DNA of 64,000 nucleotides from Iphione sp. A-MEVVRFRX5 (Eukaryota), in the NCBI GenBank assembly GCA_976226885.1, contig OZ320313.1, positions 39,370,001 to 39,434,000 on the forward strand, in the 5' to 3' direction. A model generated the notes under the pieces. That model ran no database searches and had not been told where the DNA came from. It saw nothing but the letters and a program-made list of their open reading frames with translations. This document shows positions 1-64,000 of the stretch, in pieces (the first letter of the stretch is position 1; the number at the start of each line of letters is the position of its first letter). Position numbers and translations under genes: made by a program.

Positions 1-10774: not shown

Positions 10775-13140
10775 GAATAGTCTGGGAAGAAGGAGAAGAA
10801 AAGATGTTTGACACGACGACTTTAGCCTTGACTCTTTGAAGTTTACCCAAGTTATCATATTATTCTAAGAAAAAGTTGTCACAGAACTGTTTAAGTGCGT
10901 GGGTCCGACTCGCCGAACTGCTGAGATTGGACACTGCAAGCAAACTGTCCTTCACTTTGGCCATGGCAACAAAGCCCCACAAATAAGCTAGTGACCTTCG
11001 CAGGTGCTTTAATTACGTCACAATGACGTCATTGTTGCCGTCATTTATGACGTTGTTGTAGGTTGACCTATTGCTCAGATTGCGGAAGGGAAACACTTGG
11101 ACTGATTTTACTTCCGGTTCGTATTGGTAGAATTGACCTCTTTGCACACTAAAGTGTACTTTTTCTAAAGTCCTGCGTCTTCCCTCAACTCTCACACGTT
11201 ACACTCTACGTAGACTATTCCACTTTCAATCAAGGGAACCTTTCCCGTGTCTCCTCTAGATGCCAAGCATTATAAGATACAATTTATACATGCACAAATT
11301 AGCATTTTGTAGCCATATCACCTTTGTTCTCACCTTGAACATGTGAGAATCGGGTCCGTTGCAATGGTGAGATAGGAACACTTGAGAACTGTATGAAGAC
11401 AATATAGCTTCACGCTATGGACTTTCCGACTAATTTCAAACGATAGTATTGTCGCCTAATGGTATTTGAAACTCTCGCTTTCCTGCTCCATGTACTTAAT
11501 TACCTGAATAGGCTATTCGCCTATATAGTCGTTATTTTGAGGTCATTTATGAGAATTAATAATCTTTATAGGCCATACTAGTCATCTCCTATGGAAACTG
11601 AGAGCAATGTAGACTATATTTTTATTTATACATTGTCTTTAACCATTTCTACTCAAAGAATGTAAAATTCGCTAGATTACTTTGATTGTGTAGAATATTT
11701 ATTCGTTACCTCGATTTATTCCTGGCAATCTCAATTTTGAGTGACGTTTGTACTGATTCGTTGTATAGAACCGTTTTTAGACGAGTTACTTGCTAGTATT
11801 TATTTGAAATTTCTGCCTAACAAATCTACGGTTGACATCTGAGTAGTCAGTTTGGATTTTCTCACCGACTTTAAGTCACTCAACTTGAGCAAAGATGATA
11901 AAAGCTTGGCATACCTGTCACAATACCTCATATAGTTGTCATGACTGATGCAGAAGCATAACTTGCTAGGGAACTAAGAAAACGACCCTATGTACCAAAG
12001 AATACCACTACACTTTCTCTGTCTTGGTGTCCCACAACCCGCTAATATTTCTGAATATAACTATCCTAAAAGAGCCCGTTCAGGTCCTTCCCAAAACATA
12101 AAGAAAGGCAGACGTGAATGCCAAACTTAGTCTTGACATAGACCTTACACACATTGTCAGTCCAACGTTACCCACCGAACATTATAGACACCATAACATA
12201 CAGGAATAAACGTAAGGGAATTGTCTCAATACTGCGAAACACTTTAGACATCTGGAAGTCTAAGTCCTCTCGCAAAGTTAATGCTGACACACATCAAAAG
12301 GACAAATTAAAGATACCGGACAGGTACATAGATCCAGGTTTTATCATGGATTCTTCCCTCCTCCTCTTGACTCAGATAGTTGATTCAAATGTTTTGAAGG
12401 CGAGGTTCAATGCAACACTGCTCACAGATAGGTGCCAACAGTCAAGTTGCTCTGATTTTGTCCCTTTGGAACAGCGGGGAGTCCTTTCACGGCGAGAGTC
12501 GTAACATGCTAACGTTGAGACGTAGGGCTCAGTTATAGCAATTGTGACCACTACTCTATATGCACGTTTCTTCTGACATGGTCATAAACATGGCTACTTT
12601 CTACTGAGCAATGAAGAGTTCTATCTTATATATAGTCTAACTGATAAATGCTCTTGACATGGATGCCAAGTTTAGATCATCTAATGCCAGGCAATTGATA
12701 GTTGTCCATCAGTCAAGGTCTCTTTTAAAATGTACATTTAGTAGTATTCAGTCAGCCAATCAAAACACAAGAGTCTGAGAATCTTACACCAAACTTGTAA
12801 ATAACTCATTGTTGAAGTAATTTATTGATCTATTCTAATTTATTGATGTATTTATCTCCACTGAGATTTGTGCATTCAAGAGATGCAATAAACACAGGCG
12901 CAAAAATGCTGAGGTAAGCAATACATGCAGAATGTGCACGTCAGATTCGTACATATACATGTATATGCAAAAAGATGATACTTTTGTAGGGATTTTGACA
13001 ATAAATGAATATTTTAACAATACGTTCTTGTTTGTTGTATATACTTGTATGTCTTAAAGAAAATATACACTTCTGGACAAAACATACCGACAATGGACAG
13101 TTGATTTAATTAATTGAATAAAGTATGTCATGCATTTGTT
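10775..13140 (+). other. Probable scratch 3' UTR with polyadenylation signals
   Basis: AT-rich sequence follows the stop codon. AATAAA occurs at 12887, 13000 and 13117, the last followed by GT-rich sequence. TGTAHATA elements at 12796 and 13036. The exact 3' end is inferred. Confidence 0.5.
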
Positions 13141-15819
13141 ACCGTACAATGCAGGTATTACGCGTATACAAAACCTGTCCAGCACGATGCACTCCATGAC
13201 AAACTCATCCTATGATCAATTTACATCATTGGCAACTCGTTTCAAGATCTATGTGACAATCTCTCGAGCCTACCTTGAACTGCGCAGAAAACCTGGATAG
13301 TGAAAAAGCCACGAATAGGGTGATTGTCAGAACAAGAGGTGTTGCGCATTAATGTTCCTGTAAACGGTTGTAATCACAAACAGGGTTTTTTTTGAATCCA
13401 AATATCAGTAAACTGCAGTGAGTAATACCGAAACCATCATTGTTTGAAATCAGCCACAGGACCAGCTCGCAATGACGTGAGTCATCGATGGAGCAAAACG
13501 GCCTGGTCCGGTAAGCATGAAAAATATTGGTTTAAAAGGTTTGATCTCCAATAATATTATTATACTTTTCTCATACATCTAAAACATGACTGGTGTATTC
13601 TGTATATATCTGTTGTGATGTACATTGTATGTGAGTTCCCGTGCAGTGGGGTTTAGTACCTGGAAGCGCTGTGAAAGTTCCCTGTGTGTTCACCACCAAA
13701 ATTGGTCAAATAGTAATGGAAACAGCATGGACACACAGAATGCATTGAAATGCTGTCAAGGCTATGAGAAGTGGGAACCTTCCCAATCCAAAAAACACAC
13801 TACTCCGACTACGCTCAGAATTCCCCCCTGTGAAAAGACAATGTCACTGCCATAAAAACATGCACACATGGGAATAAAACCTTAATCTTATTTCTGATGG
13901 ATCATATTTCTTACTGAGGAACACTATAGCCAGTAGGATGTTTAGACATTGTCGACAATATTTATGACTCATTTGTAGTAACTCTCTAGGCATCTTAGCT
14001 TTCCTGCCGTGTTTTGTGGGAATAACTATCAACATATTATAAGGCATGTCCGATGTGTCGGCATTTTCTTGATAGGAAACGCTCGTAATGACCAACACAT
14101 TCACACTTAAATACTACTCTGCCGTGCCTCTTTTATGTCCCTCTCTTGCGCTTTCTCTATTTCTCTCTATCGCTCTCCTGACTGTCCTTCCCTATTCTAC
14201 CGGTCCATTCGTCCCACACTGAGTATCGTGCCTGCCTGCCTCTCTCTACTTCCATTTCGTCTTCGTTTATCTCTCCGTTTTTGCCTACCAACAGCTCGCT
14301 AGGAGTATCTTTAAGTACCCCTCCCCCCGCCCACTTCCTCTCTACCATTCTTTCTGCCAGGTTCCTGATCGTTTGTGTTCCCTGTTCATCTACTCTATTT
14401 ATCAGTCATCTCGCCCCACGCGCCCACTCTCCACTCCACGTCACCCCCACACACCAGGCCTCTTCAGGTCATTCACCTCATATACAGGCCTTCAAAACCA
14501 AAGCACACTCGCCCTTAAACCTTGCTAACAATGCCCTTAGGTTCTTTTACACATACGCTTACCCACTCTACACCCTGACACACTCACCACCAGCTACCTT
14601 CCCTACATACATAAACTGCCCACCCGAGACCAGCCGGACACCCTTAACTTTGATTGGCAGTTGTTGTTCCCGTAACGCCCGACAGGTGGCTGACGAAACA
14701 CGCTGCGTGCGCATTGTTGTCAAGATGGCGTCCTCCACAGGTGGGACGCCATCTTTCCTTTCCCAGCATCCTTCAGATGGGCACGTGTGCCTGAGAGGAT
14801 TTACATCACTATTGGGCCGGGGGTCGGGGGAGGGGTTTCGGCAGAGTGGGGTAGGGGACGCACGGCGAACGCAACCTGGGATAACAAGACAAGGGGGTAG
14901 GTATTAGGGAGACGGGTGTGAAGGGTTTGGGGTTGTTGGGAGGGGGCAGGTGGGCAAAGAGGGAATGAAGAGAAACATTAGAGGTAGAGGGTTGTGCGGA
15001 GACTTGTTGGGGATGTCAGACACATGATTTAATCAATGAAATCAATTTGAGGCAGTAGATAATAATTGGGAAACAGAGCGATCGAGACAAATGGCAGAGA
15101 AAGAATAAGGGAGAAACATAGAAGGAAAGAGAGACTGAGGGTGCAATACATATAGTGATCAAGCTAACAATTAGAAGATTTGTAGAACAATAGGCAGTTA
15201 TTGGCGCAGTGCAGATACTTTCAAAAGATAGATTATGCATGAGAGAGAGGCAGAGAGAGAGGGAGGAAGAGAGAAAATAGAAAAGCAGGAACAGAGAGAG
15301 ATAGAGAGAAAGAAAGAAAGAAAGAAAGAGGAGGAAGGGAGGAAGACAGGGACAACGAGTGAAATGGGACTGTAGCCCCGCCGACGGGTGCAGGGACCTG
15401 AATAATGACATGACAGACGTGGGTGGGTGGGGGTGCCAGTGATTCGTAACACACGGCACAGTATCAGTTAAAACAAAGGCAGAAAAACAACAAGTGCGGC
15501 TGGAAAATAAAAGGAAATTGTGCCATAAACGTGGCCTTTTAGAGTTCTCCGTCGGGGTAACTGTTAGCAGTGCGAAAATATTTGGCGGCTGGCGCTGGTT
15601 TCGAATGCAAACACCAGGTGTCTCCGAGATCGCGTGCGACAGACTGGAGAATCACTAATCACTTACGTCAATAGAGCTCGGCGGTGGGTGGGTGGGTGGG
15701 TGGGTGGGTGGATAGATGGCTGTGATGCTGAGGTAAGTAAGAGGGGCTGTGTGATGTGGGGTAGACAGAAATGGAAACTTTGGTGTTATCATCATGATGA
15801 TCGTCGTGGGTAGAGGGAG

Positions 15820-15824
<5 letters not shown>

Positions 15825-15860
<36 letters not shown>
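15825..15860. repeat. (AG)18 microsatellite; (GGGT)n nearby at about 15684..15710
   Basis: Direct reading. Confidence 0.9.
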
Positions 15861-15863
<3 letters not shown>

Positions 15864-16920
15864 AGAGTTCATAAAAATCTTTTGAGGAAACAACATGAGA
15901 CACGAAGAAATAAATACTAGCAGCTCAGCAAGCCGTAGAGACGTGGACAGATAGATTTAAACATAGTAAGTTTGAGAAGAATGAGAAGTCATCTTTGACT
16001 TTTGCTGTGACTCAAAGAGGCACTATACAGGTGAAGGCACCTACGGGCACAAACGCTAATTAACCAGAGATTGAAACTGAGAAACATCCCGTTAATTTGG
16101 TTTCAGTAAAATAATATATATAATCATATACTCTTTGTCCTGTCTTCTAGACCTCCCTACCTCCTCTATCATGGACCTCCCACATTAATTCTCTGCCCCT
16201 CCCCCCACCCCAGCCAGCCAGCCACCTGCGGAGTTCTGCTTTCTCAACCATCCAACCTACAACTCTCCCACGCCCTCCCCCACCAACTTCGCTTAATCCC
16301 TGCCTCCCCACGTCCACCCACCCCCTATCCAGCCCCCCCGTGCCCCAATAGTCCATTCCGCATCTGTTGAATGGTGACTGGCTTAGGTAAATAGGATATT
16401 ACTTACTGTTGGGCTAATTCGCTACGTCATGGAAAGGGGGGCTGGTTGGTCAATACTTCTGGGGGTGAATGAAGCATGTATAATGCCTTTGTGTACTAGT
16501 CTCTATACAGATGCCTACGTTCATGTAAGTATTGGAAGTAACGCGCACGTCGGATAGGTGTAGATATACATGTACATAAAAAGTGTTGGGTATGTAGGTA
16601 TGTGCGCACAAAAGCACATTCTTTGCAATAATTTGTGCAAATGGAATGGAAACCTTTTTTATACATGTATATATCACATTATAATATACATCCTTCAGAT
16701 CTTCAACATAAGATCATTGCACTGAGGAATGGCTGAAGTTTGACTACTTGAGCGCAGTGGAAAAGAAAAACACAATTTATGATTCTATTGGGAAGTTCCA
16801 TGATGATATCGCTTCCTGCGTCTACACGCCATGATGACACAGCTGTGGCCCCGGTGAGATCATTTCTGTTTAATGCTATGTTCCTTAACTGGTATTTTGT
16901 CAGCTATGATCTCGATACAT

Positions 16921-17143
16921 CAAAAATGCTTTTAGTTGCTTGATTGGACCTACATACATCGCCCTATTTTGGCTTATTTTACCAAAAGTCTCATATTGAT
17001 TTGGCGAGTAATGTCACTACTGTGGTGCTTTTTGATTTCATTTGAGCTCAAACAATGCTGTTAGTTGCTTAATATTGGACTTACATAATATCACCCTGTT
17101 TTAGCTTATTTTACCAAACGTTTCATGTTAATTTGTTAAGTAA
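16921..17143. repeat. Diverged ~128-bp tandem duplication; copy 2 is interrupted by a MITE
   Basis: CAAAAATGCTTTTAGTTGCTT...GCTTATTTTACCAAA...AGTAA at 16921 recurs at 17049. Confidence 0.75.
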
Positions 17144-17739
17144 GGCCTGGTTTCCTTACATGCAGTGGTGTCCGTGTGCAATGCAATGCATTGCCGTGCA
17201 TTTTTTTTTTTACCAAGACACTGATTTTAATGGAGGGTGTGCATTGTATGCGTGAGTTGTCCATGTGCATACCTGTGAGTTGACGTGCGTTGCACTAGCA
17301 CAGTAATGCACTGGTACTTCTTCATATTTATGCACTTTTACTCACTTCTCTTCACTTTCGACATGATTTATACACATTTATGCACTAAATTACACACCAC
17401 GCTGTCTTTATCCCAATTTCTTTTTAGCACTTTTGCCATTTTTTGCCTATTGTCCATGAAATAAGCTGTTTTCTGGCCTAGTTTCCATGTAATTTGCTCT
17501 TTTTTAGCTGAAAATGAGCCATTTTTTGTCCCTGTTTCCCTGAAATTTGTTGTTTTTGGCGTTTTTTGCCATTTGTCATATTTTGAAGTCATGAAATGCA
17601 CTGATCTGCACTGATCATCAAAGGACACCCCTTTGCCTCACAGTGCATGAAATAAAAAATGCATTGAAATGCACTGGAAAATGCACACACAGCTCTCCGG
17701 CACATATCTGGACACCAATGCAAGTTTGGAAACTGGGCC
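17144..17739. mobile_element. PIF/Harbinger-type MITE (family C)
   Basis: ~30-bp TIRs GGCCTGGTTTCCTTACATGCAGTGGTGTCC / rc GGCCCAGTTTCCAAACTTGCATTGGTGTCC, TAA duplicated on both sides, no ORF. Confidence 0.85.
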
Positions 17740-17800
17740 TAAGCCAACCACCCTGTTGTTTTTTTTTTTATCTCATTTGACCTTGTGTCATCATGTATTA

Positions 17801-17941
17801 TTAACCTAGATACAGAAAAGGTGCTCTTGGCTGATAAAATTTTGACCTAGATAGATGTAATGTGGTCTTTTTCATAGAAAAATTCGACCTAGATATGTGA
17901 AAAGTAATCTTGTCCAAGCTTTTCGGAAAGGTTTGACCTAT
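17801..17941. repeat. Degenerate ~41-bp tandem repeat built on T(T/C)RACCTAGATA
   Basis: The core recurs at about 17801, 17842, 17883 and 17933. Confidence 0.55.
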
Positions 17942-18858
17942 CTCCATCATTGACTCAGTCTAGCATATCATAATTCACTGTCACTAGTCATGTGACTTCA
18001 TTTGTCCTGCTGAGGATAAGAGTCCAGCCGTATGCAATCCTTGCTGCTGCAGTTGCGAGAGCTGACCATAATACAAAGGTTGTATCCCTGGCTGCTAGAT
18101 AATGTGTGACTCTCTGTCAATGCTCTTTAGCTGTATGTTTTGAGTATGATTCATGTGTAAGCAGTGAATTTAGGTCATTTCAAATTTGGTACTAGTTAGC
18201 AGACCACACATAGTACCTGCTCAATTTTTGGTATATTAGTGGTCACATATCCTTGCGAGAAATTATGGTAAATGAAGCCCTTATGACACTAATAAAGGAC
18301 ATATCTCCCCAGTCAAGAGGAAATGTACAGCGAAGTCTAATCCAGACAAAGACAAAAAATCAGCAAAGGAGAAGACCACTCCTGCACCTAAGACACAGGC
18401 TCAAGAACCCATGGCAGTAATATTGGATGCCACAATGTCTATTAACTAGACTTTAAGCTAGTCACCAGCAGGGTTCTAATCTGGCCTCCACTTCGATTTC
18501 AAAGGGGAGATCTCATCTCTTGCAAATACAGTTAACAGTGGCTGTCAAGACCTCCATCATGTATCCAGTGATGTTATCCCTGCTGACCAAGTGTCCCCCA
18601 GATGAAGATTCTGGGGATGAGGTGTCACAACTTGTTTCCAATCTATTTCCACACCAGAGTATCACTGATCAGGTCTCTGACAATGATGAAGTGTCTCCAA
18701 TGGATTCCTTGGGAGAATACCAGCAGCAAACCATCATGTAGCCATGCCCACCCATCACAATATGACGGTCATACTTTCATTATGGTCATGTACAATGTTC
18801 AAAATTAAAAAAAAAAGTTTTCTAGTCACAGTATCAGTGTATTGCACTTTCTTATATA

Positions 18859-19460
18859 CAGTGCGATGTCCCCTCGTGGACATGTCTGGGATGCGGAGGC
18901 ATCTCCAATGTGGATGATTTGAAAAAGAACCAAAATGTTTCCTATAGTTAAGCATTGTAACAGGATGTGTATAATCAGAACAACATATATCCCAGAGCGT
19001 CTGGCTATGGACACTGTGGACGAGGTGTTGTCACACAAATCTGGGACTCCAGGGGGGCTGCAAAAGTCATTTTCAAAGGTAGACAGGAATATAACCTGTG
19101 AATGAGGTGTTGTCACGTGAATTTGGGGCTCCAGGGGGCTCCAGGGAGGCTCCAGAAGTTTTTTTCAAAGGTAGACATGAATAACCCCCAAGCACTTTTA
19201 GGACTCCTACTCATCAAATTCAGCCATTTTTGGACCTTTACTCGTCGAATTCAGCACTTTTAGGACTCCTACTCTTCAAATTTAGCCATTTTTGGACTCT
19301 TGCTTGTCAAATTCAACACTCTTAGGACTCCTACTTGTCAAAATCCAAAAGACATTACCCCCAAGTCATATCCTACTAACAGATCTACAAACCGACCATG
19401 TCTAAAATGCGGACGATTTGATGCAGAACGCAGGCTGTCCAGAATTGGGACGTTCCACTG
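18859..19460. mobile_element. Tc1/pogo (Tigger-like) MITE with an internal 30-bp minisatellite
   Basis: TA|CAGTGCGATGTCCC ... GGGACGTTCCACTG|TA. About 5 copies of a ~30-bp unit at 19200..19345. Homologous, in inverted orientation, to 48769..49207. Confidence 0.82.
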
Positions 19461-19830
19461 TACTTTAAGAATAAATACAGATGCCTTACCATGTTCTCAA
19501 TAGATATAATGTCTATACATTTACATAAGCACATAATGACATGTGACAGTCTTAATTCTTATGCAGTCATGCAGGAGTCACAGTGTCACTCGATGTCATC
19601 TGCATGGATTGGTTACACAAGTCACGTGACAAAATAGCATAACATCATTGGCTATGGAACACTTTGATTGACTGATATTGTGACTAAAAAAAAAGTCATC
19701 CTGGCACAAGGCAATATGTCAATTGACAAAGATGAATCAGTAGGTCCAGATGCTCCCAATATATGAATTCATAACCAAAACATAGTTCAGATCCTGGGTT
19801 GAAACCAAACAAAACAAAAAGAAAGAGGCT

Positions 19831-21155
19831 TACCCCAGTCAAGCAAACACTGAGGAGCTGCATCTGACAAAAATCAATGAACCGGTGTGGCCCATGTCAC
19901 ACAGATAGGGCCATACCAATCTCCAAAAGTTCAAATTAAGAGGCATCTAGGATCGGCTGCCCTAGTTTGGGGCACTACTCAACTTATGAACGTGGTACAA
20001 ATGGATCTGTCCTCTCAACTGTGCTGAATACTTATGGAGGTGCTTAACAGTAAGTTGATTAAAGCTCAAAGGAATGACTTCTGCTATGTGTTCAAGAATG
20101 AATACAAGCAGCTAAGCTGAGAGGAACATTTGCTGTTATACAAACTGTTGTTTGGTGACAATTTGGAGGTGCCCCTAAAAATGCTGGAAACTGTGCACAA
20201 GATCACAAAGAAAGTGGAGTGGAGCAAGACAGGGAAGGTGGACAGATGTTTGGATGTAGAGGTTATACATGTGGTAGGGGAAGACATCATCCATACAGGC
20301 CTTACTCTTTCTATGGTCACCATCAGTTTCTGAGAGGTGTGTTATCTCAGTTCTCTGCCTCATCATCTGGCAAACACCAGGATTTGGGGCTAAGGAATCT
20401 CAAGAAGTAGCTCTAAATGATTTTGTGGCTGGCAGATTAGTGCAGAAGGTTAATATTTGGGAATGCCTCTCTTCAGATTCTGAAGTTTTAAACATTGTTT
20501 CTTGAATCATGTTAGTGTTTTGCCGTACGCCACTGCCTAGATGTATCCTTCAGCCGTTATGTTTTGCTGATGTTGAGTTTGATAAGGTTACTCAAGTGGT
20601 GGAGTGGTGCAACAGGAATCATTAATCCTGATTGCCCTCCTTTGCTTCATCAGCCGATAATTCTTCTAAGAGGAAAGCCGTACAGGTCCATTTGAAATAT
20701 TATTTTAAGTCATAATTTTTATTCATTTTAAGATTGATACCTTCTATTCAGTAACACCGACCGTTTGCAAGGATTTTTGTTGCATGGCTTAGTGGACCTT
20801 AAATGCATATACCATGAGATGCCTGTTCAACTTCATTATCAAAAGTTCTTCATGTTTTCATGAAATGGCAGATATTTCTGGTATATAGTTATGTCATTCA
20901 GCCTTACATCAGCACTGAGACTCTTCACTAAAGTGCTTCCATTGCTATTAGCCACTTTACTTAAACAAGGACATAATGTTTTAGCCTATCTTGATGATCT
21001 ATTGGTAGTAACTCCTTTACCGATGAGATGCTCTGATTTAGTTCTTGTGGATACTGACCTATTGGGTGAGTTTGGGGTTTGACATTAATTGGAAGAAGTC
21101 TTCTGCTATTCAAATGCAACAGCTCATATTCCTGGGTTATGACTTGGATTCAACA
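19831..21155 (+). pseudogene. Decayed DIRS-like (tyrosine-recombinase) retrotransposon: gag-like and reverse transcriptase remnants
   Basis: Gag-like motifs P..N.EEL.LTKINEPVW (19831..19890) and EYKQLS*...LLFGDNLE..LK (20061..20215). RT motifs LVDLKCIYHEMPV...YQKF..S*NGRYF...MSFSLTSALRLFTKV...LAYLDDLLV (20789..21010), then after a frameshift LGFDINWKKS...QQLIFLGYDLDS. Several stops and frameshifts. Family assignment is from recalled consensus motifs. Confidence 0.75.
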
Positions 21156-21194
21156 TATATCCAGCATGCATGCCCATGTGCACCCCCAGGTGTA

Positions 21195-21713
21195 GGCCCG
21201 GTTTCCTTACATGCGGGGGTGTCCGTGTGCGATTTTGTGTGTTCTCGTGCATTTTTTACCAGCAAACTGATATCAATGCATGCCTGTGTGCATTGACGTG
21301 CATTGATATGCTGGTTTTCGGACCAGGTTCATAAAGTTGCCACACATGGATGGCAACGCACAGCAAAACACATATCCACACATTTCTGCACATCTCATTT
21401 TTTTCTGGAATTATTTTTGCATCATTTTGCCATTTTTGGCCTATTTTCCATGAAATAAGCCATTTTCCGGGTGATTTTCCATGTAATTTGAAGTGTTTAG
21501 GCCTATTTTCCATGAATTTTGCTGTTTTCAGCCCATTTCCATGATATATGCTTGTTTTTATTTTAGTTGTTTTCACTCAAGCATGCATGCATGTATGGGA
21601 CACCCCTGTGTGTTGCCATGTGGTAAAAGTACAACGCATACCTATGCACTGGAAATGCACGCAGACCTCTGCCACATATCAATGCACCTTAATGCAAGTA
21701 TGGAAACTGGGCC
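21195..21713. mobile_element. PIF/Harbinger-type MITE (family C)
   Basis: TIRs GGCCCGGTTTCCTTACATGC / GCAAGTATGGAAACTGGGCC, 3-bp TSD GTA on both sides, homologous to 17144..17739. Confidence 0.85.
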
Positions 21714-23831
21714 GTAGGAAGAATAACACTCAACAAAACTTTTATATCTTGTTATGGGTTTTAAAAATGTCAATTTGAATGTATATTCTTTATTTTTGTC
21801 CAATATGCCAAATGATAACAACAGTCAAGGACCAAATCAAGAAGAATCCAGGATCTTTGTCATAACATAATATGCTGCAAAATGACTCTCTCGTTTACCG
21901 TAGCTACATTAATTCATCTGACCACAGTTGTCTACTGTGCGTACCCTAAATTAGATTCTAGTAGATTCGATAGGGTAAAGTGGATCATATAGTTAGAACG
22001 TGAGCGTAGGCTGGCAGCAACGTTACTATATCTTCGTACTGATGTGGATGAGCGAGAAGGTACTCCAACGGTATTCCAACAGATGAATATGACTGTATCT
22101 TTACCGACTTTACTTTGCTCATGCTGTACCCCTTGTACCCCATGCTTGTATGTACTATACCTATTCACCTCACTAGGTCAGAAAATAATCTCAGTAGCAA
22201 GTTCTCATGTCCAAAGTCGGGTTCTGTGTATGACTTGCATATTGACTAACACCAAGGTTCACCCCATGTCCCGTTGTTAGCTTAGCTTTCTACATACTGT
22301 ATTTTGTAATTCTCGTCTTGATTGTATATTATGCCTTCACCGTACTAAAGCCAGCCGCCACACGTCCATCATGCCTAATGATTTGTAGCTTCATTTCTTA
22401 AATGCATTATGTTTCTTAGAATATTCAACACTAATACCTCTGTAACCAATTTATGGAGAGTTGAATAAAACCTTGAAACCTTGAAACCAATGTAGCGGTC
22501 CTCATGGCAACAAATTAATGGACACATTATCCTGCAATGTTCTCTAATGCAGGTTCACAGACAGAAATGGTTAAAATTGCAACAAAGGATGTAAATCATG
22601 TAATTATTTTGGGAACCGTATTTCTGAGTGTTTGAATAAGAACAGTCGGAGGGTGGGACGTGACAACTGGGCCGACATAGAAACGTAGGCGGGGGATGGA
22701 TCGGTATGGTCTCAACTGAGGTGACCTCCTTGGGTGAATTTATTGGTTGATGGGGAAACTGAAGGACACATGACAACAAAGGGCTCGGGGTTGTTAGGAA
22801 CATCTTAGGGTTTGCTATATTCACATGGGTTACCTTATACCATCAGAATTGACTTGAAGGAAGAATCTCTATTTGAGGAGAAGGGTTGGTGAAAGAGGTT
22901 GTAGGGGGTGGAGGTGACGGTTGGCGAAGAGAACGAGGAGGCAGGTGAGATGGGCAGTCTGTTGTTTATCCCTGCCTCCTCCCTCCGCTACTGGCAGCGT
23001 GTGAGGCAACATGTGCCCCCTAACCTGGGCAAGGGACGCTGGGAAAACGCCCCCTGGTGTCAATCGATTGGGATTAGCGGCGGGAGATCAGCGGTAAGAA
23101 GCTGGTGGCTCCCGCAACCCGCCACGTCCAGCGACGAGAGCGGATATTATGTATAGAGTAGTTAAAGGGTGTGTGTGTTTGAGGAGCTGGTGACTTAACA
23201 TTAAAGAACGCAGAGGTGTGCTTATGAATAGTGATAGGGATACACATATCAAATGATGGGGGAATACATGTAGGTACTGAGAGCGGGTAAAATCGCGTGG
23301 TAAGGACATTTTAGCTAGGCAGACATAGGGATAAAAGTTAATGTCACTGCAGAATACAAAGTGCCTGGAAATAGTGATGAGTCAAGATAGTTGACAGACG
23401 ATACGGATGAGTGAGGGGCAGTGTAGGAGGGGAGTAGAGGGGAAGAGAGATGGAGAGTATAACGGTCAATTAACTAGATATTGACAGAGAGGTAGTGAAT
23501 ATACCAAGAGGCAGGAAAAGCTGGAGAAAAACAGAGCTGCCAAATAACAACATGTACTCCAGTAAAAGTTGAGAGAGAAGAGACATATGTCCGGTGAAAT
23601 TCGGCTACATCATCAGTTAGAGTGTGAATGTGGCAAATGACACGCCTGCTGCAAGAAAATCAGTAGGTGACGTTCATCAGCAATGGGTGATAATCAAGGA
23701 AAGTCTAAGTAAACTTGACCGACGGTCCTACCGGCTGATGGAGAAGGGGGAAGGGTGACGGTTAGTCACGTACGATGTGGATGAGGACGTGTCCACGCAG
23801 CATAAGACAACCTTGGTGTGCAAAAGAAGTC

Positions 23832-23834
<3 letters not shown>

Positions 23835-23890
<56 letters not shown>
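23835..23890. repeat. (AG)28 microsatellite within a long purine-rich tract (about 23400..24330)
   Basis: Direct reading. Confidence 0.92.
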
Positions 23891-23894
<4 letters not shown>

Positions 23895-26273
23895 GAGATG
23901 CGAGACAGGAACAGACCGGAGAAAGAGAAACAATGAGAGATGGGAAGAGAAATGAGTCAGATAAGGATTGGCATTGAGAGAGGTGGGCACAGTGGGTAAG
24001 GCAAAAAGTTATAACATACGCACGTGCGACAGAGAGGATGGAGATGCACTTGGAGAGAAAGCGAAAGAGGAATTTAGAGACACAGAGGGAAAAGAGGACA
24101 GATAGGGAGACGGAGAGAGGTATGTAGTATTATGAAGGAAGGAATGGGGACAGAATTGGGGAACCGAGAGAGATAGAGATAGAAAGGAATAAAGAAAGAG
24201 TAGGACGGAGAGAGGGGGAGAGAGAGGGAGAGAGAGACACACACACAGACACACACAAAGAGCAGTGCATCAGAAAAAAGATATAGGAAATAGGAGGAGG
24301 GACAGAACAGGCGATAGACAAACAAAGCTTATATTAGAGTAAAGTCTATATCCACCCAGGAGCTCCCTGTACTTATTAGTTGGCCCGAACCTTTCAGTTT
24401 TTAGGAAACGTCACATGCAATGCGTGGCTAAATATTATTGTTATTCCTTGTTCTGTCAGTCGGTAAATTCGCGGGCGTTATTCTATTAAGTATGGGCTGG
24501 TGAAAAACCGCAGCACTAACCTTGACCTTTGAAGCTCAGCCGGAAACAGAACCCACAGTATCCTCGAGGTGAAGCCAGCGTTGCACGTTGATTGGTCGAG
24601 CGTACTCGCATCAAACACGACCCCTGCCTGTGCCTGCCAGAACTAATATTGGCAAGTGGTAATGAGGGAAGGTTTAAGGGAGAAGGGTTAAGGGGCGAGG
24701 CTCATATTCGTGAAACATGTCAGCGAGCCTGTTGAAAACTGTTTGGCAAGTGTCCATTGCTTGTTGCTAAAGTTTGGCAGACATGGGCAATTTTCTTTTG
24801 CTCTGTAATCTTGTTCTTGTTTTCCTTGGATACTGGATATGGCGTATATATCTTATAAACTTCCAGACAAGTTCGAAACGTAATAAAACCCTAATTATGT
24901 TATTAAAATGATTTTGAACGTAATCTTAAACCTAAGCCCTCAGGACCGCGCACAGGAGCATTACTTTGAGAAAGCAACATACCTCTGCATGTTTTTTTTT
25001 CTTTGATAGGCTTTTATTTGGGGTTCATTTCAAGGAGTGTCGAGTATAAATATTTCTCTTGTCTCTTGTGGCGCTAAAATGATCCCGGGAGTGAACCATT
25101 AGATAGCGCAAAGGGGTATTCCCCTGCATTGGTTCGCATAACTTCAAAATAACGTTCCGCCGACAATACCTGATATAGTAACGAGTTATGGGATAAAGTG
25201 TGATTGACTTTTAATATAATTATTGGATTCTGCTAACTTAAGATCGTTGTTTTCAGAAACAAGGATGTTTCCTATGATTTTACCGTAAGAAACATTCTGT
25301 ATTGTTCTCACCTGTATCATCTGGGTTTGGCAAGGGTCCAGAACTCTTTTAGAATATTTATATCTGAGGGCCAGACTTTAGAGCCCACCTATAGTTACAC
25401 ACCTTCTTTTAAACCGGTTGCCAGAAATGGGTTAAATTAGATCGGTCAAGCCGTTCCTTCCTATCTCATTATAAAATTAGTTATTTTTGTATATATGACC
25501 CTCACAGAAGTATCTTTCAGAAAGACTTTCTGGACAAAATTATTAAACAATATTTGAATGCTGCAATAAGAAAAATATGCGAAGAAAGCTGCATTCTTTT
25601 TTTCAGTTGGTGTCGTGATATTGTTCCACTTATTCTCTATGCCCCTCTCATCCAACACTATCCTTCCCTGGCCCAATTGAAATATGTCCCTCGGCTAAGT
25701 CTAGATGTCCTGCCGCTAAGTCCATATGTCCCATCACTATGTCATTGCTGGGCACCAAAGAAAATTGGCGCATTTTTTAAAGGCTCTGTCCCATAGCATG
25801 GCCCTTTGTGTAAGCTAGAGAGAGAGTGAGCGAGAGAGAGAGAGCGAGAGAGAGACCGAGAGAGAGTGCGAGAGAGAGGAAGGGAGGGAGAGAGAGGGAG
25901 AGAGAGAGGGAAAGAAAAGAGAAAATGTCTATCAACTATGAGTGCAAGCACTAAAGGTGCTTGTTTAGTAGTAGGATACCTCAGATGTATTTGCGTCACA
26001 GCTTTTTCTTTGATACAGGTAGTACAGGTTATTTGATATTATTTGCGGCAGAGCTGTGCGGCGGTGGAAGTGACATGGCTGTTACCGCTTCGAGCCATAA
26101 AGCCCGGTATTATCAGAGCACTAAAGCTGTGGAGCCCTTGAGTACATGTAAGTTGTCTGTTGGATGCTACTCCCTTTTCCTATGCTAATCTCTTTCCCTA
26201 TATATATATATACTTATACATGTTTATAGGGATATGCAATATACATATAAGTATATATGAGAGACTGAGCTGA

Positions 26274-26731
26274 GGGCTGGTTTCCATAGCCGAGTTAATT
26301 TTTGTTGTGCATTTTGTTATCAGCATCAATAACGACACATGGAAATGTAGAGGGGTCGCCCTTTTGCTATAATTGTATTGTATTATGTTCTTTTTCGGCA
26401 GTTGTCACTTTTTCCTGCTGTTTCCTTTCGCCGTTTCGTTGTGCTCTGTATATTGTGATCCATTAAGTTTTTACGCGGGGGGAGTAAAAATTACACAAAT
26501 GTGTAGTAAATACGTGTACCTCATGAAGAACTGCACAAAAACACATGAAAAGGCACATAACCTCAGCTTTTAGCATCCTTTCCATACTCTTCCCAGCAGC
26601 CTCACAGAAAACTCATGGAAGCCTATAGATACTTCTCTCCATTAGGCTCCATAACAGAAAAATGCATGTAAAACACATATAAACACACACGGATAGCAAA
26701 GACAGGTCAACGCAGCTAGTGAAACCAGCCC
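26274..26731. mobile_element. PIF/Harbinger-type MITE
   Basis: TIRs GGGCTGGTTTCC / GAAACCAGCCC, flanked by TGA and TAA (a 3-bp TSD with one mismatch). Confidence 0.7.
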
Positions 26732-28873
26732 TAATTCAAGGTACTATACAATTTTGTAGGGTCAAGGTTGCGTTAGGTTGGTCACTTAAATTATGGTGTC
26801 TAAAGCTATTCCTTAAGTTTTTCTTGCTTTCATTGGAATTTTGTGAAAGAGGGCACACAATGTTATTGATTTTTCGGTAGTTTTTGTTAACCTTCTTATC
26901 TATTGCCTCAGACTATTCGCCAATCCGAAACCCCATATCAGCCCTGTTTTGTTTTACTGAAATCATTCTTTAGGCCTACCACCATACTTTTCTCACAACT
27001 GCAAGTTTTGCCTCATACTAATTCAAAACTAGTTCCTTACTTTATTACATATATCCCTACCCCATGCATGTACCTAAATCCCAATTTCCATGCATCTGTG
27101 AAGCATGTAATGCCATGAAGTGCTGTGAAATGTCTTGTCTTGTTGCCATGCTGACATGCATCCATGTTGCATGTTCATCTTTTCACATCAGTACTTAACC
27201 ATAGTTCCCATTCTAAATACATATACATGGCCCTGCAAACATGGTGGAAGACAGCATAGTAGGACATGTTCTATTCTGAAACCATGCTATATGGAGACAC
27301 AACAATCTACACGCTTCAAACTTCCATAGGTACACTCCTGTTGTTATTATGTGACCAAATACCATGGTGGTCCAAACATGAACTTACTACACAGAGGCAC
27401 AGGTGCATAGAAATAGGGCCTTATACACCATACACCTTATGCTACTTTTCTATTTCATGCTACTTTCTTGTCCTAAACAGTTATTTTGCCTGTAAACGTA
27501 CTGACTCCTCCATAGCTGATTTTCTGCTATCCTGTACCACATGGTAGGGTGGTAAACGATATCTGTAATAAACAGGTCAAATAACATTCCAATGTTATCT
27601 AAACAAAATGGCGGATGCACGTCGACTTTACTTTTCTACATGGCACTAGGGAGATATTAGATCCCTTTTGTGCAACTAAGACAAAAAAATACTGAAATTT
27701 GAAAGTAACAGACCTTTCTGACGTGTATAGAGGTCATTTTGAGACATTTATGTACATTCGAAGGTTTTTGGTTCAGTGCAAAACTCATTCTCATTGATTG
27801 CCCGCCACTCCGTCGGCGGTATTCACTGCCATTGATGAATATTACTTTTCCTATACTACTAGCCTCCCCTATACCACTGACACGCTTTTTTTGTCATCTA
27901 GTTCCCAAGACAGTACCCTACTTACTTCCTATGAAACTCCTTCGCCTGTTTCCTTTTAAAACAAATACATATATATATACTTTCTAAAAGTTTATACTTT
28001 CTTTCTACCTATCTTCGCATAGGTTCACCTCCATATACAATCGTATTGGCTCTTCTTTGAAGGTCTCCTCCATATTTACGTTCACCATCCAAACTTTCCT
28101 TCCCATCCCCATTTCCTAACAATCCCTTGTCACACAGATTCCTTTAACCCCCTCCCACCACCTTCTCCTCCCTACGACCTATTGACCCCTGACTCCTCCC
28201 CACCAGACCCCTGGCGGCCATGTTGTCTTTGGCAACCACCGGAAATTATCCTCTCCACTCGTCGACCGCCGACCGTCGACCATCCGGAAGGATGCGCGCG
28301 CACCGCCTGTATCATGTGATCTTAAAGGAACGCTAACATAGTCACGTGATGAGTTGTACAATTTGTTTGATTTTTTCCTTTATTTTCCTACTTTTTTCGA
28401 TCAAAGGATTGATTTAACACGGGGGAAAAGATACTCAAGAAAGCTATTGGAAGGCTACTATTGGAGGCTACTTTAAACATACTGTTGGGACCATATACAT
28501 GTAATTTATCCCTGCCTCTTCTCTTTTCCCTTTTGAAATCTCACCCTTTATTCTTTTTTAGTCTTCAGCAATTCTTTTTCGTCCCTCTCAACTCTCTCTT
28601 CTGCTGTCCCTGTCCTCCGTCTGCATGTGGTTTGAATACAGAACTCACTTGCTCTTCTTTTCTGTTTCTCTATCTTCATTCTGCCAATCTTCTGCCTCCC
28701 CTGCAGAAATTTGGAAGTTTTCATGGTACACACACACGCAGAGTGCTCGCGTGACGTCACAGCACCTTTTCATCTTATGACCAAATATCATCATTATCGA
28801 TCATCAGTCGACGGTAAACGACCGACAGTTATTCACTCCAAACGGAACGAACAGTTTCAAACACCGAACGCTT

Positions 28874-28877
<4 letters not shown>

Positions 28878-28927
<50 letters not shown>

Positions 28928-28935
28928 ACACACAC
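28878..28935. repeat. (CA)n microsatellite
   Basis: Direct reading. Confidence 0.93.
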
Positions 28936-29740
28936 GCATACGTAGACAAGGCATAGATCGAAGTTGCAAGACGAAGCTGAGGGTCACGTGTGCGAGACAT
29001 CACGTTCGCGTGACGAGCGTGACATCATCATGCGTTTTTGGGTTGTCACTCGCGCTATTTACTGTTGTTTTCCTTCCATTTGCACTGTCTCTCGTCCCTG
29101 CCATGAACGCGACACTACACGAAAAACACCCGCACCGGGAGAACTGATTTTTTTTAATGAATTCGTTGTTTGAGAGGTGAACGTGTGCAGTGGGAAAGTT
29201 ACGGCGGGAATTTAGTAGTGATGTATGCACAACAAAACTGATAGATGAGAGTTGGAGAGAGACATAGTAACAAACATGGTGGCCAGTAAGAGAAACAGGT
29301 ACAAGGACAGGGGGGAGAAAATGAAATCATCAAATAATAGTATATTGGTTTCATAATACAAGAAACGAATAATGTACATTTGACATGTATTTGTTGAAAT
29401 TTCTAGATAATGCAACAATTTTCTCCCATTGAGATTTTACATAGGCCTAACAGATAACACGCTAATCTGAAAGACCACGTGGCCAGAGAGGCGGGAACAG
29501 CCGGTATTGTTATGTGTTACTTGGATAGGACTCTGCAAAAAGCGGTGTCTCTTTTCTCGGTTTGACGCCTGTTGTTTGTTTTCATTAACTCTGGCGGCGA
29601 CTGTTGCGTGCAATGGCGACAGGCCCCCTGTGAACAAGAAAAACGACCTGAAAGCCACCAACGTGTTGAAACGCCTCGTTTAGATATTTTTAACGCTTGC
29701 TCACGCGCTTGTCTGTAAGTACACGCTCAGTGCCACTCAT

Positions 29741-29745
<5 letters not shown>

Positions 29746-29798
<53 letters not shown>
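29746..29798. repeat. (CT)n microsatellite
   Basis: Direct reading. Confidence 0.93.
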
Positions 29799-29801
<3 letters not shown>

Positions 29802-31027
29802 CTCTCTCTCTCTTTCTCCCCCCTTTCTCATCACCATTAGATTCCTTACTTTTGATTCTCTATGTATGACTTCCATTCTACTCGTTTGAAGAGTTTGCCG
29901 TACTCTACATAAACACCAATGTTATGTTCTGTTGAGTTCAACGAAGCCCTCTGCCACCTCTGTCTATTTATGTGTCTGTTTCCCCATCTCCATTACTCTT
30001 TTTCTGTGTGCCTCTTCTTCCCTGCTCTCGACCTAAACCTCTGTACATCCCTCTATTACTCGGTTTGTCTCGCCCTTTTCGCCTTTCTACCTTCTTCTAC
30101 CGCATCCTGTCCATCGTTATTTTGATAGAACTCTCCTATGCCTCTCTCCGTCTGAGAGTCTTTGTATTCTGACATTTTCCTTCCTTTCGACTTCAATGCC
30201 TGTCCCCCTTATCACTTTCATCACAATTTCGCACCTCTTTCTCCCCTACATTCCCTTTCTCGCTCTCTCTGCCTCTCCCCTCTCTATCACATACGCAAGC
30301 TGTATTCGCGTACACCTTTTGTCTCGCCATAAGCTGTTCAACCAGATGCCAGCCTCTCTACTTGTAAGCGAATTTGTCCCTGACGTTGAATTTCTGCGCA
30401 GAGCCTCGCCTCCCCAAGAGGCTCGTTATCAGCAGGCCAACTTTTTTCTGCAGCCACATTACATAGAAATCGATGACGTCACAAGAACATGAGTGGCGGT
30501 TGGGGCCGGTGTCAAGAAGCCGGTGTTTTACAACATGGGCGGGCAAAGTCTCGCTGACGGCGCAAGAAAAGCGCGAGAAAGCACGCGAATTACCGTCGCA
30601 TGACAGTTATTTCAATCAGCAGTTTTTCCTCACGCCTTCGCGAGGAGTGCGTTTGATTGGCATGCGCAACACATAATCAACACGACGCAGCGGCCACAAG
30701 TGTCGCCGGGTGGTGGTGCTGCGATCGATGGGTGATTTTCTCGTCTTTTCTCGTTGATGACATATAGAGTGAGGCGAGAGTGGCAAGATCGACAGAGAGG
30801 GAGAGAGAGGCGGCCATTTAGAGTAGGGACCACCGTAAGAGAGCAGTAAAGAATGAAAGCGCGTCACCTTTGAAGAGGAAGATTGTAACCATCATACTAA
30901 AAGGTGCCAACGACCACGAAAGATCTGAACAGCAAAGAGAGAGAAGGAGATGGAAACCTTTAAAGAAGAGGGAACTGCTTGCAAGAGAGTGAGTAGAAGA
31001 GAAGGATTGTAAAAGACAGATTAGTGA

Positions 31028-31029
<2 letters not shown>

Positions 31030-31068
<39 letters not shown>

Positions 31069-31673
31069 CTAACAGACAGAAGGGAGAATGGATTTGGTAA
31101 AAAAAGTGTAAAAATAGGGGATTATATAAGGCGAAATGCAAATAGAGAGAAAGCGAGGCGCAAGGAGCAACGGAGGTGGAGGGCGCTGTATCGAGAGAGG
31201 GACGGCAAGCGAGAAACAGGGGATATAGAAAGAACGGATGGACCACAGTAAATCGAAAGGAAAGTAGTTGCGTCCACTTGTGGCCGACCAGTGCTGGCTG
31301 TAAACTGCCAGTCATCCAGGCGATAATAGAGGCGACAGAGCACTGGAATATGGCTTTTTACGAAACTCGGACCGACTGACGGCAGATGTGTGGACCGCAA
31401 AGGACGTTGGCAGAAGTGTGCAACTGGGCGGGTAGAGTGGCAGTTAGTGACAGAGTTATTATGGAATAGTTTCTGCGGGTGTAGACGAATCAATGAATAC
31501 TTGCAGAAAAGGAGAAAGAGGGAGGGCCAGATAAAGAGTGAAAGGGAGAGACAGGGAGAGAAGTAGTAGGAGAGAAGGAAAAAAGTGAAAGAGAGGGTAA
31601 AAGGAGGCAGAGACGGGAAGAAAATTAAAGGCATATACTGATAGAGGAGGTAGGAGGCAATGAATGGGAAAAC

Positions 31674-31724
<51 letters not shown>
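31030..31724. repeat. Two (GA)n / (GATA)n(GA)n microsatellites (31030..31064 and about 31675..31724) flanking a GC-rich island
   Basis: Direct reading. Confidence 0.85.
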
Positions 31725-31729
<5 letters not shown>

Positions 31730-33605
31730 CAGAGAGATAGACAGGGAAAGACAAGCACGCGTGTATAAATATTTTCTTCCAGTTTTCAAGAAGCTAAAAA
31801 ATCATTTCTAAGTCGAAGCAACTCAATTAAAAGGATCCTTGTGCTCGAATACTATGGAGTTATTATAGGCAAATGAGAAGTAATGAGTATTTCCATCTCA
31901 ACATGAACAGAACATAGGAAATAAATACTTTTCGAATCAGTTTTCAACTAAAAGTAAGAAAGATGTCTGCATTTGGTTTGTTTACATTCTAACATATAAA
32001 TTTGACCGGGCTGAGTCGCCTGACCAATGCACTCGCTTGGTAATGGAAAGAGATACGGTCTGACCAGCCAGCCATATGAAACCGCAGCTTCAGAAGTTCC
32101 TCTAGACCATACTGCCCCTTTCTCCAATATTTATTTATTTCCTGTTTTTTATTATCATAAAATTCCTCCCAAGCGCCCCCCTCCTCTGACGGTCTTTCTG
32201 TCATCTCTATGGCCGACGCCTCTCGCCATCATTTTGTGACTCTAACCAGTGAGTATCCCCTTCCCTCCTACCGTCTTTCTGCCTGCATGTCTTTCTGTCT
32301 GTCTATCTCACTGTCCTTTTTTTGGTCTCTATCAGTCATTTTTTTCTTACCCGTAGCCTCTCACTGTCAACAGCGGGAGAGGCTCTCTCTTCAGCCTGTT
32401 ACGCCCCCTGGCAGTAGCATCCGTCATGAGCCGCCGTGTTTAACATGCACTCCGCCTGACCCCGGTCCGTCCCGCGTCTGGTCCTCATTCAATCATCTCC
32501 TATTTACACAAGTATCAATCACATGGGTAACAAAAAGCACACACCCCACCATCTCCCACAATGACCCACCCACCGCCCGCCCCCGACTCCTCCATACACA
32601 ACGCAGACCAGCCTCCCTACCCTACCATCAGTACCGTCCCCTCCCACCCAGTCGGTGGGCGAACAAAAAAGTTGCTCTTCCCACCGGCCCACCATGATGG
32701 CTAGCCTCGTTCTCGAGCTGTCGGGATGCGCGTGCACGCCTCGGACTGAGTCACGTGACTGGACAATGATGCTGGATGGTAGCGCCTCGTTGACGATCCG
32801 GCAGAATCCTCTGGTGGAGGGGGTGAGGTAGGCGAGGGGATAGAGGTTGCTATCAACGTTCCGTATGGAAGAATATGGACGGGTGGAGGGGACTCTTCAT
32901 TCCGGCGACCTCCAGCCTCTTGTGTCCCTCCTTCTAGTTCCTCTGCCTGATGCTCTCTCGCGTGCACCAAGGCATGTATGAGCCTTCCCCCCCTTCTCTT
33001 TTGGTCTAGTCGACCCTCCCCGTCTCCCTTATTTCTCTCCATCCTCCACCCTCGTCCTCTTTCTAGAACTGTGACTTTATCTTTATTCTCTTGATATGTA
33101 TCTCCTCTTCTCTGGTTCCCTCGTTTTGTCTTTCCTCTCTCATGTAGCCTCCAAATCATTAGAATGCTTCTCTCTTCCTCACACCGCTGACTTTGATATC
33201 CTCGCCTCTCTCTTCCCTCCAACCTCTTCGGTACATTGTTGATCCCTTTCTTTCTCTCCCGCATTTTTCTTTCATTTGCGCTCACCATCCCTCCTCCTCA
33301 GTGTCTTCTTTCTCTCCATCTCGGATTATGTTCTCTAAAGTAGGCACATCATAATCGAATCGAAAAAAAACTCAGATTCTAAAAAGATGTTTCCATCAGT
33401 GTGTTTTTCTCCTTGGTGTACACTTACTAAAAGGAGTGCTTGAACTTTGTTTTGGCAACTGCTTGAACTATAATCACTAATACTCCAGGCCAATGATACG
33501 CCCTTTGGCTGACACGTTCCTAGACCATTACACTACGGCTATATAATATGAGGAATCGCTATATGATATGAAGAATCGAGACAATCGGAGGAAAAAACTG
33601 GACTG

Positions 33606-33730
33606 GTCACCATAGCAACTGTTAACCTGAGACAAGATGGCCAATCAAGTGCATGATGGCCAATTGGTAGTCGCCGAGAAGTCTGGAAAACGTCTATAAA
33701 AGAAAGGATCCACTCGAAGGTCCGAGGCCT
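33606..33730 (+). promoter_or_regulatory. Orphan TATA/CCAAT/X-box promoter-like module
   Basis: RFX X-box-like GTCACCATAGCAAC at 33606..33619, GATGGCCAAT twice (CCAAT at 33641 and 33660), TATAAAA at 33695..33701. Confidence 0.45.
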
Positions 33731-34199
33731 TTTCTAACATCTAACACTGCTCCATCCCACTGCGCCATCCTAAGCGGAACGATTTAGTACCACAGTGAAC
33801 CCCCAAAGAGTTAAAAGTGTACTACAAACTCCCTCCCATTTCTAGTATACCTTGCCTCCCTCTCGCCTACCACCACAGCCTCGTTTTCAAAAGTCCATCC
33901 CACACCACGCGACCGTTAGAGGAGCATTTTAGCCCTTTTATGGCCCACCCACTGTCACTCATTGCGCATGTCACGAACCGTTGCCACATCGATCTCTGTG
34001 ATTGCGCGACGCGAATTTCCTCACCTCCCGCGCGAAAGAGCTCTAACGAGGTGCAACAGCCGCATATGGCTCTAAAAAACCAGCCCACGGCAGAACCATG
34101 TTAGGGATTGTGTGCCTGTGTACGTACTTGTGTCCTGCTGCGCGCGTGTGTATGCGTGTGTATGAATATTAGTGTCGAGAATAGCGTAACTATTGCGAG

Positions 34200-34263
34200 A
34201 GAACCAAAAGAGGAGAACCAAAACGTTAGAACCAATGTTGGAGAACCAAAATTGAAGAACTAG
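34200..34263. repeat. 14-bp-period minisatellite (AGAACCAA core, 5 copies)
   Basis: Core at 34200, 34214, 34228, 34242 and 34256. Confidence 0.8.
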
Positions 34264-35489
34264 AATGGGCAACCAGAGCTAATAGATCGCAAGAAGGTAT
34301 AGAAAAATAATAAGAACAGATGTCTTTTATGAATTATGTAGGCCTATCTACAAATTTGAATAAACGGTACCGTTTATTTGCTTATGCATTACATTTACCA
34401 ATATAAAATCCATCATTCTGTGATTATAAGTGCGATATGTGGTATGGATTATGTGTAACTATACGATATTACATGGCTACATGATACGTAAAGATGTTAT
34501 CAAGGTGCAGTTCATAGGGCCAACATTGTAGGCTCAAAGCATTAGCTCAATTACTCCATTATGATACAATATTGATTAAAATGTTGTTTCCCGCAGTATC
34601 GTTCTCTCTAACATTGCAGCCAGTGATATCAGTATGCATGTTTCTTCTCTAATATATTTTGCAGTCAGACCAAAATCTGACCATGATGCCAAATTCATTT
34701 AATGTTTAATATTGCATATAACAATATAAAATCCACAAATATAGGGTTGTAATGGCCCAGAAAACCAAACATTTTATCGAAAACCCTAATCACTATATAA
34801 AATGTATATATATCTGTATCTATATCTTCCCGACATCAGCTTAGTATATTGCATGACTCCGGCCTTCCAATGATTGTGCATGCGTGAGGACAGGTGGCTG
34901 CGCCTAGCAGGGTGCCACTCCAACAGGCCTGCCAACCTGTGGTTCCCTCCAGGGTCACCATCCCCCGCCCATCCTTGTCGTTTGCCAGGTAACACATCTG
35001 TGTAAGTTAGATGGGATTAACAGATAGCCAACCAACTGAAAACAGTGTATGACGAAAGAGAAGTGGAAATATTTTTTTCCTCTTTAAAAATAACCCAGAA
35101 TGTAAATGGTTCACTCGACTTTTCAGGAACAGCCACAAAAATGTATTGAAAATTTGAGGGAAGTCAGTGGATCTACTGTGATAAAGATATTCATTTTATT
35201 TCATTGTATCTTTTACCAGGAATATATTCGCCTATCATACAACAGGGATCTTCCATATCCTCCTGGGGTAGCATACTGCCATCTATTGTTGAGAATTGAG
35301 AGACCAGAATACCTGGGGTTGTACCCTACTCTTATTTCGAATAGGTTTCTGGGGTCTTTTTGTGCATAGGGGACAGAATTCTATACACCCATGGCCTTTT
35401 TACGAGTTCTGGACCACTATGGGTTGGGGCTACAGTATATTCATAAATTAGGTCTTATGAATGCATAGGACAGGCCAATAAGCCAGACG

Positions 35490-35492
35490 TAG

Positions 35493-35542
<50 letters not shown>
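35490..35542. repeat. (GATA)n(GA)n compound microsatellite
   Basis: Direct reading. Confidence 0.9.
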
Positions 35543-35546
<4 letters not shown>

Positions 35547-36339
35547 GTTTTACTTTCCAAATCGAATGGATATTACATGTATATGAATTATTACGAAGAT
35601 ACATTCTTCTCGACAACAGGGCCTTCGTGTAGATAATTAACTGTTTTTATGAGGACTTAATACCTCGACATAGGAAACGTTATGCTCCCATACACAATAC
35701 AATATATTATATTTCTACAAGTAAGATTGCTAAGATATTACACTTGCTGATTTTGGTCGCATTTCTCTCTATTTGAAATCACCCCTTAGTTATTACAGTT
35801 TTTTTTTAAATTTTAGTTACACTGGAGGGATTGAGTCAGTCAGAAAGTGAGCGATAGACATAGTACGTAGGGAGGAAGGAGAAGTCTACAGTTTCCTCTC
35901 TATTCGTTAAAGATCAACTTTTCTCTAACCATGTGCTCGACCTATCTGTCACAATCCACATATACACGGAGACTCTCTTCCAACGTTTTTTAACAGGTGG
36001 TTTTAATATTACGTGCTCCTTGGCACCCAACTAGTGATTGGTGTGAATACAAAACTAATCTGCCTTGGTACATAATCAAGCGGGACAAATGCGGATTTAA
36101 TTGTCAAAACACACACACTGTTATATAATCAAAGCTACGAATCAAACTGAAATCTACGATTATTCGGAGACATATCCTGAGTCTTTGGATTATGTATATA
36201 GCGAAAGAATCTGATTGTGTACATGTACCTGTTATCCATAGGGGATTTCTAAAGCTTCCCCGCGCTATCAGTGGGAATCATCTGAAAGTCACTACTTAAC
36301 GGGAATCAGTGTCACGGGCGTCTGTGGTGGGCTAGGATA

Positions 36340-36480
36340 GGGGCTCGCGCAGAGATTGGGAGGCGCGAGGGTTGAGGGGCGGGGGTGGAGCAGTAGCAGA
36401 TGCACGTCGATGTTAAGTGAGATGTCACTGCGCATGCGTATGAAGCTTTCCGACAGTGACTACAGATGTCGCGCGTAACT
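36340..36480. promoter_or_regulatory. Housekeeping-type promoter-like CpG island
   Basis: GATTGG (reverse CCAAT), GC box GGGGCGGGG at about 36376, NRF1-type TGCGCATGCG at 36429..36438. Confidence 0.4.
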
Positions 36481-36757
36481 CGATCGCCGTTTCCTGCCGT
36501 GTGCGCGAGTCCGGCAGTGTCAACAGATTGCGGGGAGGCCGAGTGCCGTCCCCCTGCGGTGTAACACTAGCCCAACATGCTGATAATCCTCCCTGCCTGG
36601 GCCTTTTTCTAATCGCCCGTCGGAAGGCCCTGTCCTGCCTCCCATGCTATTAACGCTAATTTAGTGTGAACCTTGACTAGCGAGGAGAATGGGTGAATTA
36701 GTTAGCCCTATAGCTAAGCTCACACGGCAAGGCTACCCGACGGGCCTTGTTTCTATA

Positions 36758-36810
36758 AACTAACTAACATAACTAACTATAACTAACTAACTATATAACT
36801 AACTAACTAG
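36758..36810. repeat. Degenerate (TAAC)n repeat
   Basis: Direct reading. Confidence 0.8.
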
Positions 36811-37949
36811 CTTATTAACTCACTACAGGTAACTTGCCCCCTCCCCCTTCCCCTCTTCCCGCCTCTTTATTCTCCCCTCTACGGCCGTGGCTTCTGGTTG
36901 GTAGCAGAAGTTAGTAAAGAACAACTTTATTGTTGAATCCAAGGTCAACGAGAACCTATGATACGTCAAAACTAACAATGCCCTTGAAGCCATAGCCTTC
37001 TGTTTTGATAAAGCTGTCCTCGTCTAGGGTATACACAACTAATTGATACTACTTCCTATACTGGATATTTTTTGCATACATGTACAATACGTTTCATCAC
37101 ATGGGGATACATTTGACCTTGACAAAGATACGTTTTTGACCAGTTACACATATATCCATACAAAAGCTACACAAGTGTATCTGAAAGCATAGCTACCCTC
37201 TTTGGACTCTATAAGTTAATGACTTGCATATGCTATAGAAGTTTATGAGCTACACATCCGTTTATGTAGCAAATGTGTCCTGGATGGATTTAGAGAAATG
37301 CAAATGGATGCGTTTGCATATCTATGTGTGTATATGAAACCCCCAATAAGTTTCAGTGCACCAATACATTATTGTTACATGTCTCTTAGGCTTGGATGAA
37401 TGATTGTTCATGAAATAAAGAATGTCCACACGAAATCTGAGTTCAGCATTGCATGTCTTGAGTGCAGTGAGAGACTAACCTTTTATTCAGAAAGTAGGTC
37501 CCTTATACAAAGTCTTGTCCTAAGAGTGGCTATGTGATGCAATCAATCAACTAATTTTAGCAATAGTTAACAATTTTTGATTACTAATTTATGGTTCAAG
37601 TCAGAGTTCTTCCAGTTCAAGTAGGTACATCTGCAGATTGCCATGAGCCCTGCTTTTTTGTGTCTTGAGCCGGTGTAGTTCTGACTCAAGACATAAAGTT
37701 TCAGTTTAACATCTTAGCGAGGTACAGTTCTCAAGTATTGAAAGCCCAATGTTCCGGGTTGAGACCAAACCACTACAATATGCTAATGGATGTGAAAGTG
37801 AAATAAGGATACATGTGAAACTGACCTTACATGGAATGTCTACTGTGTCCAAGGTATGTTTCGGCTGCTCATACAGAACTACACAACAGGGGCTTCTGGG
37901 GGTCCGGCGGCCCCCGTTTGATGTGATTTTAGCTGAATTTCTTAAGAAT

Positions 37950-38121
37950 TGTCCCGCGACACTTGCCGTCTGCAGGGAGGCGCCCCCCAATTTTTAGCGT
38001 CCGCATTGGAGACGTCAGCTCATAATGGTTAACTATAGGAAAACAGTTCGTTCTGCGTCAAATCGTCCACATTTGAGACGCGTCCGCATTGGAGACGCGT
38101 GCGCAGGCAGGGAGGGTACTG
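37950..38121. mobile_element. Fragment of a Tc1/pogo-type MITE
   Basis: Shares GTTCTGCGTCAAATCGTCCACATTT with 48769..49207 and ends ...GTACTG|TA. Confidence 0.55.
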
Positions 38122-41100
38122 TACTACGAAATTGACACAGGGAAGTCAATCTCTATTTTGCTTAATATTCTACAATATATAAGATCGATGATTGACATTT
38201 TTATTCAGAGCTTAAAATAACGTACCTAGTTTTATAGTAATCATTAATTTCATTTCTTACTACTAGATGAGAGGGGCGTAACTTGTTGCCTGCGTCAACT
38301 TTGCTTGTCTCTATTCAATCAATATTATACAAACTGGAGACAACAACATCGAGCAGAAAGACAATAAAATGTACAACCACGTACATGTGTAGTTGTATGT
38401 TTTTTTTAAAAATTACATTTTAGGATATAGAATAGATAAAATACTACTTTTGAAAGAAGCAGATACAGTTTGAAATGATATCAGAACATTCGCCTAGTAC
38501 ATGAATTATCTTATAGATGATGATCATGTAACTTCATCAGACAAGTTTTTTTGCCTTCAGCTTTCTGCCCCAGCTACCCTCTTCACTCTACGTCCCTACC
38601 ACTCCCCCGAGGTCTTTATTTTCCCGGAATTGTGTTGTTTTTATGTTCTCTTGTGTGTGTACATATGTTTGCTGTGACTGCCTCTTGTATTCATTTGATC
38701 TGCTCGGGATTAGAGCCTCGGTCAGCTGCATGAAATGTTTATTAGTGAATGTTTATTAGGTATTCACTTTGTATTTATTCATATCTTCATTAATTAATGT
38801 AGAGGAGACCCTAGCAGTACTACATGACACTGACTTTGTTGTGGAATGTTCCGGACCCCCTCATTCAACTGTCCAGGTTCTCTTATATGCGGCCTTATTG
38901 ATAGTTGGACTCACCTGATCCTGTCATCAAATACACTTTTTAAAAGAAGATTTGAAAGCAGCAAAAAAACCCATATCAACTTTTACCAAACTGATTAAAA
39001 ACAATGAGAAAAAGTATGACTGTCACATCATGTGATGGGTGGGTGTGGCTGTGTGACGGGTATGGCGATGAATCAATTGGTGAAAACTTGCACCATGATG
39101 TGCTTCACTGTGCAGCATCTCGTCATTTACTTTACAACAGTATCACATTAACGTGATTTGGAACCATGATGCATTAAAATAACATTCTACCATTCTTTTA
39201 CGAGATAAGGTAGAGAATGATTATCTTGAGGAGAAATGTGCAAATGCAGCGCTACACGGATAAACCTCATTTATCCATCTCGTGTGACGTCATAGCAGGA
39301 AGGTGAAGGGTGACCCGTTGGATTTCATAAATATTTTGTGTTGATGATTGGAAATCATAATAAAATATCTATGGCTGCGAAGAAAGCGAAAAGTTATAAT
39401 AAAAACCAAGTATTCTCGATATTCGCAAAAAGACGTGCGTTTCTTTAAAATGAAAAAAGGACAAGCCAAAACTTTCTATCTGGGACTGGCAGTGACCTTG
39501 AGATTTGTGACCGGGTTGTGTGAACACTATCTGGATTTCTACTCGGGTTAAGTTAGTAATCCGCCATCTCGGATCATCTCACCCCATTTCGCCATCAGAA
39601 CTGTCACCATGACAACCGCATTGTTGTCAAATGGGAGCCAGGCCATTCCGAAACAAATGCAATTAAATCGCACCCCATGTCCCCGTAGTCTCAAGCCCCT
39701 CCCCCTCTCCACAAAGTCAACCTGCGCCCCTTGCCAGGGTCCCTTTCTCTGAACACATTCCTTTGTCATTTATTTGAAGATAGAAAAAACTCAAATCCAC
39801 CTCTAACAAACACACAACCCACATAAGCACACCCTCATACATATATACGTATATATACTGACATACACTAGAGGCATGGTTTAGCTAGCCTTAACTGTGT
39901 TTTCTCCTGTTTCTGCGTTACCTTTCCCCATATCCCCTGAATTCTAGGTTGAACAAAGAAACAAATAAAACCATTGGAACAATACCAAGGTAATGTTTCG
40001 ATTTGTTTTAGGTAGGGTCATATGGTGAATACTATCGTTGAACCATTATTGCACATGAACTTGGACTTGTGCCAGATACACACATACATGTACATGTCGT
40101 CTCTCCTTCCGCCCATCCCCCAACTCCTTTGGACTTATGTGACTCCAGTTCGATGTCACGGAATCGATCACCCCCTTCCCCCAAATCCAGCCAGGCCTCG
40201 TTAGCGATGACCTCAATCAGGACAGATTATATCTGGGATCGAATCACGGATAAGATCACGGATTAAAGCACCGATTTAACAAAGGATTCGATCCCACAGG
40301 CTCGGTTGAAAGGACCGTGCCGGTCCTGACTACCCTTATGTCAAGTCAGGCGCCAAAATACGAAGGTCGTTTCTGTTCATCGACCGTAATCATTTGAATA
40401 TTAAATTGTGAGCAAACTATGCACGCAAAAAGGATTTTAAGTTCGTATCAAGACAAGAGAGAGAGAAAAAGGGAGAGAGAAAGGTAGAGATAGAGACAGA
40501 TGGATGATAAGAATATAGGGGGCATGCAGGATAAGACGGAGACACGAGAGATTTAGGATATGGGGAGATATGAAATGGCATAGTACTTAGGGGAGAAAAA
40601 AGAGGAATGACACTGTGAACACTGGGGAAAGATAGGCCAGTAGAGATGAAAACATGGACTGAGAGCAGTAAGAAAAAACAGGGAGGAAAGCACGGAGAAA
40701 AGTGAACAGACGCACGAAGAAATGTGGTGTCGGTTTGATGAATAGGTCCTCCACTATTGCCGTCAGTGGGACAGAAAACGTGGAATGACGTTGAAGGCCA
40801 ATTAAGTTCATTGATAAGTTGACCTTGACAAGTTCAACACATTGATTTGGCCTACTTCTATAGTGTTTGTTTTATCACACGTCCTAAGACATTTATTATC
40901 ATTTCTTTCTGTACATTTAAGCAATTTTCATCTAAATCTAAAACGCCAAATTCATCAAAGCAATGTCATTGGTTTGCAATGACAACACAGCACTAAGAAG
41001 TAGCTTAAGCAATGTTGATTCTAGGTCTTTTAGAAACGAAAACATATGAAAAATTGTATTTCAAAATATATTGGAAATCCTTTCATGAATTTCATAATTC

Positions 41101-41929
41101 AAACAAGGGAAAATTCAACCCATTAACGAAGACCCTTGAGCTAGGTTATTTCCAACTGTTAACATTATGCAAAGGTGCTAGCATAGTGTTGCACACGACA
41201 AGATATGGCGGTAGGAAATACCTTATTAATTTTCGTTCTTCATTCCAAGCCTCGATATATCTATTATGTCCGTTATCAACCGGAACCTGCGTCGCCCCTA
41301 ATCCACATAACCCTGCACCGGCCCACAGTTAAAAAAAGACACACCCTTACCCACCCACTCATCAACGTGTTCCCTTCGTGTAGTCTGCATAGAATTTTGT
41401 CAGGCTAACTACTCATTCACCCACTCATCATCCCATCCAACCCCAAACGCCAATCTTGTCCAGTCACCGATCCATTCGGTTCACGTTCCCATTTACCTAT
41501 TCTCTGAGCATCTCCTTGAAAGCCAGCACTCACTCACCTACTGTCGCATCTAGCAACTCATTTGCTACTATTGTTCAACCAGTCATCCAGCTATCATTCA
41601 TTCAGCCATACAGCCACCGAGTCGCTCACCAAACCAGCCGCCTCACCTATCCAGCTGCTTCCCACTAACTTGCGGACCCACTCTGTCACCCATACAGCCC
41701 CCACCAGTCCCCTACTGACAGACCCACCCACCCATCCAACAACTAACCCACCCACTGGTCCTTAAACCCAGCCTAACCCTAACAGGACCCTCTTCATGCT
41801 ATCATGTCCCACCAAACCAGCACTTTTTCCGCACCACTCACCGACCGACCAAAATAACTGTCCCCCACCAATTAGTACCGAGGTCGGCCGTCGGGGGTCG
41901 CGGCAGCGAAACGAGCCGATTGTGGCCTG

Positions 41930-42046
41930 CCGGTAGGGGGCAGTGTAGAGCCGCTCCCAACACCCATTATTATCGCCTAGAGTCAGAAGGCGAAGCGCTC
42001 CCTGGCGGAATTCGAATGAGTTAACTAGACGCTCGTTAGGGGGCGC
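41930..42046. promoter_or_regulatory. Cluster of three CTCF-like motifs (candidate insulator)
   Basis: Scored against CCASYAGRKGGCRS: CCGGTAGGGGGCAG (+, 41930..41943, 13/14), CCGCCAGGGAGCGC (-, 41995..42008, 12/14), TCGTTAGGGGGCGC (+, 42033..42046, 11/14). Confidence 0.5.
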
Positions 42047-44667
42047 AATCACTGGCGACGCCTGACGGGAGAAGTGGGCCCAAGAGCCAGGGGTGTAGAG
42101 GGCATTGGGGCGGTAATGATAAGGGGAGCGCGAAAAGAGATAGGGGGAAGTAGGGAGACAGCGAGACGGAGACACATTGAGATGAAACACACACTGACAT
42201 GAAGAATAGGACGGAATTATAATAATTAGATTTGCGAGCACTATCTGATGACGTCAACTAGAGACTGAGAATGAGACAACACTGAAAACGCATAACTCTC
42301 CAAACAGAATAATTCATTAAAAAAATCGGTAAACAATTTAATATCAGAGGCACAACATTACAATATCCTCGTATGTACGTTGTGATGGGGAGGAAAAGTT
42401 TAAGAAAGAAAGAGGGACAGCGAAAGCGAGGTGAAGCATAAATAACAAATTGAAAAGATAAGAGCTATGCCAGGAAACATGGAAATATCATCTTACACGT
42501 AGTTAAAAGCAAAGAAGGAGGACATATGACACAGAATAATAGTCAGATAAAGTGGCAAATAGAAGATGGAACGACCAGAGAGGGGAGGCCATTCCATTAT
42601 ATACATTTGCAGAGCCTTTCACGAAACCAGTGTCTATACCTCTCTGAGGGCCACGCACCGTTTTACGTTGATCAGTGTTAATATGGGGCCCTTTGAAAAG
42701 AAAATGAAATGGCCACTGGTCAAAAATTCCTTTGGACTTGTATTTTATTGTGGCCATGGTGGGGGGTCATGAAATTGCTCACAATGACAAATTGGACGGG
42801 TAAACCTATTTTCACGAAGCTTGGGCAGGACTAATACGATGGTTCGTGGTCGGAGAGGTGCCAATATCATCTGATATCCTGACCTGAGTGTTTTATATAC
42901 ACACAGAAACAATCTAGATATCCCCCTCCTAAACCCTCATCTTCCAGCATTACAATACTAATTCTCATATTATACCAAAGGAAACCACCATGTCGAGACA
43001 ACTGTGTCTCATTCTATTTTAGATACAGACAGCCATAAGACGAAGTCACAGGAATGGGTCCAAACCAATGGTGAATAATCGTGTTAATTCAAATAGGTAT
43101 AAATGGAAACTGTTCACGCCTAGATGGGACCACTACGAGGAGAAATGGCTATATCAAAACGAAATCCCATGCACCTATACAGGGAAAATTGACTTTGTTT
43201 ACAGCCACACTACACTGAATATTTCCTGCTGTATTCAGGAGCATGAATCACTCCATGCCTTGCTGCATTGAACATGAACACAGGATTAGCATTCCAGTAA
43301 ACATAGGGGCGTAAAGCGTTTAATTCATCAAGTTTCTAAATTTATCTCTTTCAAGTTCATTCTAGTCATCAATTGCATCGGCAGTGAATCCTCCAATCAT
43401 TTCATTTTCAATGGAACTTGATAAAACAGAGACAATTCATGTAGTTCATACACACAAAATGGTATACAGATGATTGATAAAGGAGCATACTATCCTTGAT
43501 TAGGTGCTAGTATATATATAATCATATTTAACATTTTCGTTATGGCCTTATGTAGTAGATAAAGAACATTTGATAAAATCGTGTTTGTGAATGTATTACA
43601 GCGATCTATTTGTACAGACATTGTAGGACTGCTACGCTCTAATGATGAAAATAAATCGGGCATCAGAAGTCGCCCACTTAATAAAGGGTATGAAGTTATG
43701 GAGTTCATCTGGATTGGTCATTACGAAGGCCAAGAGCCAGAAAGGCAACTGTTCTTTGTCCTCAGCGAGGTGCGTGCATCCCATTGTGTCAGGTCCCGGA
43801 TGAGGAATGGCCCTTTGTATAACGGTCCGACATGACGAGAACATGACGAAGGATGCAGGGCCCAAATAGCAGAATACCTCGACAGGCTGAGACCCGCCAT
43901 GTAGAAACAAAAAGGGAAGGAAAGGAATTGAAACCTTGAAGATATTGAAGTAGCTTCCAATGATCTTGGGAGCTTACCACAGGTTAATTCCCACCCATTC
44001 ACATGCCCTCTGTGCCCGCAAATAAGTTGTAGCCAGCACTGAGAATATTATTAGATTAAAGATTAAATTTTGAGGTCATTTTTTTCACTCCCATTAATAT
44101 TTCACGTAGTAGTTTGCTGCAGTGTAGGCTTCTGGTATCATTAGATAAACAATCACCAATATTTCAGTGTCCAATGTTTTTTGTGTTCAATCAAATAGAG
44201 AGGAATTAGTTAATACAGACACACAAGATGGCGCCCTGGTGAACACACACTTCGACGTAAGTGACTGAAAAAGAACACTTCTATAATCCCAGCTACTCAA
44301 ATGTTAAGAGGAAAGTTATTGACCGCAAAACGTGAATACTTGTACGTTCACTAGAGATACTACAAGTTCAGATGTTTACATCCTCCGGCAGTACTTAAAC
44401 CAATGAAAAACAACTACCCACTGGTTGCCTGCAACGGAGTCCATTCAAACTACTGTTTAAGAAAAAATTTTCTCGTCAAACTTTCGGATATCCTTTTATT
44501 CTTCAGGTAAAATTTATGCTCTATTATAATAATATTATCTGAAATCTAAAAGTTTGAGATTATCTGATAAATCTATGAGCAATGCGTCTTTAAACTGTCA
44601 TGCAAGACACTCATATATCGTCCCATCATTTTCTCTGTATTCTGCCATCATGTATGATTATCTTGGG

Positions 44668-45734
44668 TGCTCACTCAAAATTGGTGTGTTTCTGGTTTTG
44701 ACCAGCCAAAACCTAGGTAGGGAGGGGGGAATCTTTTTTAAATATTTTTTTATTTTCTTTCTTTGGTTTTCACCGATAATAAAAACAATATGAAGAAGGC
44801 TTTCAATGGATCAGTTCCATAATGACATGCCTTGTACATGGGATACACAGGCTAACATGTCTCCACAAGAGATTTGCTTCTTTCTGCATTTGAGCCAGTA
44901 CAATAATAATAGATATCATATCAGCCAATAGAAGAGCCTGTACATGGGGTAACCATAGAGTTCTGACGGGTCATCTTCCTAAAATAGGCTCAAAAAACAC
45001 TTGTACTCTATACAAATAATTCACATTGCTTCACTCATTTTCAAGATTTATAATCTATTTCATATTGGCCTTGCATATTGCCCAACTCCTTTTCTCTTAC
45101 CTAAATGGTGAATTTCCTTAGACCTGTGTTTTCACAGCTGTGATCGTGTGTATTTTGGGGAAGTTTGGATCATACCAGGACTGTGCAGTGTGTACAGTAC
45201 ATATAGCATGTTTTATATATGTGTCACCCTGTTTTTTTTATTTGAAAGGTTCTCACTTTTCATGGCCATGTATGCATGTTTTGCACAGTCGTGTCAGGAG
45301 AGTGGGAATGTAATGGGCTTGTTAGCTAAGTTTCATGCAAAAAAACGGTATTTCCTTATATTTTCTCACTTTGCTCATACCAGTTCAGCAGTTTTGCCAT
45401 TTTTCTGTTAAATTGACATACTTTTCAATAATTTTTCAATTAGAATTTGATGAGTTTTATGTTTTTTCAGCCAAATTGACATGAATTTTTTTGTTGGCCC
45501 ATCACAATGAAATTCAGTGTTTTCTTCTATTTTTTTTACCAATTTACATAAGTTTTACAGTATTTTGCTGAATTTCTATGGATTTTATTGTTTTTTTTCT
45601 ACAGAATGCCCTGTAGAAATATACATGTGAGGAAATTCAACCTTGGGAATTGTTTGAGGTAAAAAGACTTTTATGTAGGGTGAGGTTTTACTAGGTAGGG
45701 ACGGGTAACCAGAAACACACCTATTTGTTTGGCC
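44668..45734. mobile_element. Long non-autonomous PIF/Harbinger-type element (family A)
   Basis: Ends ...AAAATTGGTGTGTTTCTGGT / ACCAGAAACACACCTATTTGTTTGGCC|TTA. It shares both arms with the ~335-bp copies and has about 730 bp of extra internal sequence. The left terminus is degenerate. Confidence 0.72.
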
Positions 45735-48226
45735 TTATCATTTTCTGACTTATCTCACCATTGTTGCTTTATTATTTTTATTTTGTTGGAGAGTTTTTAT
45801 GCCAGGATTTCCAAGGATATGTATTCGAATCTGTGCCTCTTTGTCAGTAACACATATACATTTTTCCTTAACACAAGTCTTAATCAAATGAAGACAGGGG
45901 CCCAGAAGGCTTGTACATGTACATGGAAACATGTGGCACCATTAGGACAATAAATCTTCGCCACTGGCAGGGTGGCGGTTGTTATTGGTAATGGCTAGGG
46001 TAGATTCCGTTCAGTTTTACCACTTATAGCAGGCCATGATTCTCTTATAGTCTTTGTGTTTCCATTACTCCTGTAAGCTGGGCGGGTCAAGTCCAAAGAG
46101 GTAGATAGATATGCCTCCTGGTGCCCCATACGGATCAGCCCTATTGATAAAGGTAGTTGCAACCACAAGACCCCGATCAGGCACCTCCTTGAGAAAACAT
46201 TCCCCTTATGACATGGTATTATTATATAAATGATCATCCAACGATACAAATTGTATAACACATCTAACCCATATCTAGAGGAGAAACTGCACTTCAAGGT
46301 TCTTCCAAATATCAGCGACTGTATTGAGTTCATCTAGACGGCCATCCGTAGCCCTTGCGCATCCTACCTCTCTGTCTGTGTCTTTCTCGGTCTCTCTGTG
46401 CTTTCTTTTCAGCTCCCCTCTTGAGGCTTCAAAGGGAGAATTGATGGTAGATCACCAACCCTCTTCCAGTCCTCCCCAGCTAACTCCCCTCCCTTCAGCC
46501 ATGACTATCCCTAATGAGAACCAAACAAACCCGAGACCGCAAGCAGCGCCCAGTTGACACACAAAAACACCCCAGACCAAACAACTTGTCCCTCTTGATG
46601 CGTGTGCGGATGAACCAGGCACAACCCATAATAACTTGATGAATTTAGCTCCTGCTGCTGGGACCGAAGGGGGTTGGGGATGGGGCAGGGTGCGATTGCA
46701 TGGGGGGTCATGACAGGAATGATAATAGATACAAAATACTAGGGTGGTGATGGAGACTTGTATCTTACTAGCGAGGAGAAGGAAAACATTGGATTTAGAG
46801 TGGAGGAGAGATCCAGAGAATGGGCGTATTGCAAGAGAAGAAATGGAAAAGAAACAATGGGTGGGGAGAAGAATAGGTGCAGCAGCAAAGCAGGAGAATG
46901 AGGTTAAAAACGACTGAGCAGAAGTAACATGGGACAAGATAGTGCATTGAGCGGCTAGTATTCCATGCATCTGATTAACATGGTCGTTATCCTCCCCCAC
47001 CGGCAGACATTTACGCAGGTGATTGCCAAGTGTCTAATTTAGTCAAATGCATTCTTTTCGAACGACTCTATTTCAATTTTAATGGCCTACGATCTATGCA
47101 TTAGCTCTAGAGAGAGTAGAAGGGCAACAATACTCGGGAAAAATAGAGATACAAGCAAAGATAGACATCTAGAAAACACCCTAAATGGATGGGAAGTCAA
47201 AGTATTGCAACATCAGCCAACTAAACCTTATCGAATATTTCCACATATCAATCAGAAAAAGGCAAAAATATTTAAAGATTTCCTGACATTAAAAACACAA
47301 GTTCAAGATGATAGATATTTTAAGTGCAAATTTAGTTAAGCTGTAGCATGCTAGCTAGACTACCTTTTGTCGGTACAGGTATTTTAATATAAAACATAAT
47401 TTTTCAGCGTTAGATGGTAATCTGTGTGCTGAAGTTAGACCATCACAACGGCTTGTGGTAGGAGTGAAAGATTGAGCAGTTTCCTCAGCCGTGCTGTGGT
47501 GGAGAGCGCTGAGCTGCTCACTGTTCCCAGGCGACACTTCGTCTCTACGGTCCCAGAGGTTTGGGTACAAGCCGACACGCCCCTTCCAGCTGTCGGCTGC
47601 CCTGTTCCCATTGCATCCGTGAACGACCCATACTTTTCCTCACTAACTCCGAAACCGACGCCTGCCCCCCCCCCTCCTAACCACACACACTCCTCTCTCC
47701 CACCGTCATCCATCCCTCAATCCCAAATCCGCCATGGCACAACGATGGGTTGTCACAGTGCAGAGAGGCGGCCCTTCCCGTCATGCAATGCGCCTTGACG
47801 GAGGGCCAAGGGACCAACAGGATGACGAACGCTACCAGACTGGGTCAATCGGACGCTGGTCGGATCGCAATATCACCACATTAGAATTTATCACATTTTT
47901 TACTTTGTCCGTGTCCTCTTGTATGTCCTTCTCCGTGTCTGCTTTTATAAAAAAAATACTTTGTCCGCCTGTTTATATCGACCACGATAATTGTAACTTA
48001 GAATTATACGTATAAACTAGAGAGCATGACTTGCCCTACCCAATCTGTTCTGTGGCCATACAGCACATTTTTTTGCAGTGAAGCTTCATGTTTCTTTCTT
48101 GTTTCTGATGATTCTATGCGGTTTTCGGCGGCATATGCATACAGAATACAGGTATATGTAATTTACGAGGCCATCAGGTTAACGTATTGTGGATACAAAC
48201 AATGGATATAGATTTATTCATAAATA

Positions 48227-48379
48227 CAGTGGAACGTCAGAAATCAGGACAACACTTGGTCTGATTTCTGGTCACGTTTTAAATAGAGAAAAGAAAATAG
48301 AGATTCTGTTCTGCAAAGATCTATCCTGCTTCCTGTTTGTGCTTATTTCTGGCCTCTCCTTAAGGTAGATGTTCCACTG
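48227..48379. mobile_element. Short Tc1/pogo-type MITE
   Basis: TA|CAGTGGAACGTC ... GATGTTCCACTG, with an internal inverted repeat CAGAAATCAG...CTGATTTCTG. Confidence 0.65.
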
Positions 48380-48768
48380 TTTAAGACTATACACAGCCGT
48401 GCCACCTTAGGGGCACGTCTGCCAACAGGAAACACCACAAATGAGAGTCTGGAGAAGAACAAAATCATTCACTAGATAATTCAATTTAGCACGAAGTCTC
48501 TGAATGGGGCAGTGAAAATTAAAAAACGTGACCACAAGGACACTCTGAAGGAATTCCTCCTTGGCCTATTCCTTTGAAATAAGTCACAGAGCCGCCCATG
48601 AACCTGTACACACATCATGCACATACACTACCACTGTCTGGGGTGTTCAGAGATGAGGTGCTACATGGTGGGGCAGGAGGCTAATGAGTGACAGAGAGGC
48701 TTGTGAGGTGCACCAGCGGCTTGTTAGTGACAGGAGAGGGCTATCTAGATATACGTCATGTAACTGTG

Positions 48769-49207
48769 AAGTTGAACGTCCCGATTACGGACACCCTGTG
48801 TTCTGCGTCAAATCGTCCACATTTCAGATGTGTCCTAAAAGAGATGAATTTGATGAGTAAGAGTCCTAAAAGTACTGAATTTGATGATAGAACTAACATC
48901 TCGCCCACAGGGAAGTTATTCATGTCCACCTTCAAAAATGACTTCTGAAGCCTCTCTGCAGTCCCAAATTCACGCGAAAACATAAAGGCATGAAACGCTA
49001 CTCTTTGAGGGTGTCAGGGGTTCTAGCAAGCCCGCAAATTGTGTGACAACAGTGTCCATAGGGGGACGCTTCTTTAAAATGGGTGTCCTGATTGCAGCTG
49101 TCCCATTACAATGCTTAAATATAGGAAACATTTCAGTTCTGCTCCAAATTGTCCGCATTTGGGACATGTCCGCATCCCAGACGTGTCTGTAAGGGGACGT
49201 CCCACTG
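48769..49207. mobile_element. Tc1/pogo (Tigger-like) MITE
   Basis: AAGTTGAACGTCCC ... GGGGACGTCCCACTG|TA. Inverted homolog of 18859..19460, with about 1.5 copies of the 30-bp unit. A further right-end remnant ends at 49320. Confidence 0.78.
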
Positions 49208-50374
49208 TATATGTAATCTCGAATACATTTTATAGAAAGTGGCCTGAGATTTGGGACGTGTCTCTAATCAGGACAGTATTGCAAACAGCCGAATATTTCC
49301 CATTTAGAGGCGTCCCACTGTAAATTTATATTTAGTGATGCTGTCCACTAACAAGAGTTAGGTTCATGTGACTTGATTTTAACTGGACGTAGATACCCGC
49401 GCCCTTCATTATCGTCAAAAATCCGCTATACTAGCCACCTACTTTATCTCAATCTTCAAAATCACCTGTAATCTAAGACACTATAGGTGGCGAAATGTGG
49501 TACATGTGTCTCTCATACAACGGTTCTGTGAACTCGTGTGACGGGAATTTCCAGAGCACTTCGTTGTTCCTACCCTTTTTGTTAAGAAACAATCAACCCA
49601 GCAGCCAAGAAGTGACCATGACCACAGTATGACTAGTGTCTGATTTATGAGGGCAGGAAAGAATGGCCTGTTGTGCTGTATACCTTCACGTACATGCACA
49701 AAGATGTATATACATACCCACAGGCAGCACTCTTTCCTGGACTCAAGGAGAACAAGCCAGTTTCCATTCTTGCATAATTTTTTTTATTGAAAACTTCGAC
49801 AAATACAGATAATCTTCCAAGTAGTTGTGTACCTGCATACATTATATGGATATATAGTAAGGCATGTTAGTATGACCTTGTAAGAGCCATCTGTTATAGA
49901 TAGTGACAGCTTTGATTAATCTATTGCCTTACATTGTGTGAGTGCGTGGCACTAATTTTTCCAACATCTGCTTTTCAATAGGGTGATAGGGGTATTACGT
50001 GTATGAGTTATGTTTGCAGTGTATGTGCATCAACAAAATGGATACTGCTTTTAAGTTTAACACAACTGCTTGTAAGTTTAACACAAATGGATACAGACGC
50101 ATGGGTAGGATATGGCAGATCAGGTTAGATGTAAGTTAGAATACATATTTTAAAAAGATATGCTTGAACATGTATCAATAGGTGATTCAAGAATCATATA
50201 AGGCTTTCTGTTAGACAATTTCAGACATTTGCATACAAGTTTTAGGTATTTATGCAGTTATGTCTTTTTTCTTGAGTTATTTGCTCTCCTGTGCGTTTTC
50301 ATAAGTCATAAGCCCTGTTGTGCAGTTTTCCTTGAATATTCAGCCCTAGTTTGACTAGTTTGACAATACAAATA

Positions 50375-51416
50375 AAATGCAGTGCAAATGCACAACACAA
50401 GTATGGAAACCTGTCCTCAGGGTTAGTTTCAACAATTGCATATATGTATTGTGGCTATGTATGCAAGAAAATAGGTCACAGTGATACCTTTTCCCAAATA
50501 ATTGTCCTTTGGGATGACCCGTACTCGTGTGGTATGCATTTGTTTATGTATGTGTATATAGATGTATATAAGGGTCCCTTTCTGTCCCAAGCCGCACATA
50601 GGTTAGGTGGGACCACAGTGTACAATTTTCAAGAATTGCAAACATCATCAGTGTAACCTCCAGTAAAGTTCCCTGTATTTTTTAAATTTAAAGACATTTC
50701 TAGAAGCCTGGTGGAACGGTATGACAGACAGATATATATAGTCACAGAGTCTTACCTTGTCCTGTGTGTAACGTAATATAAGCAACCTTACCTGCATGTA
50801 ATCAAGAGGTTGTTAGGTGCCGAGTGAAATATGATAACGAAGGGAAGTTGATGACTATGGTGAACTCATCACTGATAAAAGCAAGGGGGTTTTGCTAATG
50901 TTTGTTGGACTACAGATCGATGGGTGACACCTACCCTTTGTTACTTTTCTAAATGACATAGGTTAACGATAGCCATCTGATAACTATCTAGGTACACTGT
51001 CAGTGATGCAAAAGAAATAGACCAGGTGGACTAAAGTTTTGTGCTGTCTAACAAAGGGGTCCCAAGTTGCTAGCACAGGCAAGGTGACCAAAGTATGACC
51101 CAAGGGAGGTTAGATGAAAGGTTGCTGAAGGTATCCCCCGTACAATTCTGTATATTATGGTGACACACAGATATACACATAAATACACATTCTGACTCTA
51201 TCTTTCATACGCTACTTCTGTCTTGGGTGTTGTGGCTATGTTATTGAATGAAATTAATGAGCAATGCTTGAAAACAAACAACACACTCATGCAGAGTCAC
51301 AGATATTAACTGAAATGCATTAAAGAAAAGTATGCAGAGGAACCATCAAGTACTTTATCATGTGCGTGTTATAAATGCAGTGCAAGTGCAATTCATTGCA
51401 GTATGGAAACCAGCCC
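50375..51416. mobile_element. Two right-end remnants of Harbinger-type family C MITEs (about 50375..50416 and 51372..51416)
   Basis: AAATGCAGTGCAA...GTATGGAAACCWGYCC matches the right TIR of the 17144 and 21195 copies. Confidence 0.5.
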
Positions 51417-51628
51417 TAATTTTTTCTCCTCCTTTTTGTACCCAAAGTTTAACACTATATATAAGTAAATGTATACAATGTTTTGTTGACTTAACGGGAG
51501 GCACTTCCTGTTATATGTGTTTTGTCCGAGGAACCAAGTTATTACCTGTTTATATCCTACATAAACGGCATGGTGGTCTTTCCTGGTTTTCAACCGCATC
51601 TCATTGGCAGGTAAATATAATTTATATA

Positions 51629-52273
51629 CAGTTGAATCTCTATTTCTGACCAGTGGTTGGGTCCAAGCTCAGATGGTCAGAATAGCAAGTTTGGTCGGAA
51701 ATCAATTGAATAGGATGTCAGGGTTGAAAACAATATCCCTTTCGAACTCTCTCTCTATTAACATACAAAAAGTCCAATAAGTGCTGAATTTGATGAATAA
51801 GAATCCAACAATTGCGAATTTGACAAGTAGAAGTCCAAATAGTGCTGAATTTGATGAGTTTAAGTCCAAAAAGTGCTGAATTTGATGAGTAAGATTCTCC
51901 CCTGACCACTCTTCCCTGACCACTTTTTCAACCATTATCCCAGGTGTCCGAGACATCAGAGTGGTCACCATTGACACCCACGGTCTGCCCTGGCCACTCT
52001 TTTAGTGGTTATCCCAGGTGTGACAGACATCAGAGAGGTCGGCGTTGACTCCCCCACTCTCTCCCAACTACTCTTTCAAACATTATCCCAGGTGTAAGAG
52101 ACATCAGAGAGGTCACCATTGATGCCCCCAGTCTCCCTTACCAGCCTCTCTAGGGTGTGAGTGACATCCTATCACACTGGTTAAGTATGGAGATAATTTT
52201 GGTTCCAAGCTCAACTGGTCGGAATGGACGGTTTGGTCAGAAGTCACAGGGGTCAGAAATAGAGGTTCCATTG
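51629..52273. mobile_element. Tc1/pogo-type MITE carrying 30-bp and 74-bp tandem repeats
   Basis: 23-bp TIRs CAGTTGAATCTCTATTTCTGACC / rc CAATGGAACCTCTATTTCTGACC with TA TSDs. About 4 copies of the 30-bp unit (51770..51893) and 3 copies of a 74-bp unit (51935, 52009, 52083). Confidence 0.85.
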
Positions 52274-52814
52274 TATTGTGAATCTGTGGGGTCCGGATCT
52301 GCTTTGAAAAACGGCTGGAGAAAAGTAACTGGGGACAACCTTTCTCCGCATTCTACGATTATTTACATTTAATTTAAACTGTTTCAATGCAAGCACTATG
52401 TATCTCACTCCACTAAAGAGACAGGAGTTGTGTTACATTTTCCAATTATAGATGTGGTTCGGTGCTGATGGAATCCACAGTGGTTATATCAAACTTGGGT
52501 TGAAATTTCCAGTTTCTTTCAATATTGTATACAGAGTTATATGTTTTAACATCCAAGACGGTTCCTAAAGGCCTGCAACTAGCTCCGGGAATAGAGGGGG
52601 CTTCCTATGTCCTCATAGATACTAAGCAAAACAATGAAAAAACCAGTACCAGTGAAGCACATACTAATTTAGGGTCCAATTGGTATCATTCAGTTTTCAA
52701 ATTCTGCTTTTCTGTTGGCAGGGCAGAATAATCAAGCTTTGGCACGGGGGAATGTAGATCGAGACTTCACAATAAGAGAAATGTAATAGGACCAGCTATA
52801 AGTACCTTGGGTAA

Positions 52815-53146
52815 GGCCCCCAAAAATAGGTGTGTTTCTGGTAATGGCCACCCAAAACCTATAGATAGGGAGGGGGTATCTTTTTTTATTTTCTTTCCAC
52901 TTTCTTCCTCTGGTTTTCAATAATAATAAAGACAATATGAATAATTTTGACCAATTTGCAGTTTTTTGCTGAAGTTCTATGGATTTGGTTGTTTTTCTAT
53001 TGAATTTACCAAAAACATGTGTCGTGAAAACCTGTATCTAAAGAAATTCAGCCTTGGAAACTCCTTTGGGCCAAAAGATTTTTAGGTATGGTGAGGTTTT
53101 ACTAGGTAGGGGTGGGTTACCAGAAACACACCTATTTTTTTTGGCC
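52815..53146. mobile_element. PIF/Harbinger-type MITE (family A)
   Basis: TAA|GGCCCCCAAAAATAGGTGTGTTTCTGGT ... ACCAGAAACACACCTATTTTTTTTGGCC|TAA. Confidence 0.88.
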
Positions 53147-53652
53147 TAAACAATATAAGATCATAGTAAGGCCTAGCACAAAGTTTTGTGTTACTGGTAA
53201 CCCAACCGACCATACATTGGAAAAAATTGTGACTTTTTCTTTTTTTGTGAATATCTTCAAAATGGTATAGATATATACAATACATAATTTTGCTGCTTAA
53301 CCCTTTAAGGTCGGCCAATGCCCAGAGGCACTCCCGTGGTGGAGACGACGAATGCGTGGAAGCACTCCCGTGTGAAAGACGGCCAATGCCCACAGGCAGA
53401 CACGACACCACTTGTGTTCGCGTTGGATTAATTAATAGAAATAATAATTGGATTTTAATTATATTTTACATAAACGTCTAGATATAATTGTTTCGTAGCT
53501 TTATGGTAGAAAAAGTTAATAATACTAATTTAAAATAAATTAATTACAAGTTTAACTACACCGCGAGACGATTCCCGCTAGCGAACGGCCGGACCGCGCA
53601 GTGGTTGCCGACAACAACGGGAAGCAGACGGCTTTTGTCGTTCCTCCCCAGA

Positions 53653-54233
53653 ATGGCAAATTCTGATGATTTTTCAGACTTAGATTCTGAATGGGAGGAT
53701 GAGCTCGGTTTGGAGGCCTATAGATTGCTAAACGAACAAGCAAGGGCATCTTCATCTGATGATTCATCCCAGAGTGAAGATAACAGAGATGAAGATGATG
53801 GAAGCAGTGAGGACGACCCAGAAGTAAAAAAAGACAAGAGGAACGACAATGAATGGGTGACAGTTGAGGCGGATTCCCATGATGTACAACACACTGTGGT
53901 ATTCGATGAAGCTTCAGCAGGACTAAGTCCAGAAATTAATACTGACAAGACGAAGACCCCATACGACTATTTCAGCTTATTTGCCTCCGTGGATTTCCTA
54001 ACAACCATCCTAGCGAGCGTGAATGGAAGGGCGACTGGCTATCGACCCAAAGGCAAGGCCCCAAAATGGGTGCCTTTCTCTATAGAGGAATTGAAGAACT
54101 TCATCAGTCTCTCAATGCTCATGGGTATTATCGATAAGCCCAGGATCCAGCACTACTGGTCAACATTGGAACAATTAGCAACCCCTGTGTTTGCTCGTTT
54201 CATGGCGAGAGACAGGTTCAAGACCATCATGCG
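53653..54233 (+). CDS. piggyBac transposase (PGBD4-like), exon 1
   Basis: ATG at 53653, acidic N-terminus, TPYDYFSLF, EELKNFI...MG...YWST...MARDRFKTIMR motifs. Donor CG|GTATGT at 54233/54234. Confidence 0.88.
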
Positions 54234-54364
54234 GTATGTATAACTGATATGGACTGTAATTTAATCTAAATTTTTATCTATTTTTATATTCATGTAATTT
54301 CAGGTTTTTTTGCTGCCTTTTTAATTCCTGGTTATAACATATCCCAATGTCTCTATGATTCCAG

Positions 54365-55526
54365 GTTCCTCAATACGTGCGGCGACAAGGCGCCCGATGA
54401 CACCAACGCAGATCGACCCCACCCCTCTACGAAGATCCAATGGTTGTTCGACCACTTCAACAATGTAGCTAGGAAGTTGTACCAGCCCAAAAAAGAATTG
54501 ACTGTGGACGAGACGATGGTTGCCCATAAAGGATACCTCAGGTTCAAGCAGTACATGCCGGCCAAGCCTACGAAATGGGGTATGAAATTGTGGGTGCTAT
54601 CTGAGAGTGTTTCTGGGTATGTACTTCGAACAATACCATATTTTGGACGAGAGGATCGTGGGAGGTGCTCACTTGCAGAATATGTCGTAATGGAACTGCT
54701 CAAGAAGTGTCAGCTTCTAGGAAAAGGTCATATAATTTTCATGGACAATTATTATACTGGGGTTAGCCTATTGAAGAAATTGTTGATGTATGGAACATAT
54801 GCTTGTGGCACTGTGCGTACCAATCGGGTCGGTCTCCCCAAACCTCTAACCAAGAGAAAAGTTGTTGGTATGAAGAATATTGGGAGTATGAAATTCAGAA
54901 AAAATGGTCCTCTGTTATTCAGCATATGGAGAGATAAAAGGTTGGTGAGAGTGCTTTCCACCTGGCATGGAAGCAGAACAGCTGAAGTCCCTCGGACAGT
55001 GAAAGATCCTTCCTCTGGTAAATTTATGAAAAAACAGGTGAAGTGCCCTGAAGCAATAGTTGATTATTGTAGCTACATGGGTGGAGTGGATAAATGTGAC
55101 CAGTTGCTTCAATACTACAGATATGCTAGAAAGTGTAGAAAATGGCCAATTAAATTATTTTGGTACGTGATCGAAGTGATGAAGATCAATGCAATGATTC
55201 TTTTCAATTCTGGGAGGACCAAGCCTATGTCTCTATTTGATTTTTCTATGGAGATCATTGTAGCTATGATGTCGTCACCTGTTCAAAACCGTCGGCCGAC
55301 CCAGTCCTCAGAGCTCAGTAGACTCACCTCCCGTTGCTTCCCATACGATTTAGGGCGTAAAAGCTACTGTCGTGTCTGCTACTCACGTGTAAGCAAAGGG
55401 TTACAGCTGACTAGATCCCAAACTAAATATGGCTGTAAAGATTGCGATGTACATCTGTGTTTGCCCAATTGTTTCCGAATCTATCATACTATAAAGCACT
55501 ATGATCGTTTCACCTCTGAAGACTAG
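54365..55526 (+). CDS. piggyBac transposase (PGBD4-like), exon 2 with DDD catalytic core and C-terminal Cys-rich domain
   Basis: Acceptor TTCCAG|G restores the frame (IMRFLN). Catalytic motifs LTVDETM, FMDNYYT and MGGVDKCDQ, plus KPTKWGMKLW. C-terminal CRVC...CKDCDVHLC...CFRIYH. Spliced product is 580 aa with no internal stops. Confidence 0.92.
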
Positions 55527-55697
55527 TTCACTGATGTACAATGCTCGAAACCTATGGATTTGCATGTAATCCACCCTGAAAAATACATATTGACTAAAGA
55601 AATAAATGTAATCTCCATCAATGAATATATGACTTACTTGTTCTCTGTCTGCTGTCATTATATATATCCATACACGTATTATCCGCTTTGAATAAAT

Positions 55698-55997
55698 CCG
55701 TGATGTAATCCCATATAGTTATGTACAGTCTACGACGTAACAAGTAAAAAGTCCATTTGTTGTGTAAATCCATGTGACATTTCATAAAAATCCATATATA
55801 TCATGTAAAAGTCCTCAGAAGTATGTTTCCCTTCATAATTCTCCTTAGGCAATTGAAAAAATACCATTTGATCCACTTCTAAAGATATCCAAAAATCTGT
55901 GATGCAATCCTGTTTAGTTATATACAGCCTATGACGTAACAAGTAAAAAGTCCATTCGATGTATAAATCCATGTGACATTCCATAAAAGATCCATAT
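55698..55997. repeat. ~100-bp direct repeat (199-bp period) in the piggyBac 3' region
   Basis: C(C/T)GTGATG..AATCC...GACGTAACAAGTAAAAAGTCCATT...CCATGTGACATT..CATAAAA at 55698..55798 and 55897..55997. Confidence 0.85.
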
Positions 55998-57171
55998 TTG
56001 TTCTCTAAAAATCCTTATAAAGGCATATCCATACTTGTTTTTTCTTGGACAATTGATTAAATATCCATTTAGAAGGCTTATAACGACTCAAGTCGTCCGC
56101 ACGTATGTGCATCGATGACGCTCTAAAAAAGTGCCGCCCTCTGTAGGGAAACGTCAAAAATACGCCGCCGCGTGAGGCCGTGACGTACCGTCAGGTGCCG
56201 CCTCGATAGGGTTAAAGTATTGGCTTTCATGTGATATAGGTCTCATTGAAATCTAAGCAGTAAGACGTATGTTACCATATACATTTTTAATTGTTAGTAT
56301 GAATTAACACTAGAGAAAAACGAAAAATAAAAAAATTGACACCTACCGACTGACCCTCTATATTTTCAGCATGTTACCAGAAATACAGAACATCTTTTTG
56401 GGGGCCTAAATGTCTAAACAGCTAAATATATGAATTATGTCATAATCATTCAGGTTGGATAATTAGACAGGATTATGGAGATTTGAAATGGGGTAAGAGT
56501 AACTGAAAGAATGCAACTATTACATAGATCTTGGTGGGGTCAGATTAACTTCCTAACCCAGATTTGAGGAGCCTGGTCTGTCTCAGGGATGGATACAGTA
56601 GTCATTCTTGGATTGGAGTGGCTAAAGTGATATAAATAATGCATTTTTGGACGTCCGGGCACACAAATAAATACATGTGCATGTATATACATGCACAAAG
56701 GAGGCGGCCATCTGGTCTTCTACTTATTTAGCTCGCTTGACGACTGAGCCACCTACATGCGCATTTAATCATGTGTTTTTACTACCTGTTCTGCCTAACT
56801 ACCTATACATATTCTTGTACTTTCCTATTTGTTTGGCCATGAAGCAATTTGCCCTCCTTCTCCATATGTCCGCACACCTACCTGTCCGTCTGGCAGCATC
56901 CATGCGTTACCACTACTACTGCCCAAACGCATATCATGTGGCACCTCCTCCAAACCAAATTCTGATTGTCCGCATCAGTGGACCAAACTACCAGGACCAT
57001 GATGAAAGTATTAGAAAGCTAGTTATTAGGCACTAAGATTGATTAGAGAAAGGGTTACCTATAAAAGGAAGGGCATATGTAGGAGAGGAAGGGGATGGAG
57101 GCTAATAAATGGGAGGAAAGGAATGGTTGGAGAAAATGTGACAGGTGGAGGGGAGGGAGATAAATAAATTT

Positions 57172-57748
57172 GGCCTAAAAATATATCTGTGTTTTTGGTA
57201 ACATGCTAAAAAATATAGGGTCGGGAAGCAGGTGTTTTTCACTTTTGTTTTCATTGCTAGTGGAGCCTAAAAACAGCAAATGTGTAAGACAATACCTCTT
57301 TTACTGTTTAGATTTTAATGAAACTTATATCACACGAAAACCAATAATGTGAGGAACAAAATGGTGTATTGTATTAGAGGCTGTTCACATGTAGCCATAT
57401 TTTTCTTGCTGAAAAATCCATCTATGGGTCTGGAGGAGATGTGGAATACCTCCTGCTTAATCTATATTATTGCAATATCAGTTGTCCTTACACCAATACT
57501 TTCTATGGATAATGAATCTGTAGCTGTAGAAAATCCATCCCAAATGGTTTCCTCACTTATGGCCATGGCCCAGTCTATGGGCCCGTAGCTGTAGGAAAAT
57601 ATGGATATATGTGAACACCCCTAAGTCTGTAGTATTATTCACCACCAAGATATTGACAAACAATTACATGTATATATAAAAACCTCTGAGATACCAATAT
57701 GTAGGGGCATTTAGGTTACCAGAAACATTGATACTTTGTTACTAGGCC
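57172..57748. mobile_element. PIF/Harbinger-type MITE (family A-related)
   Basis: TTT|GGCCTAAAAATATATCTGTGTTTTTGGTAAC ... GTTACCAGAAACATTGATACTTTGTTACTAGGCC|TTT. Confidence 0.72.
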
Positions 57749-57806
57749 TTTGGGAGGAAAGAGGCCTAAGAAGAGAGAGGAGGGAGAAAAATGTTGGAGG
57801 AAAGGG

Positions 57807-58210
57807 AAGGAGATAGAAGTAGATAAAAAGTCAAAAATGGAAGAAAATGGAGAGGGAAGGGAGGGAAGCAAAATATAGCAAAGTAAAGAGGTAAATGGAG
57901 GAGGAAGAATGGGTATGGAGGAAGTGGTAAGGTACAAATATATTGCGGAAGGGGATTCAAGGATGAAGAGAAGGTGAGGAAGAGATTACGAGGAAGGTGG
58001 GGGGGTAGGAAAAGGAGATAGAAGTAGATAAAAAGTCAAAAAAGGGAAGAAAATGGAGAGGGAAGGAAGGGAAGCAAAACATTGTAAAGTAAAGAGGTAA
58101 ATGGAGGAGGAAGAATGGGTACGGAGGAAGTAGTAAGGTACAAATATATGGCGGAGGGGGATTCAAGGATGAAGAGGTGTTGAAGACGAGATAACGAGGA
58201 AGGTGGGGGG
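57807..58210. repeat. 205-bp purine-rich tandem duplication (2 copies)
   Basis: AAGGAGATAGAAGTAGATAAAAAGTCAAAAA... starts at 57807 and again at 58012, with high identity along the unit. Confidence 0.9.
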
Positions 58211-59819
58211 AGGGGAGGAAAAGAAGGAAAACATGGAAGGAAAAAGAAGAAAAGAAGGACAGTAAAGGGAGAGGTTTGGAAAGAAAGAAGGAAAGTACAG
58301 GGGTAGTAAGATGGAGAGGGGAATGGGGAGGATGCAATGAAGTGGAAATAAACGCCACTTGTCTGTCATCACGTGGTCTCCTTTAACATTTAACGCGCCC
58401 TTCCACGTGACCACACTGCCAACCAATTGTAAACCAGCAAAAAGGGGGAAGATGGGGGAGAGATGTTATTTAAAAACACACATGCGCTGCTTGGGTCAGG
58501 CGTGCGTGTGTTTAGTGTGTAATTCCATAAAGAAGCGTCGTTTGAAGATGTCTCGGCTGCATCGGCTTGATCTCTCGCCGAGCACGCCTCGCCTGGCCTC
58601 TCCACCACAGCTCGCCGCACATAATAGGTTTGTACCGCTGTCAGCCGCGTGGCGGCGCGGTCTTCGGTGTCACGTGCCAGCCGGCCGACCACGTGATCGC
58701 ACCGCCGTGACGCAATGACAGAGCACAGTGCTGATTGGTTGGTAGAGATGAGAGGGCGCCTGTGATAGGCTGACGTAATGAGAGAGTGATAGCCATGATA
58801 GTGGACTTCAGGATGTCAGCGGGTGCGTTTAACTACCGTATAAAATGACTTTTTAAACGTGTTCGATGACTTCATAATAGATGAAATTAGTACTAACGGA
58901 GTCATTTATGTTAAACTTTTACACTCAGCGCCTTCACTTTAAGTGAACTTTGTGACATCAAACTGTGACTATGAAAGAGGTACGAAAAGTCAAATGAAAT
59001 CTAGGGACGAGGACATCATTCCTTCAACAAAGCTGGAGTTCACACAGTTTAGTTAGATAAGAACAAAGAAACACTCAGGTAATAAAATATCGCAAATCGT
59101 TTTCCCGAATCACAGTGAGTATAGTCTCATTTTATTACATTTGAAACACGTAAATATGAGAGGAGACATATTCAATATTATAGAGTCTGGAATATAATAT
59201 CAAATTCAACGGGGCTTTTAGGTACAATGTTTCCGAATCAACTACGAAAACATCGACGTATTCCATGCTTTTGTATAAAACTGAATAGTAATAGTACGTG
59301 TGTTAGTGTATTTGTGAGTATATGTGTGTTGAAGTATGTTTATAATGTCCATCCAGGTCGATTCGTCCAGGTCTCAAGTACATGTAGAGACAGACGTCTC
59401 CGCCGTCATACGTGATTCCCCTTCTCTAAACCGCAAGCATCACTGCTCCCTAAGCCAAAGGAGAGGCCACCTATCATTTTAAGTCTCACCGGTCCTTGCA
59501 CATCTATACCCACACTTACTGGCTCACTAGGGCCACAGTTATCTCACGACCTACGTATTCTGGGCTGAATTCTTTCTCTTTTTTCGTAAATTATGATCAG
59601 GCTGAATCTGTTAGGACAGAAGTGTTAGGCTGATGCTCTTCTGACCAAAGTGTCTCAGTTCCTCTACCCTCCCCCCCCACCCGAGTGGTCTGTCGTATTC
59701 TCGCATGTTCTCCTGTTCTCACAAGGGACCTTCAACCCTCGGTAAACACCGCGAGAACGAGAGAGTTATTATGGCGGCCGATTAGTCGTCCCCGTGCGTC
59801 TCATCTCTTAAAACACGAA

Positions 59820-60250
59820 CGCCGATTGACCAATCAACCAATCAAAATAGCTTTGCCATCTCGGCGGCCGCCCGGGGACGGTGCCTCATAACCTGGCTGT
59901 CATGCGCCCTTCTATTGGACGATCAATGAGGTGGCCAGCCAATCAGAGAACCCGACTCATCCTGCCCGCTCATCCATCATGGCCACCGCCCGCATCCATT
60001 GAGACGCGAGCTTGGCACCTTATTGGACATTCGCAAAGGGAGAAAGAGCATGACCACAAAGGCCCGAATGTATGAAGAAAGTATAACGAGACCATAGGAA
60101 TAAACTGGTAGAAAGGGAGACCGTTTCACAGAAAAAAAAGACACGGATCCGATTTGGTCAAGCGCAACATTAGCATTGCGAAATTGGTTTCGTACCCCAT
60201 CACGGGGCGGCGCCCTTGATGTAACTTCCGATGGTAGACTTCCGTTGATT
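59820..60250. promoter_or_regulatory. CCAAT/ETS-rich promoter-like island
   Basis: CCAAT or ATTGG at 59830, 59838, 59914, 59939, 60022 and 60183. ACTTCCG at 60224 and 60238. Confidence 0.45.
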
Positions 60251-60392
60251 TGGCATCATTTTTAAGCGACACCTACTACAAAGGTGCCGTCCGTGGCATG
60301 TTAGACTCGATAACTTCTCCGAGGCGAGTGGGACGTGAGTGATCGAGCAGAGAGAGGGAAGAAAGAGAGAAAATCTGAGGGCGAAATGATAA

Positions 60393-60732
60393 GGCCAAAG
60401 AAAATGTGTTTCTGGTAACCCACCCCTACCTAGTAAAACCTCACCCTACCTAAACATTTTTTTGGCCCCAAAGAGTTGCTAAGGCTGAATTTCCTTAGAT
60501 ACAGGTTTTCACAGCACATATTTTTGGTAAATTTAGTAGAAAAACAACAAAATCCATGGAAATTCACCAAAAAACTATAAACTCATACAGATTGGTCAAA
60601 ATTCTTCTTATTGTCTTTATTATTATTGAAATTCAGGGGAAGAAAGTGAGAATTTTTTTTTAAAAAAGTACCCCCTCCCTACCTAGGTTTTTGGCTGGTT
60701 GTGACCAGAAACACACCTATTTTTCTTTGGCA
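60393..60732. mobile_element. PIF/Harbinger-type MITE (family A), inverted relative to 52815..53146
   Basis: TAA|GGCCAAAGAAAATGTGTTTCTGGT ... ACCAGAAACACACCTATTTTTCTTTGGCA|TAA. The interior is the reverse complement of the 52815 copy. Confidence 0.88.
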
Positions 60733-63700
60733 TAAGAAAGGTGCACAAAGATAGGCATAAAGGAAGGAGTCTCGAAAAAAACAGGGAAGGAAGGACATAA
60801 AGACGGAGAAAGGAGGACGGGGCAGACTTTGAAACAATGTGAATAGATACGAAACGGAGAGAAGGAAAGTACATGAACATATACAATTCATTACGTTCCC
60901 TATCTTATAAACGCAACGTGAAAGTATATATGCACAGCAGAATGATCATACACAGGCTTGGCTACATTATCACGGACTCATAGGTGTACGTACACATGCA
61001 CACTCAGAGCCGTCGATATATCGCTTTTGGCCTACCTGTAATTATACCATATTCGGCCGCTGCCAACCAACGCTCTCACACAGAGTGTTGATTACATTGT
61101 AGCTGGACCACCCCCTCACCCTCAGAGGCGTCGAATCACAGGCCTTGACATTGCTCCAATTGCCACTACTAATTCGGAGCTGTCAGAAGAAAGCGGCGCT
61201 GACCGTCGAGAGGTCTTGGCCCTCTCCCACCACCCTTCCCTCGGAGCACTTGCCTGGCGATGGGCTCCAATCCTAACTCCCGCCCTCACCCCTTCTCTCC
61301 GTCGAGTCTCACGAGACGCTACAGCGGAAGATTTTTTCAATTACTGAAACAAATGCAACACTGACATGGCCCTCTGCTGTTGGCACTCTGATTTGGCGGT
61401 AGAATCTGTTCGACAAATGGAAGTCCAGTTTGCGGAAGCATGTCAGTTATCTCTGTATATCGATTTTATGTTTAACATTAGGCAAATGGACATTATGATT
61501 TGTTTTGGTGAGAATGTGTGTGTTAATCTATGTATCTGCCTAGAGCAACAAATGAACATTGAGCCTGTGATATAAAAACGAACTATTGGTTGTTTTATAC
61601 ATTTATTTGTATTTATACATTATTTTGTATGAGTGATTGTGAGGTACTTTTATCCCTTGACCATATTTACTAGTTCCCCTGTTCTTAGTCATCATCTTGT
61701 TCATTGTTTTCCTCACTATTCTTATCGTTCCTTCATGCCCTTCCCTATTCTACTTCCAAACCTTCCCATGCTATCGACCTATCCCCTATTTCATAGCTTC
61801 ATCTCCTTACCCTAATATGTTATACACGTACAGGTAATGCAAATCTAAATTGAAACCCTTTCCCTACACTCCCTACCACACTCCCGTCTCCCCAGCTCTC
61901 CAAATGCGCCTAACCCCCTATCCTACCCTCTTACCCGAGCAACACCTAACCCGCTTTCTCAGACAACAAAAAGCTCATCAGAGGGAGGGAATCCATCAGG
62001 CGGAACAGCACGCAACCAGTGGCTCGCCGCCACAACAGACGCCAGCCGGAGGGAGGGTGCCCGATTGATGTAAGCACCGCCTGGCGCCCGCCAAATGACA
62101 GGCAATCTCTCTTTTTGATTTTAAACTCCGAACCCGTCGACTTTGATGCTTGCCGTGCAACAAAAGTGCCCTGTGGACGTGTTAGAGGTAGGGAGGGGGC
62201 AGAGGGGGAGACGGGAGGAGGAAAAAAGGAGAGGAGGGGGTGTATCTTCCTTTCTCTCCTGCCACCCTCCCAACGCCCGCCCTCAAATCTCGCCGTCGCG
62301 TGACATGGGGCGATATTTCGCTCACGTGACCGTCGGCTCGCTCGCGCAGGCGTACCCGCGTGTGTAGCTCAGGGTGGTGATTACATTTTGTCGCTCTCCT
62401 CAAAAGGAGATAGAGGAGAGGAAAAAAATGGGGAAAGTTGTTGAGACTGAGGGGAGGGGGGCAGACGATACTGACTATTGGAGTGTGGTGGAAGGACAGA
62501 TCAGATAATACAAAAAAAAACAGACTGCGCGTGTATCTGCTCAGGGGTAAGATACAGCTGTATGCATGTAGGATAGGGGCACTGAGCGGCGTCGGTGTTT
62601 CAGTATACATGTACATCGTTGGGTGCTGGGGTTGAGTTGTATGAATGTGAAAGTGTACATCTGTACGCGGTCGCTTTCTACGCCTGTACCTTTCTCTGTG
62701 TGAATACATTGTTTTATGCCCTCGTTTCCATTCGCTGTACATCTATGTATACATGGGTTTATATAGTGTATATAAAATAATGTGCTTACAGTCTGAAACA
62801 GTCATGTTATGGTTGAGCAATATAAGTAAATAACTAAGTAATGAGGGACATCTGGTGCACTACAGTGAATGAGTACAGTGTATGGTATAGCAACTGGGTC
62901 CTACTAGTAAGCATTAGGGCTCAGTTGATTACACTATGTTGTAGAGAAGTATGGTTCAATGTAACAAAGGATCAATCGTTTATAAAAATGGATGCAAGTG
63001 ACATCTGTGTAAAAAGTTGGATGGTAGATGGTTGTTGAGAGGAATTGCATTTAAGATGAAGCTAATAGGTGCGTAAGCTCCAATAAGACCTTAACACAGG
63101 AGCAGAGATTAACATAATATTTTATCCTCAAGGTTGGAGTTCCATAATTCAGAGACTAAAACATTGGCATGCCCGATGATACTCCATAAGTTTACCGTAA
63201 AAAGGAATAATACAATCTGCATCTTCGCCTTGAATGGGCATGCTTCTTCGAATAAAGACCTATCGATTTAAACAGTAGTAGTTCCGAGTTGTGCTTTGCT
63301 GCGAGTCTGAGGGCTGATTTATGTCATCACAAGAACTTTCTATCAGAGGAATGGCAGGATACAAATCACACACAGGCAAATATTGTATTGTTTTGAATTC
63401 CATGGAAATAAGATTCTGATCTTCATTTAATTTTCTATTGCATTCTGAGTCATCCATACTTGAGCCTCCTTTACCAGTATAACAAAGAGAAACCCGCTGA
63501 AATCATTCACTCCCTGGGTGTTAAGCTGAACTCAGCAACATGTTAAGTGTACTCTTATATTACCTACACAGTCAACTCCCCCTCAGGGGACTACCTCTGG
63601 TTTCCCTTGTGATCTGGGTTCCCCTGCAGTTTCTTATTATAAAGGAAATGTATTGTTTGGGAATATGATATAGAGGTCTCCTTTGCCATTTGGTTTCCCC

Positions 63701-64000
63701 TACAATCTGGTCTTTAAGTGAGAGTTCACTGTAGTAGATAAAGATCTGACACAAGGGAGTAAGAGGTGCCCAGCAGAAATAGAAAAAGGAGGAAAGAGAA
63801 TGGTTCGATGGAGCATAAAAAAGGGAAAGGGAAATCACGGTAGAGAGAATGAGTGAACAGAGAGATGGGAGGATGGAAGATGGAAGAAGATAGCAAAAGA
63901 AAAGGAGGTGAGGAAAAATCAAAGAAAGATGCTGGACAGAATGGGCCATTAAAAGAACGACCAGGACAAAAATGAAAAGATCCAAGAACACGGGACTGAA

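What the first reader, a model, noticed from the sequence alone, without database searches (positions are those of the whole stretch)
53653..55526. Intact piggyBac transposase split by a spliceosomal intron: a possible splicing-controlled transposon
Seen: what the ORF track shows as two ORFs joins into one uninterrupted 580-aa transposase by removing a 131-bp AT-rich GTATGT...TTCCAG intron (54234..54364). The intron falls in the conserved R|FL junction just before the catalytic domain, and the DDD triad and Cys-rich tail are intact. Retaining the intron stops translation at once (IMRYV*, 196 aa). A second AG at 54303 gives an out-of-frame early stop. Known: canonical piggyBac has a single ORF, although intron-containing piggyBac-like elements exist; the P element restricts activity by tissue-specific splicing, and its truncated product is a repressor. 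Inference: this apparently recent, potentially active element may be regulated by alternative splicing. It is also a candidate new gene-transfer tool.
Basis: partly seen in the sequence, partly recalled or inferred. Interest (0 to 1): 0.75.

Follow-up and report, generated by a model that had tools for sequence, protein, structure and literature searches.

The report
piggyBac transposon with one ordinary intron
This is a complete piggyBac-type jumping gene whose transposase gene is split by one convincing 131-base intron; such introns are already known in this transposon family, and nothing here shows that splicing acts as an on/off switch.

Summary
Window 53301-56211 is a complete 2,911-bp piggyBac-like element. 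It has TTAA duplications, CCC...GGG ends and a paralogous empty site. Its transposase reads as 580 aa only after removal of a 131-nt, AT-rich, phase-2 GTATGT...CCAG intron (54234-54364). That junction scores best of 30 open GT-AG combinations and closes the conserved RDRFxxIMR|FL motif without a gap. The DDD(D) residues and the Cys-rich tail are present.

The regulatory reading (P-element-like splicing control) could not be tested, because no sequencing run was listed for this DNA. Anatomy is against a P-type repressor: the 196-aa retention product lacks the C-terminal DNA-binding domain. A dimerisation poison is not excluded.

The intron looks lineage-specific. No relative whose DNA I could read through this site has an intron there: three Mytilus genes, a Logan contig, a carp gene model and five degraded metagenome copies. 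A Mya arenaria gene model has an intron six codons upstream.

Intron-bearing piggyBacs are already documented: Daphnia Pokey has an RT-PCR-proven 68-bp intron. This scan has also noted many in this same genome, and the same switch idea on another copy was judged ordinary.

Verdict: a new member of a known kind, of low interest. The nearest relatives are about 37-44% identical.

The parts
53297..53300 (+). Left TTAA target-site duplication
   Evidence: Read directly from the sequence. The paralogous empty site keeps one 4-nt position here.
53301..53316 (+). 5' terminal inverted repeat, CCCTTTAAGGTCGGCC
   Evidence: It matches the reverse complement of the 3' end at 10 of 16 positions, including the family-typical CCC terminus.
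53312..53413 (+). Three tandem 34-nt subterminal direct repeats (71% and 62% identical to the first copy)
   Evidence: the repeat finder family D2. Their function was not tested.
53653..54233 (+). Transposase exon 1 (aa 1-193 plus 2 nt). It encodes an acidic, Ser-rich N-terminus and the start of the PF13843 domain.
   Evidence: PF13843 matches profile positions 1-86, E 4.4e-18. Relatives align from residue 1. The start context is cccAGAATGG.
54234..54364 (+). 131-nt phase-2 GT-AG intron (GTATGT...TTCCAG), 26.7% GC
   Evidence: No other copy of it lies in the window. No tRNA or Rfam match was found.
54302..54303 (+). Competing upstream AG behind a T-rich tract. Using it gives a frameshifted 204-aa product.
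   Evidence: No other AG lies between it and the productive AG at 54363-54364 (sequence).
54365..55526 (+). Transposase exon 2 (aa 194-580 plus the stop). It holds the catalytic core, with D codons at 54507-54509, 54744-54746 and 55089-55091, and the Cys-rich domain.
   Evidence: PF13843 E 1.8e-57 and PF13842 E 2.4e-7. PDB matches to piggyBat 9c0f (4.5e-35) and piggyBac 6x67 (1.1e-24).
55601..55696 (+). Two AATAAA poly(A)-signal-like hexamers (55601 and 55691) in the 3' UTR
   Evidence: Pattern scan.
55694..56070 (+). Two direct repeats of about 178 nt (55694-55869 and 55893-56070, 78% identical; their 96-nt core is 88% identical) in the 3' subterminal region
   Evidence: The minus-strand ORFs inside them have no credible Pfam match.
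56196..56211 (-). 3' terminal inverted repeat (reverse complement CCCTATCGAGGCGGCA)
56212..56215 (+). Right TTAA target-site duplication
57174..57374 (-). Inverted paralogue of the host repeat into which the element inserted. It serves as an empty site.
   Evidence: The two flanks, joined with a single TTAA, align to it without a gap across the insertion point (72% over 215 nt, E 1e-22).

Best explanation
A complete, autonomous-type piggyBac-like DNA transposon (2,911 bp) sits in an animal genome, probably a mollusc. It inserted at a TTAA inside an older host repeat. Its single gene encodes a 580-aa DDD transposase with a C-terminal Cys-rich domain. The gene is interrupted by one genuine U2-type GT-AG intron of 131 nt in the codon for R194, just before the catalytic core. 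Making transposase therefore needs host splicing; unspliced or mis-spliced RNA gives only short N-terminal peptides. What is shown: the element's boundaries, the intact reading frame, the catalytic and zinc-binding residues, and the uniqueness of the splice solution. What is inferred: that the intron is actually spliced, and that it behaves as an ordinary, mostly constitutive intron acquired in this element's own lineage and not as a dedicated regulatory switch.
For: Boundaries: TTAA/CCC...GGG/TTAA ends and an ungapped paralogous empty site. Gene: PF13843 is split cleanly across the two exons, and PF13842 matches the tail. The DDD(D) residues align to T. ni D268/D346/D447/D450. The protein keeps 70 of 77 near-invariant family columns, within the 82-100% range of its relatives. 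Relatives align from residue 1 to residue 573 of 580. Intron: the extended consensus is G|GTATGT...TTCCAG|G. GC drops from about 45% to 27%. The retained reading hits a stop at once, and two further stops follow inside the intron in that frame. The junction is the best of 30 open GT-AG solutions and rejoins a conserved motif without a gap. The intron has no TIR or TSD of its own and no second copy in the window. Precedent: Pokey, a Daphnia piggyBac, has a 68-bp GT-AG intron verified by RT-PCR (PMC3575242). A Mya arenaria piggyBac gene model with TTAACCC...GGGTTAA ends has two introns. Earlier notes of this scan list many intron-bearing piggyBacs in this genome.
Against: There is no RNA evidence at all: no sequencing run was listed, and no spliced or unspliced near-identical protein is in the 5.8-billion-protein collection. 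Only one copy is visible, so neither selection nor recent activity can be measured. The terminal inverted repeats are poor (10 of 16), and the two ends do not align better than shuffled sequence. A competing AG at 54303, with its own T-rich tract, could divert splicing to a dead product. No relative whose DNA could be read through this site shares the intron, so its age and origin are unknown.
Confidence: 0.75

Rival explanations
1. Splicing-controlled transposon. Productive splicing would be restricted, for example to the germline. Intron retention or use of the 54303 acceptor would yield a 196- or 204-aa N-terminal protein that inhibits transposition.
For: Retention stops translation at once, and there is a plausible competing acceptor. 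The intron lies just before the catalytic core. In T. ni piggyBac the N-terminal region promotes transposase dimerisation without DNA (bioRxiv 10.1101/2022.09.26.509586), so an N-terminal fragment could in principle act as a poison subunit.
Against: No expression data could be had. An immediate stop on retention is what nearly any AT-rich intron gives. The truncated product lacks PF13842, the domain that binds the transposon ends in piggyBac (PMC5861402), so a P-type DNA-binding repressor is excluded by anatomy. Many other piggyBac families in this genome carry one to six introns, which points to a general habit and not a specific switch. An earlier follow-up of the same idea on another copy found nothing to support it (s1-356249; an unchecked note).
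Confidence: 0.1
2. The 131 bp is not an intron but a chance insertion or filler DNA that inactivated the ORF. On this reading the element is a dead copy that only looks intact.
For: There is a single copy, and there is no RNA evidence. The closest relatives are intronless at this site. The boundaries share a G|G microhomology, so the exact cut can slide by one base.
Against: GT and AG lie exactly at the only boundaries that restore the conserved motif, with the extended consensus GTATGT and a YAG|G acceptor behind a pyrimidine-rich stretch. The rest of the 580 codons is unbroken. The insert has no TIR or TSD and is not repeated in the window.
Confidence: 0.08
3. A domesticated, immobile piggyBac-derived host gene (PGBD-like) that gained an intron after co-option.
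For: Introns are typical of old domesticated PGBD genes such as PGBD5 (PMC5381638). The TIRs here are weak. Only one copy is seen.
Against: The TTAA duplication, the CCC/GGG termini and the subterminal repeats are all present. The locus is an insertion inside a repeat, with a paralogous empty site. No orthologue at more than 44% identity was found in any collection searched.
Confidence: 0.04

Closest known systems
Pokey (piggyBac superfamily, Daphnia pulex complex)
   Same: It has a TTAA target and imperfect 16-bp TIRs. Its transposase gene is interrupted by one short canonical GT-AG intron, proven by RT-PCR (PMC3575242).
   Different: The Pokey intron is 68-70 bp and lies near the 3' end of the gene, where it adds a 585-bp second exon. 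Here the intron is 131 bp and lies before the catalytic core. I made no sequence comparison with Pokey.
Mytilus PGBD4-like piggyBac elements (P0002 M. coruscus, P0006 M. galloprovincialis, P0010 M. edulis) and Logan contig P0001
   Same: These are the closest proteins found: 39-44% identity over exon 2 for P0001, P0002 and P0006 (36% for P0010), and 32-41% over the full length. Lengths are similar (586-605 aa), and so are the N- and C-termini and the motifs.
   Different: All are single uninterrupted ORFs in genomic DNA, with no intron at or near this site.
Mya arenaria 'piggyBac transposable element-derived protein 4-like' (P0011, locus L004)
   Same: It is a mollusc piggyBac-like element with TTAACCC...GGGTTAA ends. 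Its gene model carries introns. Intron 2 is phase 2, AT-rich (22% GC), splits an Arg codon before Phe-Leu, and has the same exon context G|GTTCCT.
   Different: Its intron lies six codons upstream (RDR|F instead of IMR|F), so it is not the same intron position. The gene model is a prediction, and the protein is only about 32-35% identical.
Drosophila P element (tissue-specific splicing of the third intron; 66-kDa repressor). This entry rests on my own knowledge and was not checked against a paper here.
   Same: It is a DNA transposon whose transposase needs intron removal and whose retained-intron product is truncated.
   Different: It belongs to a different superfamily. The P repressor keeps the N-terminal THAP DNA-binding domain, whereas here the DNA-binding CRD is C-terminal and is lost. 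No splicing data exist for this element.
T. ni piggyBac and M. lucifugus piggyBat transposases (PDB 6x67/6x68 and 9c0f)
   Same: They share the catalytic core, the DDD(D) residues and the C-terminal Cys-rich domain.
   Different: The relationship is distant (phmmer E 1e-24 to 5e-35).

Membership tests
piggyBac superfamily transposon (PBLE) | TTAA target-site duplication flanking the element | tested here: met
   TTAA lies at 53297-53300 and at 56212-56215. The paralogous empty site shows a single 4-nt position.
piggyBac superfamily transposon (PBLE) | Termini 5'-CCC...GGG-3' within terminal inverted repeats | tested here: met
   The ends are CCCTTT... and ...ATAGGG. The TIR is short and imperfect, with 10 of 16 positions matching and no longer inverted similarity above the shuffled control.
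piggyBac superfamily transposon (PBLE) | Transposase with the DDE_Tnp_1_7 (PF13843) domain | tested here: met
   E 4.4e-18 for exon 1 and E 1.8e-57 for exon 2, which together cover the profile.
piggyBac superfamily transposon (PBLE) | Catalytic DDD triad (T. ni D268, D346, D447) | tested here: met
   D242, D321 and D436 (plus D439, which aligns with D450) align to them in the 6x67 alignment.
piggyBac superfamily transposon (PBLE) | C-terminal cysteine-rich (cross-brace zinc finger) domain | tested here: met
   PF13842 scores 31.7 bits against a cut-off of 24. The tail also aligns to the piggyBat CRD.
piggyBac superfamily transposon (PBLE) | Current mobility (several near-identical copies, insertion polymorphism, excision) | not testable with these tools
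   There is one copy in the window. No sequencing run was listed, and the genome itself cannot be searched. Only a past insertion is shown.
U2-type spliceosomal intron | GT...AG boundaries with extended consensus, whose removal restores a conserved uninterrupted protein | tested here: met
   The boundaries read G|GTATGT...TTCCAG|G. This is the best of 30 open solutions, and the conserved motif joins without a gap.
U2-type spliceosomal intron | Spliced junction present in RNA | not testable with these tools
   No run was listed. An exon-2 25-mer had no match in the metagenome contigs.
P-element-like splicing-controlled transposon | Tissue-specific or alternative splicing of the transposase intron | not testable with these tools
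   No RNA data.
P-element-like splicing-controlled transposon | Truncated product keeps the element-specific DNA-binding domain and competes at the ends | tested here: not met
   The 196-aa product ends before the catalytic core and lacks PF13842. In piggyBac the CRD is what binds the ends (PMC5861402).
Domesticated piggyBac-derived gene (PGBD-like) | Loss of transposon ends and TSD; a fixed orthologous locus | tested here: not met
   The ends and the TSD are present, and the locus is an insertion in a repeat. Orthology could not be tested.
Introner / transposon-derived intron | The intron sequence is a multi-copy element with its own ends or TSD | tested here: inconclusive
   There is no second copy in the 64-kb window and no TIR or TSD beyond a shared GGT. 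A genome-wide count was not possible.

The most novel reading that the evidence does not exclude
The intron, together with its competing acceptor at 54303, works as a gate. Only some cell types would make the 580-aa transposase. Elsewhere the element would make a 196- or 204-aa acidic N-terminal fragment that dimerises with full-length transposase and poisons it. That would be a splicing-based self-restraint of a piggyBac, reached independently of the P element.
Probability: 0.08. Interest if true: 0.55.

Novelty: new member of a known kind. Interest (0 to 1): 0.2.

Why it matters
If correct, this adds one more intact-looking piggyBac family, only about 37-44% identical to its nearest known relatives, to the list of candidate gene-transfer vectors. 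It is also one more case of a DNA transposon that depends on host splicing. The point of wider interest is not this copy but the pattern. This genome seems to hold many piggyBac families with one to six introns, while the nearest relatives read in other animals lack this one. That makes the genome a possible place to study how and why transposon genes gain introns. The P-element-style control idea would matter only if RNA data supported it; none is available.

Tried and rejected
1. RNA evidence. The look-up of sequencing runs on the whole element listed no run, so read laying could not be used.

2. Near-identical copies or transcripts. The word search with exon 2 gave nothing above 44% identity. 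The search with exon 1 gave no hit at all. An exact exon-2 25-mer in the metagenome contigs gave nothing. The search for related loci gave only degraded copies at about 40-44% identity (best segment), without an intron at this site.

3. Other copies in the window. There are none.

4. ARAGORN and Rfam found nothing in the element.

5. A second, minus-strand accessory gene (KolX-like), a lead from earlier notes. The four minus-strand ORFs in the 3' region lie within or beside a duplicated stretch of about 178 nt and have no credible Pfam match. I did not test spliced models.

6. Longer TIRs or subterminal inverted repeats. Local alignment of the two ends is no better than shuffled sequence.

7. 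The sigma-70 promoter scan is not relevant to a eukaryote and was ignored.

8. The search of earlier findings by place and by sequence returned nothing.

9. I did not run the large representative search or structure prediction.

Full report
**What is in the sequence.** The ATG at 53653 opens a frame that runs to 54233. A 131-nt stretch follows (54234-54364, GTATGT...TTCCAG), and the frame resumes at 54365 and runs to the stop at 55524-55526. Joining the two parts gives 1,743 nt, which is 580 aa with no internal stop. The intervening stretch is 26.7% GC, against 45% and 44% in the flanking exons. Reading through it gives ...IMRYV* (196 aa). Using the earlier AG at 54302-54303 shifts the frame and stops after 204 aa.

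**Is the junction more than chance?** I listed every GT in 54100-54245 and every AG in 54280-54519, which makes 99 pairs. Thirty of them give an open frame. Scored against an HMM built from 22 relatives, the proposed pair is the best at 535.7 bits; the next is 527.1. In a MAFFT alignment with 15 relatives the junction falls inside the conserved motif RDRFxxIMR|(F/Y)L(H/N) with no gap on either side. Pfam agrees: PF13843 matches exon 1 at profile positions 1-86 and exon 2 at positions 98-349, and PF13842 matches the tail. The donor (G|GTATGT) and the acceptor (TTCCAG|G, behind a pyrimidine-rich stretch, with no AG in the preceding 61 nt) fit the U2-type consensus. The 131 nt have no terminal repeats or target duplication of their own and no second copy in the window. 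They contain no tRNA or Rfam match. I take this to be a real spliceosomal intron, with the caveat that no RNA could be examined.

**The element as a whole.** TTAA CCCTTTAAGG... begins at 53297, and ...CGATAGGG TTAA ends at 56215, so the element is 53301-56211 (2,911 bp).
- An independent check of these boundaries came from the flanks. Joined with a single TTAA, they align without a gap across the insertion point to an inverted paralogue of the same host repeat at 57374-57174 (72% over 215 nt, E 1e-22). This locus is therefore a true TTAA insertion into an older repeat.
- The terminal inverted repeats are weak. They match at 10 of 16 positions, and the two ends do not align better than shuffled sequence.
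- Inside the ends lie three 34-nt tandem repeats on the left (53312-53413) and two repeats of about 178 nt on the right (55694-56070).
- Two AATAAA hexamers follow the stop codon.

**The protein.**
- phmmer against the PDB finds piggyBat (9c0f, 4.5e-35) and T. ni piggyBac (6x67, 1.1e-24).
- In the 6x67 alignment, D242, D321, D436 and D439 of the spliced protein lie opposite D268, D346, D447 and D450.
- The protein keeps 70 of 77 columns that are near-invariant in 15 relatives. The relatives themselves score 82-100% by the same leave-one-out count.
- Relatives align from residue 1 to residue 573 of 580, so both termini are as expected.
- By every sequence criterion available this is an intact transposase. 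Whether it is active cannot be said.

**Relatives and the age of the intron.** The closest proteins in the 5.8-billion-protein collection are only 39-44% identical over exon 2 and 35-41% over the full length. Those with a source name are from Mytilus; the rest are unnamed contigs. The exon-1 piece alone found nothing. I read the genomic structure wherever DNA was available.
- M. coruscus (P0002), M. galloprovincialis (P0006) and M. edulis (P0010) are single uninterrupted ORFs.
- A Logan contig encoding P0001 is uninterrupted.
- Five degraded copies in metagenome contigs run straight through the site.
- A carp gene model has one intron, near residue 50 only.
- A Mya arenaria gene model, inside TTAACCC...GGGTTAA ends, has two introns. 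The second is phase 2 and AT-rich (22% GC), but it lies six codons upstream of ours (RDR|F against IMR|F), in the same G|GTTCCT exon context.

So no available relative shares this exact intron. As far as the data go it is specific to this element's lineage, and its origin is unknown.

**The regulatory idea.** No public sequencing run was listed for this DNA (none was listed, which does not mean none exists). An exact-word scan of the metagenome contigs was blank. Splicing, tissue specificity and use of the competing AG are therefore all untested.

Two arguments from established knowledge bear on the idea. First, the P-element repressor works because it keeps the N-terminal DNA-binding domain (my own knowledge). 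In piggyBac the domain that recognises the transposon ends is the C-terminal CRD (PMC5861402), and the 196-aa product lacks it. A P-type competitor for the ends is therefore excluded by anatomy. Second, the N-terminal region of T. ni piggyBac promotes dimerisation in the absence of DNA (bioRxiv 10.1101/2022.09.26.509586). A poison-subunit role for an N-terminal fragment therefore cannot be excluded. An immediate stop on retention is what almost any AT-rich intron produces, and it is not evidence of design.

**Comparison with what is known.** The 2017 survey of the superfamily mentions introns only for domesticated piggyBac-derived genes such as PGBD5 (PMC5381638). Intron-bearing mobile piggyBacs are nevertheless documented: Pokey of Daphnia has a 68-bp canonical GT-AG intron shown by RT-PCR (PMC3575242). 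Earlier notes of this scan, which are unchecked leads, list many piggyBac families with one, two or six introns in this same genome. They also include one case (s1-356249) where the same 'immediate stop means a switch' idea was followed up on another copy and judged an ordinary intron. I followed two other leads from those notes: an RNA gene in the intron, and a small convergent second gene. I found neither in this element, although I did not test spliced models of a second gene.

**Verdict.** The element is a new, rather isolated member of the piggyBac superfamily with one convincing lineage-specific intron. This is a new member of a known kind. The splicing-control reading is neither supported nor refuted, and its closest analogy fails on domain anatomy. 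Interest is low (0.2). It would rise only with RNA data showing regulated splicing, or with a genome-wide census showing how introns spread among the piggyBac families of this genome.

Noticed in passing
L004:3316-3596 (Mya arenaria CP111023.1) compared with window 54234-54364: Two piggyBac-like elements that share only about 32-35% protein identity each have a phase-2, AT-rich intron splitting an Arg codon just before Phe-Leu, in the same exon context G|GTTCCT. The two introns lie six codons apart. This could be independent gain at look-alike proto-splice sites, intron sliding, or coincidence.
   Followed up: partly
window 52822-53147, 60392-60724, 45554-45735, 44677-44797: A dispersed host repeat family. 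The best pair is 82% identical over 342 nt. It has internal inverted arms of the type TTACCAGAAACAC...TTTTGGCC and looks MITE-like. It lies just left of the piggyBac.
   Followed up: no
window 57807-58210: A purine-rich tandem repeat of two 206-nt units (91% match), with extreme GC and AT skew.
   Followed up: no
window 9749-10774 (+): A 341-aa open frame with at least five C2H2 zinc fingers (PF00096, E 2.7e-30). It is probably an exon of a host zinc-finger gene.
   Followed up: no
window 55205-55207 (residue 518 of the spliced protein): A His that is near-invariant in relatives (the ...GRHFP motif ahead of the Cys-rich domain) is Cys here (SRCFP). If the residue binds zinc, this swap would keep a ligand.
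   Followed up: no
window 55694-56070: The 3' untranslated part of the element holds a duplicated unit of about 178 nt (78% identical; its 96-nt core is 88% identical). Each copy has a short minus-strand ORF with no family match. These may be transposase-binding subterminal repeats.
   Followed up: partly
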